Part shown: positions 1-64,000 of the stretch, piece after piece
How positions within the stretch are numbered: position 1 is the stretch's first letter
Layout of the letters: the number at the start of each line of letters is the position of its first letter
NCBI RefSeq assembly: GCF_963921235.1
Contig: NC_086097.1
Location: 49,416,001-49,480,000 of the forward strand
Direction: 5' to 3'
Length of the DNA stretch: 64,000 nt
Origin: Mobula hypostoma
Lineage: Eukaryota
Translations under genes and position numbers: made by a program
The notes under the pieces: model-generated
Databases searched by the model: none
What the model saw: the letters and a program-made list of their open reading frames with translations, nothing else
What the model was told of the DNA's origin: nothing

Positions 1-388
1 ATATCTTGCATCTCTGTCGATCAGTAATCTGTCACAGCTATATTAGGTTCAGCAAAGTTATTAAGGAATATGGAAAAGGACAAGGTATATAGGATGGATC
101 AATAATCAACCTTGCTCTCACTGAAGAGGATTGTTGTGCTAAATAGCCCAGCTTTGATGCATGTCCCTGTGTTGTTCTTGTATTAACTTGCACACCACAG
201 GATGAAGAAGCAGAGCATTTTAAAGATCCACCCTACAAGAATGTTCTTTTGCTGCTGGTTCAGGCTTGTTTTGAGATGCCTTATGCCAGTAGTATGACTC
301 TTGGATTTAATTACTTTTCAAATCTCAAGCCTTATTTTAACAAATTCTTTGCCTTCCATTTCACAGGTGAACCAAAGGCAGAATTAAT

Positions 389-782
389 ATGGCTGCAAAG
401 CAGGAAAGTAAGTCGAAGAAATGGGCTCTTGTAAAGGAAAAGATCACTGCCCCAGACATAGACAATACCGAGGCCAACCTGGAAAATGCTGACCCTGAGC
501 TCTGTATCCGTTTGCTTCAGACCCCAACTGTTATGAATTACTCAGGCCTGAAGAAGCGAGTGGAAAACAGCAACAATGCCTGGATGCTACAATTCCTGGA
601 GCTTGGTGGCCTTGATTTACTGCTGGAAGCACTGGACAGATTGTCCGGCAGAGGAGTGGCAAAGATAACCGATGCCCTCTTGCAGCTCACCTGCGTGAAG
701 TGTGTACGGGCTGTGATGAACTCTTCAAAAGGCATCGACTACATTATAAATAATTCAGGCTATGTCCGAAAACTTTCCCAAG
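389..782 (+). CDS. INF2: INF2 exon 2 (first coding exon; exon begins 367): N-terminal extension and start of DID
   Basis: Acceptor ttcacag ends 366; ATG 389; [19 protein letters not shown]...YVRKLSQ; donor G|gtatgg, phase 1. Confidence 0.96.
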
Positions 783-3700
783 GTATGGAATAAACATCTC
801 AATCGAGCTTTAATGCACTGTTTAATGTTTCAACTGTTTTTGTGTCAGGTTTATCCTTAACATACCAATACACCTTACAACAAATGGAAACAAAATTAAC
901 GTAAGAAATCAAGGATGTTCTGTAAATAATCATTTTCAGGTTCATGCAATGGATTACAAAATCTGCAGCTCAGTAGAAGCTATCCATAATTTTTTAAATC
1001 AATTTTGTTTACAATTGACCAAAATTGAAATGAAAGTTAACTCACATTATATCACCCATAATTTATAGCCAATGGTAAAGCAATAGTTCTTTCCATTGTC
1101 CTCAAAGCACATTACCCAGAACAATCTAGCTATCTTTTACCCATGCCTTCTTTAATCAGTCTGACACAATGAACACAAGCAACAAGATATCATCATCTGG
1201 CTGTGCAGCCAATGACATTAAAGGATTCGAGGTCACCACACATCGGGAAGCAGGAGGCACAACGCTCAAATTAATTTTATAAATACGACCATATTAAAGA
1301 TCGAAACACATGCATGATTTAGAAGCTGAAATATCATGCACTTAAAATAAAATACATTAAAATGCTTTAAGTATAAAAATTACAATGCGCATATATAAAA
1401 TTAGATTTTTTTTAAGGGAAGGCAGTTTGCTAAGTAGAGACATACTGAAGCAATTATTTAATTTTTAGCTCTGCAAACTGAAATTACAGTTTTGTTCACA
1501 TTAAGCAAATACTTGTGCAAATAATTCAGGATTCTGTACTGTATTCCACTCAACTAAAAGAATTAGCTTTTATTCCAACTAACAGGCTACTTTATTCTCC
1601 TTTGTATACACCAAGGACACTGCATCAACAACATTCAAGGAAGCACGTCCTACACATTTGTTCAAAACTTCAGCTTTTTTGTTTATAATAATGACAAATA
1701 TTGCTTTGCAAAAGAAAAATAAGTTTGCAAAGAACCACCCAGTGAAAATGAAAAGGAATGCTCCTTTCATCAGGTAGCACAGATTGTTCAATACATTGAA
1801 CACACTGCCAGAGGTAGTGGTAGAAGTGGAGACATTAGGGACATTTAAGAGACTCTCACATAGGCACATCGATGAAAGAAAAATGGAGGATGATGTGGGA
1901 GCGAATGGTTAGATTGATCTTGGAGTAACATCATGGGCTGAAGGGCCTGTACTGTGCTGTACTGTTCCATGATCTATATTAACATGGCCACATATTTTAG
2001 AATGGAACCAGCATTAAATCTGGAAACAATGCCTCTGAATTTAAAGCAGTTCACTGAATCAGCAAAACTACATAATGAGGGGAGCAATTAGCAAACTAGC
2101 ATCAGCATCCTCGCATCCTCTCCTAAGTAACACCCCCAGTTCCAAGGCCCTAATTAATTGTCAGCATCTTCTGTTAATTGCATACATACCAGAGTCCCAA
2201 AAACAGATGCTCTATCATGGGAAGAAAAGATTCAAGGATATGCTGGAGTCTGCAGTTTCTACATTGGCCTCATGAGCTGCCTCACAATAGACAATGCTGG
2301 AACATCTGCAGCATTTTGGGGCAAAAAAAACTGCAAGGGGATCACAACCTTCTGGGTGAAGAAATTATTCCTGATCTTAATCCTTGTACTGAGGCAGCAC
2401 CAATTGTTCTCTATCAAGGGTAACAATCTCTGAATGACAAGGATACAGTACTCACTGGCATGGATTTCCCATTCCAAATTCCAGCTGCAGATGGATCTAA
2501 ACTAACTGGCATCCAGCAGAGTGAGAACTACTCCGAAGGGTTCTCAGAGCCATTCATAAAGACTGATTTTTAAACCAACTTTATGAAACTCTTGCAGAAT
2601 GACAAGGGCATGAATTTACAAAAGCTAAAATATCATTTTTTAAAAATTCAGTTTGATGCAGTTATTTCATGGGAGGCACCACACAGAAAATTGTTTTTCA
2701 GGGCCAGAGAGGTTGTTCAGCAAAATAAATTATCTTCATACTTTGTGAAAAAAAATCAGTACATCTTAAGCAAGAAGGCTGAGTATTTATAATGAGAATA
2801 GTAGCAATATTTTCTGGCTTCCCTCTAAAAGACTTCACTGGCTGACCATGAGGTTATCAGTGAGTAGAAATGTTTGAGTGTTTCTGCATTTAATGCATGT
2901 GAAGACTTAGAGGTTTCCGTCGGTTTTATGATGCAACAATGGTAAAAGGTGACAGTTTTGTTGTTATTAGACCACAAAATCTGGGCTATTCAATTCTGAT
3001 CAAATTTAGTTTAATGGTTAGTAGTGAGATTTGTATTTAAGATGTTGCAAAAAAAAAAGCAAGAACAAGCATATTTGTAACTACAAGGTTTTGCTGTCTC
3101 AGGTAAAATTTTGCTTTCATCTGAAGTAACAATCTTAAAAATTTGATTTGCAGCTTTAGATACAGCTAACATCACAGTAAAGAAACAAGTCTTCGAGCTG
3201 TTAGCAGCACTATCTATCTACTCCCCAGAAGGCCACAGTCTGGCTTTGGATGCATTGGAAAACTACAAGGCAAGTGTAAAGCCACGGTTCAAAATATATT
3301 TGTTTGTTTGATGAAATGTGCATGCTATCAATCACTGCATTTTCACATGATAATCCTGCTAAAGCACTGGACTTCCTCTGATAGGATAGAAAATAAAATT
3401 TTATTCCTAGGACTAAGACCCACAAGATTCATGGATGGAAAAAAATCGTATTTAAAATACATAGATTACTGCTCAGATAGAAACAATACTATCTGGTTCC
3501 ATTGTTCACTTGTGAAAGGGGTGTAAGATTTTGCAATTAAAGCATAAAATGCTGAAGTTGAGCAGATCAAGCCATATCTACGTGGTGAGAAATAGGTAAA
3601 TCATCTTCATTGGAATATGAAAAGAGAAGAATAGGGAAAAAGTTTTAAGTTAAATAGGAAGAAGCCAAAGGGATTCTCTGTGAGAGGCTGGAGAGCAGAT

Positions 3701-6700
3701 TGTTCTGGTGACACAATTACTTTCTGTGGCATCTGGTTAATCATAGCTGATCTATCCAAAAGTGTGTAAATAGAGGGAGATGAATGGTGACCATCAGAGG
3801 GCAATGAAAAGAATGTGTGCTGGGTCTATGAGGTACACAACACAGTAGTTACTGAAAATCTGGAACAAAAGAGAATGGTGGAAAGACCTAGCAAATTAGG
3901 TGGATTTGAAACTAGCCAGTTCTGATACAATATGAGCTAGATAAAGTCAATGCAGCCTTTTTCCTAGAGTTAGGGAATTAAGAACTGGAGGTTAAGGAGG
4001 AGGAGATTTAATAGGAACCTGATGGACAATTTTAACCACTCTCCATCCACCTCCACACACACACAGAGGGTGATCTACATATGCATTTTGATTTCAACAT
4101 CGACGTGATGCATTCAGAATGCTGAAATAGGAGGGGAGGGACGATGTGTCAGGTGAAGGTGCCAGAAATTATGGAGAACAATCTATATAGAGCAAGAAGA
4201 TTGGTAAGGTGGAAAATGAGAGCATAGGAAACTCTAAACACAGGATGAGAAAGAGGGAGTATGGCAGAGTGTTCTGTCAGTTATGGGAGAGGAGAGACCA
4301 TTGCTACGGAATAATGATGATATTTTAGAAGTGATGCTGATTATCATCGGAGCAGATGCTACAGAGCCAGAGAATCTGGGTAAATGGAGTGGAGTCCTTA
4401 GAAGGTGCAATATGGGAGGAGGAGTCATCAAGATAGCAGTAAGAGCCTCCATTGATTATTTATCACTAACTTTATTTTTGGTAATGGAGGTGGACATGTC
4501 AAGAAAGAGAAGGCAAAAGACAAACATGGGACATATGAAGCCCTTGAAGGCAATTAAGAAAGTGAGAATTCTGAATGAGTGCAGGAACTGATTAAGTATC
4601 TGTATACTGAAGTGAAAGCTCTGTCATCATCCTAGAGTGGAAAGGCAGTGCAGTGTGATTAGACATCCATAATGAGAAATTATCCGTTAGGACCAGGAAA
4701 TCCTGAAACTGGCTCAAGGCAACCGAAGCATCACATGACAGAGAGCAAAGGAAGAAAATAATAGATGTAAAATAGGAAGAAATAAGTTCAATGGGGCAAG
4801 AGTATTACAAACATGTTGGTGAGACTGCATTTGAAATATTGTGTTCAGTTTTAGTCACCATGCTATCAGATTTAAGCGGGAAAGAGTGCAGAAAAGATTT
4901 CTGAGGATTATTGCCAGGACTTAAGGGACTGAGTTAGAGAGAAAGGTTGAGCAGGCTATGACTTTATTCATTGAAGCATAGCAGAATGAGGGGTTATCGT
5001 GTTGAATTGTACGGGGGAAGCATAGGTAGCTTCTTTTTCCTAGAGTTGGCAAATCAAGAACTAGAGGGCATAGACTTAAGGTAAGAGGGAAGATATAATA
5101 GGAGCCTGAGGGGCTAAGTTTTCCACCCACAGGGTGATCTGTATATGTACTGAGGGGCCAGAGGGAGTGATTGAAGCAGGTACATCAATATAAATATGAG
5201 GTGACTATCTGAGAGACAATGACCTAATGTTTAGTGGTGGGGTCATGCTCCAGAGGGAAGTAGGAGAAGGCATCTTGACATTCAAATTCTGTGAGGTAGA
5301 GTCCAGTTCACCAAACCACAGCTGCTTTACCGTTGTCACCAGTTTTGATGAAAACAGTGAGATTAGTCATTCGTGACAGAGTGCTATAAGTACAGATAAG
5401 AGTTGGTTAAAGCAAGTAAGGGCAAGGCAAACTTTAAGAAAGTTAATGTAGTAAAGAAATTGGAAAATTTTGTAAGATTTTGTCCTTTTAATATCAAAAC
5501 AAAGGCTCAGTGGGACTATCAATTGGGCACTGTGACTTTAATGAATTAAAGGCAAGGTGCCAATTTTAAATCAAGATTGTTAGGCAGTTAACAACATCAA
5601 AAGGTTATATGTTATGATCCCAATATTACATTCAAAGGCTCAAAAGTTAACAGATTTACTGGATTTCTTCAACTATTTTACCCCATCGTGCCAAAACTAT
5701 CTTAATTCTTCTTTCCAATAAGTTCACAGGTTATCATACAGTAATTCATTCTTTCATGAGTTTACAAACATAGCATAGACTTGTAGCTTAGTTACACATT
5801 CAAAGTAGTTACAAAGGAACAGTACACACCCAATAAAATAAGCCAGATGTATCTTCCCTTTATAATTCTACTTCTTTAAATATATCTTCAATGGAAGTTT
5901 CAATTCCACAATTTAAATCCTTCATTTATAAATTGCATCCATTCACACTGTAAAAGAAGTATAGTGTAATATTGTTGCATATTCATATTGTGAAATGCAA
6001 AATGGAAGAGAGGATCTTAAATTGTTTTGATAAATATATTCCAAAAAAACTGAAGCATTTTTCTGTATAAATATTCTATTTTTTTCCCAATTCAAAAAAT
6101 TGATTATGCAAACTATTATAGTACTAACTTATGGACTGCAATCTCTCTTCTGCTTCAACTCATCTAATCCTATTTACATTTCTTCAAAGAGACAAACTAA
6201 TGAACACATCTCTACCTCCCTCGCCTAGATGGCACCCCACCACAGGGGTCATTAAGTCTCTTGTGGTTTCCACCTACCAGAAATGCCCTTCCTTACCTCC
6301 AACTCTCCCCTTTGCCTGCAGTTTGTTTGATTTCTAACATTTTTAGTTCAGATGCAAGGCCTTCAAACAAACAAACTTAGATTCTTGTTTCATACTTTCT
6401 GTCTAATCTACGATTTTGAGCACTTTACGATTTAAATTCATAATACACTATAACACTAGAAATAGTACAAAAATATTAGAAAAGCAACTTTCCTCAAAAT
6501 AGACAGATGTTCAATGTCATAGCCTGGAAACAAGCCATTCAGCCCAACTGATCCATGAAAGATGCCCCATTGAAGCTGGTCTCATTTGCCAGCATTTGGC
6601 CCATAAGCTTCTAAGCATTTCCAATCCATGTACCTGTCCAACAGTCTTCCAAAAGAAAATTACTGTACCTTCCTCAAGCACTTCCTCTGGCAGCTCATCC

Positions 6701-9700
6701 CATATACATATCACCCCTGTGTGTAAAACTGTTGTCCCTCAAGTTCTTGTTAAATCTTTCCCCTCTGAGCTTAAACTTGTGCTTTCCAGTCTTGGTTGAC
6801 CAACCCTGGGAAAAATATGAAGTGCATTCATCCTGTCTATACCCCTAAGGATTTCTCAGATGTCTGTAAGATCACCTCTCACTCTTTTACACACCATGAA
6901 ATATAGTTCTAGCCTTTCCAAGATCCCCATATAACCTAGTCCATCAGGTCCTGGACTTATTTACTGGCATAATTTACATATTGTTATTTAATTATTTATG
7001 GTTTTATATTGCTATATCTATACTCTATTCTTGGTTGGTGCAACTGTAATGAAACCCAATTTCCCTCGGGATCATTAAAGTATGACTATGACTAATTCTC
7101 AGATTATCACTGGTTTCTTTCCTTTGATGAATAACAGACCATTAGCTACTTAACAGTCCTCCAGAACCTCTCCTGTGGCTAGGGAGGACTCAAAGATATC
7201 AACCAAGGCCCTAGTAGTCTAATCTCTTGCTTCTCTCAACAACTTGTAGTTTATCCTATCAAGCCCTAGGGAATTATAGACTTTAATGTTCTTGAAGAGA
7301 CCAGAGACCAAACACAATTTCTGTGCTGATCTCAAAATGTTCCATGTGGATCATTCTATCTTCCATGACCATCTCCTTGCTAACTACCAAGGCAATGTAT
7401 TTACTCAGGACCTCACCTACATCCTCTGCCTCCAAACATATGTTCCTTCCTTTATTCCTGAGTGGTGTTATCCACTCCTTAGTTATCCTCTTGTTTGTAA
7501 TGTATGCATAGAATGGCTTGAGATTCAATTTAATCCTACTTGTCAAGGATTTTCCATGGCCCCTCCTAGTTCTCCTCTCAAGTTTTGTTTTCTGGCTTCT
7601 TTATAATACTCAGGAGCTCCATTTGATTTTACTTCCGAAGCTTGCATGCATATCCTTTTTCTTCTTGATAACTTTCACAAGCTCTCTCAACATTCAAGTC
7701 CCCATATCTTACCAAACTGGTGCTTCCTTAGTATTGGAATGTACCTATCTTGTACCCTCTGCAATTGGTCTGTAAATATCCTCCACTTGCCCCAAAACAG
7801 CTGTTCCCAATTGACTCAGGTTAAAGTAATAAGACATGACCCCAGTTTCCTCCCTCATGCTCTATTGAGCTTACTTTGACCACATGGTCAATCCCCAACA
7901 CTCAGGACATTATTTCTATTAAATCACTGAAGATCATCTTCCCTTCCCTCCTTCCTTGCAATGGTAAATAGCTCACACTCATCACATATTATTCTAATTG
8001 TTTCCCAGGAATTAATAGCAAATAGTAAATTTAATGGATTTTCTTTGTTCTTTTTTCTTGTTAGACTGTGAAAAGACAGCAATATCGATTCAGTGTAATA
8101 ATGAATGAATTCCAGACTACTGATAACGTTCCATATATGACAATACTGCTGAGTGTCATCAATGCCATTATTTTAGGATGTGAAGAACTGATACCTCGTA
8201 CACAACTGCGAAATGAATTCATAGGTAAATATTCCTTACTTAATTCAACTGCAGACAATCCAGCCCACTCTTTGCTTTGGGATTTACCAAATTTTAGACA
8301 GCCAGTGCAATAATATGTATACATAATATTTTCCTTAAGCATAAAGACCTCTAGTGCTCTTCAGTAAAGAGAAAAGCACAGCTACTTCCAGACCTTGGAT
8401 AGAAAACCTTTGGTAAAATATATCAAGAAATACCCGTCACTATAAAGGATTCCAACTTTTGTTTTAAAAGACGTTCAATAATTCCAGACACCACAACTGT
8501 GTCCTGGTTAAGTAGCTCAGTAACTGTTGAAGGATGTCAACAGATTATTGGAAAAGGTTATTAATTCCACAAATGTCACTTTTAATTGTCTCAGTGACTA
8601 TGAATTCTTAAAAAGTAAACACTTCAAACACTGTCAACTTCTGCTTAGATTTAACACAATCAATTTTTTATGTTTCTAAGACTGTAAGATATCCATTTTG
8701 CTCATTTTTTGTGCGAGGAGGAGGGATTTGGGGATTGATGACCGTGCTGTTGTTCTTTTCCTTCTTAGTTTTGTGGCCACTTGGAGAAGAAGAATTTCAG
8801 AGTTATATACTTCGATAATAAATGAACCTTTGAACCTTTGAAAATATTGTTCTACTTAACACTGATCATACATAACATTTTTAACAAACAATATAACTTT
8901 TGAGTGCATGGGACTTACAAAAAAATCTAGTTGCTATATTCATATATATTTTTGTATTGGTTTCTCAATACATTTTTCTGTGTAGTTGTCACTTAAGTCA
9001 AGCAGCTGTCTTGGATTAAGCAATTATGCCCCACATAGTTTTCATTAGTATTCTGATCAAGTTGTTTAAGAATCTCAGCAATTCCATGCTGATTCATGCT
9101 CTTTCATCGGCCATTCTCCTTAAAGTGGCACATTGTTAGTTCATCATGTTGTATTTCAAAACAGTAAAATATAAATCAAAACTATTATTTAACATTATGA
9201 AAAGGAAAAAATGAATCAACAAAAATGCATATTATGTGAATTTCATTATGGCTGCCTCAAATGCATTTACATCAGAGAAACTATGCCACTTTAAGCGTTT
9301 TAAAATACAAACGCTTGTATAAATAATTGTTACCTGCTAAACTTCAACAATGGTTTGTCTGATATTTCTACTTTATGTTGGCAATAGCTTGTGCACCAAG
9401 TAACCATGTTTATTTCAAAACTGAAAAACAGGACAAAGTGAATATTTGATGCATCCAAAGTCCTAGCTTTCTCAGCTTAGTTAAGTTTAAAGTAAAAATT
9501 ACCTTGATGCCACTGTTTCTGTTGCTTTTAAATTTATTTCACAAAAGCATTAAATTAAATAATAGTCTTAAAAACAACACCATATTAACTGTACCATTCC
9601 ATTTACTGCATGCCAAATAATGTTATTAAACTATTGTTTTTAAGGTCTCCACCTGCTGGATATACTGCCATCATTAAGGTATGGATTATTCACACAGATT

Positions 9701-12700
9701 AGATATATTTAACATAATGTTTCCTAAAATTTTCCTCAAATTCATTGAAAGTTTTATATTCTGACTTTTTAAATGTTTAATTGATGTCTAAATATGAAAG
9801 TATTTAACTCTCACATACTTAAGTGCTCTGCTTAAGCCATAGAAAGACACTACCTGATTCAGTTGAATTGGTATTTTGTTCAAGAGAAATGCACAAATAT
9901 AAACTGGATCATGATGTATTCATTAAGGGATCAAGATGATGAAGATTTATTAGTCCAATGTTTAACCTTTGAAGATGGTAAAGCAGATGATGATGAAGAG
10001 CTAATGAAGATTTCTGATGGCATTGATATGAACAGTCATCAAGAAGTTTTTGTAACATTATTTAACAAAGTAAGTGCATGGTTTTCTTTGGATACTATAG
10101 CAGAATTTGAAGTGTTTCAATAGTACAATTTCAGTTTAAGACAATTAAGACGAGTGAGTCTGATATTTGGCAGTGCATTGTGATTGGTAGCATTCATGTT
10201 TTTCAGTGATTTTAGTTTGTTTAATTGTCTTGAGATATAATAACATTTTAAAGATATTGACCTGCTTACGATCCAGCAATGTCGCCCTTCATTCTAAACA
10301 AAGGAGATTTAGAATAATTTTTCTGTTAAGATGATCATGGTGATACAAAGTGATTTGCTTCAATTGTTCCAATGAGAATTAAAGTTACAAGCCTGAAACT
10401 TGGATTATACCAACTTTTGCATCAGTTAAAACGTGGTTCAGTCTAGTACAATAGCCAATAGAATCTTAGACAAAATTATGCAATATCCAGTTTGAATGGA
10501 CTCAAAGTGGTTTAGGTGCAGAAACAGGTACTAAAATGGGACCCACGTGTTACTTAATGTAATTTTGATCCGTGTTGTGTGTTTCCTGAAACTTTATTGC
10601 ACTGTGTTTAATGAAGGGTGTCAGTGCTCACAAAGTCACGCTCATGTTATCAGTGCAGGAGCAACTCAGTTTTGGTTGTCATAAAGGTGACAACGAATCT
10701 GTCCTCAAAAACTTTGTGAGTACTGCTCCATTGAGACATGTGCAATCATGGGGACAAGGAAATTCAGTGTGCTAATGACAAGAAGAGCCTAGTATGAAGT
10801 GGTTCCCACAACCTCATACAGGAGTTCCAATCCTGCAGCATGCAACAATGCTAAAAGAAATTTCATGCTGTTTTAAGGTGATCTGCACATCTACAGGAGG
10901 AAATCGTTGCTTAAAATGTTCTTTAATATTCTTTAAGAAAGATGCCACTTATCATAGAGTCATAGAAAATTACAACACAGAAACAGGCCCTTTGGCCCAT
11001 CTAGTCTGCTGAACAAGTTAAACTGCCTTTTTCCATCGACAGTTTAATCCCATCAGGGAAATAGACATGATTTAGCAAGCCATTAAAGCAAAGCTTAAGT
11101 AAATCTTTGCAGGGAAGGTCAGATTTACAATCAAAACCCATTACGAAAATCACTTACTAAATGCTTGTTTTCTTTTAGCCAGATGTTAATGTTTCTAATC
11201 ATGGTTACAGAGACAAATACCACAATCTTCATGGCTTCAGTTATTACATCCTTGTTGCTTGTGCTGCTCTTCCAGTATCATCAAGCAGACCTCAAGCTCC
11301 ACGTCTCCTTGTTGCTCTTCATCTGGTGCAGGCTTTGGTCCATTACATTGTTCAGAATGAGAGGCTTCTGTTGTGGGGCACACCTAGACCAGTGCAGGCA
11401 ACAACATCTTTCCTTAAGGTGACCAATACTGCTTGCTGTTGCCATTCTAAAACATGCATTTAGAGCCCTGCTTATACATTTTTCTTCACTAAGTAGGGTG
11501 TGGTGCTTCTGGAGATTTTGTGGGAGTAAGTTCTTCACTGATGGGTATGTTTTAGCCTCCTACCTGAGATCCATTCAGAGTTGTCCTGTGAGGCCAGCCA
11601 CTGATGAAAAAGACAGTTCCAGTAATAGTTTGCTGTTGAGAGCATCACCACCAAGGCACATCATTGATTGAGCAACTTCACAGCCCAAACACAGGAAAAA
11701 ACATTTCTGTTAGCTAAACACGTTCGGTGGATTTTGAAAGATATCTGAGTCGCCTGCAGTTACTTCTGATGCTGTCCAGTCAGGTGTTCCAATATTGGCA
11801 GTGTTCCTCTCTGCATCAAAACAAAGCTACCAGCTAGCACTCTCTGTCCCTAGTTCTACTGAGACCATTCTGACACAGCCATACAAAAGACCAGTTATTC
11901 AAGACATTTAAGAGAGAAAATTATCTTGAAGTATTAATAGCTTTATTAGAGAGAAGGCAGGAGGGTGAAGGCCAGAGAAGAGGGTAGGTTTGCTAGGCGG
12001 AATGAGTTGAAATGATGGCATTATGCAGTTACCAGACTTTTTATTTTCCTTTTTGCTTGCTCCCTAGGTGAGCAGCTCACCAGCCTCTACACAACTGCTG
12101 TCAATTCTTCAAGGCCTTCTGCAGCTGGACCCATCGAACAGCGGCAGTCCTCTGATCTGGGAAGCCCTGGAAATTCTGGTGAACAGGGCAGTCCTGATTG
12201 CCTATAACAGTAAGCAATTATTTCCCCCAACTATATTGAAACATATTATTCTCCAATATCAGTACAGCATTATGCAGGTAAAAACTGAACTAAATGTTAC
12301 TGCTGCTTACTGTGCTAATTGCTACAGTTATTCACTCTTCTCCAAATTTGGCAAGAAAATAATGGCAGTTCCCTACAAACTGCCAACAATTTCCTGTGGA
12401 AATCCTGCAGTTGTGCTAGTTTTTCATAGATGTCAGCTACTGTCTAACAGTGGAGTTCCCCTGGAGACAAGTGTGAAAACAGAATGTGCTTCTGTTTAAT
12501 TTTTTAATGCTTAAATTGGTAATTGATTGAATAGATTTAAAGTTTATTTGATTATTCCTGAAGATCAGAAACAAGTGCTGTCATTAGTTTTGATAGCCAG
12601 CGAAGTCATGTGTTGTGGCCCTCTTTCCACCCCACCCCCAATTTTACACTGAAGACCAGTTTTATGCAGAAATTGCTCTAGGCGATGCCACGGGTTATTA

Positions 12701-15700
12701 TCAATCCTTTCCCACCCACCATTCCACAGGCCTCACCACTTTAATTCCAAAGTCCCTGCAGGTATGGATTGGGAAGCTGCACCTGGTCAATCAGGACCAT
12801 TCCTAGAGATGAGCCAATAGAGGGGATGGTTAATTTATTATCTTCATAATAAGTTGGATCGTACTGATCCAGTCACCTCAGCCAGAATTGGGTCCTTCTC
12901 CTCGCTTACCTGCACTGGACACTGGGGCCTCTCTCACCAGGCCTCTACTCCCTGGAGTGTCTGGATGGCAACTACACCACTGGTGTTACCAGCAACACAC
13001 CCAATGATGACCTTTGATAGTTGGGGATTCACGGCGATGTAAAAGTTATTAAAAGTGAAGTGAATAACTTAAAGGAATCTACCAAGTCTAGGCACCATGA
13101 TGAGGTGATATGCAGTGAAATAAGTTAAGAGTTTTATCTTCTGAGTTGGTCCAGAAGCCTGGAATTTCTGCATTTCATGGCACACATGCCTAAGTCCCAG
13201 ACTGACTCATTCTCTGCTCAAGAAACGAAGAAACAGGAAGCAGGAAATTATGGATCAGTTAGCCCTACGTAGGTTATTGTGAAAATACTGGAGTCTAAAA
13301 TGAAGTTAATATCAGGTAGTTTAGAAAATCATGAGACAATCAAGCAGAGTCAACATAAAAGGGAAACTGTTTAACAAAGTTAATGGAGTTTATTGACATT
13401 AGAGCAAACAAGTTGATAAATGGAAACCAGTAGATGTACTGTATTTGAGTGCTCAGAAGACATTTGATAAGGTACTGTACCTCACAAACAAAACTACTGC
13501 ACAAGAGTATATGTTGTGGGTAATATAATGGCATGGGTATATCATCATTATGTTCCGTGTCATATGACGTGGGTGATCATGGTCTTATCGATTACTATGA
13601 TTTTTCTTGGCAAGTTTTTCTACAAAACTTGTTTGCCATTGCCTTCTGGGCAGTGCCTTTACAGGACAGGTGTCCCCAGCCATTATAAATATTCTTCAGG
13701 GATTGTCTGCCTGGCATCAGTAGTCACATGAACAGGATTTGTGATGTGCACCAGCTGCCCTTACAAACATCCACCCCATCACTTGCTCCCATCGCTTCCT
13801 GTGACCCAGATCGGGGGATAAGCAGCTACTACATCTTGTCCAAGGGTGACCTGCTGGCTTGTGGAGGGAAAGGGCATCTTACACTTTTGGCAGAACATGC
13901 AGGATCTCCACCCCACCACCCCAATGGATATAGGATTGGCATTAAACAGAAACAGAACAATCATGATAAATGGATCATTTTCAGATTTTCAAAATTTTTG
14001 ATTAGTAACTACTGAACACTATAGGGTTTAGTGATGACACCTCAACTATTTTATAATCTATATTAATGATTTGATGAAAGGACTGACCAACTAGAACCAA
14101 TTTTACTAATGATACAAACTTGGGTGGGATTTAATAAACTGTGTATAGATAGGTTAAGTAAGAGGGTAAGGAGTTTGCAGATAAAATATAATGCAGAAAA
14201 ATGTGAGATTATCTACTTTGAGAAGGAGAAAAAAATGAAAAATCAGCTTCTTATTTAAATTGAGTAGAAGGATGTGTTGAGGTACAAAGTGATCTGGGAT
14301 CATGGTACACAAAATTCCGAAAGTTAACATGCTGCTGCAAGTATTTGGAAAGGCTTATGGCTTTTATTTCAAGGAGTATGGACTATAAAAAGAGGGATAT
14401 TTTGATTTAGAAATTTACAGAGCACTGGTGAGATCGCATCTGGAGTACTCTAAATAGTTTTGGTTTTCATATTTAAAGAACAGTTTACATTGGAGACAGT
14501 GGAGGGAAGAATTACTGTGTGATACTTGATGAACTAGTGAGCAGTTTGTATCCACACTCCTTGGAGCTTATGAGAAAAAAAAGTGATCAGTTTGAAATGT
14601 ACACAATTTTGTGGATGTTCCCCTCAGTGGAAATATCAAGACATAGGGGAAGTAACTTCAGAAGGGTTGTCCATTTAAGATAGAGATACTGAGGAGTTTC
14701 TTCTCTCAAAGAATCATGAATCCATGGAATTCTCAACTCCAAAGAGCTGTGGAGTTGGTGTCTTTCAATGTAATCAAGACAGGCTGAGAGACATTTGAAC
14801 TACAAGGGGGTTAATTGGTATGTGGGCAGATTGTGTGATTGTGGTGTTGGGTCAATCATGATTTTATTGAAAGGTACAACAATCTTGATGGGTTAATTGA
14901 TCTACTGCTGCTCATGACGGGGGGATAAATGTTGTACCTGATCCGTGCATTCAGACCAGGAAGGTTTCTACCATTGATTTTTGGTGAACTTATTTAATGG
15001 ATCAATGTAAGAAGTAGGAATTGAAGCAGAATAATGATTTTATCCAGAAGAATTGATATGGATGATTTGGGCCAAAGGGCCTGTTTCAATGCTGTGCCAA
15101 TCTATGACTCCAAACTCCTCTGTATTCTTGTCCCATTGTTCACACTGTCTTCTATTGGCAAACACATGTTTGGAGAATAGCTCCAAAGTTTGTGTCCTTT
15201 CATATACAGGGCTCACAGAGATCTGGCAGCCACTTTAAGTGGAAACAAGCCAGTACTTCCAGTAAGAAAGGGGTGGGGGAAGGCCTAAAAAACTACTTTT
15301 GTTTAATGAAAAGCAAGTTATTGAGCCATCATTAAATAATTTATTTAAGCAGTTGTAAGTAGGTAAAATTCTGAGGCAAACATTGATTTATGAAATACTT
15401 TTCTTCACAGCAAATGAAGATGAAGACATTGGCCTAATCATGGAAAGGCTTGTATTGACTAAGAAATTAGAAAAAGATCAGCCAGTGAAACAAAACGCAA
15501 ATAAAAAAGCTGTTGAGAAAGCTGTACAAACAGAACCATCATTGCCCACCTCAGCAGCAGGAGTAAAGCAGAAGGCTAGCTCATCATTGCCACCATCAGT
15601 TGATAAGGTGCTGCTTTCTGCACCATCATCACCTCCTCCACTGCCAGCTGTGGCAGATGACACAATGACATCTCCACCCAGTGATCTGCACACTGCCAAT

Positions 15701-18700
15701 ATACCCCCTGCTCCTCCTCTCCCGGGCACTGTTGGATCTCCCCCTCCTCCCCATGCTCCTCCTCTCCCTGGCACTGGTGGTGTGCCCCCTCCTCCTGCCC
15801 CTCCTCTCCCTGGCACTGGTGGTGTGCCCCCTCCTCCTCCTCCACCTCCTCTCCCTGGCACTGGTGGTCCACCCCCTCCTCCCCCTCTGTTCCCTGGTGG
15901 TATTCCACCTCCACCACCTCCACCGGGCTCATTTAATGATGCACCCATTGTGGCCTCCCGATCAGCAAATCAACTATATTCTTGTGGTCCACCTCTCCAG
16001 CAACCAAAATTACGGATGAAAAAGCTCAACTGGCAAAAAATCTCCCCAAAAATGGCCACAGGTACTGTAAGTCTGAGAACAAGCTTTCTATAAATAACTT
16101 GTTATGCAATCTTGAAGGATGGTAGTAAAATTTAAAGTTCAATGGACAGGAGTGCAATGAAAAGTACCTACATGTTTCAGCTAACTGTGGTGCTGATGGG
16201 CAAGTTGAAAATGGAATTACCATGATACAGTGAAAAGCTTGTCTTGCATACTGTTCTTAATGATCCATTCATTACATGGTACTCTGATGTATAAAGTAAA
16301 ACAATATCAAAATGCAGAATAAAGAGTAACAGCTAAGGGAAAGTATAGTGTAAGTAGACAACAAGGTGCAAGGCCATAACAAGTTGCTCATGTGTGTACT
16401 TGGTTGCAGTTTCAGGACTGGGGATTAGTATTCAATTTCATTCAGTAGCACAGCAGATCCTCTGCATTACAAGATCCAGCAGCATTTTAAATTAATCTAT
16501 CATGGTTTGACTCTTTATGACAAAATACTGAAAACCAACTTTGAGCTCTCTTATCCTCCCACCATTTATTTAGTTTGCGCTTGTTCCAGTCAGCGTATGG
16601 GTATGTATTGGTGTTTCATTTCTTGCAGAATATCTTGTAATATTCTGGCCACTTATCTACCCAGTCCCCAACTTAACCAAGACTTTAACTGGCTTAATGC
16701 TCAAGTTTAGAAGTTTGCTTCTCCAGGGTCTAGGTTTGTGCCTACACAGTCTCATTTTTGAATGTAAATGAACTATGAACACGGCCACTCGCTAGTATTT
16801 TGTTTAGAGAATTAATCAGAACAAAACCAAATCTCGACTGTCTGGAAAATTTCCTGATATACTAAGTCAGAAAGGCAATGTAAAATTTCACAGTTCTAAG
16901 TACTTTGCATTCACCAGGCCATACATATAGTAGCCTGTCCCATTTCCCATTCTGTGTCTGTGTCAAAGAAATTCTTACTACAATTTTCCCTTCAATGTTG
17001 ATCTTACAGTCTTAAAACCCAGGACTCAACTGGAGCATTTTCTGATTACTTTCATCTAGAAAGGATGAGAAGTCCTTCAGAGAGTTCAGGAAAGATTTGA
17101 TGGAATACTTCTAGTGACTGCAAATACAAAATAAAAATGGGAGAATCCATGGTTTGCTTAGGACCAGAGAAGGTTGAAAAGAAATCTAATGGTATCCAAA
17201 ATTGTAGGAGATTTAAAGCAATTAAACAGAAAGAGATGTTTCTATTATCAGAGTGTTCAAGGACACTAATTGGCCAAAGATATAGAGATGGCAAGAGAAA
17301 GTGTAGTGGTTCAGTTGTGATTTTTCTAAAAAAGAAACAGATTAATGTTAAAGGTTTAAAAATTACAAGACTGTAGTGAAAGTGTTAAAATAATTTGATA
17401 GATCATAATTTTATATCAGCTTATTGTATAGAAATAATAAATCAGAAGGTGTACTTCTATGCTGCATCAACCTTAGTTTGCAAAGATCCCCTGGGTACAT
17501 GACAATTGCTGATGATGAATCTGCTCTATGCATCATGTCTAAGAAAAGTTACACCTGTGAGGAAGCTAAAACTTGAAGAGTAGAGATTACAATTGGAGGA
17601 CAGCAGTTGGTGTTGGTGAGCTGGTTATCAGTGACGGGCATGTTATCCTTGCATTCACTTGGCAGCAGTTTCAAGATAGTTTTTTTTGTAATCAATATGA
17701 AAGTGTCTTGCTATTGTGTCCAGGAATTTTGCAGAGAATAGAGACACGTGTGTTAAGAGAACATGCAACTTTTTTATATCAGTCTTTCGATTCAGCCCAA
17801 CTTGTATAGGAAAATCTTTATTTCTTTCTCCCTTTTGGAAGTCTGTTTGTTTTTTTTTCCCCAGAGAACAATTCTTTGTGGTCATCTATCCATCGAGCTG
17901 CTGCATCATCTTTGGATCCAGACTATGCCAGTATTGAAAAACTCTTCTGCTTTCCCATATCAGAACCAAAAAAGAAACAGCAAAATGTGTCAAAAAAGGA
18001 ACCAAAGGAGGTAAATAAAATGCTGAAAATCAAAAAACAAGAATGTTAGAAGTGAGCTTAAGAAAGTGAAGTAAATCTATAAAGCTTGTTGAGGGAACTA
18101 AGAAAGAATCAGGAGAATGATTTAAGCACAGCTCTCTAGTTATACCTTCTCATTTCTGGCAGATCACATTTCTGGACTCAAGGAAAAGCCTTAATTTGAA
18201 CATATTTTTAAAGCAATTCAAATGGTAAGTTACACTTCGGGCTGCCTTGCACAATTCCCACTGATTTGACGCAAATAACACCTTTCACTGTATGTTTCAA
18301 TCTTTTGATGTACACGTGATAAGTAAAGCTAATCTTTGATCTAATCTTTAAATGCAACTGTTATTCGCATGCAGTTAATTCCACTGGCAATGTTTCCAAT
18401 ATTAAGTAATTAAACTACATTCTTAACTGGCTTGGCCTCTTCCTTTGCAATCAGTTGCTGATAAAGCATAGATGTATTTTAGATTTACCCGTGTAACTCT
18501 GCTGTCGTACCTCCTCCTCGTAGGACAAGCCTGCATATGTCCATGTTTTATTTACCAGAGGACAGCTGAATGCTAGTGGTTCCCTGTAAAACTATTGACA
18601 AAACCAGCACAGTCAGTCCATTAGTGGTAACAATTACCTACTAGAAGTTTGACTCTTGGATTTTTGATATAATGACAAGTTCCAATTGCAATATTCTTTC

Positions 18701-21700
18701 AGTTCTGATGAAGAAGTGGCTAACATGATCAGAACTGGAGACCGATCAAAATTCGATGTAGAGTGTTTGAAGCAACTCCAGAAGTTACTCCCAGAGAATC
18801 ATGAGGTTAGTTGACAAAGCAGTAAATGCCAGCTCTGATGTTCTAGAAGATCCATTTTAATCTGACCAAACTCTTATTTCCTTGTTCCATGTGCAGATAG
18901 AAAATATAAAGGCATACAAAGGAGAGAAGGAGAAATTAGCAAGTGCTGATCATTTCTACCTTGTGCTGCTTGATATTCCCAGGTGTGTATCATGATGCCA
19001 CTTGAGCACGCAAGTTCATGATTCTGTTATGAATCTCTTTCCAAACGCATCAATTTGCTAATTGCTTATCCAGCTACATTTATCTAGAAATGATGTTGCA
19101 ACTCAATATTGTCATTAGAAACTGGTCTTCCATAATCATGCAAATATTTAATTTGAAAGGACCGCCTAGCCTCCTGTACCTAATAAAGTGGCCACTGTGT
19201 ATATGTTTGTCATTTTCTGCTGCTGTAGTCCATTCATTTCAAGGTTTAACGTGTTGTGTGTTCAGCGATGATCTTCTGCACATCACTGTTGTAATTATTT
19301 GTAACCACTATTGCCTTCCTGTCAGCTTGAACCATTCAGGGCATTCTCTGCTGGCCTCTGTCATTAAGAAAGTGTTTTGCCCACAAATCTGCCACTCACT
19401 TTACGCTTTTTTTTTGTTTTCCGCACCATTCTCTGTAAACTCTGGAGAATATTGTGTGTGAAAGTCCCAAGAGATTAGCAATTTCTGAGATACTCCAACT
19501 ACGCCATCTGGCACCATCAGTCATTCACAGTCAGTCACTTAAATCATATTTCTTCCCCATTCTAATGTTTGGTCTGACCAACAAGTGAACTACATGACCA
19601 TGTCTGCATTTTTTTTTGTGCATTGAGTTGCTGCCACATGATTGGCTGATTATGTATTTATATTGATGAGCAGGTGTACCTGTACCTAATAAAGGGGCTA
19701 CTGAATGTAAGATTTAATCTTTCAAAGTTTGCCAGTAAATAGAACTATATAAGAAGAGGAATTCATGAAGTTATCAAGAAAAAGAGAAAAAGGGCCAGGG
19801 GCAGGTACAGGAGAGAAGAACTTATCATATATAAACAACCAGACGTGGAAAGAGATAAATTTGAATTTTGTTTGATTTACAATAAATCCTTACTCAAACC
19901 TCGACTGTGTTCCAATTTTCACACTGAGGGTTTTAACTTTTGTTATCTATAGTGAAATACTATACCTGAACAGAAAGAGGAATAAATAATGAATGGAAAA
20001 ATATTTCCCAAGTTGCACTGTCAGAATCCTAACCATTAAAAACTTAATGAAAATGTATTTATTATAAATATTTCTTTTACTTTTCTTGCACTAAATATGT
20101 AACACACTGACAATATCAACAGAAAAGCAATGCAACAAGAAAATCCCAATGTTAGGCAGCCCAATACCACCAAGATATCAACTGGAACTTTCATGTAGAG
20201 TTGTAGCACAATTATTTTGCTAACTATTTTGTCTGAATTATGTCCACATTCGGTATGGATCTGAGGTGTACATTTTTTTCTACATTCCAAATCACTTAAT
20301 GTAATTTCATTTCCATTTACTACAAAAAAAGTCTTTTGTTATCAGAGATCTAACACTAACATATAGCAAATTAAATGTGCTATATAATGACTAAAGTGAA
20401 TACTGTTGCTTTATTTCTTTAAAATACAAAAAAGTATTTTGGAAGTGAGATTAAAGACATTTTGGTCTCCAAAGTAAAATATTGTTTCTATATATAATTT
20501 TCCATAATAATTTTGAAATCTGTTCAATCTATTTAATTCCTGAAGAATTAGGCAAACAGAGCAAAATTCAAATATTGTATTTCATATTACATATAGGTAC
20601 CAATTATATTAATTTTTATAGTATTTCCGTGATTCAAGAATATGTGAAATAATGGTATTCCTGGCATTTTTTTTTACGTTTTGCTTTTCTTTTTGGTTCC
20701 TTACCAAACAGTTTTTTCTTCAAATGTTAAAAAATAAATAGTAATTTAAAAAATGTTAATTTAGTAATACCTGTTTTACTCTCCAGTTTGTCTCTTTGTT
20801 TTTGTTTAAGTCATTGTTTTGGCATCTTTCAAAAAGGAAAGATTACTTCTAGTTGCATAACTCTTTGAGACGTGTAAAGTTTTGACTGTTCCTGTCCAGA
20901 TTAACACTCTGTGCTCTTCTTTTGTTCCTTGATCAACCACAGCTATCAGCTAAGGATTGATTGCATGTTTCTGTGTGAAGAGGCAGCTGTTGCCCTGCAA
21001 ATGCTCCGTCCAAAAGGAGAATTAATTAAAACTGCTTGTCAAGGTAAATCAATTGGACTATATCAGTAAATATGGTTCTGCTCAGGTTACAAAATAAAAC
21101 TGCAGAACTCACAGACAGTTGAGCAACATTGTGATTGGTCAGAAATTGGGAAACTAGTGGCATCATTTATGTGATTTGATGCAATTTAATCTGACAGAGT
21201 GCTCACTTGTGAATATATTTCCATAATTATATGTTGCCCATTCACAATATTGACATGTATGTCACAATACTTATTCTAAAAAGATTCATAAATGGGTCTT
21301 TAATGCTGAGATAAAATCCTGTACTCTGTCTCAAATACTGCTCAACTCATTGTCTGTTTCTATGTAACTTTATGACTTGGCTCCTTTTTATTTAATTCTA
21401 ATAATATTTTCATTTATTTGCTTTTTGCATTGATAATTCCAAGTAAAAAATGTAATGATAAAGCTTTAATACTAGCCTGCTCACTTTTAAAAGCAAATAT
21501 AAATACTATTGCTAAGTGTGTCTTTTGTAGGTTAATAGATATGTGTATAAATAATATATAACTGAACTGTTGCAAAGCAGTAAAAACAATTGTAAAACAA
21601 AAGCTGAGATTGACCAATACAAGCAAGTATTAGTGGAGGAAACTTAAAGTATGGCCTGGGTTTTAAATTGTAACTGAAATGAGAGGGGTAGAAAGATTTG

Positions 21701-24700
21701 GGGGTGGCTTGGGTTGAATCCTGGGGATCCAGGCCCAAGCACAGCTACCAACTATTGAACAGAATGGGAGTCAGGAATGTGCACAAATCCTTCCAAGGAG
21801 GAACTATAGATGTTGGAACTGAAGGAGATGACAGGAATGAGGAATGGGGAAGCCATGGAGGATTTGAAAATGTGGGGAGGGTTTCAAAATTAAATTATGA
21901 ATGAGAATTGGTGGAAGTTAGGACATAGGACATGTGTGTATGTGTGTGTTGCTGACATAACTGGAGCTTAATTCCCTATAAACTTTTACAAGCAGAAAAT
22001 TCTGTGAATGCTTGTCACATCAGACAGCATCTGTGGAGAAAGAAATGGTAAAAGTTTCAGATCAGTGATGCTGTTTTCTGCTTTTATATAGATTTACTTT
22101 CTGCTACGAGACTGCCACTCTTCTGTGAACTCATTCTTAAAGTTGGAAACTTTCTGAATTACGTATGTATTCAATGAGCTACAGAATATACTGGTTTTGA
22201 TATGTAACAAGAATTATTAATCAATATCTAAAATTCATAAGGATGGATAATTCCCCAGGATCAGATGAAATCTATTCCAGAAAGATTTGGGATATAAAAC
22301 GAGATTGCTATACCCTAACAAAGATTTCTGCAGCTTTGTTAGTCATAGGCAAGGTAACAGAAGAATGGAGGATAGCTAATGTTGTTCTTTGATTTAACAA
22401 AGGCAGCAAAGATAGTCCAAGTAGTTATTGAACAGACTGGATAGGCTGGAGTGAAGGAGGTTGAAGGGTGACCTTATTAAGGTTTATAAGATGATGAGTA
22501 CAGAAAAGTGAGATAGTAACAGTCCTTGCCCAGAGCTGAGGAGTTTAACATTAGACTTCCCAACACTGGCAGGGGTGTAGGGGAACCGTGTTACCTCTCT
22601 GAGGGTATAGGTGTCAGGCTCAATTTAAAGAAGATCTGAGGGGTAAATTTTTCTCACAGAAGGTAATGGGTATGTAGATCAACTGCTAGAGGAGGTGGTA
22701 GATGCTGCTATTTTTTACAAATCTTAAAATACATTTGGACAGGTACATGAATAGAGAAAATAATAGAGGATATGGGCCAAATGCCCATTGTTTTTATGAA
22801 TAAGTTGGGTTCAAGGACCTGTTTTCATGCTATGTAGCTGTATGAATTGATTAAATGGAAAGAGACCCTTGCATAGGCAGTCAGGAAATTCTTGGAGAAA
22901 ATTCTAAGGGACAGGAATTACCTTCACTTGGAAATGAAACAATTGCTTAGGGATAGTCATCATAACTTTGAGTGGAGTATCATGCTTCACTAATTTCATT
23001 GAGTTTTTTTGAGGTAAACAAGGAGATTGATTGTAAAATAGTAGATGATATCTATATGAACTTTAGTAAGCCATTTAGCAAAGTTAAAGCACATAGGAAC
23101 CAGGGTGAGCTGGCTAATTGGATCTTAAGTTAGCTAGATGATGGGAGGAAGAAAATAGTCGTGAAGTGATGATTTTCTGATTGGAAGTCTGACATTAGTG
23201 ATGTACAACAGGGATTGATGTTGAGATCTTTACTGTTTGTTATATAAATTAATGGCTTGGATGTGGATGTAGGAGGTATGATTAATAAAATATGTAAATG
23301 ACACAGAAGTTGTTGGTATAGTGAATAACGAGGAAGGTTCACAACTGGTCTATGTCCTGCTCTAAGGCTATAACAGGACATAGATCAGTTGAAAAGTTGA
23401 GCAGAGCACTGGCAGATGAAACTTAATCCCAACAAATCTGAGGTGATGCATCTGTAAAGCCAAATATTGGTAGGACATGTACAGTAAATGGATAGCGCAC
23501 TAAGGAATATTAATGAACAGAGACAGCAGGAGGGATCCAAGTCCACGGTTTCGGAAATAGGCCACACAGGTGAACAGGATGGTGAAGAAGGCATATTTCC
23601 TACCCTTTTTTTTTCATAATTTGGTGCATAGGATAAAGAGTTGATACTTTATGCTGCAACCTTTCAAAACTCTAGTAAGGCACACCAGGAGTATTGTACA
23701 CAGGGGAAATATGGGACAAGGGCAATCCCGTATGGGACAAACCAATTTAGCCCAATATACGGGATGTCCCAGCTACGGGACAGTTGGCAACCCTGGGGGT
23801 GGGGGGGGGGTGTTAATCACGACTGGCATATAGGTGATAAGTCAACTATAAGTCACTTATAAGTGGCTAATACACTCAATTTCGTTTATAAAAGGGTTTA
23901 TCTAACGAATTTAATATTAAACTCACAGCACATATTTTCCTCGCATGAATATAGCGATAAGTCAATTATAAGTCACTTATGAGTCAATAGCATCATCGCA
24001 TTTTAAGTAACGTTTGGATATTAAACACACAGCACATATTTTCCTCGTATGAACATATAAAATCATTGCAACACACCAATATCGCTGAATCAGTGGGAGC
24101 CCTGGGTTTGTTTCCCTGCAACAAGACGGTCCCATCGAGGGGTGATGGGAGACAGCGATACTCGAAGGGGGTTCCTTATGTCCAGTCTATTCCGCAAATT
24201 AGTTTTTGTTGCATTCATTGCAGAGATATGTTGGAAATGGAAGCAACGTTTTCAGTGCTTTCGTGGCTATCTCAGGATATTTAGCCTTGACTTTGATCCA
24301 GAATGCCGGCAGAGATGTTATGTCAAACATACTTTTCAGCCCATTATCATTTGCAAGCTCGAGGAGTTGATCATCTTCCCGCGCTGACATGGATGACGTG
24401 TGCGTAATGACCTCCCATGCGTACAAGTTCAACATTGCGTGACAGGGAACGAGGAAGGGTGCAGCTGACTCGTATTGCCAAATCATATCGTTTCCTCACG
24501 GCCCGGTAGCACATGCTTTGCGGCCCAGTGGTTGGGGACCACTGATCTTATGGATAGGTTATTTTTACACAGAGAACATCATAGTATCAAAGCATCACAC
24601 ACACCGAAACGGGCCCTTTTGTGCATGCCCATCGTCATGCCTACCTACTCTAGTCTCATTTTCCTCATTTCCTTTCCTATCCCTGTACCTGTCCAGATGC

Positions 24701-27700
24701 TGCTTAAATGCTGCAATTATACCTACCTCTTTCACCTCCTCTGGCAGCTTGTACCACATACCCACTACACTCTGTGTGGAACATCTTTTCTCTCAGATCC
24801 CCTTTAATATGCCCCTCGCCATTTTATAAAACTCATTAAGGTTTTCACAATCTCTTGCATCTTAGCCTTTTTACCCTCTCACCGTAACTGAAGCCCTCCA
24901 TTCTGCCAACTTCCTGGTGAATTTCTTCTGCACTCTTTCTGTCTCTATCTCATCATTTCTACAGTAACACATACAAAATGAGAGGAACTCTGCAAGTCAG
25001 GCAGTGTCTATGAAGGGCAATGAGCACTCAATGTTCCGGGCCAAGAATCTGGACATTATTTCTGTATTATGGCAATCTCAGTGCTAAAGTGGATATCTAG
25101 AACATGCTACCAGAGGAGATACTGGAATCAGATGCAATTATACATTTAAGAGATATTTAGACAGTCAAATTGGCAAGGCCTAAAAATTATGGATGAATGG
25201 AAACACTGTAGCTGGGCTGAAAGGTTGGTGTGAACATGGAGGACAGTAGCCATTTCTGTGCTTTATGACTCTATGCCTTGCTGATTTTATGATCATTGAT
25301 TCTCCCTAAAAATACTGGGTACAGCACAGCCAGTGGAGAGACAGAAATCGTCCCATAACTACTGGTTTTCTCTATTTAATGATGTGTTTAAATCATAAAT
25401 TTTAGAGGCTTCACTGTGGAATGATGTAACATGCTGGCTTCTTGTTACTAAAGTTACAAGCAGGCCATTGTCAAAAATGGTAAATTACAGAGATGCATTG
25501 CCACAAATTTTACTCCTCCAACATAGTATATTTTCAATAAACTAATGAGAACGAAGTCTATGATTGTGAAACATGGCCTATCCCAGACTGTGTCCAATAT
25601 TAGGAAAAGAACAATGTATTCTGTGTTTATTGTTAATGCATCTAATATTCATTTGTATTAATGTTAATCTATCTCCTCTTTCTTGTACTCCATCAGGGCA
25701 GTCACACAGGAGATGCAAAGGGATTTAAAATAAATACCCTACTAAAACTGACTGAGACAAAAGCCAACCAATCCCGGATCACATTGTTGCATCATATGAT
25801 AGAGGTGATGCCTTATAATTGTTGCATTTTATTTTGTTGTTATTTGATTTTTTTTAAATATCTAACCATTTTTTAAAATTTTAAATGGGAAAGGAAGCTG
25901 AAAATTTCCATCCAGACCTTCTGAATCTTCCAGATGACCTGGAAAGCATTTCACAAGCAGGAGGGTAAGAAATGCATTTGAAAGCTGTTTCTGTTTGTAA
26001 CAATGCCGATCTTTTGCTAAATAGTGAGAACTATTTTTTTTACTGAACAACAAGTGAAAAGCAGAACCCAGTACTGGCCAACAAGACACAAGAAATTCCT
26101 GATGTTATTCAAATAACACCTCACTATTATTTGTCCAACAGTTTGGAAAGGAATATTTATAGGAAAATTGTGGACTGTAGTTTTCAAGGAATAAAACAAT
26201 TCATTCCTTATGTAAGTCCTACATCTGGTGACTGGTAAGGAAGAAAAATCCCAAAGCCACTGATATTTGTAGTAAGCCTGTAATGGGAGGGAAGCATGCC
26301 AAGATCCTCTGGCTAATTAAAGGAACATAGAATTCCAAAGTTTATATTCTCCAAAGAATAGAATCTCAATTATTCTCAGGAACCAATATTGCTGGTGTGC
26401 ATAAGAGTAATGGATGATTATCTATTTTCAATCAGTTGCTAAGATTGTTTTGTCAAGATTGTTATGCTGTTGTGATATGTGTCCCACATCTCCATTCTGC
26501 ATCTTTTCCCTCTTCCTCATCCTTAAATACCCCCACCTTGCTATGTTTGATTAATCCTTAAAGACCTGCCCTATCTTTATAATATTTACTGACAGGATTA
26601 GCGTGGAATCGCTTCAAGCTGATACAATTAATCTGTTGGAACGCCTCAAGAAAACTAGTGGCATTCTCAAATCATCCATTGATGATATAAAATTACAGTT
26701 TGACAAACCCATCCAAGTAAGTAAAACATCAACCCTAAATAATTTGACAGCTTATTATAAAATTGATTTTTACAAATATGTATATAACCTACTATTTCAG
26801 GAAAGTCTGTCTGCAACAACTGAACTGAAGCAAATTCTAGAAGAGATCGAGGCAGAGAGAAAGAAACTGGCTCTGTACTTTTGTGATGACATTGGAAAAT
26901 TTTCACTGGAAGAGCTCTTCAAAACTATCAAAACATTCAGAGATTATTTCCTGAAAGCAATGAAGGTAATTATTCATGACCTTACTGAATGAATCTCACT
27001 TTTGCAAACTAACTATAACGTCTTTGTATATCAATTGATTTGAAGATCTTTATTTAAGACTGCATAAATTGACTTGCAATGAGTTCTAATATAGTCATAC
27101 AGAATACTGAGTGATTCTTACAAAAGGTAAAATCTGAAGCACTATTTAATGGATATCTTATGACATTACCGTGGTAGTCATGTTTCAGCACACTTGTCTT
27201 ACAAATGTGCTGAAATATTAAAAGACGTGACCTGTGGTTAGTTGGGCTGCAATGTACCGATTGTTAGCCATAAATGGCATGGGGAATTACAGGCCAACTG
27301 AAGAGTTCAGCCTTGCAATATATAGCTTGGGAACAAGCTGGAAGTCCGATGCCAAAATATTAGCCTCCCACTCTGCTGGTGGAATCGGTTACAAATCCAG
27401 AGCAGAACACAACAGTCTTGAGATGATGGTTTCATACAATTAGCGCCTGCCCCTTGGCTTGAGCTAGTATTGGGTTACACATGGTGTGACCCCATGCATT
27501 CTCTGGAAAAAATTGAATTGACTTTAATTCTTACATCCTTCACATACGCGAGGAGTAAAAATCTTTACGTTACATCTCTGTCTAAATGTGCAAATTATAA
27601 TAATTTGTAATAAATAGTATGAACAGTAAGATATACAACAGAACAGTCAATATAGCTTAGAAATACAATTGTATCAGGGTGAAGTAATCAGTCTCATGGC

Positions 27701-30700
27701 CTGGTGGAAGAAGCTGTCCCAGAGCCTGTTAGTCCTGGTTTCAACACTGCGGTACCGTTTCCAAGATGGTAGCAGTTAGAACAGTTTGTGGTTGGGGTGA
27801 CTTGGGTCTCCAATGATCCTTTGGGCCCAATTTATGCACCTCTCATTGTAACTGTCCTGAATAGTGGGAAGTTTACATCCACAGAAGTGCTGGGCTGTCC
27901 AGAGTCCTGCGATTAAGGGAAGTACAGTTCTCATACAGTGATATAGCCAGTAAGGATGCTCTCAATTGTGCTCCTGTAGAATGTCCTTAGGACTTGGGGA
28001 CTCATGCCGAACTTCTTCAACCATCTGAGGTGAAAGAGGCGCTGTTGTGCTTTTTTCACCACACAGCCGGTATGTACAGACCACGTGAGATCGTCAGTGA
28101 TGCCTATACCAGGGTCGCCAACCTTTTTTGCACCGCGGACCAGTTTAATATTGACAATATTCTTGTGGACCGGCCGACCGAAGGGGTGGTGGGTGTTCAA
28201 GTAGGGTTAAACTCACCTCAACATGTCTTTTACAGTTAGGGTTGCCAACTTTCTCACTCCCAAATAAGGGACAAAAGTAGCAGTCAAATACGGGACACTT
28301 GTGTTTACTCTGAGTAAGACTACCATGACCATGAAGCCTTGCGCAGGCACCTGTGTGCGCATGCGTGCCGATTTTTTTTCCCACAAATCGATTTTGGCTT
28401 AATCTTCCCGACTACACTGTACATACATTATTTCTACTTTATATAGGCTGTGTATTTATCATATAATTCCTGCTTTTACTATATTAGTGTTATTTTAGGT
28501 TTTATGTGTTATTTGGTATGATTTGGTAGGTAATTTTTTAGGTCTGGGAACGCTCAAAAAATTTTTCCCATATAAATTAATGGTAATTGCTTCTTCGCTT
28601 TATGCCATTTCATAGTGTTTCAAAGGTTTCATAGGAATGCTCTACCTTAGTGGGGGAAATATAGCACAAGGGCGGTCCCATACGGGACAAACAAATTTAG
28701 CCCAATATACGGGATGTCCCGGCAAATACGGGACAGTTGGCAACCCTATGTTCAAGGTCGACAGTGCGTGACAGGGAATGAGGAAAGGTGCAGCTGACTC
28801 GTATCGTTTCCTCGTGGTTGGGGACCACTGGTGTATACCAAGGAACTTGAAGCTGTTCACCCTCTCAACCCCAGATCCATTGATGTCAATAAGGGTGAGC
28901 CTATCTCCGTTCCTTCTGAAGTCCACAATTAGCTCCTTTGCTTTTGCAACATAAAGGGAGAGGTGGTTTTCTTGAACTACTGTGTCAGGGTGATGACTTC
29001 TCTGTAGGCTGCCTTGTTATTATTTGAGGTAAAGTCAATCAATGTAGTATCATCTGCAAACTTAATTAGTGGATTGAAGCTGTTGGTGGCTACACAGTCA
29101 TGCGTATACAGAGAATAAAGAAGGGGGCTTAGGACACAGTCCTGGGGGGCTCCTGTGTTGAGGGTCAGAGGGACAGAGGTAAGGAAGCCCACTCTTGCCA
29201 CTTGCCAGCAACCCAACAGGAAGTCCAGGATCCAGCTGCACAAGGCAGGGTGAAGGCTGAGCTCTCTGAGCTTCTTGTCAAGCCTGGAGAGAATTATGGA
29301 GTTGAATGCTGAACTGTAGTCCAAGAACAGCATTCTCACATAAGCATCCCTCCTCTCCAAATGTGTAAGGACAGTGTGTAGAGCTGTGGCTATTGCATCA
29401 TCTGTCAATTGGTTGTGTCAGTAGGCAAATTATAGGGAGTCCAGTGTGGGTGGTGGCATGCGGCAGAGGTAGTCTTTGACCAGCCTCGCAAAGCATTTGC
29501 TTATTATTGAGGTGAGTGCGACAGGACGCCAGTCATTCAGACATGTTACCTTGGTCTTTTTAGGTACAGGGACAATGGTGAGTGTTCTGAAGCAGGGGGA
29601 CACTCTACATTGGGAGACGGAGAGATTAAAAATGTCCGTTGTGCCGTGCACATTCTGAGTACCCTCCCTGGGATGCCGTCTGGTCCCACAGCCTTGTGGC
29701 TGTTCACTCATTGGAAACACCTGCGTACTTCAGCCTCAGAGATGACCAAGGTGCAGGTCGCGTCGGCCACTCTCCTCGGGGGCTCAGTGCTGGCGACATC
29801 AAACCGAGTGTAAAAAAGATTTAGCTCACCTGGGAGTGAGGCAGCAAATTTTGCAGCACTGCTGCGTTTAGCTTTGAATTCTGCAACAGTGTGCAGACCT
29901 TGCCGTAAGCTGCATGTGTTATTGGTGGAGAGTTGTGTCTGGATTTTGTCCCTGTATTGTCACTTCGCTGCCTTGATAACTTTGCGTAGGTCGTAGCTGC
30001 ATTTCCTGAGTTCCTGGTGGTTACCAGTGGCGAAAGCTCTGTCTCACGCATGGAACTGTTGTTCCAGGATTTCTGGTTTGGATAGACCCTGACAGATTTT
30101 TGGGGGACAATGTCCTTGATGCATTTCCGGATGAAGCTCATCACCACTTCTCTCAGCTTGGAGACATCCTCATTATGAAAGACATTCCCGTTGATGTCAT
30201 CAAAGCAGTCCTGCAGCATAGAGACTGATTGGTTGGACCAACAGTGGACGGTTTTGTACATAGGCAAAAGCAAGACAGAGGAGTGGTCAGACTTCCCAAA
30301 TAGTGGACAGAAGAGTGCTTTGTAAGCATTGTGGAAGGGAGAGTAGCAGGGGTCGAGTATGCTATCTCCCCGTGTGCTCACCTGGATGTGTTGACAAAAC
30401 TTCAGAGGGACTTTAGTCAGTAACTCTCAATTAAAGTCTCCAGTGACGATGAAAACAGTCTCCAAGAAGTTTGACATTACAGGAGGCCATGAGGTAATTG
30501 GGTACAAAGTATTGTAGCTGCTTCCTCTTTTTGCCCAACTGCCTTTTTAAAGTTAGGGCCTTCATTTAATTACCTTACAGTGACAACAACATTTCACGAG
30601 GATAAACAGTTTGAAGTAGAATCAGAAAATACTGGAAAAACTTAGCAGGTCAAGCAGTATCTCTGGAAATAAAAATGGCCAATGTTTCAGGTCTGTGTCA

Positions 30701-33700
30701 GAATTCAGATAGATAGATATACAATACGAGTCTGAGGAACACTCCTTCTGGGTATGTGGCTCCATTCCAAACAGTATTGATTTCTTAAAATGTTAAATGG
30801 CATGCTATTTCTTGGTAACGATATTTGAACCATTTCTGCCTTTTTTTCCTGCTGAAAACTAACTTGCATTTCTCTCTAACTGAGGTCTTAGCTTAGATTT
30901 TTAAGGAGCTAGGTGGGAAAAGTTAAAAATCCTTGTATTTCTCCCAGTGCTCTGTGCCGTTGAGAATAAAGATAGGAAAATAAGGAGGATTAATGCTTGA
31001 GCAAAATATATGAAAGCAATATTGAAGAAGGGTTCCATTACGGTTTTTCAAGTAATATCAAAATTGCTTTTTTCTTTGTACCAATGATCTGTATGGAGGC
31101 ATGCCAAACAACGTTTTTCACCATATGACAATAATAAACCCACTATGAAATGTGGCCTAAAAATAGCAAGGACTGGTGCTTAATATACATCAATACTAGC
31201 TGTTTTTAAAAAGATTGGAGCAATCTTTGAGGCACCGCAGTAACGTAGCAGAGGGAGGGGGAGCACCACAGTAGCGAAGCAGTTAGTGCAACACTATTAT
31301 AGATTAGGCCATCAGAAAATGGAGTTCAATCCCAGCATTCTCTGTTCATCCTCCCCACAGAATGAGTGAATTTTCTTCAGGTGCTCCTGTTTCTTCCCAT
31401 GGTCCCAGTTGGATAGGTTAATTGGTCAATGTAATTTGTTCCCTGATAGGGTTAAATTGGGGATGCTAGGTGGTGCAGCTGGAAGGGCCAGAATGGCCTA
31501 TTCCACACTGTATCTCTAAATAGAATAAAATAAAATAAAGAAATAAAGCTGATAATTCCATGGGACTCTGATTTTAAAGTTGTGGACAAGAGATGAAAGG
31601 CAATGTGAGTTAGAACTTATTTTGTTGGATAGGAACTCCAGGGAAATTAATTTAGGGTGGGAAATCTTCTAAACTGATGGGATTGGTTGTATGGGATCCC
31701 CGACCTTGTTTGCAAAAACCAGGTGTTTCATTGTACTTTGAACACATACAGGGTATTAAGGTACTTTTTAAAGTTATTTAAATATTTTCAAGTTGTTTCT
31801 CAATGGCTCAAATCATCAGTTGAAAACAAGTCAAGACCCTTTGACAATGTGTTCCCAATGGGATATGAAAGTAATAAATGCAAAATTAGCTGCCTATCAC
31901 AAAAACAGGGTTATAGTTTACTACGTGGTTCAGATTGCCCATTATTAATGAATGTTACTATACTGTGGATTAGTCACAACTATACTTGATCTATCCTGAT
32001 TCACAAGCCCACTAAACCCACTCTTATTTCAAACAAGTTCCCCAGAAAGAATATTGGTAAAAGGAAACTGGCTTCTACCAAATCAACATAGTCCTGGACA
32101 TTCAGAAACACTCCCAAACTTGCAAAAACAATTAAAAAATTAAAAGTAAATAAAAGCAAAACTCTGAAATTGCAGGCAATCTACTTACTGCAAAATGATC
32201 ACACTCCAACATTAGTTTTCACGACAACAGGAAGCAACTATCTGAAGTTCCTAATTTCCGCAAACTCTTGATTGCAAGTTCCCGGAAGTGCAGACTCTTT
32301 TGGGGAAATTCCAGGCCGTAACACTGTACACATGTTTTCAGCAAAAATATCAGCATATCAGTCTAGAATGGAAGCTGGCTGGCTTTGAAATTTCCCACTT
32401 TCCAAACTCATGGTTAATAAATCCATCAGCCTAATTGCCACCAGGGACTGGAACTTGTAACTTCCTGTTATGCACGATTCAGTTACCCATTAGATACTGA
32501 GCATTAAAAGAGCAACAATGTGGCTCTTAACCATCTGAAAGTCACTTTTCTAAGATTAATTTTGCATGTAATTAAATAAACCTTTACATACATTCAATAG
32601 CATCTGAGTGAATGTGAAAGAATATTTAATTACATGCAAATATAATCTCACCAGGTTCACCTTCACTTTGGTCAAGATTGCTTTAATTAAAGCATTTACT
32701 GGTAGGATGCACAATCTGTTGCTTTGGAGCAGCAGTACAGTACAGAGATAAAATTACCATAAATTACAAAATAGAAAAGAAAGGTATGTCACATCTGGAA
32801 TCTTCCGGTTATCGGACGGTTTCCTTCCACGCCGCTCCGACGTATTGGGAAATAGTGTACGAGGCAAGTTACAGCAGTGGTTTTCCATTGCCTTCTGCCG
32901 AAATTACAGAATAAATAGTCCAAAAAAGGGCAAATGAGGTAGTGTTTATGGACCATTTAGAAATCTGATGGAAGTGGGGTTGGGGGGTGGGGGCGAGAAT
33001 GTGTTTTTCTATCATTGAGTGTGCGTCTTCAGACTTCTGTTCCTACTTCCTGATGGGTAATATGAAGAAGAGGTCATGTCCTGGATGGTGACAGTCCTTA
33101 AAGATGGATGCTGCCTTCTTGAGGCACTGCCTCTTGAAGATGTACTCAATGCTCACAATGGAGGTAGCTGAGTCTGCAGCCCTCTGCAGCCTCTTGTAAT
33201 CCTGTGCATTGGAGCCTCCACACCAAGCTATGATGGAACTAGTCAGAATGCTCTCCACCACACATCTATAGAAACTTGAATGTTTTTGATGACATACCAA
33301 TATCCTCAAACTTCTAATGAAGTAGGGCCACTGGGGTGCTTTCTTTGTGACTGTATCAATGTGTTGGGCTCAGGCCAGATCCCCTGATCTTGGAACTTAA
33401 AGTTGCTCTCCCTTTCCATTACTGACTCCTCAGTGAGGACTGGAACAAATTCTCCCAACTTCCCTTTATTGAAGTCCATAATCAATTCATTGGTCTTGCT
33501 GATGTTGAGTGTGAGGTTGTTGTTGTGACACCACTCAACTAACCAATCTGCCTTACTCCTATATGCCTTCTCATCACCATCTGTATCATGTCAGTGAGAT
33601 CTGAAAGGTAATTGGCCCAATAAGAGTTTCCCAAGTTGAGGAGGGCACTACTAAAGGAACAATGGAGTACACTGCATCCTCCTGATCAGTGCCACCTAGA

Positions 33701-36700
33701 CATCATATAGAGGTAGTTTGGCAAACACGCAGAGGCCTCACACCTAAAAACATTCACTCATCCTGAATTGCAGGTGATTGTTTCAGCCAACTGGTCGTAT
33801 CTGTGCTTCCCCACTGGAAAATAATTCTTCTTTTCCTATTATTAAAGGAAAATAAGCTCAGGAAAGAACAGGTTGCAAAAGCAGAGAAGAGGAAACAAAA
33901 GCTTCAGGAAGAGGAAGCCAAAAGGCAAAAGGGAGAAGATGGACATGTTGGTAAGTAATGAATTGAGTAAATATTTCTGAATTTCTCAATGTCGGGGTCT
34001 ATGTATTGTATTTTAAAATTACGTTTTATCGTGACATTATGTTCCTGTTAAGGCGAAAGGTAAGCCCAAAATGTTTAAGGGAAATTGGCTGATGAGAAAT
34101 ATTGAGGCACTGGTCAAGAAAAAGGAAAAAGCATACACTGGGTTAAGGAGGTTTGGTGACGATAAGAAGAACAAGAATATTCTTAAGAGGGAAATCAGAA
34201 GAACAAAGAAGGGGTATGAGGTGGATCTGGGATGTAAGGTTAAGGAAAGTCCCAAGACATTCAATAGCTATGGTGGCTAGGGAGAGAATAAGTCCCTTCA
34301 GAGATCAGCAAGGTTGCCTAAGTCTCAAGCCACAGGTGATGGGTGGAATTTTTAATGAATATTTCTTCTTAGTGCTTTCTTGAGCAACCATGATTTTCTC
34401 AGTCATAAGGGGAGCAAGAAGAGATGTTTTGGAGGAAATGCATATAAATAGGGAGGAGATATTTACACTTTAAAGACAATAAATCTCCAGTCGCTCATTT
34501 TGTTTGTCATTTAAGAAGGGTAGCAAGGACAAGCCAGGGAACTACAGGCTGGTCAGCCTGACAGAAATAGTGGGGAAGTTACTGCAGGGAATTCTGAGGG
34601 ACAAGATCTAACAGCATTTGGATGGAAAGAATCTGATTAGGATACAGTATTGTTTTGTGCATGGGAAATCACGTTTGGCAAATCTTTTAGAGTTCTTTGA
34701 AGAAGTAGTCAAAAGGATAGATGAGGGTAGGGCAGTGGATCATAAACATGAGAAATTCTGCAGACACAGTACTAGAAGTCCAAAACAACACACACAAACT
34801 GCTGAGGGAACCCAGCAGGTTCGGCAGCATTTAAGAAAATCAATAAGCTGTTGATGCTTCAGGTCAAGAACCTTCAGAACTGGAAAGGAAGGGGAAGATG
34901 ATAGAATGAAAAAGTGGGAGGAGGGGTAGGGAAAGTAAAACGCTGGAGAGGAAGGAATCTGCTAGGAGAGGAGAGTGGACCATAGAAGAAAGGGTAGGAG
35001 GAGAGGACCCAAGGATGGAGGGGTGCTGATAGGTAGGTGAGAAGAGTTAAGGGGCTAGAGTGGGAGAGGGAACATTTTCTCCTTCCATCAAAAAAAAATC
35101 AATATTCATGCCATCAAGTTGGAGGCTACCCAGACGAAATATAAGGTGTCGTTCCTCCATTCTGAGGGTGGCCTTATCATGGCACAAGAGGAGGCTATGG
35201 AATCAGAATTAAAATGTTTGGCCACTGGAAAGCACCTTTTTTGGCAGATGAAGTACAGGTACTCGACAAAGCGGTCCCCCAATTTACCACAGGCTCAACA
35301 ATGTAGAGGAGGCTGCATCAGGAGCACTTGATGACAGCAGCAGATTCACAGGTGAAGTGTCGCCTCTCCTGGAAGGACTGTTTGGGGCCCTGAATGGATG
35401 TGAGGGAGGAGGTGAGTGGGCAGGTGTAGCACTAAGGCAGTGGATGTTGTTTATTTGGTCTTTAGTAAGGCCTTCATCAATGTCCTGCATGGTAGATTGG
35501 TCTGGAAGGTTAGGTTCCGTGGAATCCAGGGTGAGCTAGCCAGGTGGATTCAGACTTGGCTCAGAGTTAGGAAACAGGGGGTGGTGGTTGAAGGTTGTTT
35601 GTTGGAATGGAGGCCGGTGACTAGTGACTAGGATTAGTACTGGGACACTCGTTATTTGTTTTATATATATATGATTTGGAAGTGAATGCACAAGGCTCTT
35701 GATCAGTAAGTTTGCAGATGACATAAATTCAAGAGGATCAGGGGGCAGGAGTGAGTGTAGTTTTTATTACTAAGGAGAACATGCTTGGAAAGCTGAAAGA
35801 TCTTCAGCTACCTCACCCTGGGGTGTAGTCCATTTGGTAAGTCACCTGGACCAAATGGACTACTCCCCAGGGTAGAGGTAGCTGAAGAGATTGTGGAAGT
35901 ATTAAAAATGATCTTACAAGAGTCACTAGATTCCCGAATGGGTTTCAGGAGGCTGAAAACTGCAAATGGCCCTCCACTTTTTGAGAAGGGAAGGAGGTAG
36001 AAAGAAAGTATAGGCAAGTTTGCTTGACCTCAGTGGTTGGGAAGATGTTGGAGTCTGGTATTTCAGGCACATGATAAAGTAGGTCAATCGCTGCATGGTT
36101 TTCTTAGGGGGAAATCTTGCCTGACAAAACTGTTGGGATTCTCTGAGGAAATAATAGATGGGATAGACAAAGCAGGGTCAGCAGATGTTGTTTACTTGAA
36201 TTTTCAGAGGACCATTGCCAAGGTGCCACACATGAGATTGTTTAACAAGGTATGAGCCCATTGTATTACAGAAAAGAAACTAGCATATATAGAAGATTGA
36301 CAGACTGGCAGGAAGCAAGGAATGGGAATAAAAGGGGCTTTTTCTGATTGGCTACCAGTGACTAGAGGTGTTCCACAGTGTTGGTGTTGGAGCCACTTCT
36401 TTTCATGTTGTATGTCAATAATTTAGATGATGTAATTGGCTTTGTGGCCAAGTTTGCTGACAATACAGAAATAGGTGGAGGGACAGGTAGTGTGGAGCAA
36501 GCAGGAAGTCAGCAGAAGGACTTAGATTTGGAGAATGGGCAAAGTGGCAGATGAAACATAGTGTAGGGAAGTACATGATCATGTAATATGGTAGAAAGAA
36601 TAAAGGTACAAAAAAGGCTGGATTTCAACAGGCTTCTAGTCAAGATGGTGCCTGCGTACAACACTCCTACAGTTGACATCTTCTGGGTAGACCACAAAAC

Positions 36701-39700
36701 TATATATTTCACTTCTTATATGTATTTTATGATTGCTTTTCCTCTTGAATGTGATTCTGGAGCTGTTGGAGTCTGTGATTTGCGGTTTGGAGATCAGTTG
36801 AGTATTTCAGTGCTCTGCAGTCTCCAAGAGGATGCCAGGAGACAGAGGCAGAGTGCATGAACTTCATGACGAGAAGGCTATGGGACAGGGCATGGGCCAA
36901 TGTTCAACTCCATTTTGCCAATTGTAGCTTCCGTTGTTTGCTGATTAAAACAACGAGGGAGATAGAAATATCAAAGCAAATGCGGAAGGTGAGGGCCAGC
37001 TGCCTGCTTTTTGATCACTGGTGGGATTGATCTGCTGCCGGAGATGGGAGTGGTTCCCACTGTACCCGGAGAATGTTCCCCAGATTTTCTGCGTTTTGGA
37101 TATGGACTTGGACTATGGACTATTTTTTCAGTCTTATAGTTTTTTATATTCTGTGTTTTTTTTTGTCCGATCTTTCTCGTTTTCTTTTGTGTGAGGAGGA
37201 GGAGGGGGATTCGGGGTCAATGTGCCTGTTCAATTTTTTGTTTTTTTTGTGCGTGGAGGGCGATTTGGGGGTTGATGATTGTGCTGCCACACTTTCTTGG
37301 TTTTGTGGCTATCTGACGAAGAAGAAGAAATTCAGAGTTATATACTTTTATAATAAATGAACATTTGAATTTAAAAAAAATCTGAAGTGGAAAGGGATTT
37401 GGGAGTCCTCTTGCAGGATACACTACAGATTAACTTGCAAACTGAGTTAGTGGTAAGGAAGGCAAATGCAATGCAAGCATTCATTTCAAGAGTACTACAA
37501 TAAAAAGCAAGGAGTACTACAATAAGGCGTTGGTCAGACCACACTTGGGAGTATTGTGAGCACATCTAAGAATGGATGTGCTGACACTGAAGAGGATCCA
37601 GAGGAGGTTGACAAGAATAATTCAGGGAATGAAAGGGTTAATGTGTCAGAGGCATTTATTGAATCCAGGTTTACACTCAGGATCTTTGCTATAGTGGGGG
37701 AGTCTAGGGCCAGAGGAATGTCCATTTAGAACAGAAATGAGAAATAATTTCTTTAACCCAAGGTTACTGAATTCATTGCCACAGATGGCTATGGAGGCCA
37801 AGTCGTTGGGTATATTTAAAGCAGAGCTTGATGGGTTCTTGATTAGTAAGAGTTTCAAAGTTACAGGGAGAAGGCAGGGGAAAGGGGTCAAGAAGGATAA
37901 TAAATCAACCATGATGGAATGGTAGAGCAGACTCAATGAGCCAAATGATCTAATTCTGCTCCTATGTCTCATAGTCTTATGGAAGTAAGGAGGTGTTGTT
38001 GATAGCGAAGAAAATTACCATAGATTATTACAGGAGGATCTTGATTACCTAGGTAAATGAGCTGAGAAATGGCAAATGAATTTCAAGAAAGGTGTGTGGT
38101 GATGCACTTTGTAAAGTCAAACCATCGTGGGGCTTAGGCTATGACTGGTGGGGCACTAAGGAGGATAATCGAATGGGAGGACTGAGGAGGACAAATGCAC
38201 AGTTCATTGAAACCAATGTCACAGGTAGACAGGGTAGTGAAACAAGCTATTTAGCATGCCAGCCTTCATTAGTCAGGGCACTGGGCATATGAGTTGGGAC
38301 ACTATGTTACAGTTGTACAAGTTGTTGTTGAGGCATCACTTGGAGTACTGTATATGTTTTGGTTACCCTATTATTGGAAAGACATAGATTAACCGGAAAG
38401 AGTACAGAAAAGGTTTATGAACATGTTACCAGGACTAGAAGACCTGTGTTATAGGGAGAGGTTGGCCAGGTTAAATCATTCCTTGGAATGCAGGAATATG
38501 ATGAGCAACGATTCAGAAATCTTTAAAATTGTGAAGAGGCATAGAAGGGTGTTTATCCAGAAGATTAAGATGCATGAGATCCATGGTGAATTGGCCATTT
38601 GGATTTAGAACTGGTTGCCCATAGAAGACGGGGCAGTAGTCAAAGGGACTTATTCTACCTAGATGTCTGGGATTAGTGATGTTCTGCAGGGATCTATACT
38701 GGGACTTCTGCTGTTTTTTGATAAACAGATATATGACCTGGATGAAAATGTAGCTAAATGGGTTAATAAGTTTGCAGCCTTGCTGTAATATAACCCTGCC
38801 TCTTTTCAGGTTTTGCCAGACTTTCATTGTTTCTATGTTGCATTAAGATCCCCTCCTTTACTCCCTGTATACCCATGACTGTATCACCACCCACAGCTCC
38901 AACCTGCTAATTAAATTTGCCGACAACACTACATTGGTTGGCCCTATCTCAAACAATAACAAAATAGCCTATAGGGAAGAAGTCATCTCTCTGACACAGT
39001 GGTGTCAAGAAAACAACCTCTCCCTCAATGTCGCAAAAACAGAGGAGCTGGTTGTGGATTACAGGAGGAATGGAGATGAGCTAACCCCTATTGACATCAA
39101 TGGATTTGGGGTTGGGAGGGTAAACAGCTTCAAGTTCCTCGGCATCCACATCACCAAGGACCTCACATGGTCTGTGCACACCAGATGTGTGGTGGAAAAG
39201 GCACAACAGCGCCTCTCACCTCAGACGGTTGAGGAAGTTAGGTATGGGCCCCCAAATCCTAAGAACTTTTTAAAGGGGCACAATTGAGAGCATCCTGACT
39301 GGCTGCATCACTGCTTGGTATGGGAACTGTACTTCCCTTAATCACAGGACTCTGCAGAGAGTGGTGAGGACAACCCAGCGCATCTGTAGTTGTGAGCTTC
39401 CCATGATTCAGGACATTTACAGGGACAGGTGTGTAAAAAGGGCTTGTAGGATTACTGGGGACCCAAGCCATCCCAACCACAATCTATTCTAGCTGCTACC
39501 ATTCGAGAAGCAGTATTGCAGCTTAAAAGCCAGGACCAACAGGCTCCAGGACGACTTCTTCCACCAGGCCATCAGACTGATGAATTCACGCTGATCCGAG
39601 TGTACTCTATATTACATTAACTGTTCTATTTATTATAAATTACTATGATTGCACATTGCACATTTAGACGGAGATGTAACGTAAAGATTTTTACTCATGT

Positions 39701-42700
39701 ATGTGAGGAATGTAAGAAATAAAGTCAATTCAATTCAATATTTTGACATGGTTTATGCCCTAATTCTTCTTTAAATCTCACAAACTCTACTCCATGTTTT
39801 TCAGTTCAAAAGTTACCAATAAAGCAAGAGGAAGAATGCATTATAGATGCTCTTCTGTCAGATATAAGAAAAGGTTTTAAGCTGAAGAAGACGGCTAGGA
39901 GCAATTGTGAAAACTTGTCTGCTCCGAAACATTCCACTACTGAAACAAGTAGCAGGAAAATACTGCTGGGTAAGAATAAATGGTTCCATGGACATTACTT
40001 CAAACTGTAATCCTCCTTGCTTTAATTCGTATTGGCAGAATTCCCATTGAGAAACTATGTGGCCTGATTTATATTTTTCTTTAGGTAGCAGTTATCTAAT
40101 TCATATTGCATTATACCTGCTATTTTCAAGTCTTTCAGTAGGTGAAGACCATACAGCAATGCATTATCACAAAAGATTTTTTTAGAAGTTAGATCAACAC
40201 GGGTTAATATGCAACAGTACATATGCTCTAAAATTGCTTACTGCAATAGGTGGGTGTGTGCATATACAGTATGCAAAATATAAACAGACTTTGGGGAAAA
40301 TATGCCTTGCATATATTTACAGATCTGACACTTCAAAAAAAATCTTACCTTTAAATCTTGAATATATTTGTTTTATAGCAATTGAATTAAGCAAATTTTC
40401 AGTCATTTAAAATCTGCATCCAGTTTGATGTATTTGTTGTTTTTTGATCCTGAAAAAAAATCAAAATATTTTCTAGCATTTTGATGTGAAAAACAAAGTA
40501 ACATCAACTCAGCCACAGGCTTCATATCAGAATTGATCTTATTTATTACTTTGGCAGATTTAGTTTTATTATATGTTCTTTGCTTAATAGTTTAGTTTAT
40601 GATTTTCTTTTGCTATTGGAAACAGAATGCGCCAAAATTGAACAATAGATAGAGTGGATGTTCAGAAGAAGATAATAAATATCTCTGAATACCACAGTTC
40701 TATACAAATGAGGTAAAATTATAGGGAAATAGCAAAAGGGTCAAATTAAATGCTTTTTATCTGAATACACATAACATTTGTCATAAAATAGATGGCACAA
40801 AGTGAGAAAGACAGGTATGTGGTCTGATAGCAATCACAGAGCCATTGTTGAATGGTGACTAGGATGGGATCCAGATATTTTGAGTGCTTAATCTTTTGGA
40901 AGGATAGGCAGACGTAAAAATGGAGTCTAAAATAATGACTTTAATAGAAAAGAATGATCTTGTTTGATCAGAGGTATATTGAGTTGAGGTAGGAATAAGA
41001 AATGTCAAGGCTATGTGACTCATGGAAGCAGTTGAAATGACTCCTAATGTGTAATAATGTAGAGAACAGAAATTTAAAAAACAATAGGTGTTTGTATGAA
41101 AGATGCTGAAATATCACAGGGAACTTTCACCTTTGATTCATTTGCACCAACAATTGGCAATAGAATGAATTTGGGATTGCTTCTTAGAATAATTTGTAGA
41201 CAACCAAATGGGGAACAAGCTGTATTTGATTTGATTATATGTAATGAGATAGGATTATTTAATAATGTTTCATTACGAAGCAAATTCTTCAGGGGAAGAC
41301 AATATTTTTATATTTAGTTTTAGAGTGAGAAATTTCATTCTAAAGCTGATACCCTGACTAAAAGTGATTACAAATAATAAAGGCAGGCTTTGCTAAAGTG
41401 GGCTGGGAAAGAAAGTAGGATAGTAGCAAGCATTTAAGGAAACATTTCATCATTCTTAACACAGGCATAATGAAATCCCTGCTATGCGAGAGATGAGAGG
41501 AACATATAAAACCAGTGAATAATGATGTATAATTAACTGAAGAAACCTTAGATATTTTTGAAGAAAATAGGAAGAGGGTTGACATTGGTAACACAACTTA
41601 TCTTGATTTTCAAAAGGCTTTAATAAGGCACTCATTAATAAATTAACAGTCATACAGGAGTGAAACAGGTCCTTTGGACTAATTAGTCCATGCTGACAAA
41701 GATGCCTATCCAAGCTAGTCATATTTGCCAGTATTTTGCCCTTAACCCTCTAAACCTTTCAAAGCCATTATCTGTCCAACTGTCTTTTACAAGTTATTTA
41801 TTGTAACCACCTCAGTCACTCCACATATATACACCCTTGTATGTAAAAACAAAAAATGCCCTTCAACTTCCTATTGAACCTTCTCCCTCAGTATAATCCC
41901 ATGTCCTCCAGTTCTTGGACCCCCAACCCTTGGGGAAAAAAGATGGAGTGCATTCACCCTCTCATGACTTTATATCCACTAGAGGATCATCTCTGTCTCC
42001 TATTATCCAAGGAATGAAGTACTTCTCCCTACAATTCATTCCTTCATGTCCTTGCAACATGTTTGTAAGTCTTTTCTGCACTTTTTCCAGTTTACGAATG
42101 AGGTTTTGAATGGAGTCAGAATGGGTTTCTAACTGACTTCATGACCGAAAGCAGGGAGTGGGTGGGTATTTGCAGTAAGAAAAAGTAGCTGGCGATATTT
42201 TACAAGAATCACTGTTGCAGCTTTATTTTCATTCGGAATTCATACTAATGCTTTGGACTTTTGGAATTAAACCAATTTTCTGAATTTGGGAGTAATGATG
42301 GCACCCCATGCATTCTTATCATCCCCATTCTCTCACTTGGCTCCTGCAACCTATTCCCTTTCATGTGCCTTTTACTTCCCCCCCCACCTCCAAATTCTCC
42401 TACTATCCAGCCCTATGAATGGTATTTTGCATCAGCCATCTTTCAGGTGAGGGAGGAGAATGGGTTGCCTGTGAGAACCGCATACTGTCTTAGGGAGCCC
42501 GCTCTGTGCAGCGGATACCGGAGCTCAGCACTGAAGCAGGGTCATTGGATCTACAGGTCAGCAGTGCCCTTTAGCTGATTTTGAGCATCTGACCAGTTAA
42601 AATTTAGCTTCAGCAACCTTCTCCTTCTATCATTTGGATGATGCCGATTTCCTTCCTAATTAAAGAAAAATCGTTAATCTTTCTGAAATGTTTCCTGTAT

Positions 42701-45700
42701 ACTTAGCCTCTGAAGCACGGTCTTTCTGAGAAACTCTAGTATACTTCTATATATTATATAAAAGCAAGGATGTAATGTTGAAGCTTTATAGAGCACTGAT
42801 GAGGCCTCACTTGGAGTATTGTGAGCAGTTGGGCCCCTTATCAAAGAAAGTATGTGCTGACATTGGAGAGGGTTCAAAGGAGGTTCAAAAAAAACGATTC
42901 AGGATTTAAAGTCTTGTCATATGAAGAGTGTTTGATGGCTCTGGGCCTGTATTCACTGGAATTCAGAAGAGTGAGGCGTGACCTCATTGAAAACTATCAA
43001 ATGTTGAAAAGCCTCGATAGAGAGGATGTTTCCTATGGTAAGAGAATATATGACCAGAGGGCACAGCCTCAGAATAGAGGGGGCATCTTTTTAGAACAGA
43101 GATGTGGAGGAATTTCTTTAGTCAAGGAGTGGTGAATCTGTGGAATTTGTTGCCACAGTTGGCTGTGGAGGCCAAGTCATTAGGTATATTTAAGGCATAG
43201 GTTAATAGATTCTTGATAAGTCAGGGCATGAAGGAAGGAGATTGTTTGCCCTCTAATCCCCAGATAATCCATAATGAAATGGTAGAGCAGACTCAGTTGG
43301 CCAAATGGCTCCTACATCTTAAGATTTTATGGTCTCAGAATGTATTGTGATGGTAATTGCTTTTATTTTAAGTGGGTGAAATAGGAGGAAAATATTTTCA
43401 GATTTGATTATTTAAACCAACTGTATTGATTATGGGGCAAGTTTTCACTTTCATAAATGTACAGATTTTTATTTGTGTGTTTTACAGACCAAAATGACAC
43501 TTCAACAGAAGACAAAGAAAACAAAAGGGCTTCTCAATACACAACTACATCAGCAATCATGGATGAAAGTTCTAATTCCATGGTGAAGTTAGTCACCCAG
43601 CAACCACCTGCTGAACAGAGACCTGCTGAAGACAAAGCACCGATAAGTGATGTGCTCAAGACATCTGCAAGCTCCCCATCTAGCTCTGAAGTAAACGCAC
43701 CTGAAACTGAATCAGAACGTGAGAAAGTGAATGACAAGAATCTTGAAACATGCTCAACTGATGCAAATAAAGTAATTGTTTGCCAAGACAACCCCAGATC
43801 TAGCAAAGAAATGTTAATTGCAAATGAGCATGAACAGTTGACACAATGTAATGCTGTAGCCTCTGTGGACATTGTGGCCAGGGAAAATGAAATACTCTTT
43901 CATAGCAGTAACATTAATGGGAATTTATCTCAAGCTGATAACAAAATAAATTCCCAAAATAAAGTTGACTCTAGATGTGATATGCCTGACTCAAAGACAA
44001 ACACGGTCACTGAAATAACGATATCAGAAACAGAAGAACAAACTATTCCTGACACAAGTGCCACTTGTCCTAGCCCAAGGAATAGTCACTCTGGTGATGA
44101 GTCACCTACAAAAAGTACTTCACCCAGATCTTCCCTAACACTACTTGGTCGGAAATCAAAAGACAGGAAAAGTAAGAAAAGCAAAGGTAATTGTCTTCAG
44201 TTTCTCCAAAGCACACCAGGAAACAGATCAGAAAATATTTGACTTTAAAATGCAAGACACCTGATATAAATGAGCTTCAATTGAAATAATTCTCTTCTTT
44301 GTCAATTTGTGTAATACTGTATTTAACGTAAAAGAACTTTGTCATCCACCCAATTTGAACAATGCTCTGTTCTACAGCAAAGTGTATGTTAAATTGTTAT
44401 TCAGGAAGAGTCTTACTGCATCACTATGATTTTCTGGTTATTGCTGAATGATTATGACAGCTGTACTATCAAATCTTGTTCTATGCTTCTTTAATTGTAT
44501 TGTCGATTAATACACACACATACAACTCAATCAGCCTTCCCATTAACTAACACAGTGCTGAGTCAAGACTTTACCCAATTTTAGAGTAAAAGGATGAAAT
44601 AAATTCAGATGAATACAATTGATGGAATAAGTTGATGAGTTTTAAAGAAAAAAATATATATTCAATTAGATTATACAACCACTTTTGAAAGTGTAGAAAA
44701 CAGGATAAATTTTAATTTATTTTACACGTTGCACTGTCAGCTTACAAAGCCTATTAGTTATTTCTGAGGTATACTCATTGCTAATTTATAGAAAATTGGG
44801 AGGGGGGGTAATTAATACGTAACAAGATCCCAAAGAAGGTAACTGAGTAATCAGTCTGTTTCTTTTTGACAAAACACTGGTCAAACAATGACTCATAGCA
44901 GAAGCTCTATAATGTCCATGATATTAATTTTATCCAATGAAATATTAATAAAGGATCTGTGTAACATTTCTCCAGAAAGGCAACATTGGGCAGAAATGAA
45001 GATGAATTTGAGCTTGATCAAATTCAACTTCATTTCTACCCAACATTTAAGTGCACTACCAAGAGAGAATAAATGACTATGTTGCATTTTCAAATGAATT
45101 AAACCTATACTACATTAAAAAAGTTAAATGTTTGTAATTGGAAGATTAGCTGAAACCAAGGCATCTTTCAGATTATACTTTGAGTTTTATGCTTTGGAAA
45201 TCAGACCAAACATAAAGGAAGCATTCAAGTCATGGTATTAATGCGGTGATTAGTCCAGTTGTTAATCTCAAGCATCAGGCTTGAGAATTATAAAGAAGTA
45301 TTAGGGCTTCGACAGCAGATGATGAAATGAAACTTTGAATTGATATAGTATAAAGTATTAACTAACACAAATGAGCAAAGAGAACACAAAATACTATTAT
45401 AGTGGTTGAAACTGAAATAAAACTGCTTAACATCCAGAATGATCAGAAATCATTTGTTCATGAAATGAATGATCATATTCAGAACAGAAACAATAAATGC
45501 AAAAAAAAGGTTAAAAGAGCAGGCAGCACCTGGGGAAAAAAATCTGAATCAATGATTCCTATCAATAATCCTTACTGTATTTAGAATATCCAGATGCTCT
45601 TTTCTTCAGACCAGTGTTGACAAAAGTAATCAGTTTTGTTTCTGATCCTGTTGTATATCCAGGCTGAAAGAATCTGAAAAACATTTTTTTTCATTGTTAT

Positions 45701-46838
45701 GTGAATTTACATTCTTATAAAGGGAAAGCTCTATTATACACAGGGCTCTAGGGATTTGATACCTATTATTTAATATATTTTTCAATAACATTATAATACT
45801 TTTGAAATAACTGAAAATATGTTAGCACTTTAAAATATAACATTTTAGCACTACAGCAGTTTAATTGCTTCACTAAACCATGAGCTATAGTGCTATCGAT
45901 TTTCCCTTTCGTAAGGTGAGAAGTAATTAAAAATATTGCTTTTAATTCTGTATCACTGCAACTGGAGTGCCTTTGAGGTTCCAAAATGGATGCTGATTTT
46001 CTAGGTGTGTTTCATTCTCTTTACTTGGAGGAAGTCTCATTTAAATCACAGCCTGGAATACTGTGACCAGACTTAGTCACTTCACCTTCAGAAGGATTCT
46101 TTAAATTGGGAGGGAACATTGCAAAGCAATGTAAGAACTGTGCACGCTGGAAGTAACTCTTGGTGAGATGATGTCTGGGAAGAGAGTTCAAAATGTTTCA
46201 GATCTATGACCCTTATTCAGAAGACACCGCACCACCTTTCAAAAGCAGTATATTATTAGCAGAAAAGTTTTTGGTTTATAAAAGTTAAGTTACAAGGAGA
46301 GATTTCAGTAACAAGGAATGTAGTAAACCTGGAATTTAGAATGTTAAGGGATGATTGAAGGGAACTGATTAGGATGGAGGGAAGGAAATTATTTTCACTT
46401 TACCAGCATTAGGTCCTGGGGTGAAATTGGGAAGTATTTCTATATGTAGAGCATAGTAAAGTTTTTGAACTCTTTCATTAATAGCAGATAATACTAGGTA
46501 CAGGGTAACTGGTTAATTTTAAATCTGAGTTAAATTTTTAGTAACCATTGGAAATGAGTTACAATTTAGATGTGATCTCAACGAATTGTATAACAGGCTC
46601 CTGGAGCTAAATGCTCTCTCACTGTGGAGAATCCTTTTCTGAGATGGTCTAAACTATATTGATGCAGGCTAGACTTAAAATAGCCATTAGTGAACAGTTA
46701 ATCACAATTTGATTAAAAAGTTGATGCTTTTACTCTGAACTGATTTTTTGCAAATATTTTCCTACTTTTTGTTTTAAAACAGAAGTCTGCTCTGAAGATA
46801 GAAGCAATAAATCCAAAAAACCTTGTTCATTGCACTAA
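389..46838 (+). CDS. INF2: Inverted formin 2, spliced CDS of the CAAX isoform (21 coding exons, 1231 aa)
   Basis: Exons joined with consistent phases: 389-782, 3154-3269, 8065-8224, 9645-9678, 9928-10069, 12068-12209, 15411-16061, 17865-18010, 18163-18224, 18703-18805, 18897-18982, 20943-21043, 22092-22162, 25697-25804, 25894-25964, 26596-26716, 26801-26965, 33848-33950, 39805-39969, 43488-44186, 46783-46838; sum 3696 nt. Recognisable INF2 peptides: [64 protein letters not shown]. Confidence 0.96.
1765..1975 (+). mobile_element. CR1 LINE 3' end fragment
   Basis: ctgccagaggtagtggtagaag...gggctgaagggcctgtactgtgctgtactgttc matches the 3' ends of other CR1 copies in the window. Confidence 0.75.
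3154..3269 (+). CDS. INF2: INF2 exon 3 (DID), followed by a GC donor
   Basis: Acceptor tttgcag; (A)[38 protein letters not shown]; 116 nt; donor AAG|gcaagt. Confidence 0.94.
3545..4790 (-). mobile_element. Old Penelope-like element fragment (RT C-terminal region) with an internal CR1 scrap near 3930-4080
   Basis: Minus strand around 4320-4460 reads [31 protein letters not shown], like the PLE motif YLxYxSSHP...IPFSQFLRLRRICS; heavily decayed. Confidence 0.6.
4795..5190 (+). mobile_element. CR1 LINE fragment (ORF2 C-terminus)
   Basis: Decayed LVRxHLxYCVQFxSP motif and later aagaactagagggcatagacttaag typical of CR1. Confidence 0.8.
6515..7810 (-). mobile_element. Two antisense CR1 fragments (about 6515-6955 and 7085-7810)
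   Basis: Minus ORFs 6517..6714 ([13 protein letters not shown]) and 7283..7546 ([15 protein letters not shown]...[11 protein letters not shown]) resemble CR1 ORF2. Confidence 0.8.
8065..8224 (+). CDS. INF2: INF2 exon 4 (DID)
   Basis: Polypyrimidine tract + ttag; [25 protein letters not shown]...RTQLRNEFI; donor G|gtaaat; 160 nt. Confidence 0.96.
9645..9678 (+). CDS. INF2: INF2 exon 5 (34 nt)
   Basis: Acceptor tttttaag; (G)[10 protein letters not shown](R); donor AG|gtatgg; phase bridges exons 4 and 6. Confidence 0.93.
9928..10069 (+). CDS. INF2: INF2 exon 6 (FH3/dimerisation region)
   Basis: [25 protein letters not shown]...[12 protein letters not shown]; donor AAA|gtaagt; 142 nt. Confidence 0.94.
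12068..12209 (+). CDS. INF2: INF2 exon 7
   Basis: Acceptor ccctag; [22 protein letters not shown]...[17 protein letters not shown]; donor A|gtaagc; 142 nt. Confidence 0.95.
13270..14915 (+). mobile_element. Decayed CR1 LINE interrupted by a second retroposon
   Basis: Remnants of KGKxCLTx[16 protein letters not shown] and a CR1-type 3' end. Confidence 0.8.
13542..13922 (-). mobile_element. Short retroposon (RTE-associated SINE-like) inserted in CR1
   Basis: Flanked by imperfect direct repeats atgggtata/atggatata; the CR1 resumes after it; minus-strand (tga)n-like tail; carries the motif tttgccattgccttct also seen near 32882. Confidence 0.55.
15411..16061 (+). CDS. INF2: INF2 exon 8: linker, polyproline FH1 and start of FH2
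   Basis: Acceptor ttcttcacag; PPPLPGTGG repeats; [13 protein letters not shown] (FH2 lasso); donor G|gtactg; 651 nt, phase 1-1. Confidence 0.95.
15709..15925 (+). repeat. Coding tandem repeat of FH1 (about 4 units of (A/P)PPLPGT(V/G)G)
   Basis: Repeated cctcctctccc(t/g)ggcact(g)(g/t)tgg units separated by proline runs of varying length. Confidence 0.9.
17865..18010 (+). CDS. INF2: INF2 exon 9 (FH2)
   Basis: Acceptor ttccccag; (E)[30 protein letters not shown]...KKEPKE; donor GAG|gtaaat. Confidence 0.94.
18163..18224 (+). CDS. INF2: INF2 exon 10 (FH2)
   Basis: [20 protein letters not shown](C); ag and gtaagt boundaries; 62 nt. Confidence 0.96.
18703..18805 (+). CDS. INF2: INF2 exon 11 (FH2)
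   Basis: [34 protein letters not shown]; tttcag and gttagt boundaries. Confidence 0.95.
18897..18982 (+). CDS. INF2: INF2 exon 12 (FH2)
   Basis: [28 protein letters not shown](S); tgcag and gtgtgt boundaries. Confidence 0.95.
19165..19710 (-). mobile_element. Tc1/mariner DNA transposon relic
   Basis: Terminal-type motif gtacctaataaag(t/g)ggc(c/t)actg..tgta at both ends (also at about 51720-51762); the minus strand encodes [13 protein letters not shown], a Tc1 transposase N-terminal remnant. Confidence 0.7.
20943..21043 (+). CDS. INF2: INF2 exon 13 (FH2)
   Basis: [33 protein letters not shown]; cacag and gtaaat boundaries. Confidence 0.95.
22092..22162 (+). CDS. INF2: INF2 exon 14 (FH2)
   Basis: (D)[23 protein letters not shown], containing the formin GNxxN motif; atag and gtatgt boundaries. 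Confidence 0.95.
22235..23700 (+). mobile_element. Composite of decayed CR1 fragments
   Basis: Remnants of [29 protein letters not shown] and [13 protein letters not shown]. Confidence 0.8.
23702..24544 (-). mobile_element. hAT-Charlie (Charlie3/MER1/OC1-like) deletion derivative with transposase C-terminus, abutting the right end of a Blackjack-like MITE (23702-23794)
   Basis: TIR ggttggggaccactg ends 24544; minus-strand peptide [53 protein letters not shown] (hAT dimerisation region), continuing TKLRNRLDI in a shifted frame. Confidence 0.85.
25697..25804 (+). CDS. INF2: INF2 exon 15 (FH2)
   Basis: [36 protein letters not shown]; catcag and gtgatg boundaries. Confidence 0.96.
25894..25964 (+). 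CDS. INF2: INF2 exon 16 (FH2)
   Basis: [23 protein letters not shown](G); purine-rich acceptor gggaaag; donor gtaaga. Confidence 0.9.
26596..26716 (+). CDS. INF2: INF2 exon 17 (FH2)
   Basis: [19 protein letters not shown]...FDKPIQ; gacag and gtaagt boundaries. Confidence 0.93.
26801..26965 (+). CDS. INF2: INF2 exon 18 (end of FH2)
   Basis: [55 protein letters not shown]; tttcag and gtaatt boundaries. Confidence 0.95.
28110..28830. mobile_element. hAT-Charlie-type MITE nested in the Rex1-type LINE
   Basis: TIRs cagggtcgccaacc and ggttggggaccactg; imperfect 8-bp TSD gcctatac/gtgtatac; the LINE frame [15 protein letters not shown] is split at this point. Confidence 0.88.
28202..28748. mobile_element. 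hAT-Blackjack-like MITE nested inside the Charlie MITE
   Basis: Perfect 14-bp inverted repeat tagggttgccaact (28237) / agttggcaacccta (ends 28748); subterminal acgggaca repeats; 8-bp direct repeat tgttcaag at 28194-28201 and 28749-28756. Confidence 0.82.
31262..31548 (+). mobile_element. tRNA-derived SINE
   Basis: A-box-like gtagcgaagcagttag, B-box-like gagttcaatccc, CR1-type 3' end gaagggccagaatggccta...tgtatctctaaa and an (aaaat)n tail. Confidence 0.7.
32774..32900 (-). mobile_element. 127-bp 5'-truncated retroposon fragment (RTE-associated SINE-like)
   Basis: Flanking direct repeats aaattacaaaata (32761) / aaattacagaata (32901); CpG-rich; minus-strand pyrimidine tail. Confidence 0.6.
32930..33590 (-). 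mobile_element. Older Rex1/L2-group LINE 3' fragment
   Basis: Minus ORF 33043..33309 [17 protein letters not shown]...KRLQR...HHPGHDLF. Confidence 0.8.
33848..33950 (+). CDS. INF2: INF2 exon 19
   Basis: [34 protein letters not shown]; donor G|gtaagt; 103 nt. Confidence 0.94.
34741..35435 (-). mobile_element. Penelope-like element 3' fragment (GIY-YIG endonuclease remnant) inserted in CR1
   Basis: 10-bp TSD ggcagtggat at 34731-34740 and 35436-35445 splits the CR1 motif [17 protein letters not shown]; minus strand [18 protein letters not shown] and [21 protein letters not shown]. Confidence 0.88.
36630..37370 (+). mobile_element. Unclassified non-autonomous repeat inserted in CR1; its 3' end recurs at about 8700-8842
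   Basis: Starts caagatggtgcc; ends gaagaagaaattcagagttatatacttt...aataaatgaac, near-identical to 8787-8842; no ORF; no clear TSD. Confidence 0.6.
38850..39738 (+). mobile_element. Rex1/Babar-type LINE 3' fragment, same family as 27511-30465 but in the opposite orientation
   Basis: ORF 38934..39287 [34 protein letters not shown]...[15 protein letters not shown]; tail aataaagtcaattcaattcaa. Confidence 0.9.
39805..39969 (+). CDS. INF2: INF2 exon 20: WH2-like DAD
   Basis: (V)[31 protein letters not shown]...; ttttcag and G|gtaaga boundaries. Confidence 0.95.
40735..42095. mobile_element. Old CR1 fragments (+ about 40735-41650; - about 41660-42095)
   Basis: Decayed endonuclease motifs ([22 protein letters not shown]) on the plus strand; CR1 3' end on the minus strand. 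Confidence 0.65.
42735..43335 (+). mobile_element. CR1 LINE 3' fragment
   Basis: ORF 42821..43135 [10 protein letters not shown]...[18 protein letters not shown]. Confidence 0.88.
43488..44186 (+). CDS. INF2: INF2 exon 21: low-complexity S/T/E-rich tail ending in a basic patch
   Basis: Acceptor ttttacag; 699 nt open frame (inside ORF 43457..44242), phase 1-1; ends [13 protein letters not shown]|gtaatt. Confidence 0.9.
46783..46838 (+). CDS. INF2: INF2 exon 22: CAAX-isoform exon (57 nt, 46783-46839)
   Basis: Acceptor ttttaaaacag; (E)[17 protein letters not shown]; one nucleotide after TAA, then donor gtatgt. Parallels the human CAAX tail EVPPDSDDNKTKKLCVIQ as I recall it. Confidence 0.88.
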
Positions 46839-47583
46839 TGTATGTCTGAGTCTCACGTACACAACATTCCTAAACCACGGTATGTTTACTTGTTTTCTGC
46901 CAGAAATCTTTATTGAATGAAAAAGAATTCATTTTGTTGCATGTAAACATGATTATCCAGTCAGTAGCACCATTGCCAAGCTTCCAATTTGCTTAAAGAG
47001 ACTAGCCATGATCATTAATCCCAGTTGGCGTATAAGGTAAGCTTGAGTTTAGGAAGAACTATAACATGGGTGACTTTGCATCTGCTATCCAGTCGCTCCA
47101 GCGTTGTTTAATGCTGTTGCTATTTATTACAGTCAACTATAATGCATTTTCTGGAATGGCAAAAATTATCCCATTTGTTTTGTATCTTTGTCCAAGTTCA
47201 TTTGCAGCACCCTATCTCCTAACATCCCCACAAGTGTTTACTGTATGTGAGTAAATCACTTTATGGAAGTTCTTAACATTAGGACTCTTTCTATGGGCAT
47301 TCATGGTATTTTTACTTTTGAAGCTGTACAACAAGAGAATTATAATATGTCTGTTCATCTGATCTACGGTCACCAAAGTAATCCTTAGAACACTAGTCAT
47401 TCACTCCCATGTTGGTTCAAAATAAGAACATGGTATGTCACAGATCTACAAAGCAGGAAGCCCAGTTACTGGTTACTAAACAAGATTGGAAATTATGACT
47501 GATTTCTACTTCCACTTCCAGTCAATTGACTTATCCCCAGCAACACACACAATAGACAACACGTGCAATTGACTTATCCCCAG

Positions 47584-47880
47584 CAACACACACAAAATGC
47601 TGGAGGAACTCAGCGGGCCAGGCAGCATCTATGGAAAAGAGTAAACAGTCAATGTTTCGAGCTGACCGCTCATCAGGACTGGAAAAGTATTATTCTTGAC
47701 AAACACTAATCATCCCATAACAGTCGCTGATGGGCCAGTGTCCTCCCCTGGTCTGACAGAATTTGCTAATTAAAAGTCTTTGACCTTAAACATTAATTCT
47801 TCTTCTCTTTCTCCAGATGCTGCCTGAGCTGCTCAATGTTCCCAACACATTCAGTTTATTTTTCAGATTCCAGCATCTGC
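47584..47880. mobile_element. Two short Penelope-derived terminal fragments in opposite orientation (- 47584-47690; + about 47740-47880)
   Basis: caacacacacaaaatgctggaggaactcagc...catcaggactgg, and gatgctgcctgagctgctcaatgttcccaac...ttccagcatctgc. Confidence 0.75.
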
Positions 47881-48996
47881 TTTCTTTACATTTAATGCTA
47901 TTGTAACAACATGTCCCTGTGTATGTCAAACTTAATTAAGATTACCCTTATAGTGATGAGCTTCCACAAATGAACTTTTACCACCTTTAAACTCTACCAG
48001 TTGAGTTGCTGAAGTAATTTTTAATCACCTTATTCCTTATGTGAATCTCAGCCTGTTGGTTTTTTAAACTGCATGTTAGAAACTTATCACTGCTTAGAGT
48101 CAAATTTTCAAACTGCATTCTTGATACATGAGTTACTTACGGGTATGACAAAGTTAGAAAATGGTCTTGAAAGATTTAAAATCAGAACCAGAGTGATCAG
48201 GAACATTCCGTTTCAGCATCTGCCCAAAGTGGCAAATAAAGAACAGGCAAGATTGCTATAAATTCTGCAGTGATTTCTCTTATAAGAATGTAGCGGATGG
48301 AAAGGAGGGTGATCTTAGCAGGAATGTCTTCCACAATTAACCCCTACTATTTGTTGTTAATGTTCACACATCAACTGGGCACTAATGGAAGTAGATACCA
48401 ATGAGAGAAACTAAGTATTAAGAAGAGTGTACGTAGGAGAAAAAGGGAAGAAAATTAGTCCTTTCATTCTAGCATAAAAATTCCAAAAGTCACTCTGTGT
48501 GTTTTTTATTATCTGAATAATAAAACTTAGTGTCTGACATCTGTTTCAGAAGAATGGAAGAAGACATAACAAGAAGATGATGGAGGCAATCTGATCAAGA
48601 GTTATCACCAACTCAGAAATGCTTTTTCTCAAACAAAAAGAATGACATTGTGTACCTGGACTATTCTAAGTCTTCTAAGAGTCTTGCAAATGTGCAAAAT
48701 AGTTGAATGTACACTATAAAGAAACAATTGTTAGCTTTGTAAGGTTGATTGTCATCAAAACAACTTTTGAAAAAGTGGAAACATTTGAAATAGTAGAAAA
48801 TAAAATAAGACTAAGCTATGTTAGCTGATTTTATGCTCATTGGGAAACTTCTGCTAGCATCAAGAAATCGAGTACTAAATATTCAAATGATAACATGTTA
48901 TTGCTAGTACTTGAAACATTCTGACAATCGTCTTTTTCGGTTCTGGAATACTGCTCTAATCTGACACTGGAGCTAAGTGAGTGAGTCTCACTGAAA

Positions 48997-49136
48997 CAAC
49001 AGGAATTCTGCAGATGCTGGAAATTCAAGCAACACACATAAAAGTTAGTCCTGACGAAGGGTCTCGGCCTGAAACGTTGACTGCACCTCTTCCTAGAGAT
49101 GCTGCCTGGCCTGCTGCGTTCACCAGCAATTTTTAT
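48997..49136. mobile_element. 140-bp Penelope-derived insertion with an inverted terminal piece
   Basis: Perfect 16-bp TSD gtgagtctcactgaaa at 48981-48996 and 49137-49152; homologous to the other Penelope termini in the window. Confidence 0.92.
49046..49083 (+). ncRNA. Minimal type I hammerhead ribozyme motif (PLE type)
   Basis: tagtc-CTGACGA-a-gggt ctcg gcct-GAAA-CG-TT-gactg: stem I (t)agtc/gact(g), core CUGANGA and GAAA, stem II hairpin, palindromic ACGU in place of stem III, UH = UU. Activity is not shown. Confidence 0.75.
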
Positions 49137-49794
49137 GTGAGTCTCACTGAAAGCTAGTTTCTACAGTTTCATGGTGTTGGCCTTGAAGAATAGCTTGAAT
49201 TCTGGAAAATTTAGGGATGGTTTTAAGTCAAATGCTGATCTGTAACAGCATATTTTTCATGCCATGAAAATGGTTGGTGTAACTAAATATTAGCTCTATG
49301 TTATCTTGAACATAACATTTGGTGTAAGAATACTTTCAGCCATAAGTCATAATAATACTTAAATTAGGATCCTGAAAATTGCTTCTTATTTAATATGGCG
49401 TGTATTTGCATAAATTAAATCAAAATGCCCAGCATCCAGCTTTATGCAACAAATTTTAACAATCTGTATCTTTTGAATGAAAAATGTGTAATCTAGTATC
49501 AGCTTTATTATTTCATAATACTCATTCTGAATTTTATTTTCACAAAGAATTGGATTTTTGTATCATTTGAGCATTGTTACAATGAATTGGATTTTTAAAA
49601 AATCTTCTGAACAATAACTTGTTTTTCTACAGGAATAACCTTTATATTGTTCTTTATTTTAATAATATATTTTTGTCAGTCTTTCCTTTATGCCTTCAAT
49701 ACAGTAGTGCTTCGTTTCAAAGCGATAAAGGGTACCCTGACTTTATGCCACCTCTAATGTAGCAGCTGGCTGCTTACTGGAATATTTCAGGAGA

Positions 49795-49819
49795 AATAAA
49801 AAAATAAACAATTAATAAA
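49795..49819 (+). terminator. Cluster of polyadenylation signals
   Basis: AATAAA at 49795, 49803 and 49814, followed by T-rich sequence; an upstream AATAAA also lies at 48799. Confidence 0.55.
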
Positions 49820-50369
49820 GACATTTTTGTGAAATGTTTATTAAGTATTTTATAGCTTTTCACACTAGCCCATTTCTATATAATGTACCAGTAAAACTGA
49901 GGGAATGATTCAAGGACGTGCTCAAATTTCTCCTTGAAACAAAAAAAAGTGACATTCCCTGCTGAGAACCTCTGGCCATGACTTCTCACAGGAAAATTCA
50001 AAATGGTATTGGTAATGAGATCTTGTAAAGGAAGCATGCAGAAGCCCTGTGTAAACATCAGAAGGAGTGTACCTCCTCACAAATTACTCAACCACCCACC
50101 TAATCTATCACCTCCTGTGATTCTGTGAAACAATCTGGGATTCAAAACCTACAGAACTAGAGCAAGTCATGCTTAAATTTCTTTTATAACATTTTCACTG
50201 ATAATATCTAACACACTTCATAGAACATTACAAATACTAATATGACAAATCACTTAGCAGTTTTACTGCAAAGCTCAACTTGTTAGAAATGAGTATCAAT
50301 GCCATGGGTACAATTTTCCATCTATTAAAGTGAAAAGCACTCATTCTTAAACTATGTGTGTGGGCCTTT

Positions 50370-50670
50370 TCAGATACTACAACCAGAGGTCATGGGTTAA
50401 GGGTGAATGGTGAAAAGCTGAAGGGGAACACAAAGGGAAACTTCTTCACTCAGAGGGTCGTGAGAGTCTGGAATGAGTTGCTAGTTCAAGTGGTGCATGC
50501 AAGCTCAATTTCAATATTTAAGAGAAGTTTAAATAGGGACATCGATGTTAGGGGCATGGAGGGCTATGGTCCTGGTGCAGGTTGATGGGAGTAGGCAGTT
50601 TAAATTGTTCAGCACCAACTAAATGGGCCAAAAGGCCTGTTTCTGTGCTGTACTTTTCTCTGGCTCTATA
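50370..50670 (+). mobile_element. CR1 LINE 3' fragment
   Basis: ORF 50358..50585 TRGHGLRV...NFFTQRVVRVWNEL. Confidence 0.88.
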
Positions 50671-51872
50671 GCTACAAAATCATTGCACAGATCACTGCAA
50701 TCTAAATGCTTGAAACAGATTATCATTACATAAAGACTTTGGTATGTAGCACTAAATTTTAAATTATAATCCTCCTACATAGGTGGCTAATAATGAAATA
50801 CCATTTTCAAATATCAGTTAACTCCAGAGAACCTGACTGAACATTACTTACATTTTTTATATAAGATTGTCTGTTTTGTCCTCTATGATACTCGCTTCCT
50901 TCCTTCCTTTGGTACTCCATCAAACTCCCATCTCCAATTAAAATTATGATAGAAGAACTTCCTGAAATTTAAGACTTGGTTTTTCAGGAAATAAAATTTC
51001 ATTCTGATTTGTAAATTGTTTTTAATAGTAGGCCTCTCTTTTGCTATTGCAAATCCATCTCTGTTTGTTTAGATAGCTCCAGTTCTTTGCTCAATAATAA
51101 CAGACTCAGGATAAAGACAGAGAGAGACCTGGGCAGAAACAAGAGCCACTGAGAAGTAAAATCAATGAAAGTTTATTGGAAATGAGTGAGACAGGCATAA
51201 GTCCAAAGTCCTCATATTGTGAATCATGTAGAGGCGTATATAAAGTTAAGATAGTTTCTGAGTTGGAAGAATTTGTATTAATCCTACTCCAGAGACTTGA
51301 GCATAAATTGCATTAAATGTGCTGTCAAGTAGCCAACAGGTTCATAAAGGTAACTAGCTCTGCTATATATGTGCACTGCAGCTCAGAAGTACAGAACACA
51401 CTGGGAATCCAATGTGAGTTTATCTGACCACTTGTATCACTGCTAGACTAATCACTGAGCCTAGAGGAGTTCTGAAACTTACTGAACCAGGATCTTGCAA
51501 TTTTACACCAACCTCAGGATGCAGAGCTAGTGTGGCCCCATTCATTTACTAACTTTAATATAAAGTTTATTTTAGTAATTTGTTTTCTTCTTTGTTTCTC
51601 TATATATTCATATAATATAAACTAATTATATTTTAATGTGCTTTGAAATATATATGTTATTTTTAAAATGTTAAATAACTTTTTTTAATTAGTTAAAGTA
51701 ATTTCAACTGGTATACAGGTGTACCTAATAAGGTGTACCTAGTAAAGTGACCACTGAATGTAAATTGTGCTTTAGGTCTTTGTTGTAATTTATTGTAAAG
51801 AATATCAAATGCTACAATATGTTGCAAGAAAATAACTGTTCATGGAGTTACAAAACACTAATAGCTTTATGG

Positions 51873-52936
51873 GCAACACATACAAAATGCTGGAGGAACT
51901 CAGCAAGCCAGGCAGCATCTATGGAAAAAAGTACAGTTGAAGTTTCGGGCTGAAACCCTTTAGCAGGACTGGATTAAAAAATACTATAGAGTAGATTTAA
52001 AAGGTGGGGGGAGGGGAGAGAGACAGACTAGGTGAAAGGTGAAACCTGGAGGGGGAGGGATGAAGTAAAGAGCTGGGAAGTTGATTGGTGAAAGAGACCC
52101 AAAGAGACCTCACCGATATATGTGAGGCTACACCGGGAGAACCGAACACAGTAAATGACCCCCAACAGACTCACAGGTGAAGTGTCACCTCACCTGGAAG
52201 GACTGTTTAGGGCCCTGAATGGTAATGAGGGAGGAGGTGTAGGGACAGGTGTAGCACTTGTTCTGCTCATACAGATAAGTGCCAGGAGGTAGATCAGTGG
52301 GGAGGGATGAATGAACAAGGGAGTTGCGGAGGGAGCGATCCCAGTGGAAAGTAGAAAGTGGGGGCGGGGGGGAGGGAAAGGTGTGTTTGGTAATGGGATC
52401 CTGTTGGAAGTGGCCTGTCCATCCATGGCCTCCTCCACTGTCCTAATGAGGCCACACTTAGGTCAGAGGAACACCACCTTACAATCCGTTTGGGCAGCCT
52501 CCAATTTGATGGCATGAACATTGATCTCTCAAACTTCCAGTAATGCCCCCCACCCCCATCTCCTTCACCATTTCCCATTCCCTTTTCCCTCTCTCACCTT
52601 ATCTCCTTGCCCACCCATCACCTCCCTCTGCTGCTCCTCCTCCCCCCTCTTTTTCCTTCATCCCTGGCCTTCTGTCTCTTTCACAATCAACTTCCCAGCT
52701 CTTTACTTCATCCCTCCCCCTTCAGGTTTCACCTATCACCTTGTGTTTCTCTCTCCTCTCCCTCCAACTTTTAAATCTACTCCTCAGCTTTTTTTTCACC
52801 AGTCCTGTCAAAGGGTCTCAGCTCGAAACATCAACTGTACATTTTTCCATAGATGCTGCCTGGCCTGCTGAGTTCCTCCAGCATTGTATGTGTGTTGTTC
52901 GGATTTCCAGCATCTGCAGATTGGATCTTGTTTGTA
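51873..52936. mobile_element. Penelope-like element with inverted arms and GIY-YIG endonuclease remnants
   Basis: Imperfect TSD aatagctttatgg (51860) / aatagctctgtgg (52937). Left arm (minus): [34 protein letters not shown]. Right arm (plus): EEHHLTIRLGSLQFDGMNIDLSNF plus terminal repeat. Confidence 0.88.
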
Positions 52937-53184
52937 AATAGCTCTGTGGAACTTCCAAGTGCAACCTTATGGTGCTATGCATTTTTTTAAATTATAAGCC
53001 CCATAAAGGGCATTTATCAAAATAATCTGAATAGTGGGTAACTAAAAAATACCACCAACAGTTTCATTGCCTTTACATGCTTTTGGCAGTATAATCAATG
53101 TGACTTCCACAGATAAAATATTATTTTTCAGAGCATATGTATAGTCAGAATCAATATGAAGAAAGTGAAAAACTAGAGAGAAAG

Positions 53185-54306
53185 TCTCATGAGGCTGTTT
53201 AACAAGTTATGAGCCCAGGTATTACAGGAAAGATTTTAGCATTGATAAAGCAGTGGCTGATTGACAGGAGTCAAAGAGTGGGAATAAAAGGAACCTTTTC
53301 TGACTGGCTGCCGTGACTAATGGTGTTCCACAGGGGTCTGTGTTGAGACCAATTCTTTTGACGTTATATGTCAATAGTTTGGATGAGGGAATTGATGGCT
53401 TTTTGCAAAATTTGCAACAAAAACAAAGATAAGTGGAGGGGCAGATAGTTTGGAGGAAGTAGAGAGACTACAGAAGGACTTAGATTAGGAGAATAGGCAA
53501 AGAAGTGGCAGATGGAATACAGTGCTGGGGGAGTGTACGGTCATGCACTTTGGTAGAAGAAATGAAAGGGTAGACTATTTTCTAAATGGAGCGAAATACA
53601 AAAAAAATGAAGCACAAAGGGACTTGGGAGTTCTTGTGCAGGATTCCCTAAAAGTTAACTTACAGGTTGAGTCTGTGATGAGGAAGGCAAATGTGATGTT
53701 AGTATTCATTTCAAGAGGACTAGAATATAAAAGCAGATATAATATTAAGGATTTATAAAACACTGGTGAGGCCTCACTTGGAGTATTGTGAGGAGTTTTG
53801 GATCCTTTATCTTAAAAAGGACATTCTGAGACAGTTCAAAGGAGGTTCACAAAAATGATTCCAGGATTGAACGTCTTGACACATGAAGAGTGTTTGATGG
53901 TATGGGGCCTCTACTCACTGGAATTTAAAAGAATGAGGGGTGACCTTATTGAGACCTATTGAATGGTGAAAATCTTGATAGAGTGGTTGTGGAGTGGATG
54001 CTTCCTGTGGTGGGAGAGTCTAAGACCAGAGGACACAGCCTCAGAATAGAGGGGTGTCTTTTTAGAATGGAGGTGAGGAGGAATTTCCTCAGAGAGTGGT
54101 GAATCTGTGAAATTCTTTGCCACAGGGAGCTGTGGAGTCTTTATGTATATTTAATGCAGAAGTTGATAGATTCTTGATTGGTCAGGGCATGAAAGGATAT
54201 GGGGAGTATGTAGGAGATTGGGGCCTGAGAGGAAAAATGGATCAGCCACAATGTAATGGTGGAGTCAAATTGATGGGCCTAATTCTGCTCCTATATCTTA
54301 TGGTTT
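53185..54306 (+). mobile_element. CR1 LINE 3' fragment
   Basis: GVPQGSVL, ORF 53522..53758 VMHFGRRN...QRDLGVLVQDSLKV and a typical 3' end tcttatggt. Confidence 0.9.
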
Positions 54307-54307
54307 T

Positions 54308-54655
54308 AGTCATAGAGACTACAGTATGGAACCAGGCCCTTCAGTTCATCAAGATTATGTCAACCTAATCTTCTGTCTAATCTCATCTATCTGCACCTGG
54401 ATCATATCCCCCCCCCCCCAGTTCCCTTCCATCCAGATGCTCCAGTTGAACCCTCATCTATCACTTCCACTGGCAGCTTATTCACACTTGCACTACCCTC
54501 TGGAATGAAGATGTTTCCCCTGAGATTCCCCTTAAATATTTCTCTTTCCAACCTAAACCTATGACCTCTAGTTCTATTCTCACCCAACCATCGAGTGAGG
54601 GGGGCCTGCATGTATTCACCCGACATGTACCCGTCATAATTTTGTATATCTCTGT
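54308..54655 (-). mobile_element. CR1 3' fragment, tail-to-tail with the previous copy
   Basis: Minus ORF 54402..54626 RTRGHRFRL...NLRGNIF. Confidence 0.8.
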
Positions 54656-54840
54656 AAGTTCAGGTTCAAGTTTAATTATCTTTCAACCATATATGAATAT
54701 AGCCAAACAGCATTCCTCTGGGGCCAAAGTGCAAAACGCATTACCAATAGCACGCAGCACACCGCAAACAGCACATATGGTTATGATTTCAGAAAAAAGA
54801 TACAGTCGCAAAGAAATAAAAATAATATAGTCAAGTTCTT

Positions 54841-55061
54841 AAAAACGCAAACACGAGGAAACCTGCAGATGCTGGAAATTCAAGCAACACACACAAAATG
54901 CTGGTGGAACGCAGAAGGCCAGGCAGCATCTATAGGAAGAGGTACAGTCGACGTTTCGGGCAGAGACCCTAGACCCGGGTCTCAACCCGAAACATTGACT
55001 ATACCTCTTCCTATAAATGCTGCCCGGCCTGCTGCGTTCCACCAGCATTTTGTGTGTGTTG
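54841..55061. mobile_element. 221-bp palindromic Penelope-derived insertion
   Basis: Perfect 14-bp TSD atagtcaagttctt at 54827-54840 and 55062-55075; inverted arms 54885-54969 and 54977-55061. Confidence 0.92.
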
Positions 55062-56099
55062 ATAGTCAAGTTCTTGACTGGCATGACTCTAGATTGTTCT
55101 GGTCCAGCTTGTTCTTCCACTGAGCGAGCACTGGAGGGCAGTACTGAGCGCACTGGAGTGCAGCTCTGAAAGGAGCCAGCCTCCAACCCAACACAATTCC
55201 AACACATCCACCACAGGCCCCTGGTCTCTCCCCTGGGCAGGTGCAACAGGCCACTGCATCTAAGGCAACCCTTTGGCCAAAGCCTTGTTTTCACCACAAC
55301 CAAGGCAACGCAACTCCCCTATTGTCAGTCTGACCAATGAACGGACTTGCAATATTCTACATTACCAATGTCCCAAAGGGTTTTGCAATCCCGATAAAAA
55401 CACTCAAGACAATCGCTCATTCTGTTTGTTGGATCACATGTGGTAAAGTTGAAATCTGTAAAATTTACTTATATATAGTTGTTCAAACATTTTTTAAAAA
55501 GGGTTAGAATAATTTATTTAATGTGAATATCATTTCATGTCGAGAAAAAAGGGATATGACTTGCAAATGTGTTTAGTTGAAAATTCTGAGAATCTGTGTG
55601 CAAGGTACTCTTTTACAGTATTGAGCACTGAATCTGCCATTGACTTGTAAGGGCTTGCATTCAATCTTCAGCACACAATTGATTGCTCATGCCTGCCAGA
55701 ATGCTGGGGGCAGGGGTTCGTTGGGGGGATGTGGAAGTGCACATGGTACTCATTCACCATTAAATTACTGATGCATGAACAGCACAACATACATATTTCA
55801 TTTGCCATATGCCTTTTTCAGGGGTACTACAAAATTTCAGGTGTGTAGGTGGACCATCTCCTTGCCAGATTGAGTTCAACCAAGCAACACCAAGCCTTTT
55901 CTTAATTGCCTAGAGCAGCAGCAGAGTGAGGCAGTTGATTGAGGTGAAGGTGAGGCTGAGAGCTGGTGGAGCAGTGCACACACTTCAGACACAGTGAGTG
56001 CTGGAGGCTGCAGAATCCAGTCAGCAGCAGGTAATCTTACTGTCACCACAATAACTCGCACCACCGCCAAGGGAAAAGAAAACGGACGTGCTTGGGAAT

Positions 56100-58927
56100 C
56101 TCCAAGTAGAAATTAGTGAGAATGTGTGAGTTACTTAAAGACAAGGCAGTAGAACTCAAAAGCTTCCTTCTGCTCGCAGGAGGGAATGTGGCTAAGAAAA
56201 CATGTTTGTTTCATGTATCCCTAATAAGTGACCATCTGGGAAGAGAGGAGCTGGGAAATCTGGAGGACAGTGGTATATCTGAACTTCTGCAGGTTAGAGA
56301 CAAGTTAAATGAGTCAGTGGTTGCTACAACTGCTTTGGCTGATAAAACAGAGGAAAAACAGTAAAATTGCAGTAACCCGCATGTCAATACAAACGGCAGC
56401 TCCTAATGCGATGAACTCGAGCAATCTACAGCGGTTAGTTCGGAGGGAAATTGTCCCACTAGCATGGCACAAAGACTTTAAAATATCTGGTCAGGATGGT
56501 GAGCCCAGTCAGAAAGACGAGTTGTTGTTTTCTAGACTTGTTCGCCAGATAAAACGCGCCCTAAATAGAGGCTGTCCCGAGGAGGAGATGATCGATGCAG
56601 TGATCAGAGCGATTATGCCTGGGCTCCAGTTGTGCAGGTATCTTGATGGTAAATCAGACTTGAATTTACCTACCCTTAGACAGATCCTTCATTCACATTA
56701 TCAGGAAAAAGGGACAACTGAATTGTATAAGCAGTTGACAGCAGAAGCCCAACACAGTGCAGAGATGCAACAAAGTCCCTTAATATGTATTCTTGACCTG
56801 AAGCAGTAAGTACTGTTTGCCTCACTGTTTGCCTGGTCTGAAATATGATCCAGCCTTGGTGCAGAGTATGTCTTTACATACTGTACTTGCCGGCTTACAA
56901 AGTGGTTCTATTCAAAAGGACCTCCAGCCAATCCTTTTAGATTCCAAAACCTCAGATGAGGTACTATTAAAAAAGATACACATTGCATGTGCAAATGAAG
57001 AAGAGAAAAAGAATAAACAGAAGCCAGCTGGGTCAGCTCGCACTGTCAATGTTAACTCTGCACAGTTAGAGGAACGTCCTGTTGAGTATGAATGGCAGAT
57101 GGAAAGGACCTAGGGTCACAGTTGGAAACACTTAGTGAAGACAATACACAGGTCAAGAAGCAACTTCAACAGCCCATACCTGTGCGTCAAAAAATGCTTT
57201 TCAGTTTCAAATAAGAAAACAGGAGATGAGAGCAACCCTCGCTCAGCTGCAGGACCTAGCATAGAGTTACCAGCAACCGCCAGAATGGGGTGCAAAGAGG
57301 CCTGAGAGGCCATGGGGCAAAACATCGTAGGGCCTGAACTCCAGAGAGAGCCAAGCATTGAACAAAGACATCGGAGGAAAAAGCAAACCCAGTTAATTGA
57401 ATCGGCTGTGCTCCAATCATACCCAGCCCCTCAACAACAAAACTATCCCCCATTTCAGCAGTATGCAATAGTATCATATGCATTGTCATCTGAAGCTCGG
57501 CAGCCATGCCAAGTAGCTCCACAGAATTATCCATTTTTACCACAACAGCATGGAGTTGCACAACAGTATCCAGTCCCAATACATCCATATCCCGGCCTGA
57601 TTCAGCAGCTTCGTTCACCATGAATTACAAAATGTTTCCACTGTCAGAGAGAGGGTGTGAAGAACTTTGCACCTACTGTTACAACTGTGGTAGCTGCAAG
57701 CACTACTTAGTAGGATGTAAAGTATGAGGAATAAGACAGTCATATGCCAGTGTTTTAGTTGTGCAGTGCCAAGTCAATCAACATTCATCTATAACTTCAC
57801 TGGGAGTCAGACAGTGCCTCATAGAATGCTACTTACAGGGATGTCAAAGTGAAGCGATATGGGACACAGGTTCACAGGTTTGCAATATAGACAAGCAGTG
57901 GAAAACTAGGCACTTAGCTGGAGTTAAACAGAAAGAAGTTTCAGAGGCAGTAGAGAGACCCGAGGCATAACAGCTGGTGGCAGCCAATGGTGCAAGCATA
58001 CCATACGTAGGATGGATTGGGATCACTTTCAAGATAGCTTCGCATGGTGCAAAAGAATTGATCATTCTGGTTCTGAAAGGCAGAGCTCCACTCCATCCCG
58101 TCACTGAATTCAACGTGATTGAACAGATTATAAAGGAGAGTGACAAACAAAGTCCTAAAGACAGAGAAGGAGACCTTGTATGAAACAGTGAGCTGCATTA
58201 TCTAGCCTGAAGAGAAGCAAAATCAAGGCGTTCATCAATCTGATTAGTATTGAGAATCCCTGTGAGCATTGAGCAAAGACAACAAAGAAGAGAGCATTTG
58301 AACCAGGTGAAACCACAGTAAGCTGAAGGCCTTGAGCTGTGTGAAACACTCGTAACACTCCAGAGGGGTGCACATCCATACATTGTTACTGATGTGTACA
58401 ACAAAACAGACCATGACATCGTGCTTGCTAGGAAGACAGTGCTCAGAACGTTGCAACCAGTTAAGTCCATGTTCCCTGTCACTGTGCATGAAGATGCCAT
58501 ATTTGAACCAGCTACTCGACACCAAATAGAAGATGATAAAGGTGAACTTGACTCTGATTTATGGGAATCCCCCTGTCGATGTGAACCGCCTAAATGTACA
58601 ACAGCAGCAGATCCTGAAGCAGATGCTACGAGAAGAATGTCACTCCTTTCAAAATCAGACAATGACATTGGATGTATCAAAGGTTTGCAGCTGAGCATCT
58701 CTCTCAAAGTTGACAAACTGGTTGCCCGCCCTTATATTTCAGTTTCAAAACCCTTCTACAACAGAATGAGTGGATCAAGATATTTAACTCGCCTTACAGC
58801 TTGCTAATCATGTGTGTCAGAAATAGAGATGGAAGCCTTCGTCTCTGTGTTGTCTATAGGGACTTGAATAGGAAAACTATTCCTGACCACCAGCTCATTC
58901 CACAAGTGCAAGACATTATGGACAGCA
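56100..58927 (+). mobile_element. Decayed Ty3/Gypsy LTR retrotransposon: gag, zinc knuckle, protease and start of RT
   Basis: Gag-like KDFKISGQ...AVIRAIMPGLQL; CYNCGSCKHYLVGC (CX2CX4HX4C) near 57677-57718; protease AIWDTGSQV near 57853; RT start DGSLRLCVVYRDLNRKTIPD near 58830; many stops and frameshifts. Confidence 0.88.
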
Positions 58928-59088
58928 TGTAACTCCAGATCAGGGTCTTCAAAAGAACCCTGAAAAGGAAAAAAAGACATATTAAAGATAGAAATAGAGC
59001 TATTTCCGAAGATGCAAGCAAAGGAATCGCCGCTAGATGTCAACATCCCAATCTCCACCCTGCAACTAGCAACCCCCTCCTCTTTCCC

Positions 59089-61525
59089 TTCTCAGTGGAG
59101 TAAAGGAAATTATAGTGGCATGAGAGAGGATCTGGCCAAAGTTGACTGGAAGGGGACACTGGCAGGAAGGACGGCAGAGCAGCAGTGGCTGGAGTTTATG
59201 CGAGAAGTGAGGAAGGTGTACGACAGGTATATTCGAAAAAAGAAGAAATTTTCGAATGGAAAAAGGATGCAACCGTGGTTGACAAGAGAAGTCAAAGCCA
59301 AAGTTAAAGCAAAGGAGAGGGCATACAAGGAAGCAAAAATTAGTGAGAAGACAGAGGATTGGGAAGTTTTTAAAAGCTTACTAAAGGAAACTAAGAAGGT
59401 CATTAAGAGGGAAAAGATTAACTATGAACGGAAGCTAGCAAATAATATCAAAGAGGATACTAAAAGCTTTTTCGAGTATATAAAGAGTAAAAGACACGTG
59501 AGAGTAGATATAGGACAGATAGAAAATGATGCTGGAGAAATTGTAACGGGAGATAAGGAGATGGCGGAGGAACTGAACAAGTATTTTGCATCAGTCTTCA
59601 CTGAGGAAGACATCAGCAGTATACCGGACACTCAAGGGTGGCAGGGAAGAGAAGTGTGCGCAGTCACAATTACGACAGAGAAAGTACTCAGGAAGCTGAA
59701 TAGTCTAAAGGTAGATAAATCTCCCAGACCAGATGGAATGCACCCTCATGTTCTGAAGGAAGTAGCTGTGGAGATTGCGGAGGCATTAGCGATGATCTTT
59801 CAAAAGTCGATAGATTCTGGCATGGTTCCGGAGGACTGGAAGATTGCAAATGTCACTCCGCTATTTAAGAAGGGGGCAAGGAAGCAAAAAGGAATTTATA
59901 GACCTGTTAGCTTTACATCAGTGGTTGGGACGTTGTTGCAGTCGATTGTCAAGGATGAGGTTACATAGTACCTGGAGGCATATGACAAGATAGGCAGAAC
60001 TCAGCATGGATTCCTTAAAGGAAAATCCTGCCTAACAAACCTATTACTATTTTTTGAGGAAATTACAAATAGGCTAGACAAGGGAGATGCAGTGGATGTT
60101 GTATATTTGGATTTTCAGAAGGCCTTTGACAAGGTGCCACACATGAGGCTACTTAGCAAGATAAGAGCCCATGGAATTACGGGAAAGTTACATACGTGGA
60201 TAGAGCGTTGGCTGATTGGCAGGAAACAGAGAGTGGGAATAAAGGGATCCTATTCTGGTTGGCTGCCGGTTACCAGTGATCACAACACGCTGGAGGAACT
60301 CAGCAGGTCGGGCAGCATCCGTGGAAAAGATCAGTCAACGTTTCGGGCCGGAACCCTTTGTCAGGAACCCTTGAGTCCTGACGAAGGGTTCCAGCCCAAA
60401 ACGTCGACCGATCTTTTCCACGGATGCTGCCTGACCTGCTGAGTTCCTCCAGCGTGTTGTGAGTGTTTCTTTGACCCCAGCATCTGCAGATTATTTTGTG
60501 GTTACCAGTGGTGTTCCATAGGGGTCCGTGTTGGGGCCGCTTCTTTTTACATTGTACATCAACGATTTGGATTATGGAATAGATGGCTTTGTGGCTAAGT
60601 TTGCTGATGATACGAAGATAGGTGGAGGGGCCGGTAGTGCTGAGGAAACAGAGATTCTGCAGAGAGACTTGGATAGATTGGAAGAATGGGCAAAGAAGTG
60701 GCAAATGAAATACAATGTTGGAAAGTGTATGGTTATGCACTTTGGCAGAAGAAATAAACAGGCAGACTGTTTTTTAAATGGGGAGAGAATTCAAATTCTG
60801 AGATGCAACGGGACTTGGGAGTCCTCGTACAGGATACCCTTAAAGTTAACCTCCAGGTTGAGTCGGTGGTGAAGAAGGCGAATGCAATGTTGGCATTCAT
60901 TTCTAGAGGAATAGAGTATAGGAGAGATGTGATGTTGAGGCTCTATAAGGCGCTGGTGAGACCTCACTTGGAGTACTGTTGGCAGTTTTGGTCTCCCTTA
61001 TTTAAGAAAGGATGTGCTGACGTTGGAGAGGGTACAGAGAAGATTCACTAAAATGATTCCGGGAATGAGAGGGTTAACATATGAGGAACGTTTGTCCGCT
61101 CTTGGACTGTATTCCTTGGAGTTTAAAAGAATGAGGGGAGACCTCATAGAAACATTTCGAATGTTGAAAGGCATGGACAGAGTGGATGTGGCAAAGTTGT
61201 TTCCCATGATGGGGGAGTCTAGTACGAGAAGGCATGACTTAAGAATTCAAGGGCGGCCATTCAGAACAGAGATGCGAAGAAATTTTTTTAGCCAGAGGGT
61301 GGTGAATCTATGGAATTAGTTGCCACGGGTGGCAGTGGAAGCCAAGTCATTGGGTGTATTTAAGGCAGAGATTGATGGGTATCTGAGTAGCCAGGGCATC
61401 AAAGGTTATGGTGAGAAGGCAGGGGAGTGCGACTAAATGGGAGAATGGATCAGCTCATGATAAAATGGCAGAGCAGACTCGATGGGGCAAATGGCCGACT
61501 TCTGCTCCTTTGTCTTATGGTCTTT
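59089..61525 (+). mobile_element. Relatively young 5'-truncated CR1 LINE (ORF2)
   Basis: ORF 59012..59968 (about 290 aa CR1-derived) followed by QHGFLKGKSCLTNLL, DVVYLDFQKAFDKVPH, KFADDTK, VRPHLEYC; few stops; tail tgtcttatggtctt. Confidence 0.95.
60279..60499. mobile_element. 221-bp palindromic Penelope-derived insertion inside the young CR1
   Basis: Perfect 11-bp TSD ggttaccagtg at 60268-60278 and 60500-60510 splits CR1 LPVTS|GVP; 87-bp inverted arms 60280-60366 and 60376-60462. Confidence 0.93.
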
Positions 61526-62532
61526 CCCATGTCCAAGAATATGCTGTATATGAATAAAAAATGCAAATATTTGGACGTGCTTTCAATGTTTTTCAATCAA
61601 ACTGCTTTCCACAACTTCCTATAAAACAATAATGCAGCTGAAAGTTTCACTTAAGCTTCCAGCAGCAAAATTCTCTTGCCTCTTTTTTCACTTAGAGGAT
61701 TTAAACGGATGGTATAAAATCTTTTGAGAAACATGAGCAAACAAACTATCTGTCAAGAATTTCAAACAGAAAAAGAGGAAACATATCTTTTGGTACCAGG
61801 TGGCAGCTTTACTGGCACTGGTTTCCTTTCTCTGTTTTGTTTATTCCTTCCTCTTTAATTCTCATCTCATCTCTAAATATCTTTTCCAAGAGAGGATTGC
61901 TGAGCCAATTCTGTTAAAGATCAACCATACTTACTGTAGTTTTCATGTAGGCCAGACTGGATAACATCAGCCTCATAATTTTTTTGGTCACAGTTGCTGA
62001 CAATGGACTAGATATTCATCAGCTATCTCAACATAAAATAATTAATTTGCACTTTTCCTTAAGTGGACTGTGACTATTATAATTTTCCAGTCACAGCTTA
62101 CCACTCTGGAAATTTGATCAGTTCCAGGTGTAAACCAGATTTGTTGCTCCAATGTAGTTTCTGGGCCAGGTGGGCATCAAGTGGTAGTGTTTCTGGGAAA
62201 ATTAGACTATGTTGTTGCATTAAATAATCATTGTATGAAACAGACATACAAATTCTCATTCCTCATACTCCATAAGCAGGGGCAGGCCTCTCTGTCCTTC
62301 AACTGTGCATTTCTTGTCCACCCACAGCAATCTTACACCTAACAATCTGCTGGAGGAACTCAGCAGGTCAAGCTGCATCTGTGGGGTGAAAGGAACTGTT
62401 GGCATCTTAAGTCCAAACCCTGCATTATGACTGGTGTCTCCCTCTTGCTCATCAAATCAAAGCCAACCTTTGGTATCCAGGTGATTTTCAAAAGAACACC
62501 GATACTGCTCATTGAGGCATGTTTAACCATTC

Positions 62533-62902
62533 AGAAACATAGAAACATAAAATACCTACAGCACAATATAGGCCCTTCGGCTCACAATGCTGTGCCGAAC
62601 ATGTACTTACTTTAGAAATTGCCTAGGGTCACCCATAGCCCTCTATTTTTCTAAGCTCTATGTACCTATACAGGAGTCTCTTAAAAGACCCTATCATATC
62701 TGCCTCCACCACTGTCACCAGCAGCCCATTCCACACACTCACCACTCTCTGTGTAAAAAACTTACAGCTGACATCTCCTCTGTATCTACTTACAAGCATC
62801 TTAAAACTGTGCCCTCTCGTGTTAGCCATTTCAGCCCAGGGAAAAAGCCTCTGACTATCCACATGATCAATCCCTCTTATCATCTTATACACCTCTATCA
62901 GT
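62533..62902 (-). mobile_element. CR1 LINE 3' fragment
   Basis: Minus ORF 62629..62922 LIEVYKMIRGIDHVDSQRLFP...FFTQRVVSVWNGL. Confidence 0.9.
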
Positions 62903-63029
62903 ATTTGATTTACGCCATACATACCACTTAGCTTTGAGGCTATAGAGTTCCACTTTAACCTTATCTGACTACAAGAGCTTCTTCCACATCTTAACAGTAT
63001 CTTCTAAATGATGCTTTGCAAAGGCTTTA

Positions 63030-64000
63030 CAGGCAAGGTGCGATGAGAGGTCTAGGCAAGGATGGTAAGGACCCAAGTACTGGAGTAGCCGAGACTAGAA
63101 TGAAGACACGATTTTGAGACATAGATGAGAACAGGGTACATTACTAGATGCTAAACGAGAATCCAAATGAGGCAGAAATTCTAAACATAATCGCAGACTG
63201 AAACGAAGTTGACCTGACGACTGAGCACCGAACCCGAGTTCAGGTGCTCTTTAAATATCCAAATCTTGGTGCCAAAGCATGGCCGCCAATTAGCAGAGCA
63301 GGCCTGAATCTTTAAAAGGACCATCTCAGCTATCCATACTCCAAAAAATCAGAGTGTCTAAATCCCGGAGGCTGTCATGGCCGGGTGCATTCCATAACAG
63401 GGCCCCCTCCCCTAAAGCTGACTCCTGACAGACATGGCTGCTTGGGGTGACATTGACAGTAATCACGGATCAGTGCCAGGTCCAGGATGTCCTTTACTGC
63501 AACCCAGCACTATTCCTCGGGTCCAAACCCTACTCACTCAATGAGGAAATGCTGAACACCCCAAACAGTTTGTGAATCCAGAAGTTTATTTACAGTGAAG
63601 ACCATTCCACCATCCACAAATCTGGATGGTACTGGGCTGATGTTGCTGGGGCTAACGGTCTAGTACTCACAGGTTTTAACTTTGATACATGGAAGGTGGG
63701 ATAAACCTTGAGGGCCTTGGGGAACTGCGAAGTGTAAGCTACTGGGTTCACTTCTTAAGGACCTTGAAGGGCACAATGAACTTGGGCATCAGTTTCCTTG
63801 ACTCCAGCTGGAGAGGCAAACCTTGAGCAGACAACCAACTTTTTGCCCAGGCTGCAAAACTAGTCACTGTCTTCTCATATGGTTGGCCTTCAGTTTGGCC
63901 TTAAGGCTAGAGGCCAGTAAAATCTTTCTTGTCCTATTCCGTTTCTCTTTGCAGCACCTAATGAGATCTTTGACAACAGAAACCCCTACCTCAGCCTCCT
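63030..64000 (-). mobile_element. Chromovirus-type Gypsy 3' end: integrase tail, chromodomain, PPT and 3' LTR (continues beyond the window)
   Basis: Minus strand: KLMPKFIVPFKV, PTFHVSKLKP, FTVNKLLDS...FLIE*VGFGPEE*CWVAVKDILD; PPT ggggagggggccc, then LTR start TGTTATGG at 63399. The far LTR boundary is approximate. Confidence 0.85.

Follow-up and report, generated by a model that had tools for sequence, protein, structure and literature searches.

A 140-bp insertion in the 3'UTR of INF2 of Mobula hypostoma, found within a 64,000-nt stretch of contig NC_086097.1 (here called the window), carries a minimal hammerhead motif on the sense strand of the gene. This motif is a hammerhead of a known kind and very probably a near-neutral passenger, for which little or no cleavage is predicted. 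What is new is not the kind of hammerhead but its exonic position, accompanied by empty-site controls in relatives.

The minimal type-I hammerhead occupies positions 49046..49083 of the plus strand, and its boxes, stem I, stem II and palindrome, as listed in the preliminary description, are all present. Stem I is formed by 49046-49050 with 49079-49083 (four Watson-Crick pairs plus U-G), followed by the 5' core box CUGACGA (49051-49057), an unpaired A at 49058 and a stem II of four pairs (49059-49062 with 49067-49070) closed by G-U. The 3' core box GAAA (49071-49074) is succeeded by CG (49075-49076) and by U16.1-U17 (49077-49078), the predicted scissile bond lying after 49078 in a GUU triplet as against the GUC of the family. 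The CUGANGA, GAAA and UH boxes and both stems are found together and all invariant core bases are kept. The lack of stem III, the palindromic 15.2-16.2 positions (CG 49075-49076) within an intact ACGU palindrome and the unpaired base between 9 and 10.1 (A49058) bear out the assignment to the minimal, dimer-type hammerheads. A descriptor of boxes and stems, written after the motif had been seen, matched once in the 64-kb window versus 0.005 times per 64-kb Markov surrogate (200 surrogates). Rfam at gathering score gave no match in the whole window, and the folding energy at the motif was no better than that of shuffles (z -0.76). At E values up to 10, Rfam returned only UnaL2 and MIR444 around the insert, both at chance level. 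An alternative stem II register with A-U closing was less stable (-5.6 versus -7.0 kcal/mol) and was not preferred.

Metazoan minimal hammerheads of Penelope-like elements (PLEs), as described by Cervera and De la Pena 2014 (PMC4209133), share with our motif the type I arrangement with a short stem I, the extra unpaired base between 9 and 10.1, the palindromic 15.2-16.2 without loop 3 and the occurrence mostly as scattered single motifs from truncated elements. They differ in that the young subfamily found here has G-U instead of G10.1-C11.1 and a stem II of only four pairs, and in that position 17 of the INF2 copy is U and its location within a host 3'UTR is verified. The G-U wobble at the usual G10.1-C11.1 pair is present in the INF2 copy and in a subfamily of 36,060 exact copies; other copies of the family have G-C.

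The identity of the host gene as INF2 was confirmed by exons on the plus strand matching Drf_GBD, Drf_FH3, FH1, FH2 and WH2 in order (hits in 7 of 9 frames scanned), together with a first coding exon that matches human inverted formin-2 at E 1e-55. For its 3' end, contigs from four runs of four studies (organisms A, B, G and C; 4 of the 18 runs listed) were evaluated. GT..AG joints 44186 -> 46783 and 46879 -> 48550 were found in 4/4 runs, and since this splicing extends across introns of 2.6 kb and 1.7 kb, the runs, having no RNA label on record, appear to derive from mRNA. The spliced contigs define a terminal exon at 48550..49821 (plus strand), representing the 3'UTR of the CAAX isoform and hosting the insertion. 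They thereby substantiate, in all four runs, both the proposed acceptor at 48550 and the position of the motif upstream of poly(A) signals. AATAAA hexamers in this exon are located at 48799 (proximal) and at 49795, 49803 and 49814 (distal cluster). The proximal one had been considered as possibly excluding the motif from the transcript, which did not hold, as the contigs read past it in every run; the last contigs end at 49821, 49803, 49799 and 49793, near the distal cluster. Because the contigs span 48799 and stop at this cluster, at least some of the INF2 transcripts contain the insert in their 3'UTR.

The penultimate exon (46783..46879, plus strand) encodes a CAAX-type end ...PCSLH with the stop at 46836-46838, and thus ends the protein like the human CAAX exon, which is described as preceding the non-CAAX exon (PMC3237625). 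Its KKPCSLH-stop ends 41 nt before the last junction. If this exon were skipped, the last exon would supply a short EEWKKT-stop terminus resembling the human non-CAAX form; a joint of this type was absent among the contig rows shown. Over the hammerhead, the contigs leave a gap (49023-49109 in run X1, 49020-49093 in run X5), as expected for a repeat of such copy number, and they are uninformative on cleavage because none of them bridges it. Contig depths before and after the insert (89/80 in X1, 184/83 in X5) cannot rank parts of the gene and were left unused.

Dissection of the insertion revealed identical 16-mers at 48981..48996 and 49137..49152, which lie 156 apart and flank the 140 bp. The perfect 16-bp target site duplication (TSD) stated in the preliminary description was confirmed, a single copy being present at the empty site of a relative. 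The view of the 140 bp as one colinear unit had to be abandoned, as it consists of two arms in opposite orientation. Compared with the 3' end of the near-full-length copy L034 as reference, arm 1 (48994..49046, minus strand, antisense to INF2) represents the 3'-most 53 nt of the element including its optional tail and is identical in 53/53 positions. Arm 2 (49043..49139, plus strand, sense to INF2) is an inverted, 5'-truncated end without tail (93/97 identical), beginning 4 bases before stem I and retaining some 55 nt of the element downstream of the hammerhead. The arms overlap by 4 bases at their junction and have 3 bases in common with each TSD, so the last 3 bases of the left TSD also fit the tail end of the element. 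The inversion of arm 2 is the only reason for the hammerhead being sense to INF2. A layout in which one copy is truncated and inverted and only one end bears a tail has been described for PLEs (PMC8557442), and the INF2 insert displays it in full, including TSD and empty site. Among 19 look-alike insertions, which were picked by similarity to the INF2 insert and are hence biased to the same layout, 12 are flanked by repeats of 13-18 bp, and all 18 that have a core carry C17.

Sequences 85-98% identical to the insert recur at many sites of the 3.48-Gb genome. A degraded endonuclease-linker frame in the window (52188-52442) served as lead to 150 listed relatives, six of which were fetched on account of their long open frames. 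All six loci contain a 766-873 aa open frame with RT motifs (YIDD and DKG, read by eye) and, 288-299 bp behind it, the hammerhead-bearing end, which is 89-96% identical to that in INF2; three loci have the complete tail and one has a part of it. This recurrent arrangement bears out the suggested Penelope origin of the hammerhead. The two ORFs scanned matched RVT_1 at E 4e-5 and 9e-6, below the Pfam curated cut-off, and gave no GIY-YIG endonuclease match; by eye, a CX4CxxC linker and VIY...YIG motifs were each recognized in 5/6 ORFs. Judged by sequence, the insert is the truncated 3' end of an autonomous, endonuclease-containing (EN+) Penelope-like element. An L1-type or SINE origin was rejected, since the insert lacks a poly(A) tail and its end aligns with that of RT-GIY-YIG elements.

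The element is probably of the Neptune type, which is defined by a CX2-5CxxC linker ahead of a C-terminal GIY-YIG endonuclease (PMC8557442); since this class assignment is based on the linker and not on a tree, Nematis with the same linker is set aside by host range only. Features in common with the Neptune clade (PMC8557442) are a single ORF with RT, CX4CxxC linker and C-terminal GIY-YIG-type motifs, as well as the inverted truncated arm and the optional tail. With the Anolis Poseidon element PAc (PMC11167929) it shares two 3' end points bounding the tail, presumably the priming of both strands, and a hammerhead shortly upstream. PAc belongs to another clade and its ORF starts inside the hammerhead, whereas the young form described here has no ATG there. 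One further locus (L038:1904-5549) contains two complete terminal repeats in the same orientation, each with tail, around a 766-aa frame, a partial tandem layout that places two hammerheads on the same transcript.

Further remnants of the element are scattered over the window. The last INF2 intron contains a minus-strand element end (47523-47682) in which a segment of 43 bp is duplicated at the 3' end. Just past INF2, an older two-armed Penelope insertion (51880-52935) consists of a minus-strand arm, which includes the above-mentioned linker remnant at 52188-52442, and a plus-strand arm with a pyrimidine-rich 3' region, a decayed hammerhead and a tail. At 54850-55065 and 60285-60470, this element end recurs as inverted pairs in head-to-head arrangement whose cores are dead or truncated, the latter pair interrupting a LINE-like RT fragment. 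Downstream of INF2, positions 56100-58960 hold gag/protease/RT-like fragments seen by eye, which we take to be those of an LTR retroelement. The INF2 motif had been singled out as the only intact copy. This is correct within the window (at least 15 nhmmer matches listed, 11 stretches read), because the others are defective in the 5' box, the palindrome or one of the core bases, and incorrect for the genome, where 54,937 GUC cores were counted.

These 54,937 matches of a degenerate intact core with GUC correspond to about one per 63 kb, and the exact 34-mer in its GUC form occurs 36,060 times; reversed-pattern controls for the motif counts gave 0. Both numbers exceed the 4,000-9,000 copies reported for coelacanth and Xenopus (PMC4209133). 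Against 36,060 exact copies, the intact core that had appeared noteworthy loses its significance and reflects youth. The INF2 insert shows two differences from the majority form of the family in about 150 aligned bases, and its core is intact because the insert is young. One of the two differences is C17U, a CpG decay at the cleavage triplet. In the genome, 1,652 exact 34-mers have this C17U form, compared with 1,907 for G1.1A, the opposite-strand decay of the same CpG, and 1,565 for G8A, a CpG change that kills catalysis, each amounting to 4.3-5.3% of the GUC majority form. The similarity of these counts indicates that lethal and mild CpG changes accumulate alike. On this sequence evidence, CpG decay of the motif after insertion proceeds regardless of catalytic cost, a genome-wide pattern that has no direct bearing on selection at the INF2 locus. 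Assuming that 3'UTRs make up roughly 1% of the genome, UTRs should contain a few hundred sense copies in the absence of selection. The youngest subfamily, comprising the 36,060 exact copies, has a stem II closed by G-U and C at position 7. With this C, G5-G8 can pair perfectly with C15.2-C17, which builds an inactive hairpin into the most successful form.

The comparison across related species, as proposed in the preliminary description, resolved into two carriers and two organisms with an empty site. On the pieces listed, organism A is identical to the window (0 differences), and organism B shows 17 differences in about 1,180 bases; in both, contigs enter the element from both sides, with the core bases in B lying outside contig coverage. 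Organism G, with 26 differences over about 1,095 bases, and organism C both lack the insertion. A contig of organism G (run X15) jumps from 48980 to 49137, representing a clean empty site with one TSD copy. Relatives lacking the insert are only about 2.4% diverged in the INF2 UTR. As the long UTR is present with and without the insert, it predates a recent insertion common to two close species, and the distribution over the four organisms implies that the insertion has been tolerated since before the A/B split. Two indels were additionally recorded in this UTR: a 15-base piece at 48791 is present in G and C and missing in A and B, and a 5-base piece at 48838, present in B and C and missing in A and G, misfits a simple tree. 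The expression of the long UTR in species both with and without the insert also argues against a non-catalytic effect, in which the repeat arms would pair with repeat-bearing or small RNAs or shift the use of proximal and distal poly(A) sites, and which we regard as quite unlikely.

The same distribution bears on whether the motif could be a domesticated cis ribozyme tuning INF2 output in the manner of the rodent Clec2 3'UTR hammerhead. Its presence in two species and its location downstream of the stop codon and ahead of the poly(A) signal, which it shares with the discontinuous Clec2 hammerhead (PMC6765202, PMC6155905), speak for this reading. The Clec2 hammerhead is, however, described as a type III ribozyme with a full helix set, shared across mammals and shown to cleave and to lower expression (PMC6765202, PMC6155905), whereas the INF2 motif is a young type-I minimal monomer in which the three-helix cis fold is missing, and which is present in 2/4 organisms compared and not conserved at the locus across them. 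Considering furthermore the lack of stem III and of a partner, the decay at the cleavage triplet, its absence from relatives so little diverged in the UTR and the fact that no compensatory change was seen, domestication is extremely unlikely. The motif also differs from non-LTR retrozymes, which are likewise PLE-derived and hammerhead-bearing (10.64898/2026.07.22.740005), in being part of a one-off inverted insertion with TSD and not of a tandem array; no tandem units with hammerheads were found at the INF2 site.

Prediction of the RNA structure points in the direction of a passenger as well. The predicted main fold is a long, inactive hairpin pairing the catalytic core with CGUU. In three sequence contexts, the largest being the whole exon, the open-core fold (-7.0 kcal/mol) reaches a predicted weight of about 0.5-0.7%, and an active dimer formed by strand swapping is predicted to lie 7.9-10.5 kcal/mol above two monomers; since the tertiary core is omitted, these fold energies are only supporting, and they disfavor the GUC form of the family as well without singling out the INF2 copy. 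Published experiments are in line with poor activity of lone motifs. The single minimal hammerhead of Schistosoma is reported to show no cleavage and its dimers low cleavage (PMC4209133), and 8/9 Xenopus dimers are reported to have given no product (10.64898/2026.07.22.740005). GUC and GUA are described as the fastest triplets, GUU being allowed under the NUH rule (PMC3138052). Weak activity, as anticipated in the preliminary description, stands as an expectation in view of the U17 triplet, the lone monomer and the published monomers remaining uncut when unaided. Removal of the poly(A) tail by cleavage, likewise put forward there, did not gain support, the cleavage triplet itself being altered and the INF2 pre-mRNA span containing one sense core only, with no second core with stems found.

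Cleavage after 49078 with loss of the poly(A) tail could still occur conditionally in trans, assisted by the protein of the element bound to the downstream arm or by strand swapping with one of the many RNAs bearing this hammerhead. An Anolis PLE hammerhead was reported to cleave in vitro only with the protein of the element (PMC11167929), the genome investigated here holds long RT-EN open frames, and every RNA-like run contains thousands of family contigs stacked on the element. The sense arm moreover still has its roughly 55 nt of the element downstream of the motif, and the ACGU palindrome is intact. Nevertheless, the Anolis study is reported to have found in vivo no RNA-seq reads that begin or terminate at the cleavage position (PMC11167929), the tail is missing from the sense arm, U17 is weaker than C17 with GUC and GUA being the best triplets (PMC3138052), and the intermolecular active dimer is predicted to be unfavorable. 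Taken together, we consider cutting in trans unlikely. In Xenopus, hammerhead repeats are described as depleted from exons, the rare exonic copies tending to 3'UTRs (10.64898/2026.07.22.740005); by analogy, exonic copies could perhaps be other than neutral.

For the origin of the near-neutral passenger, we propose that an active Penelope-like retroelement with RT, Cys-rich linker and GIY-YIG endonuclease nicked the pre-existing INF2 3'UTR, the staggered nicks being about 16 bp apart. The element RNA would have been copied from both nicks, starting at the two usual 3' start points with and without tail. We infer this priming from both nicks by analogy with the purified Anolis PLE protein, which is described as nicking and extending both strands, with two start sites bounding the tail (PMC11167929). 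Both copies would have stopped early and joined via the 4-base overlap, yielding the two-armed insert of 140 bp, in which the minimal hammerhead of the inverted arm would have become sense to INF2 by an accident of geometry. Formation of stem III would need a second copy or the protein of the element. Within the INF2 mRNA, the lone motif would exist mostly as a hairpin with paired core, and it later lost C17 by CpG decay. We infer from these considerations that the insert is near-neutral and that cleavage is absent.

A report on this family in sharks or rays, or on a PLE hammerhead cutting host mRNA, was not found in the open-access literature. In the ordinary case, the INF2 insert demonstrates that a hammerhead of intact appearance in the 3'UTR of a vertebrate gene may be nothing more than a young retroelement fragment, and provides a very clean record of the two-arm, two-start-point insertion geometry of PLEs. 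If cutting were to occur, it would represent a rare transposon ribozyme acting on host mRNA and would offer a way to test the in vivo function of minimal hammerheads. A more far-reaching and quite improbable scenario is that expression of the element, through its protein or a pool of homologous RNAs as dimer partners, switches on in trans the tens of thousands of identical half-ribozymes which it has seeded, some of them in host 3'UTRs like that of INF2, and which would then cut the poly(A) ends off host mRNAs. Should this be true, INF2, with sister species having and lacking the insert, would be a ready natural test.
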